Source of the DNA: Enterobacter phage vB_Ent31
Reading direction: 5' to 3' (one strand)
Sequence record: OR567511.1
DNA length: 64,000 nucleotides
Part shown: positions 1 through 64,000 of the stretch, in pieces
Layout of the letters: each line of letters begins with the position of its first letter
Position numbering within the stretch: the first letter of the stretch is position 1
Program-made: the position numbers and the translations under genes
The notes under the pieces: model-generated
What the model saw: the letters and a program-made list of their open reading frames with translations, nothing else
Databases searched by the model: none
What the model was told of the DNA's origin: nothing

Positions 1-1
1 A

Positions 2-505
2 AAAGATTCTCAGCCGTCAAGCATCAACGGAAGAATTAAAATTAACCGTGATGAAATTACAGCTCTTAAATCTATTGTTGGTGCAGATACTTCGTCTGGT
101 TTACGTGGACAAGTTGCATGGATTAACCAAGTAGTTGGTATTAATGAAAGCGGAACTCCTGCTCCGTCTAATTCTTTAATTGGACAAATTAATACTTTGA
201 CTACCATGCAAAACCAAATGGCTAATACCATTCAGGATATCCAGGTAGATATTGGTAACAATAACGAAGGTTTAAAAGGCCAAGTAATTCGTTTAAATAG
301 TCTTGTAATGGGTACAAACCCTAACGGTGCTACTGTTGAAGAAAGAGGACTTTTAAACGTAGCAAAAACTCAAGACACTGATATTTCAAATATTAAAACC
401 GAACTTCAAAACTTAATTCCAGAAGCTCCTCGTGATGGAAAAGCTTATGTTCGTAAAGACGGTGCTTGGGTCGACTTAGACACCATTCTTAATCCTACTC
501 CATAA
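2..505 (+). CDS. wac: fibritin (neck whisker) C-terminal part, 5'-truncated by the window edge
   Basis: Frame 2 is open from the window start to the stop at 503-505. Coiled-coil-like repeats are followed by a C-terminal foldon-like motif IPEAPRDGKAYVRKDGAWV, as in T4 fibritin (from memory). A hairpin follows. Confidence 0.8.
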   Translation, partial: KDSQPSSINGRIKINRDEITALKSIVGADTSSGLRGQVAWINQVVGINESGTPAPSNSLIGQINTLTTMQNQMANTIQDIQVDIGNNNEGLKGQVIRLNSLVMGTNPNGATVEERGLLNVAKTQDTDISNIKTELQNLIPEAPRDGKAYVRKDGAWVDLDTILNPTP

Positions 506-508
506 TAA

Positions 509-525
509 AGGGCCTTCGGGCCCTT
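509..525 (+). terminator. GGGCCTTCGGGCCC hairpin, putative rho-independent terminator after wac
   Basis: Perfect 6-bp GC stem with a TTCG loop, immediately 3' of the stop codon. Confidence 0.45.
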
Positions 526-535
526 AGAGGTTTAT

Positions 536-1474
536 ATGGCCGCAAATACCGCACGAAATCCAAAAGAACTTAAAGACGTTATTCTGCGTCGCCTTGGTGC
601 ACCAATCATTAACGTCGAATTAACCGAGGATATGATTTATGATTGTATCCAACGAGCTTTAGAGCTATTCGGTGAATATCATTATGACGGCTTAAACAAA
701 GGCTATCAAGTAATTCATATTGGCGATGACGAAATTGGTCGTGGTCAATTCAAAAATGGTGTGTTTGATTTTTCAGATCGCAACATTTTCGCAGTCACAC
801 AAATTGTTCGTACTAACGTTGGTTCATTAACGAGTATGGACGGCAATGCTACTTATCCATGGTTCACTGATTTCCTATTAGGAATGGCTGGAATTAATGG
901 TGGCATGGGTAGCTCTTGTAATAAAGCTTATGGGCCAAATGCCTTTGGTGCTGACCTTGGCTATTTCACTCAGCTTACAACTTATTGGTCAATGATGCAA
1001 GACATGCTCGCTCCATTACCAGACTTTTGGTTCAACGATGCTACCGGCCAGCTTAAAATTATGGGCAACTTCCAGTTAGGCGATGTAATTGTAGTTGAAT
1101 GCTGGACTAAATCTTATATTGACGTGGACAAAATGATTGGAAATAAAGCTGGATATGGAACAGCAGGCCCAGAAACATCTTGGACTCTTCCTGATGTGTA
1201 TGATAATCCAGATAAGCGTTTGACTGGTTACAGAGCTGGTGAAGAACTTTCAATTGTTCAAGGCTCTTATAACAATCGTTGGGTAAAAGATTATGCTCAT
1301 ATTCTGGCGAAAGAATTACTTGGTCAAGTATTAGCTCGTCACCAAGGCATGCAACTTCCAGGTGGTGTCACATTAAATGGTGAACGCTTAATTGAAGAAG
1401 CTCGATTAGAAAAAGAATATGCTTTAGAACAGCTTTACTTACTTGACCCTCCAACAGGAGTACTTGTAGGATGA
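536..1474 (+). CDS. 13: neck protein gp13
   Basis: 312 aa. N-terminus ...[23 protein letters not shown] matches T4 gp13 (from memory). AGAGG sits upstream of the ATG. Position between wac and 14. Confidence 0.9.
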
Positions 1475-2271
1475 TGAATAAAAATTTGTTCGCGAAGCTC
1501 GAGAACAAATCAGGTTATTCACGCACTAATGAAGAGGAAGTTCTCAATCCATATGTGAACTTCCATAATCATTTTAACACCCAAGCTCTGTTTGATACTC
1601 TTGTGGCTGAAAGTATTCAAATGCGTGGGGTTAAATGCTACTACGTTCCGCGTGAATATGTAAAACCTGACTACGTCTTTGGTGAAGACCTTCAGTCCAA
1701 GTTCACTAAAGCTTGGCAATTTGCAGCTTACATTAACTCATTTGAGGGTTATGAAGGAGCAAATACATTTTATAGCAAGTTCGGAATGCAGGTTAATGAT
1801 GAAGTTACTTTGTCAATTAACCCAGGTCTCTTTAAGCATCAAGTAAATGGGCAAGAACCTAAGGAAGGAGACTTAATTTACTTTCCGATGGACAACAGCT
1901 TGTTTGAAATTTCTTGGGTAGAGCCGTATGACCCATTCTATCAAGCCGGACGAAATGCTATTCGTAAGATTACAGCAGAAAAATTCATTTACTCTGGCGA
2001 GCAGCTTAAACCTGAGCTTCAGCGTAATGATGGAATTAACATTCCTGAATTTAGCGAGCTTGATTTAGACCCTATTCATGAATTAGACGGTCTTTCTGAT
2101 ATCAATGAAGTTCCGTATCAAGAAGTAGACCAAATGAATGATGAAGCTGATAAAGATGTTAAGCAATACGAAGTCGTTAATGGTACCGGTTCACCTAAGG
2201 TAGAACCACCAAGAAACAGACCACCTGCTAATCATGTAGCATCTCCATTTGATGATGGTTTTATGCTATAA
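1471..2271 (+). CDS. 14: neck protein gp14
   Basis: 266 aa. ATGATG stop/start overlap with gene 13. Synteny between 13 and 15. Acidic C-terminus. Confidence 0.8.
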
Positions 2272-2274
2272 ATA
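2267..2274 (+). promoter_or_regulatory. T4-type late promoter motif TATAAATA upstream of gene 15
   Basis: Exact TATAAATA about 40 nt upstream of the gene 15 ATG. Confidence 0.45.
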
Positions 2275-2288
2275 GTTAAAAGCATATA

Positions 2289-2304
2289 CGGCTCTTCGGA
2301 GCCG
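2289..2304 (+). terminator. CGGCTCTTCGGAGCCG hairpin after gene 14
   Basis: 6-bp stem with a TTCG loop. Confidence 0.4.
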
Positions 2305-2316
2305 TTAGGAGAAACA

Positions 2317-3146
2317 ATGTTCGGATATTTTTATAACTCGTCTTTGCGCAGATACATCCTAATGCTGGGTGACTTGTTCTCCAATATTCAAGTTCAGAGA
2401 GTGCGCGAAGACATAGGCAAGACATATATCAGAGTTCCAATTACTTACGCTTCTAAAGAACATTTTATGATGAAGCTGAATAAATGGACTTCTGTTAATA
2501 ACGAAGATGGTCCTGCGAAAGTAGAGACAATTCTTCCACGTATCAACCTTCATTTAGTTGATATGATGTACAACCCAACTTATAAGACTGGACAACTTAA
2601 TCGTTCAGCAATGAGCAATCCTAATTCGAAGACTGGGACTATTTCTCAATATAACCCAACTCCGATTAAAATGATTTTTGAGCTTGGAATTTTTACTCGT
2701 CACCAGGACGATATGTTTCAAATTGTAGAGCAAATTATGCCCTACTTCCAACCTCATTTTAACACCACAATGACTGAACTATTCGAAAACGAAATTACAT
2801 TTGAAAGAGATATAAGAATAACTTTCCAATCTATTTCAATTGACGAACAAATCGATGGAGACAAACAATCTAGAAGAAGATTAGAATGGTCCATCATGTT
2901 TGAAGTGAATGGTTGGCTTTATCCTCCAGCTTTCGATTTAAGTGGTGAAATCCGTACAATTTATCTTGATTTCCATGCTAACAGTCGTGAATTGGTAAAT
3001 GAAGGTGTATTTGAATCTGTGGATTCTGAAGTAGACCCGCGCGATGTTGAAATTGAAGATTGGGACGGAAAATCTATTCAGAAATATGACAGCGATTCAA
3101 CTCCAATTCCAAAAGAGCCTGAACCGCCTGGACCACGAGGTGTATA

Positions 3147-3147
<1 letters not shown>
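2317..3147 (+). CDS. 15: tail sheath stabiliser / tail completion protein gp15
   Basis: 276 aa. AGGAGA RBS. Synteny between 14 and 16. Confidence 0.8.
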
Positions 3148-5463
<2,316 letters not shown>

Positions 5464-5493
5464 TACTAAAGCACACATGTAGAGGAATTCTTA

Positions 5494-7476
5494 ATGGCTT
5501 TATTATCTCCGGGCGTTGAGCTCAAAGAAACTAGTGTACAAAGCACTATTGTTAATAATGCTACTGGGCGTGCGGCCCTGGCTGGTAAATTCCAGTGGGG
5601 TCCGGTTGGTCAAGTTGTTCAAGTGACTAACGAAGTCGAATTAGTCGATATTTTCGGCACTCCAGATAGCGAAACTGCTGATTACTTTATGTCAGCAATG
5701 AACTTCCTGCAATATGGCAATGATCTTCGTATTTCTCGTGCAGTAAATCGCGAAGTAGCTAAAAACTCATCTCCAATTGCTGGGAACGTTGAAATTACCA
5801 TTTCTGCTGCGGGTTCAAACTATGCTGTAGGCGATACCGTTCGAGTTAAATACAACGTAAACGTTATTGAATCAGCTGGTAAAGTTACTGCGGTTGATGG
5901 TAACGGTGGTATTGTTTCAGTTTCAGTACCAAGCGCAAAAATTATTGCATACGCAAAATCAATTAATCAATACCCTGGCCTTGGAGCAAACTGGACTGCT
6001 GAAGTTACTTCTGCATCTTCTGGCGTAGCTGCAACTCTGGCTGTTGGAAAAATTGTAACTGATTCTGGTGTTCTTTTAACTGAGCCAGAAACTGCTACTG
6101 AGCAAATGACTTCGGTCGAATTCCAAGCTGCTTTGAAAACTTATGGCATGCCAGGTATCGCTGCTCTTTATCCAGGTGAACTTGGTTCTCAATTAGAAAT
6201 TGAAATTGTTTCTAAAGCTGGATTTGAACAAGGTGCAAGCGCTCAATTACAAATTTATCCTGCTGGCGGAACTCGTGTTTCTACTGCTCGTGCAGTATTT
6301 GGATACGGTCCTCAGTCAGATGACCAATATTGCATTATCGTTCGTCGTGACGGAGCAATTGTAGAAAGCTTTGTTCTTTCAACTAAACGCGGTTCTAAGG
6401 ACGTTTACGGAAATAACATCTTCATTGATGATTTCTTCTCTAAGGGTTCAAGCAATTATATCTTCGCTACTGCTGAAGGCTGGCCAACTGGATTCTCTGG
6501 TATTGTTCAGCTGTCAGGAGGCGTATCTGCAAACGAATCAGTTACAGCTGGTGATGTAATGCAGGCATGGGATTTATTTGCTGACCGTGAAGCTCTGCAT
6601 GTCAATCTCTTGATTGCAGGTGCATGTGCTGGTGAAGATGACGAATTTGCATCTACTGTTCAAAAACATGTAGTATCAATTGCTGATGAACGCCAAGACT
6701 GTCTGGCTCTTATTTCTCCTCCACGTAGTGTGTTGGTAAATATTCCTCTGACTCGTGCAATTGATAACTTAGTCGATTGGCGTACAGGTACTGGAACTTA
6801 TGCAGATGCAAATATGAACATCAGTTCTACTTACGCATCTATCGACGGTAACTACAAATATCAGTATGACAAATACAATGATGTTAACCGTTGGGTTCCG
6901 TTAGCTGCTGATATGGCTGGTCTGTGTGCTCGTACTGATAATGTCAGTCAACCTTGGATGTCTCCAGCTGGTTATAACCGTGGACAGATTCTGAACGTCA
7001 TTAAATTGGCAATCGAACCTCGTCAGAGCCAACGTGACCGTCTGTATCAGGAAGCAATTAACCCTGTTACTGGCACCGGTGGTGACGGATTCGTTCTGTT
7101 CGGCGATAAGACTGCAACCAAAGTTCCTACTCCGTTTGACCGCATCAACGTACGTCGTCTGTTCAACATGCTGAAAACGAATATTGGAAACGCTTCTAAA
7201 TATCGTCTGTTCGAGATGAACGACAACTTCACTCGTTCAAGCTTCCGTATGGAAACTTCTCAGTACCTGTCTGGAATTAAATCTCTGGGTGGTGTATATG
7301 AATTCCGTGTGGTGTGTGATACTACGAACAACACGCCTGCTGTAATCGACCGCAATGAATTTGTTGCGTCGTTCTACATCAAGCCAGCTCGTTCTATCAA
7401 CTACATCACTCTGAACTTCGTTGCTACTGCTACGGGTGCTGATTTCGATGAACTGATTGGACCACAAGCTCAATAA
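5494..7476 (+). CDS. 18: contractile tail sheath protein gp18
   Basis: 660 aa. GAGGAA RBS. Sequence and size match T4 gp18 (from memory). Confidence 0.95.
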   Translation: MALLSPGVELKETSVQSTIVNNATGRAALAGKFQWGPVGQVVQVTNEVELVDIFGTPDSETADYFMSAMNFLQYGNDLRISRAVNREVAKNSSPIAGNVEITISAAGSNYAVGDTVRVKYNVNVIESAGKVTAVDGNGGIVSVSVPSAKIIAYAKSINQYPGLGANWTAEVTSASSGVAATLAVGKIVTDSGVLLTEPETATEQMTSVEFQAALKTYGMPGIAALYPGELGSQLEIEIVSKAGFEQGASAQLQIYPAGGTRVSTARAVFGYGPQSDDQYCIIVRRDGAIVESFVLSTKRGSKDVYGNNIFIDDFFSKGSSNYIFATAEGWPTGFSGIVQLSGGVSANESVTAGDVMQAWDLFADREALHVNLLIAGACAGEDDEFASTVQKHVVSIADERQDCLALISPPRSVLVNIPLTRAIDNLVDWRTGTGTYADANMNISSTYASIDGNYKYQYDKYNDVNRWVPLAADMAGLCARTDNVSQPWMSPAGYNRGQILNVIKLAIEPRQSQRDRLYQEAINPVTGTGGDGFVLFGDKTATKVPTPFDRINVRRLFNMLKTNIGNASKYRLFEMNDNFTRSSFRMETSQYLSGIKSLGGVYEFRVVCDTTNNTPAVIDRNEFVASFYIKPARSINYITLNFVATATGADFDELIGPQAQ

Positions 7477-7491
7477 TTCTAAGACACTTAG

Positions 7492-7510
7492 GGACCTTCG
7501 ATAGGAGGTC
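7492..7510 (+). terminator. GGACCT...AGGTCC hairpin after gene 18
   Basis: 6-bp stem with a 7-nt loop, 16 nt after the stop. Confidence 0.4.
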
Positions 7511-7584
7511 CATAAATACAATCATCTTAGGAAAACTAATTCATCTCGGCCGCTCTGGTGAATCAGAGCGGTATAAATATTCGT

Positions 7585-8277
7585 ATGATAAAGAATAACT
7601 TTCATCTCGTAAAAGTTTCAAACCGCAATTTAGCTAAATTAAAATCTCTTGGATATTCTGTTAAAAGCGGAGAATACGTTCAAGTAAAAACTGAACATGC
7701 TCCTGGAAAACTTAAAATAGCTTGCGTTTGTGATAAATGCGGAATTGAATATTCTGTAACAAACGAAAAATTAAATGATATAGCATCTAGTTATTGCAAA
7801 ATCCATCGATGGGAGAAATATGGAGAAATTCGTAAAGATTTCCATTCAACCCCTCAAGGTAAAGCGGTAGCCAAAAATAGAGGTGATGCTATATCCAAGA
7901 ATCGTGTTGGTAAAGGGTTAAAACCTGAATCACATTGGATTGACAAAAAGAAATATCATCAATACTGTATGAGTGTTAAAAGACACCAATATAAATTCAA
8001 TAAGTTAATTCAAGAACTTCCAGGATTTTCTTCTATTGGATTAAATGGTATTGAAGGTGCTACACAAATTGACCATATCGTCTCAAAAAGATTTGGTTAC
8101 GATAATTCAGTGCCTCCTGAAATTATAGGTCATATTTGCAATTTACAGATAATTCCTTGGAAGAAAAATTTGGAAAAATCTGATACTAACGGTATGACGT
8201 TAGAAAATCTTTTAACACTAATTGATAAATATGAAGGAAAATCTCATGGAGTTAACAGACCTCACGAGAGCATTTGA
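7585..8277 (+). mobile_element. free-standing HNH homing endonuclease gene inserted between genes 18 and 19
   Basis: C-terminal HNH motif IDHIVSKRFGYDN...GHICNLQIIPWKKN. N-terminal Cys cluster CVCDKCG...CKIH. The ORF track starts at GTG 7558; the first ATG is at 7585. TATAAATA lies at 7573-7580. The 3' end overlaps the gene 19 start. Confidence 0.7.
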
Positions 8278-8737
8278 ATCCGGTGATTTCGCGCGTCCTA
8301 ACTTGTTTGAGGTAGAAATTCCTTATCTCGGTAAGAACTTCAGCTTCAAATGTAAAGCAGCTCCACTGCCTGCTGGTATCGTTGAAAAAATTCCGGTCGG
8401 TTATATGAACCGTAAACTTAACGTTGCCGGTGACCGTACATTCGACGATTGGACCGTGACTATCTATAACGATGATGCTCATAATACTCGTCAAGCTATT
8501 GTTGAATGGCAGGGTATTGCAGCAGGTCAGGGTAATGAAATTACTGGTGGCTCGCCTGCAGAGTATAAGAAAAAAGCAATTGTCCGTCAATTCGCACGTG
8601 ATAGTAAAACAATTACTCGTGAAATTGAAATTACGGGCGTTTGGCCAACTAACGTTGGTGAAGTCCAGCTCGACTGGGATTCAAACAACGAAGTTGAGAC
8701 CTTTGAAGTAACATTCTGTCTCGACTGGTGGTTGTAA
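8246..8737 (+). CDS. 19: tail tube protein gp19
   Basis: Start is reassigned to the ATG at 8246 (MELTDLTRAFESGDFARPNLFEVEIPYLG...), preceded by GAAGGAAAA. Strong identity to T4 gp19 (from memory). Confidence 0.9.
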   Translation: MELTDLTRAFESGDFARPNLFEVEIPYLGKNFSFKCKAAPLPAGIVEKIPVGYMNRKLNVAGDRTFDDWTVTIYNDDAHNTRQAIVEWQGIAAGQGNEITGGSPAEYKKKAIVRQFARDSKTITREIEITGVWPTNVGEVQLDWDSNNEVETFEVTFCLDWWL

Positions 8738-8738
8738 A

Positions 8739-8760
8739 ATGTGGGCCTTCGGGCCCATAT
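8739..8760 (+). terminator. TGGGCCTTCGGGCCCA hairpin after gene 19
   Basis: GC stem with a TTCG loop directly after the stop. Confidence 0.45.
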
Positions 8761-8797
8761 AAATATTAGTATGCTTTAACCCTTATTGGAGACTCTA

Positions 8798-10366
8798 ATG
8801 AAATTTGACGTCTTAAGTTTGTTCGCGCCGTGGGCCAAAGTCGACGAACAGGAATACGACCAGCAGCTAAATAATAATTTAGAGTCTATCACGGCCCCTA
8901 AATTTGATGACGGCGCGACAGAGATTGAATCGGAACGTGGAGACATTGCAGGCGCTGGATTATTCCAGAGAATGTACGGTCAAAATGAACCGGGAATGAA
9001 AAACACCAGGGAGCTTATCGATACTTACCGTCAGTTAATGAATAACTACGAAGTAGATAACGCTGTCCAAGAAATCGTCTTAGATGCAATTGTATACGAA
9101 GATGATCATCCAGTGGTTTCATTGGATTTAGATAACACTGATTTTAGCCAGGCGATTAAAGACCGTTTACAAGAAGAATTTAACGAAGTTCTTACTTGTC
9201 TGAATTTTGAAAGAAAGGGTCTTGACCATTTCCGTCGCTGGTATGTCGATTCTCGTATCTTCTTCCATAAAATTATTAACCCTAAAAAACCGAAAGAAGG
9301 TATTCAAGAGCTTCGTCGTTTAGACCCTCGCAATATTCAGTTCGTTCGTGAAGTTATCACTGACACTGAAGCGGGCGTGAAAATTGTTAAAGGCTACAAA
9401 GAATATTTCGTTTATAACACCGGTCACGAGTCTTATCAATGCGACGGTCGAATTTACGACGCTGGAACGAAAATTAAAATTCCAAAGGCTGCAGTTGTTT
9501 ATGCACACTCTGGATTAGTTGATTGTTCAGGAAGAAACATCATCGGTTATTTGCACCGAGCTGTTAAACCTGCTAACCAGCTTAAACTGCTTGAAGACGC
9601 AATGGTGATTTATCGTATTACACGTGCGCCAGACCGTCGAGTATTTTACATTGACACAGGGAACATGCCTTCCCGTAAAGCTGCTGCTCATATGCAACAC
9701 ATCATGAACACCATGAAAAACCGTGTGGTATATGATGCATCTACTGGTAAAATTAAAAACCAGCAGCACAATATGTCAATGACAGAAGATTATTGGTTAC
9801 AGCGCCGAGATGGTAAAGCTGTTACTGAAATTGATAATATGCCTGGTGCTTCAGGCATGAACGAAATGGACGATGTCCGTTGGTTCAAGAACAACCTTTA
9901 CCAAGCATTACGTGTTCCACTGTCTCGTATCCCGAATGACCAACAAAGTGGAGTTCAGTTTGATGCTGGAACTGGAATTACACGTGACGAGTTACAATTT
10001 GCTAAATTCATTCGTGAACTGCAGCATAAGTTTGAAGAAATTTTCCTCGACCCTCTTAAAACAAACCTTATTTTGAAAGGCGTAATGAGCGAAGATGATT
10101 GGAAAGATGAAATAAATAACATTAAGATAGTATTTCATCGTGACAGTTACTTCACTGAACTTAAAGATGCTGAAGTCACTGAACGCAGATTCAATATGCT
10201 TCAAATGGCCGAACCGTTTATCGGTAAGTATATTTCTCATCAGACTGCAATGAAGACTATTCTTCAAATGACTGATGAACAAATTGACCAAGAGGCTAAG
10301 CAAATTGAGCTAGAGTCTAAAGAGGCTCGTTTCCAAGACCCAGACCAAGAACAAGAGGATTTCTAA
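8798..10366 (+). CDS. 20: portal vertex protein gp20
   Basis: Start is reassigned to the ATG at 8798 ([14 protein letters not shown]), preceded by GGAG; the ORF-track start at 8786 is a TTG. Near-identical to T4 gp20 over long stretches (from memory). TATAAATA lies at 8758-8765. Confidence 0.95.
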
Positions 10367-10614
10367 TGGAAGATTTCATCTCCGCACTCAAATCCAACGA
10401 CCTCGTTAAAGCTAAGAAAGCCTTTGGTGCTATTATGCTTGAACAGACCGCTGATTTGATTAGCCAACGTCGTGTTGAGATTGCCCAATCTATTATGATT
10501 GAAGGCGAAGAAAAAGAAGACGACGAAGACGAGAATGATGATTCTGAAGATGAAGGTAAAGAAAAACCTGAATCTAAAGATGAAAAAGATTCTGAAGACG
10601 AAGACGAAGAATAA
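10366..10614 (+). CDS. 67: prohead core protein gp67
   Basis: 82 aa with an acidic tail. TAATG overlap with gene 20. Synteny. Confidence 0.7.
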   Translation: MEDFISALKSNDLVKAKKAFGAIMLEQTADLISQRRVEIAQSIMIEGEEKEDDEDENDDSEDEGKEKPESKDEKDSEDEDEE

Positions 10615-10623
10615 GGAGTCGCA

Positions 10624-11049
10624 ATGCTGATTGTTCCTGATGAGTACGAAGTCGTACTTGAAAACATCGAAGCAGCTATTCCTGAAGCCGAATCTCGTTT
10701 TAAGCAGTTGTCAGAAGCTCTCGATAAAGCAGACATAAATACAATTGTAGAAAACATGTTGCCAATTGAACCTGAAGTAGCAATTGCTATGGGTTCACTG
10801 AATGAAGAAATGCAGCTCAATGAATTTATCGTTAAGCATGTTTCTTCTCGTGGAGAAATTACGCGTACTAAAGACCGTAAAACCCGCGAGCGCCAAGCAT
10901 TCCAAACAACTGGTTTATCTAAAGCTAAACGTCGCGCTATCGCTCGAAAAGTCGTTAAGTCCAAACGCGCTAATCCGTCTGGTACTGTACGAGGCAACCG
11001 CAAACGTAAGAAAGCTATGAAACGTCGTCAGGCGTTAGGATTAAGCTAA
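10624..11049 (+). CDS. 68: prohead core protein gp68
   Basis: 141 aa with a basic C-terminus. AAGGAG RBS. Synteny between 67 and 21. Confidence 0.7.
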
Positions 11050-11690
11050 TGAATGAACCCCAATTACTCATTGAGCATTGGGGTCAACCCGGCGAAATTT
11101 TGAATGGCGTACCGATGCTTGAGTCATACGATGGCTCAGATGCAGGGCTAAAACCTGGATTATACATCGAAGGCGTGTTCATGCAAGCCGAAGTAGTTAA
11201 CCGAAATAAGCGTCTTTATCCAAAGAGAGTATTGGAAAAAGCCGTAGCTAATTATATTAAAGAGCAGGTTTCTACTAAACAAGCACTTGGAGAATTAAAT
11301 CACCCACCACGTGCTAACGTTGACCCGATGCAAGCCGCAATCATCATCGAAGATATGTGGTGGAAAGGAAACGATGTTTATGGACGAGCTCGTATTATTG
11401 AAGGTGACCATGGTCCTGGAGATAAACTCGCTGCAAACATTCGTGCTGGCTGGATTCCTGGAGTATCTAGTCGTGGACTAGGCTCATTAACGGAAACCAA
11501 TAAAGGCTACCGTATCGTAAACGAAGGATTTAAACTCACCGTTGGTGTTGATGCTGTGTGGGGACCTTCTGCACCAGATGCTTGGGTAACTCCGAAGCAG
11601 ATTTCGGAATCCGCTGAGGCGCAAGTCGCCAAAAAGAATGACGATGAGTCATTTAAAGCTCTCGTAGAGAGTCTCGAAAAAGCATTATAA
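11049..11690 (+). CDS. 21: prohead core scaffold / maturation protease gp21
   Basis: 213 aa. TAATG overlap with gene 68. Position and size fit T4 gp21. Confidence 0.85.
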   Translation: MNEPQLLIEHWGQPGEILNGVPMLESYDGSDAGLKPGLYIEGVFMQAEVVNRNKRLYPKRVLEKAVANYIKEQVSTKQALGELNHPPRANVDPMQAAIIIEDMWWKGNDVYGRARIIEGDHGPGDKLAANIRAGWIPGVSSRGLGSLTETNKGYRIVNEGFKLTVGVDAVWGPSAPDAWVTPKQISESAEAQVAKKNDDESFKALVESLEKAL

Positions 11691-11692
11691 AT
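11685..11692 (+). promoter_or_regulatory. late promoter motif TATAAATA upstream of gene 22
   Basis: Exact motif 32 nt upstream of the ATG at 11724. Confidence 0.45.
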
Positions 11693-11723
11693 AATAATGT
11701 AACTTAACAACAGGACTAACAAA

Positions 11724-12539
11724 ATGCTGAAAGACATCCTGCTCCAGGAAGCTCAGAATATTGAAGCTACCGTAGCTGTGGACAGTATTTTCGAATCGGT
11801 CGAGCTTTCTCCGGAAGTAAAAGCGAAGTTCGAAACTGTATTCGAAGCAACTGTAAAGAAACATGCCGTTGAATTGGCTGAATCCCACATTACCAAAATT
11901 GCTGAAATGGCTGACGAAAAGCTGAAAGACGCTAAAGAAGAAGCCGAAGAAAAAGCTGAAAAGAAACTGACCGAACATGCTTCACGTTTCTTCAATCACA
12001 TCGCTCAAGAATGGATGAACGAAAACAAACTGGCTGTTGATAAAGGCATCAAAGCTGAACTGTTTGAATCCATGTTCGCTGGTATGAAAGAACTGTTCGT
12101 TGAACACAACGTTGTTCTGCCAGAAGAATCAGTTGATGTAGTTGCTGAAATGGAAGAAGAACTGGCTGAAGCTCGTGAAGAAATCAGCAATCTGTTCGAA
12201 GGTATTTCTGCTCGCGACGAAAAAATTAATACCATGCTGCGTGAAAGCGCTGTAATGGAATCAACTAAAGACTTGACCGACGTTCAGAAAGAGAAAGTAG
12301 CTTCTCTGACCGAAGGTATGGAATATTCCGACGAATTCTCAAGTAAGCTGTCTGCCATCGTCGAAATGGTTAAAGGCTCCGTCGAGAAAGAGGTAGTAAA
12401 TGAAAGCATAAATACTACCGACAATGATGCTGACGGTCTCAACTTCATTACTGAAGAACACATTGAGCCAGAAGAAAAAGTATCAAAACAGCCATCGATG
12501 ATGGACGCATACGTAGCCTCTGCGGCACGTCTTTCTTAA
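11724..12539 (+). CDS. 22: prohead core scaffold protein gp22
   Basis: 271 aa. Glu/Lys-rich coiled-coil. Synteny before gene 23. Confidence 0.85.
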   Translation: MLKDILLQEAQNIEATVAVDSIFESVELSPEVKAKFETVFEATVKKHAVELAESHITKIAEMADEKLKDAKEEAEEKAEKKLTEHASRFFNHIAQEWMNENKLAVDKGIKAELFESMFAGMKELFVEHNVVLPEESVDVVAEMEEELAEAREEISNLFEGISARDEKINTMLRESAVMESTKDLTDVQKEKVASLTEGMEYSDEFSSKLSAIVEMVKGSVEKEVVNESINTTDNDADGLNFITEEHIEPEEKVSKQPSMMDAYVASAARLS

Positions 12540-12561
12540 TTTTTAAAAGGTTATAAAACAC

Positions 12562-14124
12562 ATGAAAAAGATTAATCCGTTAGTAGAAAAATGGACTCCG
12601 CTGCTTGAGAACGAAGCACTGCCTGAAATCGTTGGTGCTGGTAAAAAAGCTCTGATTGCAAAAATCATGGAAAACCAGGAATCAGCTATTAAAACTGAAC
12701 CTGCATTCCGTGATGAAAAAATCGCTGAAGCATTTGGTTCGTTCCTGACTGAAGCAGAAATTGGTGGTGACCACGGTTATGATGCTCAAAACATCGCTGC
12801 TGGCCAGACATCAGGCGCAGTAACTCAGATTGGACCAGCTGTTATGGGCATGGTACGTCGTGCAATTCCTAACCTGATTGCTTTCGACATCTGCGGTGTT
12901 CAGCCAATGAGTTCTCCAACCGGACAGGTATTCGCTCTGCGTGCTGTTTACGGTAAAGACCCTCTGGCCGCTGGTGCTAAAGAAGCATTCCACCCAATGT
13001 ACGCTCCAGATGCAATGTTCTCTGGTCAGGGTGCTGCTCAGAAATTCGCAGCTGTTAAAGCTTCCGATGTTCTGACTGTTGGTGCTATCGTAGTTCACGA
13101 TTTCGCTGATGTTGGTCGCGCTTACTTCCAGGTTGCTGAAGGTTTCACCGTAGACGCTGGTGCTACCGATGCTGAAAAACTGGATAAAGCAGTTAAAGCT
13201 GCTGAAGAAGCTGGTCAGCTGGTAGAAATCGCTGAAGGTATGGCTACCTCTGTTGCGGAACTGCAGGAGAACTTCAACGGTTCTACTGACAACCCATGGA
13301 ATGAAATGGGCTTCCGTATCGATAAGCAAGTTATCGAAGCTAAATCCCGTCAGCTGAAAGCTCAGTACTCTATTGAACTGGCTCAAGACTTACGTGCTGT
13401 TCACGGTATGGATGCAGATGCTGAACTGTCTGGTATTCTGGCTACCGAAATCATGCTGGAAATCAACCGCGAAGTTGTAGACTGGATTAACTACTCTGCG
13501 CAACTGGGTAAAACCGGTATGACTCAGACCGTTGGTTCTAAAGCTGGTGTATTTGACTTCCAGGACCCAGTAGATATTCGTGGCGCTCGTTGGGCAGGTG
13601 AAAGCTTCAAAGCTCTTCTGTTCCAAATCGATAAAGAAGCTGCTGAAATCGCACGTCAGACTGGTCGTGGTGCTGGTAACTTCATCATCGCTTCTCGTAA
13701 CGTAGTTAACGCTCTGGCAGCTGTTGACACTGGCGTTACTCCTGCTGCTCAGGGTCTGGGTCAAGGCTTCAACGCTGATACCACTAAGACTGTGTTCGCA
13801 GGTATTCTGGGCGGTCGTTATAAAGTATACATCGACCAGTACGCTCGTCAGGACTACTTCACCATTGGTTACAAAGGTGCTAACGAGATGGATGCTGGTA
13901 TCTACTACGCTCCATACGTTGCTCTGACTCCACTGCGTGGTTCCGACCCGAAAAACTTCCAGCCGGTCATGGGGTTCAAAACCCGTTACGGTATTGGTAT
14001 CAACCCGTTTGCTGATAGTGCATCACAGCAGCCGAATGCTCGCATTCAGTCTGGTATGCCTTCTATCGTCAACTCCGTTGGTAAGAACGCGTACTTCCGT
14101 CGCATCTGGGTTAAAGGTCTGTAA
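12562..14124 (+). CDS. 23: major capsid protein gp23
   Basis: 520 aa. High similarity to T4 gp23 (from memory). Codon usage typical of a highly expressed gene. Confidence 0.95.
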   Translation: MKKINPLVEKWTPLLENEALPEIVGAGKKALIAKIMENQESAIKTEPAFRDEKIAEAFGSFLTEAEIGGDHGYDAQNIAAGQTSGAVTQIGPAVMGMVRRAIPNLIAFDICGVQPMSSPTGQVFALRAVYGKDPLAAGAKEAFHPMYAPDAMFSGQGAAQKFAAVKASDVLTVGAIVVHDFADVGRAYFQVAEGFTVDAGATDAEKLDKAVKAAEEAGQLVEIAEGMATSVAELQENFNGSTDNPWNEMGFRIDKQVIEAKSRQLKAQYSIELAQDLRAVHGMDADAELSGILATEIMLEINREVVDWINYSAQLGKTGMTQTVGSKAGVFDFQDPVDIRGARWAGESFKALLFQIDKEAAEIARQTGRGAGNFIIASRNVVNALAAVDTGVTPAAQGLGQGFNADTTKTVFAGILGGRYKVYIDQYARQDYFTIGYKGANEMDAGIYYAPYVALTPLRGSDPKNFQPVMGFKTRYGIGINPFADSASQQPNARIQSGMPSIVNSVGKNAYFRRIWVKGL

Positions 14125-14132
14125 TCCAATTA

Positions 14133-14156
14133 AATGGGAGCCGCAAGGCTCCCATT
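14133..14156 (+). terminator. GGGAGCC-GCAA-GGCTCCC hairpin after gene 23
   Basis: 7-bp GC stem with a GCAA loop, followed by a T-tract. Confidence 0.5.
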
Positions 14157-14209
14157 GTTGTTTCTACGGATGATAAATAAAAGTATAATCCACTAGAGGA
14201 AAAGCGACG

Positions 14210-15493
14210 ATGGCTAACATCCATGACCTTCTGCGCGAATCAACTACAACGACGAGTTCAATTTCTGCCCGTCCTAGCCTCGTTGCATTGACTCGCGCTA
14301 CTACTAAATTAATTTACTCTGATATTGTAGCTACTCAGCGTACTACTCAACCTACTGCTGCTTTCTATGGTATCAAATATTTGAACCCTAACAAAGAATT
14401 AACGTTCCTTACTGGTGCTACCTACGCAGGTCAAACTGGTACTGAGGACCGTAAGTCTATTGAAACATTAACTGCTTCAAATAAAGATTCATTTGGCAAG
14501 GGCGATTTATTCAAATACAATGACATTGTTTACAAAGTACTTGTAGATAATCCATTTGACCAGATTACTGAAACTGATTTAGAAGTTGTAATTCAGATTT
14601 CTCTGGTTAAACTCACTACTCGTTTAATGTCTGATGCTGCTATCACTTCCAAGTTTGAAACTGCTGGAGCTGATATCGCTGAAGCTAAATTCCAAATTGA
14701 TAAATGGCAGACTCAGGTTAAATCTCGTAAACTTAAAACAAGTTTGACTGTTGAATTGGCCCAGGACCTTGAAGCTAACGGCTTTGATGCTTCTAATTTT
14801 ATCGATGATTTACTGGCTACTGAAATGGCCGATGAAATTAACAAAGACATTTTACAAAGTCTTGTGACAGTTTCAAAACGATATAAAGTTGAAGGTATCA
14901 CAGATACTGGATTCATCGATTTATCTTATGCATCTGCCCCAGAAGCTGGTCGTTCTCTGTATCGCATGGTATGCGAAATGGTTTCTCATATTCAGCGCTC
15001 AACATCCTTTACAGCAACATTCGCTGTAGCATCTACTCGTGCTGCTGCTGTTCTTGCTGCATCAGGTTGGTTGAAACATCAAGCTGGAGATGATGAATAT
15101 CTATCAGAGAATGCTTATGGTTTCCTGGCAAACGGTTTGCCTCTGTATTGCGATACTAACACTCCACTTGATTATGTAATTGTTGGTGTAGTAGAAGATA
15201 TTGGTGATAAAGAAGTTGTATCGAGTATTTTCTATGCTCCATACACTGAAGGTATCGACCTTGATGACCCGGAACATGTTGGTGCATTTAAAGTAATTGT
15301 TGACCCAGAAAGCTTACAGCCTTCTGTAGCTTTACTCGTTCGTTATGCACTGTCTGCTAACCCGTATACTGTAGCTAAAGATGAAAAGGAAGCTCGAATC
15401 ATTGATGGCGGGGATATGGATAAGATGGCAGGACGTTCTGATTTATCAGTTCTTCTTGGTGTTAAGTTACCAAAAATCATCATTGAAGACTAA
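14210..15493 (+). CDS. 24: head vertex protein gp24
   Basis: 427 aa. A gp23 paralogue, with shared motifs such as LTVELAQDL. GAGGAAAA RBS. Confidence 0.9.
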   Translation: MANIHDLLRESTTTTSSISARPSLVALTRATTKLIYSDIVATQRTTQPTAAFYGIKYLNPNKELTFLTGATYAGQTGTEDRKSIETLTASNKDSFGKGDLFKYNDIVYKVLVDNPFDQITETDLEVVIQISLVKLTTRLMSDAAITSKFETAGADIAEAKFQIDKWQTQVKSRKLKTSLTVELAQDLEANGFDASNFIDDLLATEMADEINKDILQSLVTVSKRYKVEGITDTGFIDLSYASAPEAGRSLYRMVCEMVSHIQRSTSFTATFAVASTRAAAVLAASGWLKHQAGDDEYLSENAYGFLANGLPLYCDTNTPLDYVIVGVVEDIGDKEVVSSIFYAPYTEGIDLDDPEHVGAFKVIVDPESLQPSVALLVRYALSANPYTVAKDEKEARIIDGGDMDKMAGRSDLSVLLGVKLPKIIIED

Positions 15494-15496
15494 AAG

Positions 15497-15520
15497 AAAG
15501 GGAACCGTGAGGTTCCCTTT
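15497..15520. terminator. bidirectional hairpin GGGAACCGTGAGGTTCCC between convergent genes 24 and the SLOG-like gene
   Basis: 7-bp stem flanked by an A-tract and a T-tract. Confidence 0.5.
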
Positions 15521-15525
15521 TGTAG

Positions 15526-16071
15526 TTATAAAGCAAATATATCGAATGTTGGCGCGTACTTGTCTTTGAATCTCTGATAGATTTCCTTTTCATACAGATT
15601 GTAGCAAGGTATCCCATGACGCTTAGCTATATCAACGGCCACTCGTGTCCCTCCAGTAACGCTAGAGAGTTTTATTGGAGCATAGAATAGTACCATATCT
15701 ACGGGTGACTGGCAGTCCTCTCCGAGCACCTGGAGTGCATTGCGGGCAAATAAAGTCTTCACTATATCCCGGCACTCATCCCAGTAACTTGTCACTTCTC
15801 TTGCTTTAATTACACTCCTGATTCTCACTTCATTTGGAAAATCTTTCCACACCTTTACTCCAACTCCGGTTTTAAGACCATTGAAGCCTTCGTATGGTAT
15901 GATACGTAATGAACGTTCACGGTCGTATCTACTGAGCCATGATTCATCTGCACCAGGAGCACCTCCCGAATACGAAAAATGGCCTGACTCCGAAAGAGCC
16001 TGACCAGTTAATGACATGACATCTAAAACACGACGTGGCGTCTCTCGAGAACCGATTAACGCCAAACGCAT
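15526..16071 (-). CDS. DprA/Smf-like (SLOG superfamily) Rossmann-fold protein
   Basis: 181 aa. IGSRETP...SGGAPGADESW matches the DprA/Smf Rossmann signature (GSR...SGxAxGxD). The start ATG overlaps the rnlB stop. Confidence 0.5.
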   Translation of the reverse strand: MRLALIGSRETPRRVLDVMSLTGQALSESGHFSYSGGAPGADESWLSRYDRERSLRIIPYEGFNGLKTGVGVKVWKDFPNEVRIRSVIKAREVTSYWDECRDIVKTLFARNALQVLGEDCQSPVDMVLFYAPIKLSSVTGGTRVAVDIAKRHGIPCYNLYEKEIYQRFKDKYAPTFDIFAL

Positions 16072-17075
16072 TAGTTACTTACCAGTTCAATCCAAACCGG
16101 ACGAATTACGCCTTGCACGTAATTGACAAGCTCTTTCTTGACTACATCAGGATTATCAGCGTCAGTAATGAAGATTTCTTCACGACCAGCTTCTTCCAGA
16201 ATGTCCTGGACAGTAAGACCCATAACTTTGCCAAAGTCTTTTGGACCAACTTGACCAATCTTACTGATAACGTTATTGACTCGGTTCAGAGTAGCATAAG
16301 CTGCCAGGGTGGAGAAAGCTACCTTATCAATATCAGTCAGTTCAACCTTAGCTTTAATAGGCTTATCGGATTTAGCTTTCTCAGAGAACTTGGAGTTCTT
16401 GCATTTGATAGCTACACGAGAACCATTAGGGAAGAATTTAGGATAGCACGGTTTCAGAACGTAGCCTTCAGCGATGTTGCTTTCTGAAACAACCGCCTGG
16501 AATGGCATAGTATTAGCTTCTTCAAGACCGTGAGCTTCAATAGCTTGATTATAGCGATTAACTACAACATCCAGCATATTAGGAATTTGAATCAAGTCAT
16601 CGAATTTACCACGACCCAGCAGTGGAGCCATTTTAAACCCAAAGACATTACACATGCGTTCCATCATGAAATCGTCAACATAAGACGATTCACCGGATTC
16701 GGTAGTCACTTTAATATCAAAGACATAGAAGTCTTTTTCACCGTAATCAACACCTTTCTGAATTCCGCCACCAGCAAATTCACCAAAGATTTGATAAGCT
16801 ACAGTAGCACCAGTCAGTGCAGCTTGAACAGCTTTAAATGACTCGTTATAGCGACCCATAATAACCATATAGCCAAAGAAGTCTTCCGCTGGCAGAATAG
16901 GGCCAGTACGCTTAGCAGGCTGAATGTTATCTTTAGTTACGATAACAGAGAAGTTAGTGCCGTGAATTTTCTCACGCGCCACCCAAGTTTCAGAGACATC
17001 AAAACCAGCATTACGAATACGCTCAATGAATTTACCGTTGTAGTGGTTCTCGAGCGTTGAATATTTCTCAAACAT
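16071..17075 (-). CDS. rnlB: RNA ligase 2 (RnlB)
   Basis: 334 aa. Nucleotidyltransferase motif I KIHGTN. Extensive identity to T4 Rnl2 (from memory). Confidence 0.9.
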
Positions 17076-17083
17076 ATTTCACC

Positions 17084-17341
17084 TTAGAATTTAATTTTGA
17101 AAGACTGACCTTGATAGTCAGCATTGAACTCATATGAGAAGCCATTTTTAGAAAAGAATACTTTCATAGCTTCTACATTATTGCTCCATTTTTCTGGAAC
17201 AATATAAAACGTTTCAAACTTACCACGTTGTGCTGCGTTCCGCAGGTTATCTTTAATATGAGCTTTAATATCTTCTGGTAGTTCATCACGCACACCCTGC
17301 GCCAATGCTCTGTATTCTTGAGCTAGACTCATTATAATCAC
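17084..17341 (-). CDS. hypothetical protein (85 aa)
   Basis: ORF with an RBS, in the operon upstream of rnlB. Confidence 0.45.
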   Translation of the reverse strand: MIIMSLAQEYRALAQGVRDELPEDIKAHIKDNLRNAAQRGKFETFYIVPEKWSNNVEAMKVFFSKNGFSYEFNADYQGQSFKIKF

Positions 17342-17446
17342 CGTATAAATATCAATAATTAGGGAGGGTTCTATCCTTCTATGGTCAAGCGTATGTACTA
17401 GAAAGAATCCGTGAAACCATTATACCACGCGGATTCTTTAAGCATA

Positions 17447-17800
17447 TTATAGAGGGATTACCTTATACTTCTTATTGCCACGAGCATCACGCTTACAAAC
17501 TAATCTGCACTTCATGCCGCTTGCGATTGTGTAATCTTCATCAACCTTCATCCGCATCCAGTCTAATATCATTCCAAATGGGTTCAAAGATTTTTCAACT
17601 TCAACCATAATCTTCGTTCCAGATTTATAGAACTTCGATTCTTGTTGTACATGGTCAGCCAATGCACAAGCAAATGCAGATGGACTCAGGAATTTGTTGT
17701 AACCATGAGCTGCAGCTACAAATGTGTTATCTAACGCATGCTGAATGTTTTTGATAACTACCTTAGAATATCCAAGGTGTTTTTCAGGATACTTATTCAT
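17447..17800 (-). CDS. hypothetical protein (117 aa)
   Basis: ORF that overlaps the upstream gene by 8 nt. A hairpin follows at 17400-17440. Confidence 0.45.
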   Translation of the reverse strand: MNKYPEKHLGYSKVVIKNIQHALDNTFVAAAHGYNKFLSPSAFACALADHVQQESKFYKSGTKIMVEVEKSLNPFGMILDWMRMKVDEDYTIASGMKCRLVCKRDARGNKKYKVIPL

Positions 17801-18026
17801 TAAATCCCCTCATATGTTTTACGAGTTGTTGATGACGAGATTCTACATCAGTATTAGATAAGCGTTTACGATAGACGATGATTTCTCTTCGTTTAGCGCG
17901 AGCTCGAGCGGCTTCGACTTTTGCGTAATACAGCGCAGCTTCTTCTGGCTTAATGCCAGCTTCTCGAGCGATTTCAATAAAGCTCATGCCGTTTTCATGC
18001 TTAAAATGAATCTCAATCGGTGTCAT
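17793..18026 (-). CDS. small basic HTH-like DNA-binding protein (77 aa)
   Basis: MSFIEIAREAGIKPEEAA resembles a helix-turn-helix. Basic C-terminus. Confidence 0.4.
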   Translation of the reverse strand: MTPIEIHFKHENGMSFIEIAREAGIKPEEAALYYAKVEAARARAKRREIIVYRKRLSNTDVESRHQQLVKHMRGFNE

Positions 18027-18079
18027 TACTTTATCCTACAGTGAAAGTTGTTGGTATAATACCATTCTCTAGAAAAAGC

Positions 18080-18105
18080 AAAAGGAGCCCGAAGGCTCCT
18101 TTTAA
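18080..18105 (-). terminator. GGAGCCCGAAGGCTCC hairpin
   Basis: 7-bp stem flanked by A-tracts and T-tracts. Confidence 0.45.
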
Positions 18106-18659
18106 TAGATGATACCAGCATCAAGTGCTGTTCTGTGGACGATTCGTCCATTTCGTGATTCTTGCACATCAACTTCAGGATAGTCTGCTATCATTTTAGC
18201 TAATGTAGCTAAGTGGCAGTAATATGGAGTATCTGATGCAGTTGCTGTCTTCCAGTCTTTACCTTCTTGAGTCAGCTTCTGAATAGCATCCATTACCCAC
18301 CAACCCGCCCAGATATAAGCAGATGAACGCCATGGAAGTGGATGGACATAAAGAATAGGGCATTCAGCTGGAATTTCTGGTTCAGCCGCATTAACAGTCA
18401 AATTGGTAGTAGCAGTTTGAACATCATCTGGTTGAGCATCAACTTTAGTCGTAGACGTAACTTTAACAACTTTAGTTCCTGCTGTAGCTGCTGTGTAATC
18501 TAAAGTGTTTGTAACTGAAGATTGAACTACATCATCAATCATCCATTCGTAAGTTACAGTTGAACCTTCAGGTGCTCCCGTCAAAGTAGCAGTGAACTGC
18601 TGGGAATCTCCAATCTTGATAGTGGGATTTAGTGGCGCTAAAGTAATTGAGGTAGCCAT
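18102..18659 (-). CDS. Hoc-like outer capsid protein with one Ig-like (Big_2-type) domain and a C-terminal module
   Basis: 185 aa. N-terminal Thr/Val-rich beta-sandwich-like sequence (TATLTGAPEGSTVTYEW...). Position corresponds to hoc in T4. Confidence 0.45.
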   Translation of the reverse strand: MATSITLAPLNPTIKIGDSQQFTATLTGAPEGSTVTYEWMIDDVVQSSVTNTLDYTAATAGTKVVKVTSTTKVDAQPDDVQTATTNLTVNAAEPEIPAECPILYVHPLPWRSSAYIWAGWWVMDAIQKLTQEGKDWKTATASDTPYYCHLATLAKMIADYPEVDVQESRNGRIVHRTALDAGIIY

Positions 18660-18692
18660 ATATTTTCCAAAGTTAAAGAGGGACTAGCCCTC

Positions 18693-19448
18693 TTATGAAA
18701 GTGTAGCAAATGAGGAGTTTCGAGTTTCTCTTACTTGAACTGAACCATTACGTTTGATGTAATAAATCAAGCTCAAAAGAGTTTGATGAGCAGTAGGATG
18801 CTCAAATGACAGTGGTCGAGATTTCCAATCTGGATTTTCAAGAATCCACTGATAAATCCACCAAGGAAGAGTAGCATAGCCTGGATTACGCCCAATTAAA
18901 TGCAGAGATGGACTGAAATCAGTCGGAAGCTCGAATGTGTCAGTTTCAATAACTTTGACAACTTTATCCATAGCTTCATTAAATTCATCTTGGGCCATAT
19001 TCCTTACTGGAATTTTATGAACTTCACCGTCATCTGAAACTATAATCACAGAATCGCCGATTGGGGCTTCAAGAATAACGCCTTTAGCAGGGTCCATTGG
19101 CTTACCAAAATGAGGGTCGATATCAGTTACTTTCACTTGTGGCGTATCTGCCGATACAGAATCAATCAACAGACGAGCTTCTTCTTTAGCTTCATCTTTA
19201 AAAATAGCAGTGCCTTTGGCCTCGTCGTCAGCTTGAATAAGGTCATAGATTGAAAGACCGTCATTCTGCTCTGGCATGGGTTCATTAGCAAGTTTAGCCA
19301 ATTCGACTTCAAGGTCAGCGACCATATTGTCAAAGGCTTTAGTTTTCTTCAGCTTGATGCCGAAGGTTTCAGCGTACTCGGCAAGCTTTTCTTTGGCTTC
19401 TTTTTTCTCAAGTGCACCGATTTCAGCAATATAATCTTTATCTAACAT
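18693..19448 (-). CDS. hypothetical acidic protein sharing a C-terminal module with the Hoc-like protein (possibly inh-region gene)
   Basis: Start is reassigned to the ATG at 19448 (MLDKDY...) with GAGG upstream. C-terminal ...LPWW...DWK...H.TLL...RNG aligns with the Hoc-like C-terminus. Confidence 0.5.
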   Translation of the reverse strand: MLDKDYIAEIGALEKKEAKEKLAEYAETFGIKLKKTKAFDNMVADLEVELAKLANEPMPEQNDGLSIYDLIQADDEAKGTAIFKDEAKEEARLLIDSVSADTPQVKVTDIDPHFGKPMDPAKGVILEAPIGDSVIIVSDDGEVHKIPVRNMAQDEFNEAMDKVVKVIETDTFELPTDFSPSLHLIGRNPGYATLPWWIYQWILENPDWKSRPLSFEHPTAHQTLLSLIYYIKRNGSVQVRETRNSSFATLS

Positions 19449-19461
19449 AGTAGCCTCGTTG

Positions 19462-19469
19462 TGTATAAA
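19462..19469 (+). promoter_or_regulatory. late promoter motif TATAAATA upstream of uvsW
   Basis: Exact motif 32 nt upstream of the ATG at 19501. Confidence 0.45.
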
Positions 19470-19500
19470 TATAAATGTATTTATAACTAAGGAATCGGCA

Positions 19501-21003
19501 ATGCACGATATCAATGTAAAATTTCATGATTTTAGTCATGTGTTTATTGAGTGTGATGAATCCACATTCCATGAACTAAGAGACTATTTTAGTTTTGAAG
19601 CTGATGGCTACAAATTCAATCCAAAGTATCGTTATGGACATTGGGATGGACGTATTCGCCTTCTGAACTATGACCGTCTGTTACCGTTCGGCCTCGTCGG
19701 ACAAATCCGTAAATTCGCAAACAACATGGGTTATTCAGTTTACTTCGAACCGAAGATTTTTGAGACTGAAGAAATTACTCGTAAAGATTTTGATGACTGG
19801 CTTGGTAATCTCAACATTTACTCTGGGAGTAAAAAGATTGAGCCTCACTGGTATCAGAAAGATGCTGTGTTTGAAGGGTTAGTGAATCGTCGTCGAATTC
19901 TAAACCTCCCAACATCTGCTGGTAAATCTTTAATCCAATGCTTGCTTGCGCGTTATTATGTTGAGAACTACGAAGGTAAAATTTTAATCATCGTTCCAAC
20001 GACAGCATTAGTTGACCAGATGATTAATGACTTCTGTGATTATCGTCTGTTTGGCAAACAACATTGTCTTGGTATTCGGTCAGGTACAAAGCGCGATTCA
20101 GATGCGATGATTTATGTTGCTACCTGGCAGACAGCTGTTAAACAGCCAAAAGAATGGTTTCATCAATTCGGCATGATGATGAATGACGAATGTCATCTGG
20201 CTACTGGCAAATCTATTTCAACTATCGTTGCTGGTTTAAATAATTGCATGTTTAAGTTCGGCTTGTCTGGTTCATTAAAAGACGGCAAAGCTAACGTGAT
20301 GCAGTATGTTGGAATGTTCGGTGAAATTTTCCGTCCAGTTTCAACATCTCAGCTTATGGAAGATGGTCAAGTAACTGACTTAAAAATTAACTCAATCTTC
20401 CTTCGTTACCCAGACGAATTCACCACTAAGATGAAAGGTAAAACTTACCAAGAAGAAATCAAGGTAATTACCAGTGCAAAACGTCGTAACAAATGGGTAG
20501 CTAATTTAGCTGTTAAACTGGCCAAAAGAAATGAAAACGCGTTCTTGATGTTCAAACATGTTGCTCATGGTAAAGAGCTGTTTGAAATGATTAAAGAACT
20601 TGGACATGAGAAGGTGTATTACGTTTCAGGCGAAGTATCAACTGAAGTTCGTAACGCATTGAAAGCGATGGCTGAAAGTGGTACGGGGATTATTGTAGTT
20701 GCATCTTACGGTGTATTCTCTACTGGTATTTCCGTTAAGAATCTTCACCATGTTATTTTAGCTCATCCAGTTAAGTCTAAAATTATCGTTCTGCAGACTA
20801 TCGGTCGTGTACTTCGTAAGCATGATTCTAAATCAATTGCTACAGTATGGGATATCATCGATGATATGGGTGTTAAACCAAAATCAGCAAATGCTAAGAA
20901 GAAATACGTTCATTTGAACTATGCTTTAAAGCACGCGCTGGAGCGCATTCAGAGATATGCAGACGAAAAATTCAATTACGTAATGAAACAAATCGATATT
21001 TGA
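19501..21003 (+). CDS. uvsW: UvsW SF2 DNA helicase
   Basis: Start ATG at 19501 (MHDINVKFHDFSHVFIECDESTFHELRDYF) with a TAAGGAA RBS. Helicase motifs LPTSAGKS and DECH. Strong identity to T4 UvsW (from memory). Confidence 0.95.
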   Translation: MHDINVKFHDFSHVFIECDESTFHELRDYFSFEADGYKFNPKYRYGHWDGRIRLLNYDRLLPFGLVGQIRKFANNMGYSVYFEPKIFETEEITRKDFDDWLGNLNIYSGSKKIEPHWYQKDAVFEGLVNRRRILNLPTSAGKSLIQCLLARYYVENYEGKILIIVPTTALVDQMINDFCDYRLFGKQHCLGIRSGTKRDSDAMIYVATWQTAVKQPKEWFHQFGMMMNDECHLATGKSISTIVAGLNNCMFKFGLSGSLKDGKANVMQYVGMFGEIFRPVSTSQLMEDGQVTDLKINSIFLRYPDEFTTKMKGKTYQEEIKVITSAKRRNKWVANLAVKLAKRNENAFLMFKHVAHGKELFEMIKELGHEKVYYVSGEVSTEVRNALKAMAESGTGIIVVASYGVFSTGISVKNLHHVILAHPVKSKIIVLQTIGRVLRKHDSKSIATVWDIIDDMGVKPKSANAKKKYVHLNYALKHALERIQRYADEKFNYVMKQIDI

Positions 21004-21010
21004 GGAAGCT

Positions 21011-21250
21011 ATGAGCAATCTTAAAACTTTTGAACAAATCATTTACGAGGCATCGATTGATAACTTCATGAGCAAAATTAATTCTTGTCAGACTTTAGAT
21101 GGTTTGAAAGAGCTTGAGAATTATTATGAGAAGCGCTCAAAGGAAGCTGAGCTGGCTGATTCTGATGACATCAGTGTACGTGATGCTTTGGCGGGGCGTC
21201 GAGCTGAACTCGAAGCTGCAGATGATTCTGAGTCGGAAGAAGACTTCTAA
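21011..21250 (+). CDS. uvsW.1: UvsW.1 small acidic protein
   Basis: 79 aa, immediately downstream of uvsW. A hairpin follows. Confidence 0.65.
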   Translation: MSNLKTFEQIIYEASIDNFMSKINSCQTLDGLKELENYYEKRSKEAELADSDDISVRDALAGRRAELEAADDSESEEDF

Positions 21251-21256
21251 TAAAAA

Positions 21257-21275
21257 GGCCCCTCTTTCGAGGGGC
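21257..21275. terminator. GGCCCCTC-TTTC-GAGGGGC hairpin (bidirectional)
   Basis: 7-bp GC stem between convergent genes. Confidence 0.5.
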
Positions 21276-21302
21276 AAACCACAAGTGGCATAAAACACTA
21301 GG

Positions 21303-21470
21303 CTACATTAAAAGTTGCGTTTCGGTTAATTGCTCTTCTGCGCTTTCGCTTACCGGCAATTCAATCGCATAATTATAGCAGGCTCCCGGATGAACCGGAC
21401 CTTTATCTGTCTCAACAACCAATGCCGAATCAATCGGTTGCTTACAGACAGCACAAATCTTTTCAGACAT
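21303..21470 (-). CDS. small Cys-containing protein (55 aa), uvsY.-2-like position; below the ORF-track size cutoff
   Basis: Manual translation gives MSEKICAVCKQPIDSALVVETDKGPVHPGACYNYAIELPVSESAEEQLTETQLLM. Strong RBS GAGGAGA 5 nt upstream. Confidence 0.5.
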   Translation of the reverse strand: MSEKICAVCKQPIDSALVVETDKGPVHPGACYNYAIELPVSESAEEQLTETQLLM

Positions 21471-21493
21471 GATTGTCTCCTCTAGTTACAATT

Positions 21494-21721
21494 CTATTTA
21501 TAAGCTTGTTTATAAACTTCCATATTGCCACCAATTTGTCTCATATGCATGTCAATTCCCATATTTTCTTCATAGAAATAGACATCTAAGTAACCAGCGA
21601 ACTTTCCTTTGATATAAAGTACATCTTCACCGACTGGATGGTCTGGGATGATGCGAATATCATCCCTTCTAACACGTCGTGACTTCATCAAAAACTGTAT
21701 TTCAGTTTCAAACTCATCCAT
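21494..21721 (-). CDS. hypothetical protein (75 aa), uvsY.-1 position
   Basis: ATGA overlap with uvsY. Confidence 0.55.
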   Translation of the reverse strand: MDEFETEIQFLMKSRRVRRDDIRIIPDHPVGEDVLYIKGKFAGYLDVYFYEENMGIDMHMRQIGGNMEVYKQAYK

Positions 21722-22134
21722 TACTCACCCGCTTCAAATTTACGCATTTCAATAATATGCTTAATTGAGAATCCACGAGATTTGATAGCATCCATCGCAT
21801 CACGACAGAACTCCAACAAAATCCCCCAATATTGCAAACTGGTATCAATACGAAGTACTTCTTTATCAGCAGACAGAACAGTCTTCATTTCGGACTTTTC
21901 ATAACGGTCCATGCTGAACTCGTCACCATCTCCTCTGCCTGTGTAATAATCCAACTTCTGTTTTAACGCGGACTTCTTCGAAGCCTCGATGCGAAGCATT
22001 TCTTTACGAATAGCAGACAATTTTGTCAACCACTTACCATAAAGAACTGGATTATTAGCTGATTCATACTGCAATTTAGTTGAATCAATAATCAAATCTT
22101 GCTTCAACTCCTCTTGGAGCTCTTCAAGTTTCAC
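21721..22134 (-). CDS. uvsY: UvsY recombination mediator
   Basis: 137 aa. MKLEELQEEL...GDGDEFSMDRYEKSEMKTVL is near-identical to T4 UvsY (from memory). Confidence 0.9.
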   Translation of the reverse strand: MKLEELQEELKQDLIIDSTKLQYESANNPVLYGKWLTKLSAIRKEMLRIEASKKSALKQKLDYYTGRGDGDEFSMDRYEKSEMKTVLSADKEVLRIDTSLQYWGILLEFCRDAMDAIKSRGFSIKHIIEMRKFEAGE

Positions 22135-22717
22135 TCACTTTCCTCTTAAAATATTCAACCATTCCAGCATAATCTACGGCTGGAAACCCATTATTCTTAG
22201 CTATAGTACCAAATTTACCACGTTTTGGTTTATTATTGCTTAACCAAAGAGAGTACAATTCAGTTTCTTTATCCCATGGGATAGCTGAGCTTCTTTTAGA
22301 TATCTTTGTAGAGTCTTTAGCCCAATGAGATTGGGTTTTAAACTTTTCTTTCATTGATTTAGATATCTTAAGTTTTCTTTCATTTGAGCATGGGCGCTTT
22401 AATCCACTCATTGGATGTATTTCCCATACTCTGCCTCCATCTCCACCGTCTGCAATGTTAACACAATTACTGAATTTTTCTTTTGCTTCTCTTATAAGCA
22501 AATTTTCGAATTCAGCGTTTAGTTCAGCGGTTTCAAATGTGGCAAGCACATATTTTTCAAACCTTATACTTGGATTCTTTTTGGCATCTTTTATAGCCTT
22601 GCCAGAACCTATGTACTTATTGTTTAAACCGCATCTAGAAGAATGTTTCCCAAAATACAGTTTTATTCCGTTATCACTTATAATTTTAGTAAGATAGCAA
22701 TAATGGTCCATAATCAC
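22124..22717 (-). mobile_element. free-standing GIY-YIG homing endonuclease (Seg-like) upstream of uvsY
   Basis: N-terminal GIY-YIG module YCYLTKIISDNGIKLYFGKH...YIGSGKA. Basic C-terminal DNA-binding region. Overlaps the uvsY start by 11 nt. Confidence 0.75.
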
Positions 22718-22787
22718 CTTTCTTTGTTCAATTTGTTACTCTAGCAAGGAACTCAAAACCATTATAACCATCTTGAAATGAAAGCGA

Positions 22788-23186
22788 TTAGTTACGGCTT
22801 GAGCTTGCCAATTGAAGCTTAATCTGTTCAAGGTCGTCAGGGTTGTCAATGACTGAGAACTGAACTTCAACGATAAGCGTGTAATCATCGTAAACCGGAG
22901 TGACGTTCACCTGAAGACGACGAATGCGTGGTTCGTAGTTTCTTATAGCAGATGTGATGTTTCGTTCTACAGTGTCAGCTGTAAGAGGAGTCATGTTCTC
23001 GAAAAGCTGGTCTTGTAAATCACACCCAAAGTTAGGGTCAAATGGACGGCTTCCCTTTCTTGTTGTTATAATACCTAAAAGAGAGTTTTTAATTGCTCGT
23101 AACCCACGAGCACGTGCAACGTCTTTGGACCAATCCATTTTAAGTTCAGGGTCCAAATCCGAATAAAGGTCGTTTATATTTGCCAT
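22788..23186 (-). CDS. 25: baseplate wedge protein gp25
   Basis: 132 aa. Near-identical to T4 gp25 (from memory): MANIN.LYSD...RKGSRPFDP.FGCDL. Confidence 0.9.
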   Translation of the reverse strand: MANINDLYSDLDPELKMDWSKDVARARGLRAIKNSLLGIITTRKGSRPFDPNFGCDLQDQLFENMTPLTADTVERNITSAIRNYEPRIRRLQVNVTPVYDDYTLIVEVQFSVIDNPDDLEQIKLQLASSSRN

Positions 23187-23815
23187 TACAGATACCTGAA
23201 GAATTCTTTAAGGCCTTTAATCACTTCAACGTGAGTTGCTCCGCATTTCTGACATTTCACAGGAACTGCTAGATAAACGGTAGGCTTTAAAAGCATATTT
23301 TTGATGCGGATAATATCCTCTTCAGTTATAGCTGAGTAAAGGTCATCGATTTCTTTGTCATTCAAATCTTCGATTGAAATGGTTTCACCATTCACATAGA
23401 TGTACTCGATACACGTGGCAATCATCTGTGCGATGTTTTTATCATCGAATAATTTTGGATAACGAAGCTTAAGTTTAAAATTCGCTAGAGGATACCAGAG
23501 TTCCTCTGGTTCATCGATTTGTGCAGATGTAAAGTTAATCGGCGTTAATGTTTCGTGACCTTCTGGACATATCCAGATGTTCTCATGATTAACCTCACCT
23601 AATGAGTGAGACCATAACTGAATCAGCAGAAGTTCTGACTCTTGCTTATTAAGGTTTCGTGCCGATGTACAATTATTAATCAACCGTTTTACTACTTCAT
23701 CAATGTTTCCATTGATTTTGCCATCGATGAGCTCTTTGTATTCTTCTAACGTAAAAGCTCTGCATTGGATATCAGAGCCATTAATCTGGACTTCAAATTT
23801 GTAATCGTAGTTCAT
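23186..23815 (-). CDS. 26: baseplate hub protein gp26
   Basis: 209 aa. Synteny between 25 and 51. Confidence 0.8.
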   Translation of the reverse strand: MNYDYKFEVQINGSDIQCRAFTLEEYKELIDGKINGNIDEVVKRLINNCTSARNLNKQESELLLIQLWSHSLGEVNHENIWICPEGHETLTPINFTSAQIDEPEELWYPLANFKLKLRYPKLFDDKNIAQMIATCIEYIYVNGETISIEDLNDKEIDDLYSAITEEDIIRIKNMLLKPTVYLAVPVKCQKCGATHVEVIKGLKEFFRYL

Positions 23816-23832
23816 ATTAGCTCCTTACGGAC

Positions 23833-23844
23833 TATTTATAAATA
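23833..23844. promoter_or_regulatory. overlapping divergent late promoter motifs (TATAAATA on both strands) between genes 26 and 51
   Basis: TATTTATAAATA reads as TATAAATA in both orientations. It sits about 25 nt from each divergent start. Confidence 0.4.
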
Positions 23845-23864
23845 TTTCAATAAAGGAGACCTCT

Positions 23865-24617
23865 ATGGCCAATATAATTCGTTGTGTACTACCGGACGGG
23901 GTCCATCGTTTTAAACCCTTCACGGTAGCTGATTACAGAGATTTCCTTCTGGTTCGTAACGACATGCAGCACAAAACTTACGAAGAACAGAAGGTGATTA
24001 TAAAAGAACTTTTAGCTGATTACTTTGGTGAATACCCTGAGACTTTACGCCCATATATGTTTATGAAGGTATTCACCGGCTCAATCGGTAAAACAAAAAT
24101 TCCAGTAGCTTTTACTTGTCCGACTTGCGAAAAACAAAAGCAAGTTCTGTTTGATATCAGTCAAGAAGATTTGGTTGAACCTACTATTGAAGTGGCTGGA
24201 ATCACAATAGCTTTCAAATTCCCTGAGAAGGAATACGAAGATAAAGCTGCAATGATTTATGATTGCATTAAAGCAATTAAATACAACAATCAATGGTATC
24301 CTTGGAAGGAGATATCAGAAGACAACCAAATCCAAGTAATAGAAGCAATTGACTTCACAACATTTGAAAAGATTTACACTCAATTAACTCCGATGAGATT
24401 TGAGCTTAAGATGAAATGTTGTGAGTTGAGAACAAACGTGTATGAAGACATTTTATCAGTTTTTAAGCTTCTGATAAACCCAGATGAAATTTTTAGCTTC
24501 TATCAAATCAATCACACTCTTGTTAAAAGTTCATACGACTTGAACAGCATAATGGGTATGATTCCAATCGAGCGAAGCATCGCCCTTTCGTTAGTAGAGA
24601 AGGACAATAAGAAATGA
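23865..24617 (+). CDS. 51: baseplate hub assembly catalyst gp51
   Basis: 250 aa. AAAGGAGA RBS. Synteny. Confidence 0.8.
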
Positions 24618-25798
24618 CAGTACTACAACGTCCAGGTTTTCCTAACTTAAGCATAAAGCTCTATGAAAATTACGATGCTTGGTTAGATAACCGTTTCCTT
24701 GAATTAGCAGCAACTGTAACGACGCTTACTATGCGTGATGGTCTTTATGGAAGAAATGAAGGAATGCTGCAATTCTATGATAACAAAAATATGCATACCA
24801 GAATGAATGGTGACCAAATCATTCAAATTTCTGTGGCCAATGCAAACAGTAAAAGAACATTGAACCGCATTTACGGTTGTAAGCATTTTTCAGTTTCAGT
24901 TGACTCTAAAGGCGATAACATCATCGCAATTCAACTTGGATTGGTGCACGAGATTATCAACCTCAAGTTTAGTCGTTGTTTCTTCAACGATGCTGGTGAG
25001 TCAATTAAAGAGATGATTGGTGTAATTTACCAAGACACTCCTCATATCGCTCCAGCTATAAACTCGATTAACACCTACGTTCCACGAGTTCCATGGACGA
25101 GTACATTAAAGGACTATTTAGCTTGGGTTAGAGAAATATCTCTTGCTGTTGAAAGTGACCAGTTCGTGTTTGTGTGGGAAGATATCTATGGCATCAACAT
25201 GATGGACTACGCGTTTATGATTGCCCAAGAGCCTATCCCGGTTGTTGTTGGTGAACCTCGCCAAATTGGCCAAATGATTAATGAACTGAACACAGACCTT
25301 GCTTATAATTTCGAGTGGCTTACTAAAGCTAATCAATTCACGCGTAACCCAATGGCCAATGCTACATTTTATGCCCACAGCTTCTTGGATAACCAATTCC
25401 CTCGAATTATTACTGGCGATGGTTATAACTCGGTTTTGGTATCTCGCTCAGGTTCATATTCTGAAATGACTTATCGTAATGCATATGAAGAAGCTTTACG
25501 ATTAGGAACAATGGCGCAATATGACGGTTATGCTAAGTGCACTATGGTTGGTAACTTTGAATATACTCCAGGAAAAAAGATAAACTTCTTTGACCCTAAA
25601 AACCAATTCCGCACAAACTTTTACGTAGATGAAGTTATTCATGAAGTTTCTAACAACCAGTCAATAACTACATTATACATGTTTACTAACGGACAGAACT
25701 TAAGTCCAGTAGAACCAATTAAGGTGAAAAATGAATTTAAACCTAATACTTCCAATGAAAACAATTCAAGTGAACCAGAAGGAAATAAAAATTCCTAA
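24614..25798 (+). CDS. 27: baseplate hub protein gp27
   Basis: 394 aa. ATGA overlap with gene 51. Synteny. Confidence 0.85.
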
Positions 25799-26258
25799 GC
25801 TTGGATTGAAGCATCACAACATGCTGAAAGAAGTTAAATCTCCGGAAGAGAATTTATCGCTGCTGATTAATTCAATTCATCCAGGTTTAACACCAGCCGA
25901 AATCGATTACGTTTCAATTCATTTACTTGAGTTCAACGGTAAGATTAAAAGTAAGGTAGTCAAAGATGATTTTGAATATGACCTTTCAACTTTAAGAATT
26001 GTTCAACGATTAGAATTTCAATTCGCTGGTCATACTTTCAAATTCAGAGCTCCTAAGCAGTTTGAAGGATTTGGCGGTGTTGATAAGATGCTTTCAAAAT
26101 GCCTTGAAACGGTAGACGGTAAAAAAGAAGATGTCGACTTCATGAAGATGCCAGCATTTGTAACTAAATGGGCAGACGACATTTCAAGTACTGTAGCAGT
26201 AAGCGGCCCTAATGGCGACATCAGAGGAGTTGCCAAAATCATAGGAATTTTTGAATGA
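25731..26258 (+). CDS. 28: baseplate hub distal subunit gp28
   Basis: 175 aa. AAGGTG RBS. Start lies inside the gene 27 3' end. An alternative start is 25755. Confidence 0.7.
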
Positions 26259-28015
26259 AAACCGAAAACATGAAGACGATGCGCCGGAAGGTTATTGAAG
26301 AGGGTCGTAGTGAAAGAGATGCAGCGAAAGCTGCATCAACTCAAGCCGAATCTTTATCAGTTCTTTCTTCTCAGCTTGATGATTTACAAACTCAAGCTGA
26401 GCTTACGTCTGAAGTAATTGAGGATAAAGGTAATCAAGTTATTGATGCCTTGAATCGCGTTGACCAAAGCATAATTGATACTACAGCCGGAGCTGAATTA
26501 ACCGCCGAAGCATCTGAAAGAACTACAGAAGCTGTTAAGCAGCAGACTGAAGTATCAAACAAGATTTCAGATAAGCTCAGTAAGCTAACAGAACTTTTAA
26601 ATGAACGTCTTTCAGCTATCACTCCGAATCTTCCACAGATATCTGTTCCAGATACGTCACTGTCTGTAGTTGAAGATGCAGTACCTGTTGATATAGTGAC
26701 ACCAGGGTTACCAGAATTACTTCAGGAGTTAATTCCGGACCCGGTCAATAATACCAATAACCCTAATGATGCGTTCTTCCCTACCGTTCCAGAGAACCCA
26801 GAGAGTGATTCTAAAAAGGGAGCTGATGAGGAACGTAAGAAGAAAGACTCTGACACTCTGAGCAATCTGCTTAAAGCTACAAAAAGCGGATTCAAAGCTT
26901 CAATGAGCATTACAGACAGAATAGCTGGAATGCTTTTCAAGTACACTGTAACTGCTGTGATTGAAGCTGCTAAAACAGCTGCACTGCTGTTCTCTATCGT
27001 GCTCGGTATAGATGTTATAATGAAGCACTTCAAGTATTGGTCAGATAAATTCACTTCAGACTTTGATAAGTTCTCTGCTGAAGCTGGCGAATGGGGAAGC
27101 ACATTATCATCTATATTTGGAACACTTGAAAATATTCAGAAGTTCTGGGAAGCTGGAGATTGGTCTGGATTAACTGTGGCTATTGTAAAAGGCGTAACTG
27201 AAATCATTTACAACCTCAGCGAACTCATTTCTTTAGGAATGTCAAAAGTGGCTGCTGCTATTCTTTCACTTATTCCTGGTTTAGGAGATGCTGCATTATC
27301 TGTTGAAGGAGCTGCATTGGAAGGTTTCCAAGAAAGAACGGGTAACTCTCTTTCTAAAGAAGACCAAGACACATTAGCTAAGTATCAATCATCTAAGATT
27401 GAAAAAGGCGAAAACTTCTTCGATAAAGTATCTCAAGGTAAAACTTGGATTGTTAACAAAATAACTGGAGATGCTAACATTTCTGATTTTGTTACAGATG
27501 AAGAAAGAGAATCCCAGAATGAAAAACTTCGTCAGATGAAACCTGAAGAAAGGGAACAAGTTCTGAAGAAAGGGAATGAAGCTCGTGCTGCTATTGTTAG
27601 ATTTGAAAAATACATGGAACAAATCAACCCTGATGATAAACGCTCAGTTGAATCAGCTGATAAAGCATATGCTAATCTTCAAACGCAGTTAAACGACACT
27701 GACCTGAATAATTCTCCTGTAACTAAAAAAGAATTAAGTGCTCGTATGAATATTGTTACTGCTAAGTATGATAAGCTCAAAGGTAAAGAACCTCAGCCTG
27801 CTCCATCGTCTCAATCTGAGGATGTTAAAAAAGTCGAAAGCATTGAGAAGAATAAAGCGGCTAAAGAGGCTTCATTAGGTACTAGTGCTGGAGCTGCTGC
27901 GGCTAACTTGTTCAATACAAATAACGTCATTAACAACAGTAGAACTATAAATACTGTTAGTCCTGTAACGAGCACTAATGCTCCAGGCGTATTTGGTGCA
28001 ACTGGTGTTAACTAA
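26255..28015 (+). CDS. 29: baseplate hub / tail length determinator gp29
   Basis: 586 aa. ATGA overlap. Synteny. Confidence 0.85.
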   Translation: MKTENMKTMRRKVIEEGRSERDAAKAASTQAESLSVLSSQLDDLQTQAELTSEVIEDKGNQVIDALNRVDQSIIDTTAGAELTAEASERTTEAVKQQTEVSNKISDKLSKLTELLNERLSAITPNLPQISVPDTSLSVVEDAVPVDIVTPGLPELLQELIPDPVNNTNNPNDAFFPTVPENPESDSKKGADEERKKKDSDTLSNLLKATKSGFKASMSITDRIAGMLFKYTVTAVIEAAKTAALLFSIVLGIDVIMKHFKYWSDKFTSDFDKFSAEAGEWGSTLSSIFGTLENIQKFWEAGDWSGLTVAIVKGVTEIIYNLSELISLGMSKVAAAILSLIPGLGDAALSVEGAALEGFQERTGNSLSKEDQDTLAKYQSSKIEKGENFFDKVSQGKTWIVNKITGDANISDFVTDEERESQNEKLRQMKPEEREQVLKKGNEARAAIVRFEKYMEQINPDDKRSVESADKAYANLQTQLNDTDLNNSPVTKKELSARMNIVTAKYDKLKGKEPQPAPSSQSEDVKKVESIEKNKAAKEASLGTSAGAAAANLFNTNNVINNSRTINTVSPVTSTNAPGVFGATGVN

Positions 28016-28024
28016 GGAATAATC

Positions 28025-29074
28025 ATGGCTATAAGAGCTACAGAAATTCTAGATAAAGATTTCGGCAGTGGAGAAAAGACCTCTGCCGGTCAAAGTTCTA
28101 TTTCGTCAACTCGAAGAAGTACTATAGTAGCTCAATACCCGGCACAACGTGCCGCCGGTAACGATGCTGCAGGAGACCTTCGTGTTCATGACCTTTATAA
28201 AAATGGATTGCTTTTTACCGCATATGATATGAGTTCAAGAACATCTCCGGACCTTCGTAATATGCGACAATCCCAATTGAGTAAATCAGCGAGTTCTATT
28301 CTTAATAGCCTCGGAATTAAAAATAACGGCCAAGTTGATAAATCTCCGATTGCGAATATTTTACTTCCACGTTCTAAATCTGACGTTGAATCAACTTCTC
28401 ACAAGTTCAATGACGTTGGTGAATCATTAATTACTCGTGGAAATAATTCAGCTACTGGAGTATTGAGTAACGTTGCATCCACAGCAGTATTTGGTGCATT
28501 AGATTCAGTCACTCAAGGTCTGATGGCTGACAATAACGAGCAAATCTATAATACCGCGCGAAGCATGTATGCGGGAGCAGATAACAGAACAAAAGTATTC
28601 ACTTGGGATTTGACTCCTCGTTCAGTAGCTGATTTAGTTTCAATTATTCAGATATACGAGTGCTTTAATTATTTCAGCTATGGCGAAACTGGCAATTCAA
28701 GTTACGCTAAAGAATTAAAAGGCCAATTGGATGAGTGGTACAAAACAACTCTGCTGTCTCCATTAACTCCAGATGGAGCTGATTTGAACAACACGATGTT
28801 TGAAAATATCACTTCATTCTTAAGTAACGTTATTGTTGTAACTAACCCAACGGTATGGTTCATCAGAAACTTTGGTAAGACATCTAAATTTGATGGAAGA
28901 ACCGAGTTGTTTGGTCCATGTCAGATTCAGAGTATTCGCTTTGATAAAACTCCGAATGGTCAATTCAATGGTTTAGCAATTGCTCCTAATATGCCAAGCA
29001 CTTTTACTCTGGAAATTACTTTCCGTGAAATCTTGACATTAAGCAGGGCATCACTTTATGCAGAAGGTTTCTAA
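28025..29074 (+). CDS. 48: baseplate tail-tube cap gp48
   Basis: 349 aa. Synteny. Confidence 0.8.
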   Translation: MAIRATEILDKDFGSGEKTSAGQSSISSTRRSTIVAQYPAQRAAGNDAAGDLRVHDLYKNGLLFTAYDMSSRTSPDLRNMRQSQLSKSASSILNSLGIKNNGQVDKSPIANILLPRSKSDVESTSHKFNDVGESLITRGNNSATGVLSNVASTAVFGALDSVTQGLMADNNEQIYNTARSMYAGADNRTKVFTWDLTPRSVADLVSIIQIYECFNYFSYGETGNSSYAKELKGQLDEWYKTTLLSPLTPDGADLNNTMFENITSFLSNVIVVTNPTVWFIRNFGKTSKFDGRTELFGPCQIQSIRFDKTPNGQFNGLAIAPNMPSTFTLEITFREILTLSRASLYAEGF

Positions 29075-30036
29075 TGCTTAATTTAGATGAATTCAACAAC
29101 CAAGTAATGAACGTTGATTTTCAACGTACAAATATGTTTAGTTGTGTATTCGCAACGACTCCATCTGCAAAGTCTCAATTATTGTTGGACCAATTCGGTG
29201 GAATGCTTTATAATAACTTGCCAGTCTCAGGAGACTGGCTTGGATTATCTCAAGGCGAATTTACACAAGGAATTACATCAATTATCACTGCAGGTACTCA
29301 AGAACTAGTTCGTAAATCGGGTGTATCTAAGTACCTTATCGGTGCAATGACAAACCGTGTTGTTCAATCTTTATTGGGAGAATTTGAAGTTGGTACTTAT
29401 TTACTTGACTTCTTCAATATGGCTTTCCCAACATCAGGATTGATGATTTATTCAGCTAAAATTCCTGATAACAGACTGTCACACGAAACAGATTGGCTTC
29501 ATAACTCTCCTAATATTCGTATCACCGGAAGAGAATTGGAGCCACTTACATTAAGTTTCCGAATGGATTCTGAAGCAAGCAACTGGAGAGCAATGCAAGA
29601 CTGGGTTAACTCTGTACAAGACCCAGTCACTGGATTAAGAGCTCTTCCTATCGATGTTGAAGCTGATATTCAAGTTAACTTACATGCACGTAATGGATTA
29701 CCTCATACTGTGTGTATGTTTACTGGGTGTGTTCCAGTTTCATGTGGTTCACCTGAATTTACTTGGGATGGCGACAACCAAATTGCTGTATTTGACGTTC
29801 AGTTTGCTTATCGCGTTATGCAGGTGGGTGCTGTTGGTCGTCAAGCTGCTGCTGATTGGGTTGAAGATAGGCTTGTTCATGCTATTGGAAATATTTCTGA
29901 TGACATGAGTCTTGACCCATCATTGTCAAGACTTAGTAGATTAGGAGGCGCTGGCGGTGGCATTACTCAGATGGGTAATGCAATAGGGCGTAAGACTGGA
30001 ATGTGGAATAGTACTTCCAAGATACTTGGATTATGA
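29074..30036 (+). CDS. 54: baseplate tail-tube initiator gp54
   Basis: 320 aa. TAATG overlap. gp19-like tube fold region. Confidence 0.8.
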   Translation: MLNLDEFNNQVMNVDFQRTNMFSCVFATTPSAKSQLLLDQFGGMLYNNLPVSGDWLGLSQGEFTQGITSIITAGTQELVRKSGVSKYLIGAMTNRVVQSLLGEFEVGTYLLDFFNMAFPTSGLMIYSAKIPDNRLSHETDWLHNSPNIRITGRELEPLTLSFRMDSEASNWRAMQDWVNSVQDPVTGLRALPIDVEADIQVNLHARNGLPHTVCMFTGCVPVSCGSPEFTWDGDNQIAVFDVQFAYRVMQVGAVGRQAAADWVEDRLVHAIGNISDDMSLDPSLSRLSRLGGAGGGITQMGNAIGRKTGMWNSTSKILGL

Positions 30037-30066
30037 AAAAAGGGAGCCTTTCGGCTCCCTTTGTTT
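30035..30066. terminator. GGGAGCC-TTTC-GGCTCCC hairpin (bidirectional) after gene 54
   Basis: 7-bp stem flanked by A6 and T-tracts. Confidence 0.55.
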
Positions 30067-30356
30067 TATTTACGGAACACCACGAAAGCATTAATAACAA
30101 CTTCCGAAGACTGCTCAACGTTAGTTACAGTGATTTTAAACGGAACTTCACCATCGAATTTACCATTCAGAGTATAAGCGATATACCCTTCACATTTATC
30201 TTCTGGAATTCCGAACGGTGCCAGTGGAACCATTTCAACCATTCCTTTAGCAATCTTTTGAATCTCGTTAAAGACCATGTTGTTGAATTCGTCAGATACT
30301 GGAACTACACCTTCAACTACAGTTTCTTGGCCATTCATACGTAGAATCGATTTCAT
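30066..30356 (-). CDS. hypothetical protein (96 aa; alt.-n position)
   Basis: Start is reassigned to MKSIL at 30356 with an AGGAGA RBS. Confidence 0.5.
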   Translation of the reverse strand: MKSILRMNGQETVVEGVVPVSDEFNNMVFNEIQKIAKGMVEMVPLAPFGIPEDKCEGYIAYTLNGKFDGEVPFKITVTNVEQSSEVVINAFVVFRK

Positions 30357-30382
30357 GATGTTCTCCTCAGTTAGTGTAAGTC

Positions 30383-30418
30383 TATAGTAACACACTTCCA
30401 TGTGCGTGTAAACGGTTA
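30383..30418 (-). promoter_or_regulatory. conserved early-type promoter cassette (-35 GTTTAC / TGnTACTAT)
   Basis: Plus strand reads TATAGTAACACA...GTGTAAACGGTTA; one of at least 7 copies. Confidence 0.4.
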
Positions 30419-32518
30419 AAGAACGAACTTCTCTGGGGTGTCTTCAACATCAATCATTGAAGCCAGCAGAGCAAGAATCTTGTTACTTTCCGATGTCTTT
30501 GTGGACTTCACAAATCCTTCAAAATCAAATGGGCTTGATTCGGGCTGAGGTTCGTCACTGTATTCTACCACTTCACCAGTTTCCATCAGAACATCGCCGT
30601 CATAAACAACAGCTTCTTCTAGCTGGTCAGCCGTCATTACTTCGGCTTGGATAAATTTCTGATTGTTGTAAACCATGCCATCATTATAGGAAGCGTCTGT
30701 AATTTTATTAATCTGGAGCATAGTACCGCGTGGAAGAATAACTTCCATTTCACCTGACATATTACTTAAGTCGCCAGGATAAACCACGTTAACTTTCTCG
30801 CCGCCAGTAATAGCCCAACCTAATGAAATGCGAATACGTTCTTCACCATATTCTTGAACCATTCTAATTTCTTGGTCTGGAACAATAGCAGTTTCATCTG
30901 ATTTATCAACTGTTAAAACAGCACGAGTATTATCAGAAGCCATTGCTACGCCTTGGTTACCTTTCCAACCACCAAAGATAATTGGAGATAAAGATGTTGA
31001 AACATAGTTTCTGAAATAGAATACTCTGTTCTTAACCATAGCTTCAAAAATTGGTTTACGAACTGACTGTGAACGCCATAAGGTAAGTCCTTCTGGAATT
31101 CTGTCACCGCGTTTAAATGCATCGTCCAAATTTTTGATAGCAGTAGTAACTTCTTTATAAGACAGAGTATCGTAATTGTCAGCTCTGTAACGGCCTAAAA
31201 GCATATTGTTGATGTCTGAATAACCGGAACCAACATACTCTTTAATGCCACGTTTTTCTGCGTTTGTATATTGAAGAGGCGTACGAGTACGAGTAATATC
31301 TTCAATAGTAGCAGAAACGTTTTTAGCATAACCTTGAAGAGCTGCTTTAATCATTTTGGTACGTTCAATGTTCCAAAGATTATTAGCCATATGTTCTTTA
31401 TATTCTGGCTCTAAGTTTGGAGAAATACGACTCATGATATGTTCCATCGCTTCATGCTTGCGCTCTTCTAATGAATCCAAAAGAGTTTGAGTATATGCCT
31501 GCATACTCTTAACAGAAGTTAATGGAGCATTGCCAATTCTTGATTCAAGTTCTTTTACGAATCTTTGTTCAAATTTCTCAGATTGGCTCAATTTAATCGT
31601 AGTTAACGATTTTAAATGGAAAATAGCACCAGTAGCTGCTAATTGAGCAGAACGAGCTTTAGCCGCTTTAGATTCTACTGCATCCTTCAATTGCTGAGCT
31701 TCTGGAATAGGATTTGCCGTTGCGGGTTTACTGAATTCGGCAGCAGTAGCTTCGTATTTTTCAAATTCTTCTGGGTCATGAATAATGTCAGAAGTTAAAG
31801 ATTGACTTGCTGCTACTTGACGACGAGATACCTTAGCACGAGCAATAACAGATTGGTCGGTACGTTTGTCGTTCTCTTGAGCAATAGTAGCTGCTAATGC
31901 TTCTGATTTAGAAACTTGTTTACCCGACTTATTATTGATGTAAACATCACCGACGGCGGTGTCGACCTTAGTGAACTCTTCTGTTGATATCTCTGGGATG
32001 CCAGGGACGGTTGAGAGGTCAACATTCTTACGATGAATAAGAACATATACGTACTTCTTATCGTAATCATAGAGTTCTTTCAGGATAACAAAACGACCAC
32101 CCAGACGACTCATTACCAAACGGTTGATAATCATCTGAACTGCTCGAGCTTGTCCACCCATTTTGCTTTTAGCAATACGAAACATTACAGCATCCATTTT
32201 GTATTTCTTCACAGTTTGAGATACTAAGTCAAACATAGTAGAAATAACACCCAATGGATTACCACCAAGATTTTTCAGCTTAACCAAAGTACCTTTTTCA
32301 GATACACCAAGCACAATAGCATGCATCATCTTATCACCAGGTTTAACGTTCTTGTTAACGTCTCCGCCGCCAGTGTAAGAACACATACGAAGAGCTACTG
32401 AACCTTCTGGAGCAGCAATAGCAAAAATCTGTGGAATTTTAGTTTTCGGATAAAGATTAGTGACCGGAAGCATTTCTGAATCCGCGTCAAAAACCTCATT
32501 TAATTGAAATTCGGTCAT
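30416..32518 (-). CDS. alt: Alt ADP-ribosyltransferase (packaged RNAP-modifying enzyme)
   Basis: Start is reassigned to MTEFQLNEVF at 32518 with a GAGGA RBS. Long collinear identity to T4 Alt (from memory). Confidence 0.85.
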   Translation of the reverse strand: MTEFQLNEVFDADSEMLPVTNLYPKTKIPQIFAIAAPEGSVALRMCSYTGGGDVNKNVKPGDKMMHAIVLGVSEKGTLVKLKNLGGNPLGVISTMFDLVSQTVKKYKMDAVMFRIAKSKMGGQARAVQMIINRLVMSRLGGRFVILKELYDYDKKYVYVLIHRKNVDLSTVPGIPEISTEEFTKVDTAVGDVYINNKSGKQVSKSEALAATIAQENDKRTDQSVIARAKVSRRQVAASQSLTSDIIHDPEEFEKYEATAAEFSKPATANPIPEAQQLKDAVESKAAKARSAQLAATGAIFHLKSLTTIKLSQSEKFEQRFVKELESRIGNAPLTSVKSMQAYTQTLLDSLEERKHEAMEHIMSRISPNLEPEYKEHMANNLWNIERTKMIKAALQGYAKNVSATIEDITRTRTPLQYTNAEKRGIKEYVGSGYSDINNMLLGRYRADNYDTLSYKEVTTAIKNLDDAFKRGDRIPEGLTLWRSQSVRKPIFEAMVKNRVFYFRNYVSTSLSPIIFGGWKGNQGVAMASDNTRAVLTVDKSDETAIVPDQEIRMVQEYGEERIRISLGWAITGGEKVNVVYPGDLSNMSGEMEVILPRGTMLQINKITDASYNDGMVYNNQKFIQAEVMTADQLEEAVVYDGDVLMETGEVVEYSDEPQPESSPFDFEGFVKSTKTSESNKILALLASMIDVEDTPEKFVL

Positions 32519-32541
32519 TATGAGTCCTCTATTGTTTCTTA

Positions 32542-32549
32542 TATTTATA
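32542..32549 (-). promoter_or_regulatory. late promoter motif TATAAATA (minus strand) upstream of alt
   Basis: Minus strand reads TCTATAAATATAAG about 25 nt upstream of the alt ATG. Confidence 0.4.
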
Positions 32550-32557
32550 GACAATTA

Positions 32558-32573
32558 AAGCCCCGAAGGGCTT
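32558..32573 (-). terminator. AAGCCCCGAAGGGCTT hairpin
   Basis: 6-bp stem with a GAAG loop. Confidence 0.4.
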
Positions 32574-32790
32574 AGACTGCAATAATATTCCTGAAGATTT
32601 CAACTTTTCCGCCACCACGAGTAGCAATGACCTCGTGTTTGTTGATTCCTGAAACTCGACCATCTGTAAATGATTCTACTTCACCTTGCGGGCGGAATGG
32701 TAATTCGACCAAGCTCTGTGTTACATTAGCGGCTCGTCCTGAGCCTTCACCTGGGTGAGCAATTGTGATAATCTCTAAATAGAATTTCAT
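32572..32790 (-). CDS. hypothetical protein (72 aa)
   Basis: ATGA overlap with the ligase gene stop. Confidence 0.45.
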   Translation of the reverse strand: MKFYLEIITIAHPGEGSGRAANVTQSLVELPFRPQGEVESFTDGRVSGINKHEVIATRGGGKVEIFRNIIAV

Positions 32791-34241
32791 AGACCAGTAA
32801 CCTCATGGAAATCGCCCCAAATATCAGCGAACGTATTTGCTACATCTTTATCACGACGCATTTTAATCGCAATAGGCAAGAACAGTTTGACATAATCCGT
32901 CCGGCCTTCAGCAGCTAACCAGCCATTACATTCGGATTCAAGAATACCACCGATGTATTCATTTTTATTGAGCCAAATGCGAGTACGGTCTAACTCGTGC
33001 CAATCTGAAATTTTGTCTTTAAGACCTGAACCAGCTTTAACTTTAATCAGACCACATTCTGATTCAAGATAAAAACCACCGGCTTTGCCTGGTTGTTTAC
33101 TATGCTCATAGATATCAACAATGCGAAGGTCAATCGTAATAACTTCTTTGAACTTATAAAGGTTTTTAGAACGAGTGTTTTCCCAGAAAGCACCAATGTT
33201 CTTCAGGATAATACCTTCAAGACCTTCATCAACATATTTGCGATAAATGACCTTGGCTTCATCAAGATTATGAACGATGTGGTTCTCAATCAGAATCATC
33301 TGAGAGTAACCTTTAACCATCAGTTCTAATGCACGGAAGCGAACATCATACGCAAATCCAGATTCTTTACCTTCGGAATAAACAACATCCAACGGAACGT
33401 AATCCCATACCTGGAATTTCATACCAGCAGCTTCTTTAGCTGAGATAGTTCCTTTCAGAGATTTATTGGCCAACCCGTTTGACATTGTACGGGATTCTTC
33501 TTTGAATTCCTTAGCTTTACTCAGCTCGGGTAAATCACCGAAGATATCGTCCAATGGACCAGCTGGGAGAGTGCTTGCATGATAGACGAGTTCACCATCA
33601 ATCATTACACCGCCAGGATGACGTTCACGAGCTTCTTTGGTCATTTCAATGAGTTGTTGTTTTAACAAATCAAGACCAAGATACTCGTTACCCGCTCGGG
33701 ACAGAATTTTTACATCATCTAATTCATCGCCACGAACTTCAGCAAATGCTCGGGCACCATCAGCCTTAAGCTGTGCAAATGCAGGGAACTTAATGTTCTT
33801 TTCAATACCTTTTTCATCATAAGATGAAGCAAGCATCTGTGGCTGTTCAGGAATTAGATTTTTCCATACTTTATTCGCAATACTACGGGATGCGCCACAG
33901 CGCAAATCACGAAGCAGAACTTTCTTAAGTACTTCTACATCAGCTTCATTTAGGTCTGCAATATAACTTGCCAATTCAGCAATAGCAGCGTTGCCTGTAA
34001 TTTCACGAGCAGCTAATTTAAATTCCAAGAAATCTAAAGCATCATCTAATTTTAATAGACCAAAGCTTTGAGTGCGTTCTCCGGCTTCTGGCCATTTCTT
34101 GATGTAATACTGGAGCTTACCATCATAAGTCATTCTGAATACTCGCTTCAAAAGCTCATTATCTTTATGACGACGAATGATAGCTTCTTTTTCTTTTGTA
34201 GAGCCGATTGAAGCAAGTTCATTGATAATATCTAAAATCAT
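32787..34241 (-). CDS. 30: ATP-dependent DNA ligase gp30
   Basis: Start is reassigned to MILDIINELASIGSTKEKEAI at 34241 with GAGGTG upstream. Adenylation motif KADGAR. Collinear with T4 ligase (from memory). Confidence 0.9.
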   Translation of the reverse strand: MILDIINELASIGSTKEKEAIIRRHKDNELLKRVFRMTYDGKLQYYIKKWPEAGERTQSFGLLKLDDALDFLEFKLAAREITGNAAIAELASYIADLNEADVEVLKKVLLRDLRCGASRSIANKVWKNLIPEQPQMLASSYDEKGIEKNIKFPAFAQLKADGARAFAEVRGDELDDVKILSRAGNEYLGLDLLKQQLIEMTKEARERHPGGVMIDGELVYHASTLPAGPLDDIFGDLPELSKAKEFKEESRTMSNGLANKSLKGTISAKEAAGMKFQVWDYVPLDVVYSEGKESGFAYDVRFRALELMVKGYSQMILIENHIVHNLDEAKVIYRKYVDEGLEGIILKNIGAFWENTRSKNLYKFKEVITIDLRIVDIYEHSKQPGKAGGFYLESECGLIKVKAGSGLKDKISDWHELDRTRIWLNKNEYIGGILESECNGWLAAEGRTDYVKLFLPIAIKMRRDKDVANTFADIWGDFHEVTGL

Positions 34242-34299
34242 ATTCACCTCGTTTATTTTCCCGAGCGGGTATGACAATTATATCATACCCTTTGTAAAG

Positions 34300-34530
34300 C
34301 TATTGACCATGATACTCACGAATGAGTTCAGCCAAAGTTCGGTGGTAAAGTACTCCACCATTTTTACGAGTAATGTAGATTGCGCCATTGAACATTGCAT
34401 CAATCATTTCACGTTGCTTTTGATTATCAGCATGAATGTTGCGCGCCTTGAAGAACTCTTCTTTGTTTGCGAAACTTTCCAAACGCTTAGTTGTGTCTGT
34501 TTGCGGGAACCATTCAATTACGTTAATCAT
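34300..34530 (-). CDS. hypothetical protein (76 aa; 30.1 position)
   Basis: ORF with ATGA overlap to the downstream gene. Confidence 0.45.
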   Translation of the reverse strand: MINVIEWFPQTDTTKRLESFANKEEFFKARNIHADNQKQREMIDAMFNGAIYITRKNGGVLYHRTLAELIREYHGQ

Positions 34531-35396
34531 GCTTTACCTATAGTAGTTTTAGCTGTAGGCTGACGATTCAGATATTCGATACCTGTCCCAATTCCGTATC
34601 CTACACCTGGATTGTAAACAGGAAGATTACCTGGATGCTCATACCACGGCTTATAATCAGAAGGACCTGGATTTACCCATTTCTTTGGAAATTCTGGAAA
34701 CTTATCAAATGGCCAATTCGGAGTAGTCTTTTCAACCTTTTTGAATAAGTCGCTCAGCTTATCACCAAGGCTTTCCTGGAATTCGCGCTGATTCATCAGA
34801 CGCTGAACATGTTCCCAGTTATGCACCTTTTCTCCATATTTAGAGGAGGTGTCTCGCTGACCACGAGGCATAAACATGCAATTGACTTCACCGCCAAAGA
34901 CTTCATAAGCTGAATCTACATGATGAGGAAGGTCATCAATATAAGCAACAACTCTGTCGCCATATTTTTCTTTGATTTTCTCAAAGAGTTTAGTCTTTGG
35001 TTCTGCGTGGTCACAGATGAAAGTTTCAAGGAAAGCACCTGGGAACAGAGCATTCAAATTGAATTGACGATTCAGTTTAGCATCAACAGAAGTACCAAGC
35101 GCAGTAACCGCAACGAAGTCATACTTATCTTTCAGAGCATTGACAACCTTCAGAGCATCGTCGTATGCTGCCAGATAGCGAATGAAATCTGAGCAATTAT
35201 ATTTGACCATTAGCTGTTGAGCAAATTCTTCGTCTACACCAAACAAGTCTTTTGGAGCAACGAATTGGTCGTCAATAATCATTTCAAGAATGTGATGAAC
35301 AGGCAGATTGTACTTCTGAGCGAAGTAAGGCAAGCCTGATTGCCACTTTACTAATACACCATCTACATCAGTAGAGATAATTGGTTTATTTGACAT
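34527..35396 (-). CDS. HAD-superfamily hydrolase-like protein (30.2 position)
   Basis: 289 aa. N-terminal HAD motif I ISTDVDGVL. Later DD motif YIDDLPHH. Confidence 0.55.
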   Translation of the reverse strand: MSNKPIISTDVDGVLVKWQSGLPYFAQKYNLPVHHILEMIIDDQFVAPKDLFGVDEEFAQQLMVKYNCSDFIRYLAAYDDALKVVNALKDKYDFVAVTALGTSVDAKLNRQFNLNALFPGAFLETFICDHAEPKTKLFEKIKEKYGDRVVAYIDDLPHHVDSAYEVFGGEVNCMFMPRGQRDTSSKYGEKVHNWEHVQRLMNQREFQESLGDKLSDLFKKVEKTTPNWPFDKFPEFPKKWVNPGPSDYKPWYEHPGNLPVYNPGVGYGIGTGIEYLNRQPTAKTTIGKA

Positions 35397-35562
35397 TTTT
35401 AGCCTTCATTTTAGCAATCATGTAAGCCGCGATACAAGATTTACCCGGCAGTGATGGTTGTCCAACTCCACTTAATAGAGTAGTTAACTCTCCTACTTTA
35501 ATACCGCCTTGATTTAAGCGTTTTAAAACATCAAGACCTTTCATATCATATTTGACTTGCAT
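35386..35562 (-). CDS. small ORF (58 aa) below the ORF-track cutoff
   Basis: Manual translation gives MQVKYDMKGLDVLKRLNQGGIKVGELTTLLSGVGQPSLPGKSCIAAYMIAKMKAKNVK. Its stop overlaps the ATG of the HAD-like gene. Confidence 0.3.
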   Translation of the reverse strand: MQVKYDMKGLDVLKRLNQGGIKVGELTTLLSGVGQPSLPGKSCIAAYMIAKMKAKNVK

Positions 35563-35709
35563 AACATTTTCTCAAAGGTTGCGATACTGTTAGCTGGGCC
35601 ACTTAGAGTTATCTCTATGAACCCAGGCTGACTTGAAGGACCAATTCTGTATATACATATGGCTAATGTTCTTGCGTATTCCAGAAGGTCCTTCGTTAAC
35701 CCTCTTACA

Positions 35710-35913
35710 TTAAACTGTTTCATAGACTTCGTCATTAGCAGCTTTAAGAGGTTCAATTTCACATTCTAATCGAATATCAGTATTCCCATCAACCCATTGT
35801 ACTTCATAAGCAGGTTGAACACCATATTCTGGGATTGCTTTGGCAGTATCACAGATGACTCCCGGAATACCGCCTTTTCGCATCTGCACGGGTTGTAAAA
35901 TGTGGTACTTCAT
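35710..35913 (-). CDS. small ORF (67 aa)
   Basis: In the ORF track. Its start overlaps the stop of the upstream 55-aa ORF (GGATGAAG). Confidence 0.35.
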   Translation of the reverse strand: MKYHILQPVQMRKGGIPGVICDTAKAIPEYGVQPAYEVQWVDGNTDIRLECEIEPLKAANDEVYETV

Positions 35914-36076
35914 CCAGCCACCGCATAAGTTGGAATTTGATGAAAGAAGTCAGGGCATTCAAGCTGGTATTTGACTTCTGTATCAGAAACAGTTACACCA
36001 AGTACTTCAATCATTGGATTGCTCAACATGCCGCGTTCAAATTCAGGTGCTTTATTACGAGGAATAGTGATAATCA
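35909..36076 (-). CDS. small ORF (55 aa) below the ORF-track cutoff
   Basis: Manual translation gives MIITIPRNKAPEFERGMLSNPMIEVLGVTVSDTEVKYQLECPDFFHQIPTYAVAG. TAATG coupling to the upstream gene. Confidence 0.35.
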
Positions 36077-36547
36077 TTACAGAGTCTCCAATACAGTTTT
36101 AACTTTAGCTTCAGCAACTTGTTTAACAACCAGAACACGAACGCCTTCAACTGCATTACGAATTTGCTTTTGAGCTTTTTCGTTAGCTTCCTCTTCAGTG
36201 TAAGGACCAACGCAGAAAGGCTGTTGCGAGCGATTAGTTGGAATAGTCATCATCCAGAAATCTTTTGCATCAGACTCTGTTGGTTTAACTTCTTCAAGGT
36301 ACCGTGAAATCTCTTGAGACATAATGATACACCATACTGTGTCAAATGAACCCAATCCAGACTGATGAAGAGAACCGTTAATATCAATAGCTGTTATGCA
36401 ACCGTCTTTATCAAGAGATTTTACAACGAACGGAATTTTTCCGTTGTCAGTAAGTTTAAGAATTGCATCACCAAAGCACGACTGACGAGAAGCATAATCT
36501 TTGATAGCAGTTCCAGTTAACTTGAAAGTTTTTCCAATTATACTCAT
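36077..36547 (-). CDS. hypothetical protein (156 aa)
   Basis: Start is reassigned to MSIIGK at 36547 with GAGGAAA upstream. Confidence 0.5.
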   Translation of the reverse strand: MSIIGKTFKLTGTAIKDYASRQSCFGDAILKLTDNGKIPFVVKSLDKDGCITAIDINGSLHQSGLGSFDTVWCIIMSQEISRYLEEVKPTESDAKDFWMMTIPTNRSQQPFCVGPYTEEEANEKAQKQIRNAVEGVRVLVVKQVAEAKVKTVLETL

Positions 36548-36566
36548 AAATATTTCCTCAAGTGAA

Positions 36567-36580
36567 GGGCCCGAAGGCCC
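36567..36580 (-). terminator. GGGCCCGAAGGCCC hairpin
   Basis: Identical 14-mer also occurs at 47236 and 54987. Confidence 0.4.
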
Positions 36581-36585
36581 TAAAT

Positions 36586-36948
36586 TTAGATTACGAATTC
36601 GTTTGAAACGATATCCCAAATTGCTTCACGCTGTTCTTCAGTTGTTTTCTGACCAAGAACATGACGCAGATAAAGTTTAACCAGAAGTTTGCGATTGTCT
36701 CCGTTCCAAGAAGGATGAGTTCCTAAATCGCGTTTACGGTGGTCATCATGAAAACCAACAGAAATGACTGAACCTTTGAGTTTAACATCTAAAGTTGGGC
36801 CATTTTCAAAACTGATGAAGACGTAGTTATCTTCCCAGTACATATCGATTTGAGCAACTGTGCCATTTTTATGTTCCCAGAGTAAAGTTGTTGAAACGTC
36901 CCATGCATTATCTTGAACGTATTTCTTTTTGAAGTTAGCGTAATCCAT
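36586..36948 (-). CDS. hypothetical protein (120 aa)
   Basis: Start is reassigned to MDYANF at 36948 with ACGGAGAA upstream. Confidence 0.5.
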   Translation of the reverse strand: MDYANFKKKYVQDNAWDVSTTLLWEHKNGTVAQIDMYWEDNYVFISFENGPTLDVKLKGSVISVGFHDDHRKRDLGTHPSWNGDNRKLLVKLYLRHVLGQKTTEEQREAIWDIVSNEFVI

Positions 36949-36984
36949 TTTGTTCTCCGTTGTATCTGTTTGTTTATTGAGTTT

Positions 36985-37022
36985 ATATACTAACACATAC
37001 AACGGAGGATGTAAACGGTTTA
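36985..37022 (-). promoter_or_regulatory. conserved early-type promoter cassette
   Basis: Plus strand reads TATATACTAACACA...GATGTAAACGGTT. Confidence 0.4.
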
Positions 37023-37541
37023 GTTCACTTCTGTGAAAATTGTTTGAGGAACGTACTCGGTTTTGGCAGTTGCAATCATCTTCATAATGATAGCTTTACC
37101 TTCAATGTTTTTACGCAAGAACGACTTGCACGCATCATGAGCTTCTTCGGACGTCATAAGAATAGCTATGGAACGCTCGTCCCCTACTTGGTCCAGATTC
37201 AACCAAACGTTTTCTTTCTTAGTCTGGCCTAAAGCTACATACATCACTTCAACGGTCTTTTCTTCAACCTCAACCAGGAAATTTCTGACTTCAGTGCCGG
37301 TGAACCAAGGACATGAATCACCATTCATACCGTCAATTTCAGCACCTTTTGGGCTTATCCAGCTTTCATTTTCAAATCGGATAAGACCTACAGAACCACT
37401 TGCAATAGCTTCGCCTTTTGCAATGTAAAAAGACTTATCACCGATATACTCAGCAATAAGCTGATTCACTCTCTGATTACAGCCTTCGGTGGATTTTAAA
37501 AAGCCTTCTTTTTCTAAGCGGTACAGAACATCACTTTTCAT
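37020..37541 (-). CDS. hypothetical protein (173 aa)
   Basis: ORF. A hairpin lies upstream of it. Confidence 0.5.
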   Translation of the reverse strand: MKSDVLYRLEKEGFLKSTEGCNQRVNQLIAEYIGDKSFYIAKGEAIASGSVGLIRFENESWISPKGAEIDGMNGDSCPWFTGTEVRNFLVEVEEKTVEVMYVALGQTKKENVWLNLDQVGDERSIAILMTSEEAHDACKSFLRKNIEGKAIIMKMIATAKTEYVPQTIFTEVN

Positions 37542-37565
37542 AGTTTCCTCATAAGGCCCGAAGGC

Positions 37566-37940
37566 CTAGAACATTTTACGTTCGGTCCAGTTATCAAGAT
37601 TAACTGTACCAGTTTTCTTCATTTTTTCAATCAAGTTATCTGCACGAGTGCGTCCATTTTCATACCACACTACATCTTCAGAATAACCATCTTCGTCTTC
37701 ATAAGTTTCAGAACGAATATGACCATGAATGCTTGTTTTCAAAACGTATTCAGTGCCGGTGAACCAATTAGTCAGAATAATGTACCAGCAGAAATCAGTA
37801 GATGGACCTTCAGGAGTCATGCAGTGAACTACATCTCCTTGCCATGAAGACAGATGCCACATTGGCTCTTCTACTTCAATTGCTTTATATCCGTCATGGT
37901 CTTTCGTTTTGATTTTAGCGTTCAGATTAATTGTGTTCAT
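37566..37940 (-). CDS. hypothetical protein (124 aa)
   Basis: Start is reassigned to MNTINL at 37940 with ACGGAGAA upstream. Confidence 0.5.
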   Translation of the reverse strand: MNTINLNAKIKTKDHDGYKAIEVEEPMWHLSSWQGDVVHCMTPEGPSTDFCWYIILTNWFTGTEYVLKTSIHGHIRSETYEDEDGYSEDVVWYENGRTRADNLIEKMKKTGTVNLDNWTERKMF

Positions 37941-37974
37941 TTTATTCTCCGTTACCATATTGGTTATTGAGATT

Positions 37975-38012
37975 CTATCATAACACAACTTTTGGCAGAT
38001 GTAAACGGTTAG
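37975..38012 (-). promoter_or_regulatory. conserved early-type promoter cassette
   Basis: Plus strand reads TCTATCATAACACAAC...GATGTAAACGGTTAG. Confidence 0.4.
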
Positions 38013-38212
38013 AGTTTTTCGCAACTATGGTATTCAGCATCTGCCCAAATGCCGAATGCCGGTAATGATTCTAGCATTGAGTTTCCAACTTCAATTGGGT
38101 CTTCCCATGGCCAAAGTGTAGCAATCTTTTCATAGAAAAAGATTGAATCCATATGTGAATATTCTGCTGGGTATTCTGATGTAACTTTGAAAATAAATTT
38201 ACGTTTAAACAT
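38009..38212 (-). CDS. hypothetical protein (67 aa)
   Basis: Start is reassigned to MFKRKF at 38212 with AGAGG upstream. Confidence 0.45.
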   Translation of the reverse strand: MFKRKFIFKVTSEYPAEYSHMDSIFFYEKIATLWPWEDPIEVGNSMLESLPAFGIWADAEYHSCEKL

Positions 38213-38234
38213 ATGAACCTCTGGATACAAAAAA

Positions 38235-38254
38235 GGGACTCCCGAAGGAGTCCC
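38235..38254 (-). terminator. GGGACTCCCGAAGGAGTCCC hairpin
   Basis: 8-bp stem. Confidence 0.45.
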
Positions 38255-38265
38255 GAACTTATGCT

Positions 38266-38445
38266 TTATGCTTTCTTACGTGGATTACCAAATGCAGCAT
38301 CATGAGCAATAACTTTGCGAGCGCGAGATGCTAGCTGGTCAGCCAATGGATTAATACGAGAGTTAGACCCACGCTTGTAGCCAGCGCGTTTAGAGGTACC
38401 AACAACTTCTTTTACTGCAGTTTTTGCTTTAGTTTGTTTAGCCAT
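38266..38445 (-). CDS. small highly basic protein (59 aa)
   Basis: Start is reassigned to MAKQTKAKTAVKEV at 38445. Lys/Arg-rich. Confidence 0.4.
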   Translation of the reverse strand: MAKQTKAKTAVKEVVGTSKRAGYKRGSNSRINPLADQLASRARKVIAHDAAFGNPRKKA

Positions 38446-38762
38446 TTTTAGTCTTCCATTTTGGAGAAATACATGGGAGCACGTTCTTCCGAGTTTCAAC
38501 TTCTTTCGACAGTTCTTTCGGTTGTAGCTCCCGCAAGCCCTCAAAGGGTACTTTGTGAGTTTTGTATATTTAACGTTCCGGTTCTCACAACCTTAACTAC
38601 ATACGCTCTTATCTGTTGCACACCGTTAGCTTTAAGGGTCCGGGTCTGATTACTCAGGGATAAGATATACACTGATGGATGTATAGGCCTTGAGGCGTAC
38701 TCCCGATTAGCCATCACCTCGGGGTAGCATGCACTTGCCGCTTAACTTGCCTTACGGCAACA
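38446..38762 (-). ncRNA. candidate structured non-coding RNA or leader (about 315 nt, GC-enriched, hairpin-dense, no convincing ORF)
   Basis: Paired segments include GGGAGC 38463-68 with GCTCCC 38515-20, and CCC/GGG at 38526-36. Further pairs are GTGAG 38543-47 with CTCAC 38572-76, and CCTTAA 38579-84 with TTAAGG 38630-35. Also TATACA 38654-59 with TGTATA 38668-73, CCCGA 38690-94 with TCGGG 38707-11, and TTGCCG 38723-28 with CGGCAA 38744-49. Confidence 0.3.
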
Positions 38763-39014
38763 TTACTTCAAGGTCACTACGAAATGACGAACCGCTTTAC
38801 GAGCTGCTGAACACAGAGGTTTAGCAAACTTCAGCTCATCTTTCAGAGCAAGTACATCGCGGAGGTCTGCCTGAACAGGATTCAGATGTTTGAAACCTTT
38901 CAGAACTTCCAGTGCTTCGGCGTAAACGTCGATTGATGCACCGTAGTTATCGTGACCTGCATTCCAGGAGTTGCGCTGCAGATGCAGAGCGTGTTCAAGT
39001 TGTTTGTTCATTGA
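38763..39014 (-). CDS. rIII: rIII-like lysis-inhibition accessory protein
   Basis: About 84 aa from MSMNKQLEHALHLQRNSWNAGHDNYGASIDV...AVRHFVVTLK. Resembles T4 RIII (from memory). Position is immediately downstream of gene 31. Confidence 0.55.
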   Translation of the reverse strand, partial: SMNKQLEHALHLQRNSWNAGHDNYGASIDVYAEALEVLKGFKHLNPVQADLRDVLALKDELKFAKPLCSAARKAVRHFVVTLK

Positions 39015-39151
39015 CATTATGTCATTCCTCAAATGAGGTTAAAAATTTGATGCAGAGCCCAAACTCATTAAAGATGAGATGCATCGCTTAGAAGAAAACA
39101 TGTCATGTCCTTTTGGAGGTAGTTCTCATGTTCTTCACAATTTTATTTATA

Positions 39152-39499
39152 TCACCCGTAGATGCACGGAATTGACTTCCAATGACAAGTAACAAATTTC
39201 TGTGCAATTTCTTTTGGTTTTTTCATACCAGCAGCGACAAGCGGATGAGGTACATTACGAATCTGACCAGTTGGCAGCGGCACTAACATACCGACTTCGA
39301 AAATACCTTCAGGAACATCCGCACCGATTGAATAGATTTCACACATATCAGGGATTTGTCCGGTTTCTTGTTTGCCGATAACAATACCGCCAGAAGAAAC
39401 GATTTCATCACCTTGCTGAGGAGGTTCAGAAACCAAGATAACATGTTCGCCGATAGCTTTAATTGGTAAATCCATTGTTACACCTTGTTGTTTGAGCAT
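39152..39499 (-). CDS. 31: co-chaperonin gp31 (GroES analogue)
   Basis: 115 aa. ...[10 protein letters not shown]...[15 protein letters not shown] closely matches T4 gp31 (from memory). Confidence 0.9.
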
Positions 39500-39531
39500 G
39501 AAATAATATTATCATGCTCATATTTAAGCAA

Positions 39532-39888
39532 TTAACCTTTAACCTGAACCAGTTTCAGCAGATGCTCTACTTTAACACCATTTACTGAAACGATAGAATC
39601 TAGTTTGAATGAACGCCATGCGTGTTTTTCAGTGTCCCACACTGGAATAGCTTCAGTAGATTCTTTACGAGACACCTGAGAGCCAACGCTTTCAACCAAG
39701 TCACTTGGAATGATGTCATGGTCACGAGTACAACGCAGAGAACGGATAGTACCGTCTACTTTCTCAAATACTACTTGAGATTCGCCACGAGCCAGAATTG
39801 GTTTCAGAGTATCACGAATTTGTACTTTTTCAGCTTCAGTCAGTTTAGTTTTCTTAGTCATTTTCAACACCACAGTAGTTTTCAACAT
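39532..39888 (-). CDS. hypothetical protein (118 aa)
   Basis: ORF between cd and 31. Confidence 0.45.
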   Translation of the reverse strand: MLKTTVVLKMTKKTKLTEAEKVQIRDTLKPILARGESQVVFEKVDGTIRSLRCTRDHDIIPSDLVESVGSQVSRKESTEAIPVWDTEKHAWRSFKLDSIVSVNGVKVEHLLKLVQVKG

Positions 39889-40420
39889 TATACCAATTGA
39901 GTTTGTTCAAGTTCGTCTTAGGAACATGATGAATCTCAATACCAGCATCGCGGAGGATATTATCCCAACCGTCGACATTTTTATCGTATGTTTCACAATA
40001 TACGAGTTTCTTAATTCCAGATTGAGCAATAGCTTTGGCGCAGTCTGGGCATGGTGAAAGTGTAACGTACATCGTAGCGCCTTCAATTGAAGAACCATTA
40101 CGTGCTGCGAACAGAATAGCATTCAACTCAGCATGTATTTCGTTAATTTTCGACCATTCAGAATGTTCAGCTCGGAATTTAGTGTCTAATCCATATTTTG
40201 GAATTGGACCATCTTGACGAAGACCAGTTCCGGGTTTCTTAACTAACCACCCTTTATCTTCGGCATGGTCGCAACAGTTAACTCCACCAGCAGGAGAACC
40301 ATTATACCCGGTAGAAATGATACGACCATTTTTCTCAATAACTGCACCGACTTTCCAGGAGCAGCATTTCGATTCTTGGGAAATCAGATAAGCGATTTGT
40401 AAGACGGTGCTAGCTTTCAT
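39854..40420 (-). CDS. cd: dCMP deaminase
   Basis: 188 aa. Zinc-binding deaminase motifs CCDHAE and SPCPDCAKAI. N-terminus MKASTVLQIAYLISQESKCCSWKVGAV matches T4 Cd (from memory). Confidence 0.9.
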   Translation of the reverse strand: MKASTVLQIAYLISQESKCCSWKVGAVIEKNGRIISTGYNGSPAGGVNCCDHAEDKGWLVKKPGTGLRQDGPIPKYGLDTKFRAEHSEWSKINEIHAELNAILFAARNGSSIEGATMYVTLSPCPDCAKAIAQSGIKKLVYCETYDKNVDGWDNILRDAGIEIHHVPKTNLNKLNWYNVENYCGVEND

Positions 40421-40767
40421 TATTGAATCACCAAATAGTTTGAACGGTTGGTTTTAATCATTGTGATTTCAGTATGAAGAGGAATTATCTCTTGTACCGT
40501 ACCAGTGATTATAAACACCCCATCTTTAAAGCGTTTCTTTCCATCGAAGAAAACATCGCCATAAAAACGTTCACCAACGACAGGAGGTGTTTGGTCTTTA
40601 GAAGTGATAAGGATTCCATCATACTCGGCGCAAGAATTCACCAGACGGTCACACGCTAATACAGAACGAATGAATCCAACTCCATCTTCAGTGAATTGAG
40701 ATTTATCACCACACGCATTGTAATGTTCTTTTCGGACACCATGAAAGATGTCAGTTAAATTCATCAA
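40420..40767 (-). CDS. hypothetical protein (115 aa)
   Basis: ATGA-coupled ORF. Confidence 0.45.
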   Translation of the reverse strand: MMNLTDIFHGVRKEHYNACGDKSQFTEDGVGFIRSVLACDRLVNSCAEYDGILITSKDQTPPVVGERFYGDVFFDGKKRFKDGVFIITGTVQEIIPLHTEITMIKTNRSNYLVIQ

Positions 40768-40994
40768 ATTATATCACCTAATACGTTAGTCATTGTAACA
40801 TGCCCATAACGGTCAAGAGTTAACAAAGCTGTTTGGTCCTTTCCATTATGAGTGATTGTAATTAAAGCTCCATTAGAAACGCGGTCAGGACGGAGCTGAA
40901 CCTCAGCTCCTGGTACTTTATTTGCTAAAGCCTGCGCGAATTCTTTAAGCTTTTCCCGAAATTCAATTCGGCTAAAAGTTTTATCAGAAGTCAC
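40764..40994 (-). CDS. hypothetical protein (76 aa)
   Basis: Coupled ORF. Confidence 0.4.
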   Translation of the reverse strand: MTSDKTFSRIEFREKLKEFAQALANKVPGAEVQLRPDRVSNGALITITHNGKDQTALLTLDRYGHVTMTNVLGDII

Positions 40995-41277
40995 TGTTGT
41001 CCCAGCTATAAATTACAGAGAAGAAAATAGGGTCATCTTTATCAACATCTAAACGGAAATCAAAAGTCATCGAATAGCTATTGAAAGATGGCGTAACTTT
41101 AAATTTAATGCCTTTCCACAGAATTTGTAAAGCACCTACAATATCAGCATGAATTTGCGCATGTGTTGGTGCTGTTGCTGGAACAAACAGAAAGTTATCT
41201 GCAACCTGAGCTACAACAACTTCAGCTACTTTACGAAAACTTGAAAGACCTGGACGTACTTCAGTATGAATTCCCAT
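40984..41277 (-). CDS. hypothetical protein (97 aa)
   Basis: Coupled ORF. Confidence 0.4.
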   Translation of the reverse strand: MGIHTEVRPGLSSFRKVAEVVVAQVADNFLFVPATAPTHAQIHADIVGALQILWKGIKFKVTPSFNSYSMTFDFRLDVDKDDPIFFSVIYSWDNSDF

Positions 41278-41495
41278 TAGTGCACCGTATGTACTTTAAC
41301 GTTAACGACAAAGTGAGTAACAACCTCACCAATTGGAACGAACTCTACATAATACTCATCTTTGTATCGAGAGTTCATATCGGTGCGAATTTGAGCAAGC
41401 TTATTGATGAGCTCAGGTGTCATATTCATACCGACGATTTCACGAAGAAGCTTGTAAGCCTCCTCTTTAACCTGTTCGTGTTTATTATACATCAT
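41277..41495 (-). CDS. hypothetical protein (72 aa)
   Basis: Coupled ORF. Confidence 0.4.
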   Translation of the reverse strand: MMYNKHEQVKEEAYKLLREIVGMNMTPELINKLAQIRTDMNSRYKDEYYVEFVPIGEVVTHFVVNVKVHTVH

Positions 41496-41501
41496 TTCAC
41501 C

Positions 41502-42221
41502 TTATGCATTTTTCCATTTTCTTCCAAGCTGCCAATCTGGATGATTTAGTCTTGGGTCATTAGGGTCTGTAGTAGACGATTTCTCACCAGTTCTAGAGAT
41601 GAGCCATTTTCTAGACTTAGCTACTTCAGAATATTTCTTTTTGGCTTCATCAGTTCGTAATTTGCCAGTGTTGGCTTTAGAGATTCTATCACCCCACACT
41701 TTGACATCAGATTCACTCATAAAATCTTTTACATTTTTGCCAAACATTGGGTTAGAAGAACCTTTGAATGATCCACCTCGTTTTAATCGAGTATCTCTGG
41801 ATTTTAAACCTAAACCAGGCAACTTTTTACCTTTGTTCCATGGTTCTGCACCTGAATCATATCGGGCTTTTTGGCTTTCAGATATCTTATGAGATGTTTC
41901 TTCACTAGAATTATTATTAAGCCCGTTCTTATTAATGAAATCCCACCCACCTTCTCCGCCTGGCTTTAAATTGTAATTTGTATCTAGTTGGATAAATTCT
42001 TCCGTAACTAACTCTCTTTCAAGAGAATATGCTTCTTCCTTAGTATCAAATATTGCTAAAATATCTTTAACGAATGAAGATTTGCCATACTTTGCTTCTG
42101 CATTCTTAAATGCGGTACCAGATCCTAAATAAGAATCGTTTTCTTTTAGTGTCTTGTGAACACCAATGTAAATTTTATTATTCACAAGACACGTAGTTTT
42201 ATAAACTGTATACTTTTCCAT
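41502..42221 (-). mobile_element. free-standing GIY-YIG homing endonuclease (Seg-like) next to pseT
   Basis: N-terminal GIY-YIG VYKTTCLVNNKIYIGVHK...YLGSG. Repeated basic NUMOD-like C-terminal modules (KISESQKARY, KVWGDRISKANTGK, KKYSEVAKSRKW). Confidence 0.75.
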
Positions 42222-42273
42222 AAATACCTCTATATTATGGAGGTATTTATTAGTAGATTGCGGCGATTTCTAA

Positions 42274-43327
<1,054 letters not shown>

Positions 43328-43331
<4 letters not shown>

Positions 43332-43666
43332 TCAAGTTCCTTTACGAAGTTATCAACATCAGCCTTGGCTTTATTATAATCAGCTAGAGTTTTAGCTAAC
43401 CATTCTTCTTTGCGGCCTTTAAGCAAAGCAGACAAATATGAACCCTGAGCAAATAGCTGTGTAGTCATTAAATTTGACATAGCATTTGCTAGTTCTGGCG
43501 CTTTAGCTTTTACGGCACGTCGTAAATTTGCTCCAGCTTCATCTAAGTCTCTGGCAATGTTTTCAAGTTCTTGCTCTGCGCGAACTGAGCCATCATCTAC
43601 ACGAAGTCCATACGAATAAGCATATGAAGCTTTGCGGTATTTTTCGAGTAGAATTTTAATGGACAT
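43328..43666 (-). CDS. hypothetical protein (about 112 aa)
   Basis: Start at MSIKIL, with GAGGAA 8 nt upstream. Confidence 0.45.
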
Positions 43667-43871
43667 TAGCAATTTCCTCAATAATGACGTTTACACGCGC
43701 AGTAGCTTCGTCATATCGAGCTTTAGCATGAGCTGTTTCAAATTCGTTGTCAACGTAAGTCAAATAACCATCGTCCATTTGCATACGAGTCTTTGCTGAG
43801 CCGTAATCAATTGCCCGAGCCGTAAGTTCAGAGATGGCGCCTTCAAGAGCCATTTTAGCAAATTTATTCAT
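43656..43871 (-). CDS. hypothetical protein (71 aa)
   Basis: Coupled ORF. Confidence 0.4.
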   Translation of the reverse strand: MNKFAKMALEGAISELTARAIDYGSAKTRMQMDDGYLTYVDNEFETAHAKARYDEATARVNVIIEEIANVH

Positions 43872-44347
43872 AGCCCGAGCGCCTCATACAAGGATTTACG
43901 AATTTCACGGACATCTTTACCCGCTGGACGCATTGCGCCTTCAACATCAGAGATAAAGCCATTGGCACAATTAGATTTAACTTGACCGTAAATTGAAGCA
44001 GCTTCAATAAGCTTATCAATCAAATCACGTTTATAGTCTTCTTCCATACGAATGCCATACCATTTGTCGTAATCTTCTATAGGAGCAAAGATTTTGAACC
44101 AAGTTTCTTCTGAAATATAAGTTTGTTCTTTAAGTTTAAAGACGTGAGATGGGATAGTTTCAGTTCCTGGAGCAAAAACTCTAACTGAAACTACTGTCGG
44201 TTTTCCATCAATGATTTCAAACCAGGGACTCACGGTAGCTTTACGCATTAATGGAGTTTTGTGACGAGCACCCTGCATACACAATTTGCGTAATTGGGTC
44301 TTTTTAATTGCAGATAAGAATGAACCATCTTTTACAAAATAGCGCAT
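43868..44347 (-). CDS. hypothetical protein (159 aa)
   Basis: Start is reassigned to MRYFVKDGS at 44347 with GAGGAAAA upstream. The ORF-track start is a TTG. Confidence 0.5.
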   Translation of the reverse strand: MRYFVKDGSFLSAIKKTQLRKLCMQGARHKTPLMRKATVSPWFEIIDGKPTVVSVRVFAPGTETIPSHVFKLKEQTYISEETWFKIFAPIEDYDKWYGIRMEEDYKRDLIDKLIEAASIYGQVKSNCANGFISDVEGAMRPAGKDVREIRKSLYEALGL

Positions 44348-44376
44348 GATATTTTCCTCAAAGTTTATTATCCGAT

Positions 44377-44392
44377 GAGGCCCGAAGGCCTC
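44377..44392 (-). terminator. GAGGCCCGAAGGCCTC hairpin
   Basis: 8-bp stem. Confidence 0.45.
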
Positions 44393-44474
44393 AATTAAAA
44401 CGTAACAACCATTGCAAGAGCTACTGTGCAAGCAACTGCAGCAATAAACAATCCGAAACAAAACAGCTTTGCAC

Positions 44475-44777
44475 CTAACGTGAATTTACGCATTTTGGTT
44501 CCTTTAATTCAGAGCGATAATAACATATCATACCATTAGCATCTTTGGTATAACGAAGAACATCATCTAACCAAACTCTAAATTCTTGTGATTCAGAGAA
44601 AGGCATTCCTACAAATGGTCGTCCGTCAACTTCAACGATAGTCCAGCGGCCATTCCAAGGCTTAATCTGGTCAGGCCAAGATGGATGCACTACTGTTGGC
44701 TGGGGTAACTCTAGTGACTTCTGAGAACATCCAGACAATAGTCCAATTGATAATATTACGGCTACTAAAAGTTTCAC
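44475..44777 (-). CDS. outer-membrane lipoprotein, o-spanin candidate (pseT.2 position)
   Basis: Signal peptide with lipobox MKLLVAVILSIGLLSGC. Overlaps the upstream i-spanin gene. Confidence 0.6.
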   Translation of the reverse strand: MKLLVAVILSIGLLSGCSQKSLELPQPTVVHPSWPDQIKPWNGRWTIVEVDGRPFVGMPFSESQEFRVWLDDVLRYTKDANGMICYYRSELKEPKCVNSR

Positions 44778-45130
44778 TTAGTGGCCTCCTGGAACTCTAG
44801 AGTCAATTTATTAAAAGACTCATTTAATTGTTTTTCAACCAACTTAGGCTTAGCTTTTACTACATTCTCACGCTTAGCATCTTTAGCCATTTTAGCGCTA
44901 GACTTATCAGCTTCTGCTCTATTTGCTTTACGAGTCTCGTCATATTTGTTGAGATTCACAAAGTCGGTTTTTAACTTTTCAATAGCTTTGCCGTTAGCTT
45001 CAGCTATTTGTTGCATTTGCTTAAGGTCTTCTTTTAAGCCATCAATCCGTGAAGATTGATATTGAATGAACCCATAAGCTGTTAATCCGAGCGCCACTAA
45101 AATGACGTGGATGTTTGTTATTTTGAACAT
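44774..45130 (-). CDS. inner-membrane coiled-coil protein, i-spanin candidate (pseT.3 position)
   Basis: N-terminal TM segment IHVILVALGLTAYGFIQ, followed by a Lys/Glu-rich coiled-coil. Confidence 0.6.
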   Translation of the reverse strand: MFKITNIHVILVALGLTAYGFIQYQSSRIDGLKEDLKQMQQIAEANGKAIEKLKTDFVNLNKYDETRKANRAEADKSSAKMAKDAKRENVVKAKPKLVEKQLNESFNKLTLEFQEATK

Positions 45131-45624
45131 AATTTGATGATTGCCTGTACAATATCGTCCTGAGAAAGACCATTGATAAGAATATGATGTTCAGCAGGAG
45201 AGTTTTGAATTTTGAAGCAAGGGTCCACCATCTCTGCCATTTCAGATGCAGATAAACGTGGATTTGAAACACCCAGACGATGCTTTCCATAGATTGGGTC
45301 TACAATGATGTAGCACTTACAACCATTTACGTGAACGTTTGGTTGGGAAATGTTAATCATCACTTCTGCACCGTACTTGGTCAGATGATTATCTAAGAAG
45401 CTGCGCATTTCTTCTACTGCTTCAGGCATCTTCTCAGCGCGTTCTTCATTTACGCGGTTACTATATTCTTTACGAGCCTTTTGACGCTTTTGGTCGCGAG
45501 AGTAAGCTACACGTAAATCTGTGATGTAACCCAGAGGACGAGAATTTTTGAAAATACGAATCCCGTCATGATGAGTGCCACCGTAAATTTCTATTAGTTC
45601 TTCAGCAGTGATTAAGTTCAGCAT
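45118..45624 (-). CDS. alc: Alc-like protein (host transcription unfolding/termination)
   Basis: 168 aa. Position immediately downstream of rnlA, as in T4. Size fits T4 Alc (from memory). No motif confirmation. Confidence 0.5.
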   Translation of the reverse strand: MLNLITAEELIEIYGGTHHDGIRIFKNSRPLGYITDLRVAYSRDQKRQKARKEYSNRVNEERAEKMPEAVEEMRSFLDNHLTKYGAEVMINISQPNVHVNGCKCYIIVDPIYGKHRLGVSNPRLSASEMAEMVDPCFKIQNSPAEHHILINGLSQDDIVQAIIKLCSK

Positions 45625-45654
45625 TTCGTTTTCTCCATTTGGTTAGTGTAGAGA

Positions 45655-45691
45655 CATAGTAACACAACCAAATGGAGATGTAAACGGTTAG
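45655..45691 (-). promoter_or_regulatory. conserved early-type promoter cassette
   Basis: Plus strand reads CATAGTAACACAAC...GATGTAAACGGTTAG. Confidence 0.4.
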
Positions 45692-46818
45692 ATGTACTCA
45701 GCCGGAGTGAATGGCTTTGTGTTCTTCAAGAATGCTGTGTTCAGCTTCGTGATGAGCTGATCGTCATCAAGGTCTCCTGCATACATTTTCATGATGATGC
45801 CGAAAATCTGAGGCAGACCAGCCAGTGCTGTTTCAGCTTGAGCATTCGCCGCATAAGACTTACGGTCCTTACCACGATGAGTAGCGTAGAAGTCTTGGCA
45901 CAGTTTAAGAGCTGAACGAAGATAGTCTAAGTACTGGGTTTCAAAGGCATTAATCTTATCGATAGCTACTTTATCATTATCAAACATGCCACGAAGGTCA
46001 TCAGCAGCATTGTTCACGATGCATTCAAACAGACGTTGGTTGTTGATAATAGAATCCTTTGTATGATGGAGAGCACAATACCATTCTGTTTTCAGTTTGA
46101 AACGAAGACCATCTTCCATTACGCAAACATAACCTTCAATTTGTTCTTCAGCGCGAATCTTGGAAACGAAATCTCCATTAGGAACTTCAAATGCTTCTAC
46201 CAGATACTTACGAAGAACTGGATGCGCCAAAAGGTCTTCGTAATCAATGTACTCACCTGTGTCATTTTCACGAACGTTCAGAAGAATAAGCATCTTTTCA
46301 TGGTAGTTCAAAACAACTCGATTCTGTGGAGAACAGTATTCAAAGTTAGCAGTGAAACCATCTTTTGCTAAATCAATCAGAGCTTCAGCCAAATCCAGAT
46401 GATCGATACTTGCCAGCATTGCAGAAGCTTCAACAGCCTGCTCAGATTTGATAGAAGTCTTAGACTTAAAGCGAATACGATTTTCACCGTCCAAATAAGT
46501 AGAAACCAAGGAGCCATCTTCTTTGGCTAACATATACTTAATCTTAGAAAGGTCCAGATTCATAGTGAATGGAGTTTCATTAAGATTGAAGAACTTTTCC
46601 ATTGGACGAGATGCGATACGCACCGGGGTATCGTCTGCATCAAGTTCAAACATAATGCCACGACACTCTAATGCAGACGGCAGGAGCCAGTCAGAGTAAG
46701 ATGCGTAATGGTAAGAAAACGTGCGATATTTGTACCCCATTGGAGATACATCATCACGGTAGAAGAAACGAGTTTCATCGTTACATAGAGTCATGAGCTC
46801 ATTGAATAATTTTTTCAC
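45688..46818 (-). CDS. rnlA: RNA ligase 1 (gp63)
   Basis: 376 aa. Long collinear identity to T4 Rnl1 (from memory), for example ASRPMEKFFNLNE.PFTMN. Confidence 0.9.
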   Translation of the reverse strand: MKKLFNELMTLCNDETRFFYRDDVSPMGYKYRTFSYHYASYSDWLLPSALECRGIMFELDADDTPVRIASRPMEKFFNLNETPFTMNLDLSKIKYMLAKEDGSLVSTYLDGENRIRFKSKTSIKSEQAVEASAMLASIDHLDLAEALIDLAKDGFTANFEYCSPQNRVVLNYHEKMLILLNVRENDTGEYIDYEDLLAHPVLRKYLVEAFEVPNGDFVSKIRAEEQIEGYVCVMEDGLRFKLKTEWYCALHHTKDSIINNQRLFECIVNNAADDLRGMFDNDKVAIDKINAFETQYLDYLRSALKLCQDFYATHRGKDRKSYAANAQAETALAGLPQIFGIIMKMYAGDLDDDQLITKLNTAFLKNTKPFTPAEYI

Positions 46819-47228
46819 TTTTTACCCTTATGTTGAGTATTCCACGGAGGATTGAATTTTTTGATGAACATCGGTTCTTCAAGGTCCATCGTTGAGATTG
46901 ACATTTCACCGAGTTCATTGTTTATCAGGAGATTAAAGCACTGTCGAGCATAGAAGCTAACAGTCTTTCCTGACATCAGAGCATCGTAAATCTTTGCTGA
47001 TTTAGTTGAATCTGACGTCTGGTCTTTGCGGTTAATCGCAGTCCTGTAATAATTTATTCTCTTTCTGAGATTCTTGGTCTTACCGATGTAGACCAACTCA
47101 TTATCAACTGCTATTGCATAAACCACATTCAACTTGTTTGGAACTTGGACGTGGTCTATCGTACAATCCGGTAGCAGCTTCAGTTGAGTGTATTCTATAA
47201 AAGAAAACTCGTTAGCAATATCTTTCAT
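46815..47228 (-). CDS. denA: endonuclease II (GIY-YIG family)
   Basis: 137 aa. GIY-YIG-like VVYAIAVDNELVYIGKTKNLRKRINYY. Position between nrdB and rnlA. Confidence 0.75.
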   Translation of the reverse strand: MKDIANEFSFIEYTQLKLLPDCTIDHVQVPNKLNVVYAIAVDNELVYIGKTKNLRKRINYYRTAINRKDQTSDSTKSAKIYDALMSGKTVSFYARQCFNLLINNELGEMSISTMDLEEPMFIKKFNPPWNTQHKGKK

Positions 47229-47234
47229 AACAGA

Positions 47235-47250
47235 AGGGCCCGAAGGCCCT
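47235..47250 (-). terminator. AGGGCCCGAAGGCCCT hairpin
   Basis: 8-bp stem after nrdB. Confidence 0.45.
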
Positions 47251-47254
47251 CTCC

Positions 47255-48469
47255 TTACAAATACTTTCTGAATTTCAACAGCACATCAGCATCTACATCG
47301 TTATCAATCTGTGCTACAAGGTAACTTGAGATTTCAACTTCTTGTGGAGCAGATTGTACCGCATCTGAGTTTAAGTATTCACGAATCCATGGGATTGGGT
47401 GACGAACAGGAGCGTCAGTAATCGGGCATGGAAGACCACAGCTACGCATACGTGAAACGGTCAGATAGTCGATGAAGTCATGAAGGATTTTCACTGAAAG
47501 ACCAGGAACTCCACCATCGCGCCACAGATGAACTGCCCATTCTTTTTCTTGGCGGTTGATTTCCATGAAGATATCAACTGCTTCCTGTTCGCATTCACGA
47601 GCAATCTCAACCCACTCTTCACCATCTGTGCCAAGTTGAAGCTGTCTGATGATGTACTGCGTACCCTTCAGATGAAGCTGCTCATCACGAGCAATGAACT
47701 TCATAATCTTAGAGTTGCCTTCCATGATTTCCATGTTCTTATGGAAGTTGAAAGTACAAGCGAAAGATACATAGAAACGAATTGCTTCAAGACCATTGAT
47801 GACATGTAGACACAGATAAAGTGCTTTCATCAGAGCACGTTTAGTAGAGCGTTCCCACTGTTCAGCTTTATCAAGTTCGCCCAGCACGCTATCATCTACT
47901 TCTTCACCGTCAGCGATATACTGGCATGCTTCAAATTTCCAGTACGAAACCTCGGTTTTGGCGTTTTCCCACTGACGAGTTTTGTAGATAACATCATCAT
48001 AATAACGACCAATCGTTTCAGCTCGTTTCATGATTGCTTCATCAAGAACGATTTCGTCAAATACCTTGGCTGGGTCATTCAACAGGTTACGCATGATATG
48101 CGTATAAGAGCGAGAGTGAATCGTTTCAGAGAACGTCCAAGTCTGGTTCCAAGTATCAAGTGAAGGGTCAGAAATCAGAGCGGAAAGAACTGCTGCTGGT
48201 GCTCGCCCTTGGATTGAATCCAGAAGGCTTTGATATTTCAGGTTATCAAGGAATACGTTTTGCTGACCAACTGGAAGCTTTTCAAATTGAGCTCGGTCAG
48301 TCATCAGGTTAACTTCTTCAGGACGCCAGAAGAACGAGAGTTGTTTCTCAATCAGTTCTTCAAATGTACGGTGACGTTGAATATCATATCGTGCAATACC
48401 AAGCCCACTTCCGAAGAACATTGGCTCGGTCATCAAATCTACTTGTTGCGTATTAAAAACTGTGCTCAT
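47255..48469 (-). CDS. nrdB: ribonucleotide reductase small subunit NrdB (no intron)
   Basis: 404 aa contiguous. Iron-binding E..H motifs. Synteny. Confidence 0.9.
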   Translation of the reverse strand: MSTVFNTQQVDLMTEPMFFGSGLGIARYDIQRHRTFEELIEKQLSFFWRPEEVNLMTDRAQFEKLPVGQQNVFLDNLKYQSLLDSIQGRAPAAVLSALISDPSLDTWNQTWTFSETIHSRSYTHIMRNLLNDPAKVFDEIVLDEAIMKRAETIGRYYDDVIYKTRQWENAKTEVSYWKFEACQYIADGEEVDDSVLGELDKAEQWERSTKRALMKALYLCLHVINGLEAIRFYVSFACTFNFHKNMEIMEGNSKIMKFIARDEQLHLKGTQYIIRQLQLGTDGEEWVEIARECEQEAVDIFMEINRQEKEWAVHLWRDGGVPGLSVKILHDFIDYLTVSRMRSCGLPCPITDAPVRHPIPWIREYLNSDAVQSAPQEVEISSYLVAQIDNDVDADVLLKFRKYL

Positions 48470-48684
48470 TTAACTTCCTCGAATTCAAATTCAATTTCAA
48501 TACCGGCTACAGCTTCGACTCCATATCGATAGCCTTCGAGATACATTGCAACACCGTATTCATCACCATGCATTGTTGGCGGAACTTCGATAAGTGAAGT
48601 GCGGACTACAAATTCTCTCATCTGCTCTCCATTATTATAAATGGCATAGATGTTATAGCTTTTTGCTTCTGTTCTGTGGCTCAT
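48466..48684 (-). CDS. hypothetical protein (72 aa)
   Basis: ATGA-coupled to nrdB. Confidence 0.45.
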   Translation of the reverse strand: MSHRTEAKSYNIYAIYNNGEQMREFVVRTSLIEVPPTMHGDEYGVAMYLEGYRYGVEAVAGIEIEFEFEEVK

Positions 48685-48857
48685 AAATTATAAGTCCTAT
48701 TAAGTAATTCTGCTGTAACTTTAGTTGATTCTGAATAAATGCGGAACTCTTCATCCAACTTTCTAAGACGTTTTCTCAATTCTTCCACAAACTCAGGCGT
48801 CAACTCTATTGTTTTAACTACTTCCAAAAGTTCTTGGATACTCATAGTGTGCTTCAT
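48681..48857 (-). CDS. small ORF (58 aa) below the ORF-track cutoff
   Basis: Manual translation gives MKHTMSIQELLEVVKTIELTPEFVEELRKRLRKLDEEFRIYSESTKVTAELLNRTYNL. Strong AGGAGG RBS. Confidence 0.45.
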   Translation of the reverse strand: MKHTMSIQELLEVVKTIELTPEFVEELRKRLRKLDEEFRIYSESTKVTAELLNRTYNL

Positions 48858-48866
48858 AAATCCTCC

Positions 48867-48884
48867 TGGACCATCCGTGGTCCA
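48867..48884 (-). terminator. TGGACCATCCGTGGTCCA hairpin after nrdA
   Basis: 7-bp stem. Confidence 0.4.
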
Positions 48885-48901
48885 ATTATAAACTAAAAGA
48901 A

Positions 48902-51157
48902 TTAAAGCTTACATGCAGAACAATCTTCGGCTTTTGGTTTCTCGATTTCAAAATCATCGTTACCAGAACCATCACGAGTGTTATGATAGTACAATGTCTT
49001 ACCACCAAAGTACCAGAAGTAAAGCAAGTCGTCCATCATAACAGACATTGGCACTTTACCTTTCTCATAGTTCTGAGGGTCATAGTAAGTATTAGCTGAT
49101 GCAGATTGACATACCCACTTCAACATAATAGCTACTTGAGTCAGATAAGGTTTGTTACCCTGCTTAGCAAGTTTCCATGCATAATCATAGAGGTCAGCGT
49201 TCAGTTCAACGTTCGGAACTACTTGGTTGAAGCTTCCTTCTTTAGACTCTTTAATAGAGACTGGACCTCGTGGCGGCTCAATACCGTTTGTGCTGTTGGA
49301 AACCTGGGAGGAGGACTCACATGGCATGAGTGCGGACAATGTACTGTTACGGATGCCATATTGCTTGAGTTCTGCACGGAGTGCTTCCCAGTCACAAACG
49401 TAATTCGGGGCCGCGAGCTGGTCAATTCTCTTATTGTACCAGTCGATAGGTAATTCGCCTCGAGACCAACGAGTGTCTTTATAATACTCGCAAGGTCCTT
49501 TTTCTTTTGCAAGTTTAATTGATGCTTTGATGAGTGCATATTGCAGCCTTTCAAACAGTTCGTGAGTCAGGTCATTTGCATCAGCGTATGTAGCAAAGTT
49601 ATCTGCTAACCAAGCAGCGTAGTTCGTTACACCAACACCCAATGCTCGACGTTTAAGAGCTTTCAAAGCTTCTTTAACCGGATAACCTTGATAACTCAAG
49701 AGGTTGTCGAGTGCTCGGACTTGGACTTCTGCGAGCTCGTTAATAGTTTCTTGGTCTTGCCAATCGAAGTTGCCGAGCACGAACGCAGACAACGTACACA
49801 GCGCAATTTCTGCGTCTTCTGAGTAGACGTCTTTAGTAGGTAACGCAATTTCTGCGCAGAGGTTCGATTGCTTAATCGTAGCCACATCACGAATAAAAGG
49901 ACCATAATTACCAACGTTATCTACGAAGTAAGGGTAAATTCGAGCTGTGCCTGAACGCTCAGTTAAGAATAACTCAATCAATTCACGAGCTTTGACCCGC
50001 TTCTTACGAACATCAGGGTTCTTTTCAAGAGCTTCATATTGTTCACGGAATGCAGCAGCATCTTTGAAATAGTTCTCATAAAGGAGACCAGCATCAATAT
50101 CTGGAGAGAACAGAGTGATGTAATCATCTTTAATCAGACGTTCAAACATCAGGTCATTGATTTGAACACCATAATCTAAATGACGAATACGGTTTTCATC
50201 TACACCTTTGTTGTTCTTAAGTACGAGGAGGTTTTCAACTTCCAAGTGCCAGATTGGATAGTACAATGTCGCCGCCCCGCCGCGAACTCCACCCTGGGAG
50301 CAGGACTTAACTGCTGTTTGGATGTGTTTCCAGAAAGGAATAACTCCAGTATGCTTGACTTCTCCGAAGCCGATTTTTGAACCTTCTGCACGAATCATAC
50401 CTGCGTTAATGCCGATACCAGCACGTTTAGAGATGTACTCTACAATTGATTCAGCTGATTTGTTAATTGATTTCAGTGAATCACCAGCTTCAATAACAAC
50501 GCAAGAACTGAATTGACGAGTAGGAGTACGAGCACCTGCCATAATAGGAGTAGGCAGAGAAATTTTCTTAGTTGACACAGCATCGTAAAAACGAATAGTG
50601 TTCACTAAACGGTTTTCACCATCATCCTGATGCAGAGTCATACCAATGAGCATGAATGCAAATTGAGGAGTTTCGATGATTTGACCAGTGCTGCGATCTT
50701 TGACCAGGTATTTTTCAATGAGTTGCATCGTGCCAGCATACGTCATTTCAAAATCACGGTCATGAACAATTTTACTTTCAAGCAGAGCAATTTCTTCGGC
50801 AGACCATTTGGCAAGAATTTCTTTGTCGTATTTGTTGTGATTAACACCAAATGAAATCTGGTCAATAAATGAACGAGGTTCAAACTGTCCGTAAACTTGC
50901 TTACGAAGATTGAACATCGCCAGATTACTTGCTACATACTGATAATCTGGTTCTTCAATTGAAATCATTGAAGCCGCAACCTTAGTAGCTGCGCGTTGAA
51001 TGTCATAAGTTGTCATTCCATCTTGCAGATGCGGAACGATAGCTTGATATAGCTCATATGGGTCAACTCGGGTGTTTTCACAACCCCATTCCAGAACCTT
51101 GATAAGTTTTTCTGGAGTAAATTCCTGAGAGGTACCACTGGACTTAATTACTTTCAT
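48902..51157 (-). CDS. nrdA: ribonucleotide reductase large subunit NrdA
   Basis: 751 aa. N-terminal ATP-cone. Active-site Cys/Asn/Glu region. C-terminal ...CSACKL. Confidence 0.95.
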   Translation of the reverse strand: MKVIKSSGTSQEFTPEKLIKVLEWGCENTRVDPYELYQAIVPHLQDGMTTYDIQRAATKVAASMISIEEPDYQYVASNLAMFNLRKQVYGQFEPRSFIDQISFGVNHNKYDKEILAKWSAEEIALLESKIVHDRDFEMTYAGTMQLIEKYLVKDRSTGQIIETPQFAFMLIGMTLHQDDGENRLVNTIRFYDAVSTKKISLPTPIMAGARTPTRQFSSCVVIEAGDSLKSINKSAESIVEYISKRAGIGINAGMIRAEGSKIGFGEVKHTGVIPFWKHIQTAVKSCSQGGVRGGAATLYYPIWHLEVENLLVLKNNKGVDENRIRHLDYGVQINDLMFERLIKDDYITLFSPDIDAGLLYENYFKDAAAFREQYEALEKNPDVRKKRVKARELIELFLTERSGTARIYPYFVDNVGNYGPFIRDVATIKQSNLCAEIALPTKDVYSEDAEIALCTLSAFVLGNFDWQDQETINELAEVQVRALDNLLSYQGYPVKEALKALKRRALGVGVTNYAAWLADNFATYADANDLTHELFERLQYALIKASIKLAKEKGPCEYYKDTRWSRGELPIDWYNKRIDQLAAPNYVCDWEALRAELKQYGIRNSTLSALMPCESSSQVSNSTNGIEPPRGPVSIKESKEGSFNQVVPNVELNADLYDYAWKLAKQGNKPYLTQVAIMLKWVCQSASANTYYDPQNYEKGKVPMSVMMDDLLYFWYFGGKTLYYHNTRDGSGNDDFEIEKPKAEDCSACKL

Positions 51158-51455
51158 GCAAATCCTCTAGCGTAAATGTGTCTTTGAATAATCTGTTTAC
51201 TATATGAGCTATTATATCACCATGGCAAGCTTTAGGTTTACAAGTGCATCCTAATCTCATTCCACGGAGAGTCTCCAGGTGCTCACGTTTTATTTCACCA
51301 CTCCTAATACGCTTAATGAAGTCCTCTTTAAAGGCTTCAATGGCAGCCTCACGGCTGCCAGCATTTTTACCAACGTCATTACCCCACATTGTGCCTCGTT
51401 GGATATTAACGTCGAAATCGGAATGGTATTTATTAACCACTCGACACGCTCTCAT
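51144..51455 (-). CDS. hypothetical Cys/His-containing protein (103 aa)
   Basis: ORF with ...GCTCKPKACHGDII.... Coupled to nrdA. Confidence 0.45.
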   Translation of the reverse strand: MRACRVVNKYHSDFDVNIQRGTMWGNDVGKNAGSREAAIEAFKEDFIKRIRSGEIKREHLETLRGMRLGCTCKPKACHGDIIAHIVNRLFKDTFTLEDLHESN

Positions 51456-51643
51456 TACGCTTTACTCACAATAATAATGCGTTCAGCAGATTCACCGACA
51501 ATTTCAATGTGATGAGCCAGAACTATGTGAAAATAGCCATTAATCATAATAGAAGAGTTTAATTTGAAGTCAGCATCGCACAGTTGCTCATCAGTTTGAG
51601 CATAAACGATACTTCCCAAAGCATTTGTAAATTTAGTAATCAT
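51455..51643 (-). CDS. hypothetical protein (62 aa)
   Basis: Coupled ORF between td and the 103-aa gene. Confidence 0.4.
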   Translation of the reverse strand: MITKFTNALGSIVYAQTDEQLCDADFKLNSSIMINGYFHIVLAHHIEIVGESAERIIIVSKA

Positions 51644-52500
51644 ACAGCCATTTTTCCTTTGATTGTTGGGTGACTTTCATAGTTAACTAACTTGAAGTCT
51701 TCGATAACAGCAAATCGATTTATCCACTTAAGCTGGGATGAAGTTTGCCAACGCTCAAACTCAGGTGGAAAATCAATTTCAAGCTCACACAGTTCTTTTG
51801 GTTCACGACGAAGAATTTCTTCGCATTGCTCAATATGATTTGAGTAGATGTGAGTGTTGCCGCCAGTAAATACTAAATGGCCAGGTTTTAAGCCAGTCAT
51901 TTTAGCTACGATATGAATCAAAGCAGCGTAAGATGCAATATTGAATGGTAGACCAAGGAACACATCTACCGACCTCTGGTACCACTGGAGGTCCAAGAAC
52001 CCATTGCGTACGTTGAACTGATATATCATATGGCATGGTGGAAGCGCCATCTTAGGGATGTCTAGAGGGTTCCAGGCAGTCACAATTTGACGACGGTCAT
52101 TAGGCAGTTCTTTAATTCGGTCAATAACCAAAGTCAATTGGTCAACACCCATAAAGTCTCGCCACTGCTTGCCGTAAACCGGACCAAGCTCACCGTCAAC
52201 ATATCCCATTGAACGAGCTTGATTTTCGTAATTGTCGTCCCAGACAGTTTTACCATTTGTCGGAGAACCATGCTGACGAAGACGTAAATCGTTTACATTT
52301 GTTGAACCAGATAGGAACCACAAAAGTTCTGCAATACATGCTTTCCAGGCAAGCTTCTTAGTAGTTACTGCTGGAAAACCTTGTTGCAAATCAAAACGAA
52401 GCTGAGTGCCAAACACAGCACAAGTACCAGTTCCTGTGCGGTCATCAGTCACGTAACCTTCATCAAAGATATGCTGAATTAGCTGTTGATATTGTTTCAT
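51640..52500 (-). CDS. td: thymidylate synthase (no intron)
   Basis: 286 aa contiguous. Catalytic region ALPPCH. Near-identical to T4 Td exons (from memory). Confidence 0.95.
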   Translation of the reverse strand: MKQYQQLIQHIFDEGYVTDDRTGTGTCAVFGTQLRFDLQQGFPAVTTKKLAWKACIAELLWFLSGSTNVNDLRLRQHGSPTNGKTVWDDNYENQARSMGYVDGELGPVYGKQWRDFMGVDQLTLVIDRIKELPNDRRQIVTAWNPLDIPKMALPPCHMIYQFNVRNGFLDLQWYQRSVDVFLGLPFNIASYAALIHIVAKMTGLKPGHLVFTGGNTHIYSNHIEQCEEILRREPKELCELEIDFPPEFERWQTSSQLKWINRFAVIEDFKLVNYESHPTIKGKMAV

Positions 52501-52847
52501 TATTTTCCTGGACGAAAGAAGATTTCACGGCCTTGTTTATCAAACCGACCAAAAACAGTCATCGTATTACCAGTGATGACTACATTACCTTTAGCAATAT
52601 GATGAATTGTTTGACGAGTGTTCATCATAATTTTAACACCTAATCCGCGAGCAATTCTGATGCCTTCATCAGCTGCCCAAGTGTCATTGATTTCTACATC
52701 AATACGATACAAGCCATGAGGAATTGTTTTGTATAACTCAGGCTTTCGCTTATATTGCTCAATAGTAGGAGCATTACCCTCGATTACTAAAGCCCAATTC
52801 TTTTGGGCTTCTTCTTGTAACAGAGTCAAATGATTATTGATTTTCAT
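52500..52847 (-). CDS. hypothetical protein (about 115 aa)
   Basis: Start is reassigned to MKINNHLTLL at 52847 with GGAAGA upstream. Confidence 0.45.
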   Translation of the reverse strand: MKINNHLTLLQEEAQKNWALVIEGNAPTIEQYKRKPELYKTIPHGLYRIDVEINDTWAADEGIRIARGLGVKIMMNTRQTIHHIAKGNVVITGNTMTVFGRFDKQGREIFFRPGK

Positions 52848-53154
52848 ATTGTTCTTCCAACGGATTGAAGAATACTTGACTTCCGCTTTTAAAGAAGTCT
52901 CCAATCATTGTAACATAGCCATTTGAAAAGCTAACATTACCATTCATTGAAGCAAGTAGCACTGATTTCATTGAACGACAAAGTTCAATTGGATTATTTC
53001 CATTGCTGTCATAGATAGTGTACTCTGCATTACGATATTCTCTGATATCTTCAATTGCAAAAGACAACTCGTACACCCCGTGAACTTTGTTCCAGTTTTT
53101 CCATTTCTTTTGAGTCTTGTACGCTTCTAACAGACGAAGATTATACCCTTTCAT
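52834..53154 (-). CDS. hypothetical protein (106 aa)
   Basis: Coupled to frd. Confidence 0.45.
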   Translation of the reverse strand: MKGYNLRLLEAYKTQKKWKNWNKVHGVYELSFAIEDIREYRNAEYTIYDSNGNNPIELCRSMKSVLLASMNGNVSFSNGYVTMIGDFFKSGSQVFFNPLEEQYENQ

Positions 53155-53734
53155 AGACCGTCTCCGTCAGTGAAGTAAGTTCATCACAACGAACCCAAGA
53201 CGTTTCTACCATTTGAAACGCATTTTCCCATGCCGGATATGAAATAAAGCTCATGTCCAGAGTGACATCAGAGTTAACCCGATGTTTCTTCTGTATTGAC
53301 GTTTGGACAATACGGTCTGCGTATGGCTGAGCCGTCTCTAGAATCCTCTTGCCACCAATAACTGAATAATCGTGGTCTGGATTGAAAGTAATTGTACTAT
53401 TATAGGAAGTCTGTGCAGCCATAATATCGCCGCCTAAGAATCCAATGAATTCAAGCTCACTTACATAAGCATCGGCAAAGAATCCATTTTTAGCAGTTGC
53501 TAATGGACGAGACATATCTTGAACAACAATAGACTTACGTCCTGAAAGTGGCTCTGGGAAACTCATGAAAGTTTTTGCTCCCATGATGAGAGTTGTATCT
53601 TTAGTGCGTTTTGCAAAGTTTTGCATGTCGCGCTTGATATGACCCCACGGCAAGCCGTCTTTAAGACCAAAAGCATATTCGTTTTGACCATCAACTGTCT
53701 TGGTTCCACAATAAGCATATACAAGTTGTAGCAT
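53141..53734 (-). CDS. frd: dihydrofolate reductase
   Basis: 197 aa. MLQLVYAYCGTKT...GLPWGHIKRD is DHFR-like and matches T4 Frd (from memory). Confidence 0.9.
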   Translation of the reverse strand: MLQLVYAYCGTKTVDGQNEYAFGLKDGLPWGHIKRDMQNFAKRTKDTTLIMGAKTFMSFPEPLSGRKSIVVQDMSRPLATAKNGFFADAYVSELEFIGFLGGDIMAAQTSYNSTITFNPDHDYSVIGGKRILETAQPYADRIVQTSIQKKHRVNSDVTLDMSFISYPAWENAFQMVETSWVRCDELTSLTETVYERV

Positions 53735-53976
53735 TACAATAATCCTTTTTCTTCAATAAATGCAATATCATCTGGGTCTATACCATAATCCATATCTTCA
53801 CCAGGCTTCACAAAGCTAAAGTGACCATCCTCTTCGCAAAGTTCTGCTTGGAAAATAGAACCCCATTTGTCTTCAAGAACCAAAAGTCCGCTGTAATGTT
53901 TGCTTTTCATCATTAGTCCAAGCTCATGAGCGGTTTTATATTCAAATTCTTTTAATTCAATATTTTTACGTTTCAT
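53734..53976 (-). CDS. hypothetical protein (about 80 aa)
   Basis: Start probably MKRKNIELKEF. Confidence 0.4.
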   Translation of the reverse strand: MKRKNIELKEFEYKTAHELGLMMKSKHYSGLLVLEDKWGSIFQAELCEEDGHFSFVKPGEDMDYGIDPDDIAFIEEKGLL

Positions 53977-54073
53977 TAACCCTGCCTCATTCCACATTTG
54001 ATACAGCGACCACCAGCGAACATCAGATTAGTCCCGCAATACTTGCATTCCCAATCAGAAAGAATTTTTATCA
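53976..54073 (-). CDS. putative 32-aa zinc-ribbon peptide
   Basis: MIKILSDWECKYCGTNLMFAGGRCIKCGMRQG has two CxxC pairs. Weak RBS. Confidence 0.3.
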
Positions 54074-54381
54074 TGGCCAGCCGCCTTAACCAAGCTACGA
54101 AGCATTTCCATTCCACCTTCAACTGCTCCGGCGAGTTCTTCAAACGCTGGTTTAGTGAAGATAAACGCGGCACCTACTTTCTGGCGCTTTAGATAACCGT
54201 TAATGACTTGGTCATCAAGTGGGAATGTTCCATAGCCAGTCTCAATTACACCATTAACCTGGTTGCCGCGAGAATGTGGGTCATACTCCATAGTAATCCA
54301 AGATACACCCGGAAAATTATCGAATTGACAACGTACTTTAACTTTAGGGTAACCAGTTACGTGGAAGCTAGATTTAGACAT
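54055..54381 (-). CDS. hypothetical protein (108 aa)
   Basis: AAGGAG RBS. Confidence 0.5.
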   Translation of the reverse strand: MSKSSFHVTGYPKVKVRCQFDNFPGVSWITMEYDPHSRGNQVNGVIETGYGTFPLDDQVINGYLKRQKVGAAFIFTKPAFEELAGAVEGGMEMLRSLVKAAGHDKNSF

Positions 54382-54665
54382 TATTTTGGCTCCTTTTTAG
54401 CAATTTTCCAGGCAGCTTTGAAAGCTTCGACTTCAGAAATTTCAATCCAAAAACCGCTACCAAAGCCATCATCATAGCAGGGACAGCCATCGCAGTAATG
54501 GTCCCAAGTAAGTACCAGACCATCACCACGAACAGCACCAGTTTCCATTTCGCGAAGGCGGTCTTCAGCAGCTTCAATAGCTTCCGGGTCATTCCCTTCG
54601 ATGATAAAGTACCATTTGCCATTGTATTCACTTCCGAGTTTAATTGATTGACGTTGAAGTTTCAT
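54381..54665 (-). CDS. hypothetical Cys-rich protein (94 aa)
   Basis: Start is reassigned to MKLQRQ at 54665 with an AAGGAGAA RBS. Contains ...HYCDGCPCYDDGFG.... Confidence 0.5.
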   Translation of the reverse strand: MKLQRQSIKLGSEYNGKWYFIIEGNDPEAIEAAEDRLREMETGAVRGDGLVLTWDHYCDGCPCYDDGFGSGFWIEISEVEAFKAAWKIAKKEPK

Positions 54666-54686
54666 TTTATTCTCCTTTGTTTTGAT

Positions 54687-54727
54687 AGGGCTATAGTAAC
54701 ACACTATAGCCCTGATGTAAACGGTTA
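54687..54727 (-). promoter_or_regulatory. PeSL-like cassette with stem-loop (GGGCTATAGT/ACTATAGCCC) plus early-type promoter
   Basis: Perfect 10-bp stem flanks AACACA, followed by GATGTAAACGGTTAG. Confidence 0.45.
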
Positions 54728-54973
54728 GTCGTCTACTTTTAGCAACTTTTTGAAAGCATCAAATGATTTCATGTGCTTTGGTTCAAGATACACATGCTTA
54801 ACCATCTTGCCTTCGAGGGAGAAGACTTCAACTACCATGTCATAACACTCGTCTTCAACGAGATGCATGCATTTTGGAGTACAAGCTTTGTCAAACAACT
54901 GAACTAAATTGTTGCCAGCCCAAATGTTTTTGCTGCCGTCATAGCTATAATCTTCAGAAAGAACATAAAACAT
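54725..54973 (-). CDS. hypothetical protein (82 aa)
   Basis: Start is reassigned to MFYVLSEDY with GGAGAT upstream. Confidence 0.45.
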   Translation of the reverse strand: MFYVLSEDYSYDGSKNIWAGNNLVQLFDKACTPKCMHLVEDECYDMVVEVFSLEGKMVKHVYLEPKHMKSFDAFKKLLKVDD

Positions 54974-54986
54974 TTTAATCTCCAAA

Positions 54987-55000
54987 GGGCCCGAAGGCCC
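54987..55000 (-). terminator. GGGCCCGAAGGCCC hairpin
   Basis: Third copy of the identical 14-mer. Confidence 0.4.
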
Positions 55001-55005
55001 CATTA

Positions 55006-55278
55006 TTAAGCGGTGTAATCTTCCACCATTTCCATGATGTATTCATAATCTTCTTCGTCTTGGGCATAAAAATCTTTAACCCAAAGACCGATGTCTACTT
55101 GATGACCAATTAATTTAATTTCTGGCCATCCGCCGCCTTGACCACTTTCATTTACAACTTCAAATTTCAAACCACTAAATGGACTATTGAAACGAGAGCC
55201 ATCATCAAACTCTAAATCAACTACTTTACCGTTTTCTTTAACGAGATCGCATACAATGTCAATTACAAGTTGTTTCAT
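55006..55278 (-). CDS. hypothetical acidic protein (90 aa)
   Basis: ORF. Confidence 0.45.
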   Translation of the reverse strand: MKQLVIDIVCDLVKENGKVVDLEFDDGSRFNSPFSGLKFEVVNESGQGGGWPEIKLIGHQVDIGLWVKDFYAQDEEDYEYIMEMVEDYTA

Positions 55279-55307
55279 TTTGATTTACTCTCTGTTGTTT
55301 TGATAGT

Positions 55308-55346
55308 GCTATAATACCACATCCATGTGGTGATGTAAACGGTTAG
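55308..55346 (-). promoter_or_regulatory. conserved early-type promoter cassette
   Basis: Plus strand reads GCTATAATACCAC...GATGTAAACGGTTAG. Confidence 0.4.
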
Positions 55347-55567
55347 TTGCAAATTTCAGAAATAGTGTCAGCCAAGAATTCGCCAGTTTCGTCAGCGCCT
55401 ACGCAGTAAGATTCAGTTAAGAATTTTACAATTTTCTCACGAGGACCGAATACTTTGTATTCATATCCCCATTCTACATCGCCTGCTAATTCACAGTTTA
55501 GACCGAATTTTTCAACTTCAGCTTCAAAATGTTCTTCATCTGCAACGCCGAGATAGATATGTGCCAT
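55343..55567 (-). CDS. hypothetical acidic protein (74 aa)
   Basis: ORF. Confidence 0.45.
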   Translation of the reverse strand: MAHIYLGVADEEHFEAEVEKFGLNCELAGDVEWGYEYKVFGPREKIVKFLTESYCVGADETGEFLADTISEICN

Positions 55568-55598
55568 TTTGTTTTACTCCGTTTAGTTGGTGTAAGAG

Positions 55599-55633
55599 TA
55601 TAGTAACACAGCTTAAAGCGGATGTAAACGGCA
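55599..55633 (-). promoter_or_regulatory. conserved early-type promoter cassette (variant GTAAACGGCAG)
   Basis: Plus strand reads GTATAGTAACACAG...GGATGTAAACGGC. Confidence 0.35.
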
Positions 55634-55637
55634 GAAT

Positions 55638-55701
55638 TAACGTAACGTAAAAGTTACTTTAGGTGGGAATTGGGAGGTTAATGTAACGTAAAAGTTACTT
55701 A
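55638..55701. repeat. two 23-nt direct repeats (22/23 identical), each with palindromic core GTAACGTAAAAGTTAC, 41 nt apart
   Basis: Copies at 55638-55660 and 55679-55701. Confidence 0.6.
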
Positions 55702-55715
55702 GTTCAAAAACAACA

Positions 55716-55742
55716 AAAGGAGCCCGAAGGCTCCTTCTTTTT
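55716..55742 (-). terminator. GGAGCCCGAAGGCTCC hairpin after gene 32
   Basis: 7-bp stem flanked by A-tracts and T-tracts. Confidence 0.5.
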
Positions 55743-55743
55743 A

Positions 55744-56664
55744 TTACAGACCATTCAGCAGTTCGTCGAGGTCTTCATCACCGCTGGAAGCAGAACCGCC
55801 AGTTTCCATGAAGTCTTCAGCTGGTGCTGATTTCTGAGAACCTGCATTAAAGTTAGCGAGGTCATCTTCAAAGTTTTCCAGGTCTTCACCAACCTTATCA
55901 GCCTGAGCAGAAGCGCGAGACGCGGCAGTACCCATAGCAGCTGTACCCATAACCTGAAGGAATTTCTTCTGGTTATCTTCGAAAGATTTGAACTGGTCTT
56001 TCGCAGTCAGAGTAGACAGGTCAACCATTTGTTCCTGCAGCTGTGCTTGATAAGCTTCATCTTCGATGTTAGGAATCTCAGATTGGCCAAGGAACTTGGA
56101 TTCATCATAGTTGCTGAAACCAGATACTTTCTTAACTTTCAGAACGAAGTTAGCACCTTCAAACGCACAAGTTACGTCGATTGGAGTTTCGCCCATTTCA
56201 ACGTCAACGGCAACCATTGCATTGATTTTGTCCCAAATTTTCTTACCGAAACGATATTTGAAGACTTTACCTTCGTTTTCTGGAGCAGCCGGGTCTTTAA
56301 CAACCAGGATGTTCGCGTAGTAAGAAGTTTTGCGTTTCAACAGCTTGTATTCTTCGTTGTTGGTGTTATATGAATCATTCTTGGACAGATATTGACATAC
56401 TGGGCAAGAATCATAATCACCGTGGGTAGAAGTACAGTTTTCAATGTACCATTTACCACCTTTCTTGAAGCCGTGATTCACCAAAACAGCGAATGGTACG
56501 CCTTCATCACCTTTACCTGGCAGGAAACGGATGACCGCTTGACCGTTACCAGCATTATCCAACTTCAGTTTCCATTCACCTTTATCTTCGGAATTGAAAC
56601 CTTTAGAACCAGACAGGGAAGCCAGTTGGGAAGCCAGGGCAGCAGGATTTTTACGCTTAAACAT
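55744..56664 (-). CDS. 32: single-stranded DNA-binding protein gp32
   Basis: 306 aa. Near-identical to T4 gp32 (from memory), for example [29 protein letters not shown] and the acidic C-terminus. Confidence 0.95.
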
Positions 56665-56674
56665 AGATTTTACC

Positions 56675-57328
56675 TTAATATTTACAGTTTTTGACAGTTT
56701 TTATGAACAGTTGTTTTGCTTCTTCGCGGTCAACATTAAGTATCTTTCGATACGCATGTAACTTTGTAGAGTAGTTTGACCAGACCAGATTATCGGTTGC
56801 TTGGTCATGTTTATTTATAATGTCCAGAAACGAGTCCAGAATTATAAAAGTCTCGAAAGAGATGATATTACTTTGAAGTAATTTGAATATGTATGACGAG
56901 TTAACCTTATCATTATAATCAAATAATTCATTAAGCGATTTAACTTCAACTTTCTTGCTGAAATAGTAAATATTGCGAACATCTTCTTCGAAGTTCGACT
57001 TGATTAATTTCAGCTTACCAATATATTCACGATAAAACACTAACGCATCTGCATCAGAAATTTCACCAATCCAAGCGTCCTGGTTAGCTACCAGGTTACT
57101 GATGAATATCAAGGTCAATTCTTTTAATGTGTATTTCTCAGATAACTTCTTGAAGAAGTATTTGTCACGACGTTTATCGTAAGCCTTATCTGATACTCGC
57201 ATGCACCAGTTGTACTTGACAACATCATATCGACCGTTGAAGTGATTCTTCAACATCAAGTACAACTTGTACACAGACTTACCGTCGATATATCGTCCAC
57301 CATTTGGTGGCATGCGCAATTTAATCAT
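56675..57328 (-). CDS. 59: helicase loader gp59
   Basis: 217 aa. [22 protein letters not shown] is near-identical to T4 gp59 (from memory). Confidence 0.9.
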
Positions 57329-57624
57329 AACAGGAAATCGAGTGTATTTGTCTTTTGCTGTTTACTAAAGGATGGACGCAATAAATTATCGTCCAATGCT
57401 TCGCTCATAATCTTTTCAATTATATTACCAGGAATATATTTAGCGAATGCAGTTTCAGGGAAAGAATTTTCTTCTAACCAGTGTGTAGCAGCTTCAAGAT
57501 AACTCATTCCATGTTCATTAACTAAAGCTTCGATAGCGAAGCCATTGTTCTGTTTATCTACTAATGTAGTAACAGAATCCGGCTTTTCAGCCGGAGTTTC
57601 ATCATTTAGGGAAAACAGTGTCAT
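57325..57624 (-). CDS. 33: late transcription co-activator gp33
   Basis: Start is reassigned to MTLFSLND. C-terminal KTNTLDFLL matches T4 gp33 (from memory). Confidence 0.75.
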   Translation of the reverse strand: MTLFSLNDETPAEKPDSVTTLVDKQNNGFAIEALVNEHGMSYLEAATHWLEENSFPETAFAKYIPGNIIEKIMSEALDDNLLRPSFSKQQKTNTLDFLL

Positions 57625-57877
57625 ACAGCTCAATCGCCTCTTCAGTTTCGGCTTCAAATTCATCACGAGCAGATTTGAAGTACAGAGTCAGCAGTCGGTT
57701 AAACATCTTACCGTCAACGCCAAGTTCATCTTTAGCGCGGTCACGAATGTCTTTGATTAGAACCTGGAAACCAGAGATTTTCAGTTTATGGTCAGCAGCT
57801 TCAACAATTAGTTTCTTGAGGTCAGCACCATGTACTGCTTCGTCAAATTCAACTGGTTCTTTCTTTTCTTTAGCCAT
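57602..57877 (-). CDS. dsbA: dsDNA-binding protein DsbA
   Basis: 91 aa, directly upstream of gene 33. Confidence 0.7.
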   Translation of the reverse strand: MAKEKKEPVEFDEAVHGADLKKLIVEAADHKLKISGFQVLIKDIRDRAKDELGVDGKMFNRLLTLYFKSARDEFEAETEEAIELYDTVFPK

Positions 57878-57884
57878 AATTTCC

Positions 57885-58808
57885 TCAGAAATCGTTAACG
57901 TTTTTGGTTAATTTTGAAAGTCCTGATTTCACGAAGTAAGGATAGATTTTACCGCGTGGAGGTACTTTATAAGAGTTATAATAATCTAGAATTTGATTAG
58001 CAATATCTTCTGGAATATAATCGAAGTCGATAAGCACTCGGTTTTCATAAAACCGTTTGAGCTGCTCGCCTTCAAGAATAGTTGTGATATCTTCAGCGTC
58101 ACAACACTGTTCAACAAATGCAGTTTTAGTTGGTGGAGTACGTTCACCATCTACGCGAGTGTACCAGAAGTCAGAACGCACAGTAATTGCTGCTACGTTA
58201 TCTTTCTTATCGCCTTTAACTACTTTCATCATACAATCAAGTGCAGGAGAACCTGTCTTCGCTTTAACAAATTTCTTCTGCATTGGAGACCACTGAGTTA
58301 CATTCGGATATTTGTGCAACTGAGTAAAGTCACCATCCGATGAAACGATAAGTACTTTATTACCTTCTAACGAAAGCTTTTTAGTAAGGACCGCAATATG
58401 GTCATCCGCTTCCATTTTATCGATATTCATCATATGATAAGGCATGTACTTTTCAAATTCTTCAATTACAGTACGAATACCTTCGAAGTAACCTTCCCAG
58501 TCCCATTCAGATTCTTCGCGGCCATCTGCACGGTTCTTTTTGTAGTAATAAGCTTTATCGCGACGCCAATAACCTGACTTAGCATTATCACAACAAATAA
58601 TCACCTTGTTGTAACCATCTTTACGGAATTTGAATGCGTTAAATTTCAGAGTGCTCAATACCAGATGACGAAGCATCGGAGTAGTGATTTTCTCTTTATC
58701 TTTGAAGGTGTGCATCGCCGTCGCCAATGCGATTTGAGACAAGTCGACTAGAATGTAACCATCTTTTACTTGGTCTTCTTCGTCGAACAGACAGTTTAAA
58801 TTAGACAT
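57885..58808 (-). CDS. rnh: RNase H (5'-3' exonuclease/flap endonuclease)
   Basis: Start at MSNLN with GAGGT upstream. Collinear with T4 RNase H (from memory): GYWRRD.AYYYKKNR and DDHIAVL. Confidence 0.9.
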   Translation of the reverse strand: MSNLNCLFDEEDQVKDGYILVDLSQIALATAMHTFKDKEKITTPMLRHLVLSTLKFNAFKFRKDGYNKVIICCDNAKSGYWRRDKAYYYKKNRADGREESEWDWEGYFEGIRTVIEEFEKYMPYHMMNIDKMEADDHIAVLTKKLSLEGNKVLIVSSDGDFTQLHKYPNVTQWSPMQKKFVKAKTGSPALDCMMKVVKGDKKDNVAAITVRSDFWYTRVDGERTPPTKTAFVEQCCDAEDITTILEGEQLKRFYENRVLIDFDYIPEDIANQILDYYNSYKVPPRGKIYPYFVKSGLSKLTKNVNDF

Positions 58809-58839
58809 TAGAACCTCGTTCATTTAGTAACAGAGTCAT

Positions 58840-58847
58840 TATAAATA
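58840..58847 (+). promoter_or_regulatory. late promoter motif TATAAATA upstream of gene 34
   Basis: Exact motif 31 nt upstream of the ATG at 58878. Confidence 0.45.
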
Positions 58848-58877
58848 AGTTCTATAATAGCAAATAGGAGCACCATT

Positions 58878-61800
58878 ATGGCAGATTCAATCAAACGCAA
58901 GTTTCGTGGCGCTGACGGCTTCGATGCTGCGGGTGAAAAAATAGTCAACGTTGCTACTGCTGACCGCACGGTGTTATCCGATGGCGTCAACGTTGAATTC
59001 CTTATCCAAGAAAACACATTACAACAGTATGATTCTACTCGTGGTTACACTTCCGGTTTCGCAGTAATTTACGACAACCGCATTTGGGTTTCAAATCGTG
59101 ATATTGCAAAACCTGCTGGCAATTTTAATGAGCTTTATTGGACTTCGGTTCGTACCGACGCAAAATGGCGTGTAGTTTCAAGCGGAACAACAATTTTAAA
59201 ATCAGGTGAATTTATTTCTGTCGATACCGCAAAAGGTAATGACATGATTTTCACTTTACCAAATAATCCGCAAGATGGTGATACAATTATGCTGAAGGAT
59301 ATCGGTAATAAAACCGGTACCGTTGGTGTAACTATCAACGCATCTATTCAAGACATTGTGTTGCGTGGCCCTACGAATAAAGTTCGCTCAGTCAAAATGA
59401 CTCATCCACTGTCTCAATATGTGTTTGTGTTCAGCAATAGATTGTGGAATCTTTACGTTTCTGATTACGAACGAGTTGCTCGTATTGTAACACCAAGCGC
59501 AGTTGTTCAAGCTCAATCTAACGACTTTATAGTTCGCAGATATACTTCTCCAGACCCAATCCGTGTTACTTTGCCTAAACATGCAAACACTGGAGATATC
59601 ATCAACTTTACTGACCTTGATGGAAAGAACCCTCAATTCCATATGATTGTTAGTACTTTCGATGATAACACCAATATCGGTACTGTTGGTCAAAAATCTA
59701 TAGAGGTTCGTACTTCTGGTGACGGATTCATTGTATATGATGAATCAGAGTCAATCTGGAGAATCTGGGAAGGCGACTTACGTCCGCGCATGCGTGTGAT
59801 CACCGACAACGTAACTTTAATTCCAAACGAGGTTGTTACTGTTTTTGGTGTAAATAACAGCACTCAGAAAACTATTGATATAACTTTACCTACTGATATT
59901 GCTATTGGCGATACTGTCACTATTGCAATGAATTATATGCGCAAAGGACAGAAAGTAAATATCAGAGCAGCTACTGGAGATAAAATTGCTTCAAGTCTTC
60001 AATTACTGCAATTCCCTAAACGCTCAGAGTATCCGCCTGATACCACTTGGGTAATGAATGATGTTCTTACTTTTGATGGTACTACTTCTTATGTTCCAGT
60101 ATTGCAATTATCTTATATTGAACATGCTGGAAGTAAATACTGGATTGTTGCTGATAATGATCCGACCGTAGAGCGTGTTGACTCTAAAGATAACGAAACT
60201 CGTAAACGCTTAGGTGTTATTGCATTAGCAAGTCAAGACCAAGCAAATGTTGACCACGAAAATAATCCAGAAAAAGAGTTAGCAATTACTCCTCAAACTC
60301 TGGCAAACCGTGTTGCTACTAAAGTTCGTCGTGGTATTGCTCGTTTAGTTACTTTAACTGAAATCCAAGCTCTAACTCCTGGGCCGCATTTGGATGATGT
60401 TATTGTCACTCCTGCGATGCTGAATGAAAAAACAGCAACAGAAACTCGTCGTGGTGTTGCTGAAACTGCTACTCAAGCTGAAGCAAATGGTTCAACAGAC
60501 GATGAACGTATCATCACTCCGAAGAAGCTGCATAACCGTATTGCTTCTGAGATTTTGACTGGTATTCTTAAATTAGTCAGAACGACTGGAACTCTTGCGG
60601 GTATTGGACGTGATACTAAAGGTACTAACGTTTATGACTATGATAACAACATTGATGCGGTAACTCCAAAATCACTGTTCCAATTCAAGTCTACTGAGCA
60701 AGCTCAGGGCGGTGTTTATCTTGCAACTCAAAATGAAGTAATTGCCGGTGGTCCAGCTCAACCTGGTTTCCCAGTAGTTGTTACTCCACAAACACTTCAT
60801 GGTAAAACTTCAACTGATTCAAGAATCGGTTTGATTCAAATTGCTAAACAAGCTGAAGTAGATACTGGTACAGATTACACAAAAGCAGTTACTCCTAAAA
60901 CTCTGAATGACCGTAAGGCTCGTGAAGATTTAAGTGGTATTGCTGAAATTGCAACTCAGGTTGAATTTGATACCGGAACGGACGATACGCGTATCGTAAC
61001 TCCATTAAAGGTTAAAACTCGTTTCAATTCAACCGATAGAACATCTGTTGTTGCTCTGTCTGGATTAGTTGAGCAAGGAACCTTGTGGGACCATTATACA
61101 TTAGATATCAAAGAAGCATCTGAGACTCAGCGTGGTACTGCTGCTCTGGCCACTCAGGTACAAGTTGATGCTGGTACTGATGATAAGACGATTGTTACGC
61201 CTAAGAAATTGCATGCTAAGAAAGCTACTGAAACTACCGAAGGTATTATTCAAGTTGCTAACCAAGCTGAAACGGTAGCCGGTACTATTGCTAATAAAGC
61301 AGTTTCTCCTAAGAACTTTAAGTATGTTGTCCAAGAAGAAAAAACTTGGGAATCTACTATAGCTCAGCGTGGTTTCGTTAAATTATCAGAAAAAGCACTC
61401 ACCTTTAAGGGTGATACTTTAAATGGTTCTGGTCGTCTGCTTCCAGGTGATTTAATTAACGAACCCGCTTTAACAGATTTGCCTAAAGAAGGTTATGCAG
61501 TATCTCCATACGAGATGAACCGTGCTCTGCAATACTTCTTGCCGGCTAAAGCAAAAGCTGTTGATTCGGATTTACTGGATGGAATTGATTCAACTCAGTT
61601 TGTTCGCCGCGATATCGACCAAGTAGTTAATGGCAAAATTACATTCAAAAAGGATGTTACTCTAGAAGCTCCTCTGGTGTCCTCTAGTACGGCCAAATTC
61701 ACTACCGTGAATGCTACTATATCTGTTGATATTGGTGACACCCTGGGTAATTCTAGAATCAATTTGAATACTCTGGCGAATGGCTGGAACATTGAAACTC

Positions 61801-62672
61801 TGGCGAATGGTTCAACTCTTGATTTTACTGCTACAGATAAAGTTCTGACGCTTAATCGTAATGGAAACGTAACGGTTGCTCAGACTCTGACAGCAATGAA
61901 CAAAGTTGACGCTAATAAGGGCTTTTCAGTTGAAGGTGGTACAATGGTTATCAATCCTTCCTCTACTGAAATTGTCATTGGTACTCAATCTAAGCAAGTA
62001 ACATTACAGAACAAAGATGCTAAGACATTCTCAGTTGTAGACCCTTCTGGCACTTACACCATTCTGAATACCAAGAATGCTTTTGAAATAACGGCTCAAG
62101 GGTTCGTTAAGAAAGCAGGTGATTCAATGACTGGGCCACTTCAAATTCAAGCTCCATTGACTGTTCAGATTCCTGAAGGACGAGTTGCTCCTGATGTTAA
62201 ACCATCAGATGATAACCCAGCTTCATGGTCTGCATCAATTACCTCAGCAGCAATTTACAATAAATTGCCTGGCTATGGTGTTCCAGTTATGGAAAAAGAT
62301 GCTGAAGGACAAGACACCGGTTTCGTAGACCATTACGAATATGTTAAAGGTCCTGGTGTATTAACTCAACATGGTATTGGTAAGACTGCGGTCTATCAAA
62401 TTTGGGCGCCTCGCCCAACTGCGCAAGAGTTAAACCACAATGCTCAGACTTTCTGGATTCGTAACTTCAACATCGTCACTGGCGAGTGGGACGAATTTGG
62501 TAAGATGTACACCTCAGTTCAGAGACCTACTGCAGGGGAAATTGGTGCTGTATCAACTTCTGGTTCAGCTTTCAATAACTTGACAATTCGCGATTGGTTA
62601 CAGATTAAGAACGTTCGTATTGTTCCTAATGAAACTACTCGCACTGTTGACTTCATATGGGTTGATGAATAA
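58878..62672 (+). CDS. 34: long tail fibre proximal subunit gp34
   Basis: 1264 aa. AGGAG RBS. Repeated ...ITP.TL...A/TP.KL... beta-fibre motifs. Synteny. Confidence 0.9.
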   Translation: MADSIKRKFRGADGFDAAGEKIVNVATADRTVLSDGVNVEFLIQENTLQQYDSTRGYTSGFAVIYDNRIWVSNRDIAKPAGNFNELYWTSVRTDAKWRVVSSGTTILKSGEFISVDTAKGNDMIFTLPNNPQDGDTIMLKDIGNKTGTVGVTINASIQDIVLRGPTNKVRSVKMTHPLSQYVFVFSNRLWNLYVSDYERVARIVTPSAVVQAQSNDFIVRRYTSPDPIRVTLPKHANTGDIINFTDLDGKNPQFHMIVSTFDDNTNIGTVGQKSIEVRTSGDGFIVYDESESIWRIWEGDLRPRMRVITDNVTLIPNEVVTVFGVNNSTQKTIDITLPTDIAIGDTVTIAMNYMRKGQKVNIRAATGDKIASSLQLLQFPKRSEYPPDTTWVMNDVLTFDGTTSYVPVLQLSYIEHAGSKYWIVADNDPTVERVDSKDNETRKRLGVIALASQDQANVDHENNPEKELAITPQTLANRVATKVRRGIARLVTLTEIQALTPGPHLDDVIVTPAMLNEKTATETRRGVAETATQAEANGSTDDERIITPKKLHNRIASEILTGILKLVRTTGTLAGIGRDTKGTNVYDYDNNIDAVTPKSLFQFKSTEQAQGGVYLATQNEVIAGGPAQPGFPVVVTPQTLHGKTSTDSRIGLIQIAKQAEVDTGTDYTKAVTPKTLNDRKAREDLSGIAEIATQVEFDTGTDDTRIVTPLKVKTRFNSTDRTSVVALSGLVEQGTLWDHYTLDIKEASETQRGTAALATQVQVDAGTDDKTIVTPKKLHAKKATETTEGIIQVANQAETVAGTIANKAVSPKNFKYVVQEEKTWESTIAQRGFVKLSEKALTFKGDTLNGSGRLLPGDLINEPALTDLPKEGYAVSPYEMNRALQYFLPAKAKAVDSDLLDGIDSTQFVRRDIDQVVNGKITFKKDVTLEAPLVSSSTAKFTTVNATISVDIGDTLGNSRINLNTLANGWNIETLANGSTLDFTATDKVLTLNRNGNVTVAQTLTAMNKVDANKGFSVEGGTMVINPSSTEIVIGTQSKQVTLQNKDAKTFSVVDPSGTYTILNTKNAFEITAQGFVKKAGDSMTGPLQIQAPLTVQIPEGRVAPDVKPSDDNPASWSASITSAAIYNKLPGYGVPVMEKDAEGQDTGFVDHYEYVKGPGVLTQHGIGKTAVYQIWAPRPTAQELNHNAQTFWIRNFNIVTGEWDEFGKMYTSVQRPTAGEIGAVSTSGSAFNNLTIRDWLQIKNVRIVPNETTRTVDFIWVDE

Positions 62673-63820
62673 TGGCTAAAATGATGGCGAGCTTTGGACA
62701 AGGATTTGTCCAAACTCAAGTTCTCTCTGAGAACAATTCCGTCAAGTATAAGCTAGCATTCGCTGCAGGGGTAGCTCAGTCTACCCCTTCTGAAGCTTAT
62801 TATACTTTCCAGGATGAACCTGCTGGTGTTCAATATGACGGTCCCGGCATAAATTTGAGAGAGTTTAATCCAACTAACAACCAAATGATTAACTTCAAGA
62901 CTTTTAATATAAAGCCTGAAGATACAAATGCTGGAACAAAAGCATTTGTCGATCATATGAAAACATTAGTATCTTCTGACAATTTGCTTATAATTACTTC
63001 ATATGATAGATTATATTCAAGCCCGTCTGTTGAAGCATTAATGAAATCAATTGGCTCAGTTTTATGGCCAAGCATATTCTTAACGACCAATTATAGTTGC
63101 AATTATTGCGCATTGTATTCTATAAATCGTAAAAAGATAATTGCTGAAAATGCTACTTACTCTGATTTCAAAAAAGAAGACAGAGACATTAGGCCAGCAC
63201 TTGAATTCATTTATGATAAACCTAGTGATATAGGAGCTACTGGATATTCTCAAAAAGCAATTGATGACCCTGAAACTTATATCATTAATAAAGATAATAC
63301 TAGTAAAAGATTTCCACAGCAATTTGAACAAATATCTCCAATAAGCGAGTATGGAATTTCTCCTGGAGATAAAATGCAATGGAACTTTGAAGTTAAAGGT
63401 GATGCTTCTTTAAATGCTCCTGGACAAAATATTAGAGTTAACTTAAGATGGTTTAAAGGAAGCTCTTATTTATCTGGAGCTGTAGTCGAAACAAATCCTT
63501 TAGATGCAGACAAATGGGCTTGGCATCAAAGATATGTCACTGTACCAGACACTGCTGATGGATTTACTATCATAGCTTCTCGTTATCCAGAAGTAGCTGG
63601 TTCTGAAGGAAGCGGAGCCATTAGAGAAATGATGCTTACTCAAGTGTCAAGATTGGTTGAACCTCTTATGGACCCAGCCGGATTCGGTGTCAATGGTATT
63701 CGTATGAATAATATGATTTCTGATGGAGTAAATGAAAATACTCTATTAGTCCTTCCTGATACTGAAGATGATAAGTCTGGTAATATCTACTCAGCTGACT
63801 TCAGAGAGTATAATGACTAA
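62672..63820 (+). CDS. 35: long tail fibre hinge protein gp35
   Basis: 382 aa. TAATG overlap with gene 34. Confidence 0.8.
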   Translation: MAKMMASFGQGFVQTQVLSENNSVKYKLAFAAGVAQSTPSEAYYTFQDEPAGVQYDGPGINLREFNPTNNQMINFKTFNIKPEDTNAGTKAFVDHMKTLVSSDNLLIITSYDRLYSSPSVEALMKSIGSVLWPSIFLTTNYSCNYCALYSINRKKIIAENATYSDFKKEDRDIRPALEFIYDKPSDIGATGYSQKAIDDPETYIINKDNTSKRFPQQFEQISPISEYGISPGDKMQWNFEVKGDASLNAPGQNIRVNLRWFKGSSYLSGAVVETNPLDADKWAWHQRYVTVPDTADGFTIIASRYPEVAGSEGSGAIREMMLTQVSRLVEPLMDPAGFGVNGIRMNNMISDGVNENTLLVLPDTEDDKSGNIYSADFREYND

Positions 63821-63840
63821 AGCCCTTCGGGGCTTTTGTT
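63819..63840 (+). terminator. AAGCCCTTCGGGGCTT hairpin after gene 35
   Basis: 6-bp stem with a TTCG loop, followed by a T-tract. Confidence 0.45.
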
Positions 63841-63879
63841 GTTTCTGAATAAATACAACAAACACATAAGGGGAAGGCC

Positions 63880-64000
63880 ATGGCTGATTTAAAAGCTAAC
63901 AGTACAATTGGCGGATTACCGATTTGGCACCAGGGGAATTTCCCTCTTTTTCCAATAAACGATACTCTGCTTTACAAGACTTATAAAGTCTATACCGAAT
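63880..64000 (+). CDS. 36: long tail fibre distal-proximal connector gp36, 3'-truncated by the window edge
   Basis: MADLKANSTIGGLPIWHQGNFPL matches the T4 gp36 N-terminus (from memory). GGGGAAGG RBS. Confidence 0.75.
   Translation, partial: MADLKANSTIGGLPIWHQGNFPLFPINDTLLYKTYKVYTE

Follow-up and report, generated by a model that had tools for sequence, protein, structure and literature searches.

The interval between the genes rIII and 30.9 of Enterobacter phage vB_Ent31 raises the question of what a stretch without an evident protein product contains, and what it may do for the phage. A sequence-only reading had proposed that this gap holds a single structured RNA of about 315 nt. We examined the gap within a 64,000-nt stretch of the phage genome (hereafter the window), which is classed with the PG7/myPSH1140-like Karamvirus phages, a T4-like group. 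The features discussed below are collected in the table.

The gap was found to be non-coding. The only open reading frames within it, a minus-strand frame of 57/58 aa and a plus-strand frame of 62 aa, matched no family in Pfam or PHROG, and no usable Shine-Dalgarno spacing was read from the sequence. Starting from the same AUG, the minus-strand frame ranged from 13 to 57 aa in 12 phages, with frameshifts and early stops, and the plus-strand frame crosses modules whose order is permuted in relatives, so that it is broken there. Neither the frame nor its product is conserved among the homologous loci, and the earlier judgment that no convincing coding frame exists was upheld. The gap had also been described as richer in G+C than its surroundings; this holds against most of the neighbourhood (0.445-0.485 compared to approximately 0.36-0.40), but rIII is equally G+C-rich. 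The serial inverted repeats that had been pointed out are present; 11 pairs are perfect over 6 bp or more. Four of the 11 (I1, I2, I3, and I7) correspond to helices that covary in relatives, and I8 corresponds to the kissing-loop contact described below. The 30.9 initiation region, whose position suggests a ribosome-binding site, is kept in Karamvirus, Moonvirus, Jiaodavirus, the Muldoon-related Serratia phage PS2, and others.

Table. Positions of genes, RNA modules, and structural elements in and around the rIII–30.9 gap, numbered along the window.
Feature	Position	Strand	Details
rIII–30.9 gap	38446-38762		neighbouring genes on the minus strand
rIII	38763-39032	minus	
gp30.9 homologue	38266-38445	minus	59 aa
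Intrinsic terminator after 30.9	38235-38254	minus	sole terminator-like site near the gap
5' hairpin	38747-38760	minus	UUGCC-GUAA-GGCAA, GNRA loop; immediately follows the rIII stop codon
Core RNA	38597-38749	minus	core proper 38606-38740
Core P2			GGC/GCC
Core conserved internal loop			AAGUGCAU / CUCAAG
Core P3	38695-38728	minus	
Kissing-loop partner 1, P3 apical loop	38711-38716	minus	UGAUGG; initially noticed as inverted repeat I8
Core P4	38666-38685	minus	
Kissing-loop partner 2, P4 apical loop	38673-38678	minus	CCAUCA; inverted repeat I8
Core P5	38659-38665 with 38607-38613	minus	
Core P6	38646-38657	minus	GNRA-type loop
Core P7	38620-38645	minus	
Core J7/5			GCAACA
H-type pseudoknot	38553-38604	minus	common to T4
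Pseudoknot S1	38591-38597 with 38575-38581	minus	
Pseudoknot S2	38584-38590 with 38553-38559	minus	
Pseudoknot loop 3	38560-38574	minus	A-rich, GUUAAAUAUACAAAA
Small hairpin	38532-38551	minus	GUACCC-UUUGA-GGGCUUGCG; invariant block in alignment A1
58-nt hairpin	38475-38532	minus	GGGAGC[UACA]ACCGA[AAG]AACU-G-UC[GAAA]GA-AGUU[GAAAC]UCGG[AAGAACGU]GCUCCC; just upstream of the 30.9 translation start region
30.9 translation-initiation region	38446-38474	minus	AUGUAUUUCUCCAAAAUGGAAGACUAAAA then AUG

Instead of one RNA of about 315 nt, the gap is an array of RNA modules that share one orientation and fold independently of each other. The array comprises at least four autonomous modules, namely a 5' hairpin, a core of approximately 150 nt, a pseudoknot accompanied by a small hairpin, and a hairpin of 58 nt. 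Genera differ in the order of the modules, and each module is individually present or absent in related phages, where modules were seen to be shuffled, swapped, or missing. It had been supposed that T4 has nothing comparable at this locus, which proved mistaken. The T4 rIII–30.9 gap spans 244 bp and carries a homologous pseudoknot and small hairpin; compared with the gap of the window, it lacks only the core of approximately 150 nt.

We are highly confident that the modules are real, selected RNA structures. Comparison of the homologous T4-like loci confirmed a conserved RNA structure in the interval, which is encoded on the gene-sense (minus) strand and shows abundant compensatory covariation. 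Compensatory pairs were observed for the core, together with strand-specific G·U pairs, for the pseudoknot, and also for the 58-nt hairpin, whose variants were compared by eye. Folding energy gave no such signal, as the stems of the single sequence are no more stable than chance: minimum free energy z-scores were -1.3 (minus strand) and +0.4 (plus strand) for the whole gap, -0.5 for the core, and -0.8 for the 58-nt hairpin. The reality of the structure rests on covariation and not on energy, and a comparison with shuffled energies, which had been offered as grounds for rejection, would have wrongly dismissed the finding.

The core comprises seven helices around a perfect four-way junction (P1/P2/P4/P5), with P1 as the closing stem. 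RNAalifold predicted 42 pairs, 19 of which are compensatory. In an alignment of 23 distinct core sequences from about 10 genera (A3), 95.8% of the 1080 helix cells were paired, compared to 28-43% in slid controls, and compensatory changes were found in 24 of 47 pairs against 5-10 in the controls. None of 500 shuffles matched the pairing and compensatory values, in a test that carries no phylogenetic correction and in which high conservation limits the number of independent covariation events. G·U cells numbered 68 and A·C cells 7, with pairing of 95.8% in the sense and 90.2% in the antisense direction; the excess of G·U over A·C indicates that the fold lies on the gene-sense strand and is selected as RNA.

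Two neighbouring arms of the core are tied by a 6-bp kissing loop between the P3 and P4 apical loops, and the third arm is branched. The kissing-loop pairs were Watson-Crick in 138 of 138 cells, compared to 17-80% pairing in slid controls, and three of the six pairs were compensatory (CG 14 / UA 9; GC 19 / AU 2 / UA 2; GC 21 / AU 2). A column-pair scan for further tertiary pairs in the core returned nothing convincing besides this contact. Several long unpaired stretches are invariant (AAGUGCAUG, GGA(A/C)CC, GCUAACGG, and GUGCAACAG), and the invariant unpaired nucleotides come to about 45 in all. A candidate RegB GGAG site in P3 was dropped because it is missing in Muldoon, as was anti-Shine-Dalgarno pairing by GAGGUGAU, which is unconserved, with GAGGCGAU or UAGGCUAU found in relatives.

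The smaller modules vary in how far they can be followed among relatives. The 5' hairpin (inverted repeat I11; fold z = -1.7) was found only in the PG7 group and Kosakonia phage 305, which are too few for a covariation test, and its 5' arm can instead pair with CGGCAA at the core's 5' end. In 17 of 17 phages the pseudoknot, which includes inverted repeat I1 and a conserved 5' motif GUAUG, has the three outermost base pairs of S1 formed, through trinucleotide pairs that vary (GUU/AAC, GAC/GUC, GUG/CAC, GUC/GAC, and GGC/GCC). Its S2 duplex surpassed shuffled tails by 2 kcal/mol or more in 10 of the 17, with several distinct complementary sequence pairs. Like the operator of T4 gene 32 (PMC3014915), it is of the H-type, lies in a T4-type mRNA leader or intergenic region, and is followed by an A/U-rich stretch; however, it differs from that operator in sequence and locus and precedes no fixed gene, as its place among the other modules varies. 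The small hairpin lies downstream of the core in the window, occupies a downstream position in the T4 array also, and is found upstream of the core in EcS1, COW86c, and PS49. Its covariation is weak and was compared by eye (Cronus GCC/GGC; an extended stem in PS2).

The 58-nt hairpin, which includes inverted repeat I3 and is present as a single copy in the window, is capped by a GNRA tetraloop and interrupted by two conserved internal loops. By eye, all three of its stems show compensatory variants, for example GGUAGUC/GACUACC, CUGA/UCAG, and AUCU/AGAU in T4, where the copy is located between genes 31 and rIII instead. Mobile 'promoter-early stem-loops' were reportedly proposed by Arbiol et al. 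in 2010 to drive modular shuffling in T4-type genomes. Both those cassettes and the 58-nt hairpin are short conserved intergenic stem-loop modules at varied positions that mark recombination boundaries. The former, however, join an early promoter to a simple stem-loop, whereas no sigma-70-type promoter was found in the gap and the core has an elaborate tertiary fold.

The modules are most likely transcribed within the rIII–30.9 message. The intrinsic terminator after 30.9 closes the cd–31–rIII–30.9 transcription unit, and homologous terminators were seen in T4 and Merlin. No internal terminator was found on scanning the gap, where no hairpin has a U-tract after it, and no sigma-70-type promoter was found by a scan that does not extend to the T4 middle and late promoter types; it is from these two results that we place the modules in the rIII–30.9 message. 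The promoter and Rho-independent terminator of its own that would mark a trans-acting sRNA gene were accordingly not seen in the gap. The suggestion that the stems are simply a run of terminator hairpins was ruled out, as the only terminator-like site lies beyond 30.9. In T4, early, middle, and late promoters drive the transcription of rIII (PMC9409239).

We sought to place the core among related phages. It was found in approximately 405 T4-like phage records among the approximately 800 that match any part of the gap, with one copy in each and always between rIII and 30.9; KPV15, Merlin, and JS10 are among the carriers. These approximately 400 therapeutic and environmental phages infect Klebsiella, Enterobacter, E. 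coli, Shigella, Yersinia, Citrobacter, Serratia, and Erwinia. A covariance model of the core gave a single match in the 64-kb window, at 171 bits, and a search of 45 already retrieved loci with this type of model placed the core in 16 of 45 sources in an all-or-none manner, with no weak matches or distant homologues. It was noted that some GenBank records label the core region with 'hypothetical proteins' (for example COW86c_228), and that it is left unannotated elsewhere.

The core family behaves like an exchangeable cassette, with one copy or none per genome and clean insertion/deletion boundaries at the ends of the closing stem. Between T4 and AV121, a clean insertion/deletion of approximately 155 nt occurs at the core, and AV121 bears terminal inverted repeats (CTTATAGC/GCTATAAG). 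Other phages carry a different hairpin cassette of approximately 52 nt at exactly the core site, which may also be empty; no match to plasmids was found for cassette 2. Between genera, the nucleotide identity of the core is 92-94%, compared to 75-85% for rIII, 73-78% for gene 31, and 76-85% for 30.9, whereas against COW86c of the same genus the core is just 88% identical, with rIII at 96% and 30.9 at 99%. The similarity of the core therefore does not track that of its flanking genes, a pattern of selection or transfer.

The core is the first of a new RNA family to be described, and this family is restricted to T4-like phages of Enterobacterales. In an Rfam 15 cmscan of window positions 37500-39700 with E-values up to 10, no match overlapped the gap, whether to riboswitches, ribozymes, sRNAs, group I/II introns, 6S, tmRNA, RNase P, or any other family, and the same database yielded only terminator-like chance matches in eight related loci at E up to 1. 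ARAGORN reported 0 tRNA or tmRNA genes in the whole window. In the earlier reading, tRNA, group I intron, and 6S features had not been recognised by eye. An exact 23-mer of the core had 0 matches in 185,579 GTDB genomes, and blastn with the core gave two chance matches among plasmids and none in 5,426 E. coli genomes. Scans of metagenomes and IMG/VR recovered the core in T4-like contigs only, besides two chance matches in coding sequences (L026 and L039). For the other modules of the window no host origin was found, with no match in plasmids or E. coli. Resemblances to E. coli tmRNA and RNase P RNA (a common GUGCAACAGA 10-mer) were rejected as short matches of roughly chance size without an Rfam hit by either model, and resemblances to the sarcin-ricin loop and a type I-F CRISPR repeat were dropped as likewise short and of roughly chance size. 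The T4 rnaC and rnaD RNAs (species 1 and 2 RNAs of the tRNA cluster) are also phage RNAs, of approximately 120-140 nt, made from a longer transcript (PMC3014915). Homology to them was rejected, since no sequence similarity was apparent on reading and the locus differs; the 3' part of rnaC is a tRNA-like T-arm, and tRNA features are missing from the core. No description of the core RNA or of ToxI mimics in T4-like phages was found in the literature, where the closest reports are PMC5449768, PMC10853763, and PMC10690425.

A suggestion for the role of these RNAs comes from relatives whose rIII–30.9 gap holds single units that mimic ToxI, the RNA antitoxin of the bacterial type III toxIN system, directly abutting the core in the same array. 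In Jiaodavirus phages, the sequence GGUGAUUUGCUACC..AAGUGCAGCUAGAAA stands directly 5' of the core; its match is an array of 36-nt ToxI repeats that precedes a ToxN/AbiQ toxin gene on plasmids of E. coli. The unit of Enterobacter phage CIP9 matches the 37-nt variant of ToxI on a toxIN plasmid from Enterobacter cloacae, and a Mosigvirus-like unit matches 80 toxIN plasmids, one of them from Pectobacterium atrosepticum. The matching toxIN plasmids include the NZ_CP030113 and OW849001 types. Similarity to ToxI was established in KPV15, CIP9, and L058, and the core directly follows a pseudo-ToxI unit in about 40% of its carriers. Phage RNA mimicry of ToxI is an established form of counter-defence (PMC3475682), and the presence of such mimics in the gap of relatives suggests, without proving, a role of the gap RNAs against host defences. 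In the window itself, a degenerate ToxI pattern gave 0 matches, so the link to anti-defence is one of guilt by association in relatives. The pseudo-ToxI of Pectobacterium phage ΦTE (PMC3475682) and the core are both non-coding phage RNAs of an accessory intergenic region that undergo recombination and cassette exchange. The core differs in not being a repeat of approximately 36 nt, in showing no similarity to ToxI or to plasmid or host sequences, and in forming a 150-nt four-way junction where ToxI forms a small triplex pseudoknot.

Our best guess, drawn by analogy with these single ToxI mimics and their matches to toxIN loci of host plasmids, is that the core serves as an accessory protein-binding or decoy RNA. 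It would fold within the rIII–30.9 transcript or be trimmed from it, and would then act as an RNA in trans. As a compact, nuclease-resistant protein ligand, it would most likely sequester, as a decoy or sponge, a host factor by which infection is limited in some hosts. Binding would take place on the invariant unpaired nucleotides, while all that is required of the helices and the kissing loop would be to keep their shape; the variation observed follows this pattern. Unlike pseudo-ToxI, the core is not recognisably a mimic of a host RNA, since it has no counterpart in plasmids, E. coli, or GTDB genomes. The reading as a whole, in which an array of modules carries a new core family that acts as a trans-acting decoy, is put forward tentatively and at less than an even chance.

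A limited chance is given to the modules being cis-acting mRNA elements of the rIII 3'UTR or the 30.9 5'UTR, which would govern message stability or processing (RNase E, RNase III, or access of RegB) or serve as a translation operator for gp30.9 or RIII. Such elements would be expected inside a transcription unit without a promoter or terminator of their own, as is the case here, and some hairpin always lies just upstream of the 30.9 start region. The T4 copy of the 58-nt hairpin, upstream of rIII, resembles a movable 5'-leader element, and pseudoknot operators are known from T4, as in gene 32 mRNA (PMC3014915). The core itself fits this explanation poorly, however. Its distance from the 30.9 start varies from approximately 20 to approximately 200 nt, on either side of the pseudoknot, and T4, CC31, and Pet-CM3-4 have kept rIII and 30.9 while having no core. 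Its four-way junction, kissing loop, and approximately 45 invariant unpaired nucleotides also far exceed what a stability element needs.

It is improbable that the core is a ligand-binding aptamer, whether a riboswitch or an RNA sponge that takes up a small molecule, for instance a nucleotide second messenger. Its architecture resembles that of the purine and lysine riboswitch aptamers, with a closing P1, a multi-helix junction, adjacent arms joined by a loop–loop helix, and invariant junction and internal-loop nucleotides. The core departs from those riboswitches in its four-way junction and branched third arm, in the absence of a nearby metabolic gene, and in its occurrence in lytic phages only. 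Moreover, no Rfam riboswitch matched even at E = 10, and no conserved expression platform was found, the downstream neighbour of the core being the pseudoknot, the small hairpin, or the 58-nt hairpin depending on the genus. To our knowledge, there is no precedent for a stoichiometric RNA sponge of a small molecule.

We regard as quite improbable that the core is a self-cleaving ribozyme or an RNase-directed processing signal that cuts the polycistronic RNA, which would free the adjacent pseudo-ToxI unit or part the rIII and 30.9 messages. Ribozymes leave 2',3'-cyclic phosphate ends, the same ends as those left by ToxN processing of ToxI. A compact fold built on a junction with invariant unpaired nucleotides would suit such an activity, as would the frequent position of the core directly after a pseudo-ToxI unit, which would need a defined 3' end. 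Yet many phages carry the core without pseudo-ToxI, including that of the window; no Rfam ribozyme family was matched, and the sequence gives no hint of where cleavage would occur.

An element acting at the DNA level (a site of recombination or homing, an origin of replication, or a cluster of promoters), or the decaying remains of an intron or mobile element that have no function as RNA, would account for the clean insertion/deletion alleles, the cassette exchange, and the terminal inverted repeats of AV121, and a GCTTG motif in the T4 small hairpin is, by eye, vaguely MotA-box-like. We consider this very unlikely, because the G·U to A·C asymmetry reflects selection on one strand as RNA and compensatory changes keep the pairing, including that of the long-range loop–loop helix. 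No homing-endonuclease gene or intron match was found, and the core is more strongly conserved than the neighbouring genes. Hardly credible is a small protein gene or a run of terminators, as the open reading frames, over which some records do place hypothetical proteins at the core, have the unstable lengths, missing Shine-Dalgarno spacing, absent protein families, and module-permuted plus strand described above, and no gap hairpin is followed by a U-tract.

Among lytic phages, those of the T4 type have been studied best. In 2010, a review noted that they were still without a characterised riboswitch or trans-acting regulatory RNA and suggested the genomes of relatives as a source (PMC3014915). 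The core is such a candidate, being an RNA family supported by covariation and having a defined tertiary contact. Even if it is cis-regulatory, the family merits an Rfam entry and corrected genome annotation. We consider it possible, but on balance unlikely, that the core founds a new class of counter-defence RNA, a compact RNA that copies no host RNA and would serve as a high-affinity aptamer or sponge for an immune protein or immune signalling nucleotide of bacteria, with the gap as a dedicated and rapidly shuffled 'anti-defence RNA island'. If so, this island would hold ToxI mimics and other RNA cassettes beside the core. A protein of T4-like phages that counters host defences is known in TifA (PMC10853763), and the idea that these phages may also counter defences and set their host range by an island of non-coding RNA is hereby made testable.

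The phage is identified by sequence as a T4-like member of the genus Karamvirus, and the window shares 99.6-99.9% identity over 901 bp with Enterobacter phages myPSH1140, PG7 and their relatives. We found that the gap between rIII and 30.9 consists of RNA modules that are autonomous, covary and lie on the sense strand in a plastic array; the main one, the core, represents a new RNA family, for which a tertiary contact was defined. The downstream gp30.9 is a member of a PHROG without assigned function and has no Pfam family. No U-tract follows the hairpins within the gap and a search for a sigma-70-type promoter there found none, so that co-transcription of the modules with rIII and 30.9 would be the simplest reading; in T4, early, middle and late promoters are all known to drive rIII (PMC9409239).

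Genes and RNA modules of the rIII–30.9 region, with the arms of the core
Feature	Position	Strand	Description
Gene 31 co-chaperonin	39152-39499	-	
rIII	38763-39032	-	
rIII–30.9 gap	38446-38762		genes here on -
5' hairpin	38747-38760		after rIII stop codon
Core	38597-38749	-	
Core, first arm			P2, conserved internal loop (AAGUGCAU / CUCAAG), P3
Core, second arm			P4 hairpin
Core, third arm			P5, branching to P6 (GNRA-type loop) and P7
H-type pseudoknot	38553-38604		common to window and T4
Small hairpin	38532-38551		position permuted among relatives
58-nt hairpin	38475-38532		GAAA tetraloop (GNRA) and two conserved internal loops; single occurrence in window
59-aa T4 gp30.9 homologue	38266-38445	-	
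Intrinsic terminator	38254-38235	-	3' of 30.9

We aligned 21 (alignment A2) and then 23 (A3) distinct copies of the core from about ten genera, for which RNAalifold returned 42 pairs, 19 with compensatory double changes. The structure was fixed afterwards, with the closing stem prolonged into the non-homologous flanks (n = 1080 cells), and slid controls were made by moving pairing partners by 1-3 columns. Pairing held in 95.8% of the 1080 cells compared to 28-43% in the slid controls, and 24 of the 47 pairs were compensatory compared to 5-10, which is the covariation in related T4-like loci that the sequence-only reading had suggested looking for. None of 500 shuffles reached the observed values. 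The closing stem P1 leads into a four-way junction (P1/P2/P4/P5) with zero unpaired linker nucleotides. Serial inverted repeats had been reported for the gap, and we counted 11 perfect ones, each of at least 6 bp; one of them was the lead to a tertiary contact between the P3 loop UGAUGG (38711-38716) and its complement, the P4 loop CCAUCA (38673-38678), both of 6 nt. Family-wide, all 138 cells of this loop–loop helix are Watson-Crick and three of its six pairs are compensatory (UGAUGG/CCAUCA, CGAUGG/CCAUCG, CUAUGG/CCAUAG, CAAUGA/UCAUUG); the helix accounts for the 'invariant AUG' of the P3 loop. The covariance model built from A3 had a single match in the 64-kb window (171 bits), and its matches across 45 loci were all-or-none. 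It was also noted that the invariant palindromic GCAUGC (38727-38732) in the P2/P3 internal loop can pair with the conserved GUAUG motif (GUAUGU, 38599-38604) that opens the pseudoknot module; this GCAUGC–GUAUG pairing replaces P1 in the single-sequence MFE structure and is not kept in every module arrangement.

Approximately 800 phage records match some portion of the gap. An alignment of the gaps of the window, Merlin (Moonvirus), KPV15 (Jiaodavirus), AV121 (Tequatrovirus) and T4 consisted of blocks of very different histories, among which the core (a block of ~140 nt here) exceeded 90% identity across genera. It is cleanly absent in T4, which has flanks near-identical to those of AV121 around a ~155-nt insertion/deletion; the earlier suggestion that T4 has nothing comparable was wrong, its rIII–30.9 gap being 244 bp. 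Queried alone, the core matched 405 phage records, with one matching place per record (406 in total), always between rIII and 30.9. All carriers are T4-like phages, with hosts in Klebsiella, Escherichia, Shigella, Enterobacter, Yersinia, Citrobacter, Salmonella, Serratia, Erwinia, Edwardsiella and Kosakonia, and the metagenome and IMG/VR matches were T4-like contigs. The core was absent from 185,579 GTDB genomes (exact 23-mer), 72,556 plasmids and 5,426 E. coli genomes. In the locus L084 (IMGVR_UViG_650627004, 164 kb), a terminator-like hairpin and an unrelated gene come directly after rIII, 30.9 and the RNA array both being absent, and in the 97-150-kb contigs L087 and L088 a partial rIII-like match stands beside apparent tRNA genes, judged by T-arm-like sequences.

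Between genera, nucleotide identity was 92-94% in the core compared to 75-85% in rIII, 73-78% in gene 31 and 76-85% in 30.9. Against the same-genus COW86c, the window was only 88% identical in the core although rIII reached 96% and 30.9 99%, and Pet-CM3-4 has no core even though its RIII protein is identical to that of the window. Among Tequatrovirus, Mosigvirus and Dhakavirus, one site between CUCUUGAAUGU and AUGAUGACG has three alternative states: it is empty in T4, contains the core in AV121 and JS10, and in others contains an unrelated hairpin of ~52 nt, cassette 2 (…CACGCGUCAGAAAAAGGUUAUCUGUCUAAGUCGUG…). Cassette 2 occurs in loci L058, L060, L064, L068, L069 and L075 and in CC31 (L053 ~1835-1880), where CAGA/UCUG becomes CAGC/GCUG, and had no match in plasmids. 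From these conservation contrasts, the absence in Pet-CM3-4 and the site swaps, the core behaves as an accessory cassette that can be exchanged and is under strong purifying selection.

The smaller modules differ in order among related phages. In the pseudoknot, all 17 phages compared have the three outer pairs of stem 1, made with several different trinucleotide pairs, and stem 2 (7 bp in the window, UUGUGAG/CUCACAA, with several other complementary versions in relatives) was at least 2 kcal/mol better than shuffled tails in 10 of the 17; a conserved A-rich loop, GUUAAAUAUnCAAAA, joins the stems. The pseudoknot lies downstream of the core in the window, T4-type phages, EcS1, COW86c and Cronus, and upstream of it in Jiaodavirus, Muldoon and CIP9. 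The 58-nt hairpin, with internal loops UACA / AAGAACGU, shows compensatory changes in all three stems among its variants. It precedes rIII in T4-type phages (T4 L003 1489-1548, between 31 and rIII) but precedes 30.9 in Karamvirus, Moonvirus and Jiaodavirus, and is absent from the window's own 31–rIII gap (39033-39151). The 5' arm of the post-rIII hairpin, UUGCCG (38755-38760), has alternative partners in its own 3' arm and in CGGCAA (38735-38740) at the core start, and GGCAAGU is duplicated, 12 nt apart; these features could represent an alternative structure competing with P2, or a recombination scar.

A sequence resembling ToxI, the RNA antitoxin of type III toxIN, was first recognised in the core flanks of Jiaodavirus, and the resemblance was then tested. 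Matches to the KPV15 segment GGTGATTTGCTACCAAAGTGCAGCTAGAAA occur on 66 small plasmids from E. coli, Salmonella, Klebsiella, Yersinia, Pectobacterium and Serratia, in most cases with more than one match per plasmid. On the E. coli plasmid NZ_CP030113 (L049 1128-1327) the matches are a 36-nt × 5.6 tandem array, AGGTGATTTGCTACCTTTAAGTGCAGCTAGAAATTC, immediately 5' of a gene annotated 'type III toxin-antitoxin system ToxN/AbiQ family toxin'. KPV15 (L004 ~1466-1502) carries a single pseudo-ToxI unit, GGUGAUUUGCUACC-AA-AGUGCAGCUAGAAA, flanked by the pseudoknot module on one side and the 5' strand of core P1 on the other, as do L005, L021, L027, L029-L034, L036, L040 and L042 with units of this type. 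Enterobacter phage CIP9 (L014) and Edwardsiella phage PEi20 (L028) have a different ToxI version, GTGATACGCTACTAAAGTGCGAACTTGAAAA (unit GUGAUACGCUACUAAAGUGCGAACUUGAAAA), just upstream of the core. On Enterobacter cloacae plasmids (OW849001; L050 1425-1570) it matches a 37-nt × 3.9 array that precedes 'Endoribonuclease ToxN', and the unit is a putative second, host-matched ToxI mimic. Right after the rIII stop, the Mosigvirus-like L058 and L060 (~1756-1790) hold a nearly complete ToxI unit, AGGUGAUUCGCUACCUUAAGUGCGGCUAGAAAAUC, with matches on 80 toxIN plasmids, one of which is NC_011767 (5.6 kb) from Pectobacterium atrosepticum. Further variants of this unit are found in L063 and L086, and degenerate copies occupy the same position in AV121 (L002 ~1838-1870) and T4 (L003 ~1838-1870). 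T4 therefore carries a decayed antitoxin mimic, of which we found no published report, nor did we find one of ToxI mimics in T4-like genomes; the window has no ToxI-like unit. The pseudo-ToxI of phage ΦTE is an experimentally established counter-defence (PMC3475682), and the anti-toxIN factor known in T4-like phages is the protein TifA (PMC10853763).

We infer that the core is an accessory RNA working as a folded particle, which fits better than a leader tuned to the downstream gene, and it would act most plausibly through protein binding. This reading is preferred because the core is autonomous (with its own closing stem and a variable position and distance from 30.9), dispensable (about half of the related phages are without it) and horizontally exchanged, and because ~45 invariant unpaired nucleotides sit on a rigid scaffold. 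By analogy, a role in counter-defence or host range is the leading guess since ToxI mimics occupy the same array, and is held only tentatively since the core resembles no host RNA. A somewhat smaller chance is given to the gap modules being a cis-acting stability or translation element. The 58-nt hairpin resembles a leader or operator module that can change position. It is unlikely that the core is a ligand-binding aptamer, and slightly less likely still that it is a ribozyme or processing signal. Core pairs include G·U in 68 cells compared to A·C in 7, and pairing read on the other strand falls to 90.2%; the G·U excess places the structure on the gene-sense strand, and a DNA-level element is very improbable. 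As previously proposed, the gap is without a credible gene: the ORFs are just 57/58 aa (minus strand) and 62 aa (plus strand) with zero protein-family matches, and in 12 related phages the same-AUG frame is disrupted by frameshifts and premature stops, so that product length varies between 13 and 57 aa. Automatic GenBank annotation has placed one to four overlapping 'hypothetical protein' CDSs over the core RNA, as with COW86c_228 in PP597396 (L018 1195-1329) and in many Klebsiella phage records, and these are almost certainly spurious. A small protein gene or a run of terminators is the least probable reading of all.

The reported G+C enrichment of the gap is real (0.445-0.485) but does not set it apart from rIII, which is equally G+C-rich. 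Folding energy, suggested earlier as a guide, was no better than that of shuffled sequence (core, z = -0.5; gap, z = -1.3 on the minus and +0.4 on the plus strand), and on this measure alone the finding would have been wrongly dismissed. The Rfam scan likewise suggested gave zero family matches even at E = 10, and no tRNA or tmRNA was found. The core family is absent from Rfam 15, is unannotated or given as spurious 'hypothetical proteins' in GenBank records, and is not described in the searchable literature; the main text of a 2023 viral RNA motif catalogue (PMC10690425), its supplementary motif lists aside, contains none of the terms T4-like, Tevenvirinae, Straboviridae, rIII, Myoviridae or Klebsiella. 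The core belongs with the phage accessory non-coding RNAs, and has real potential for more than that.
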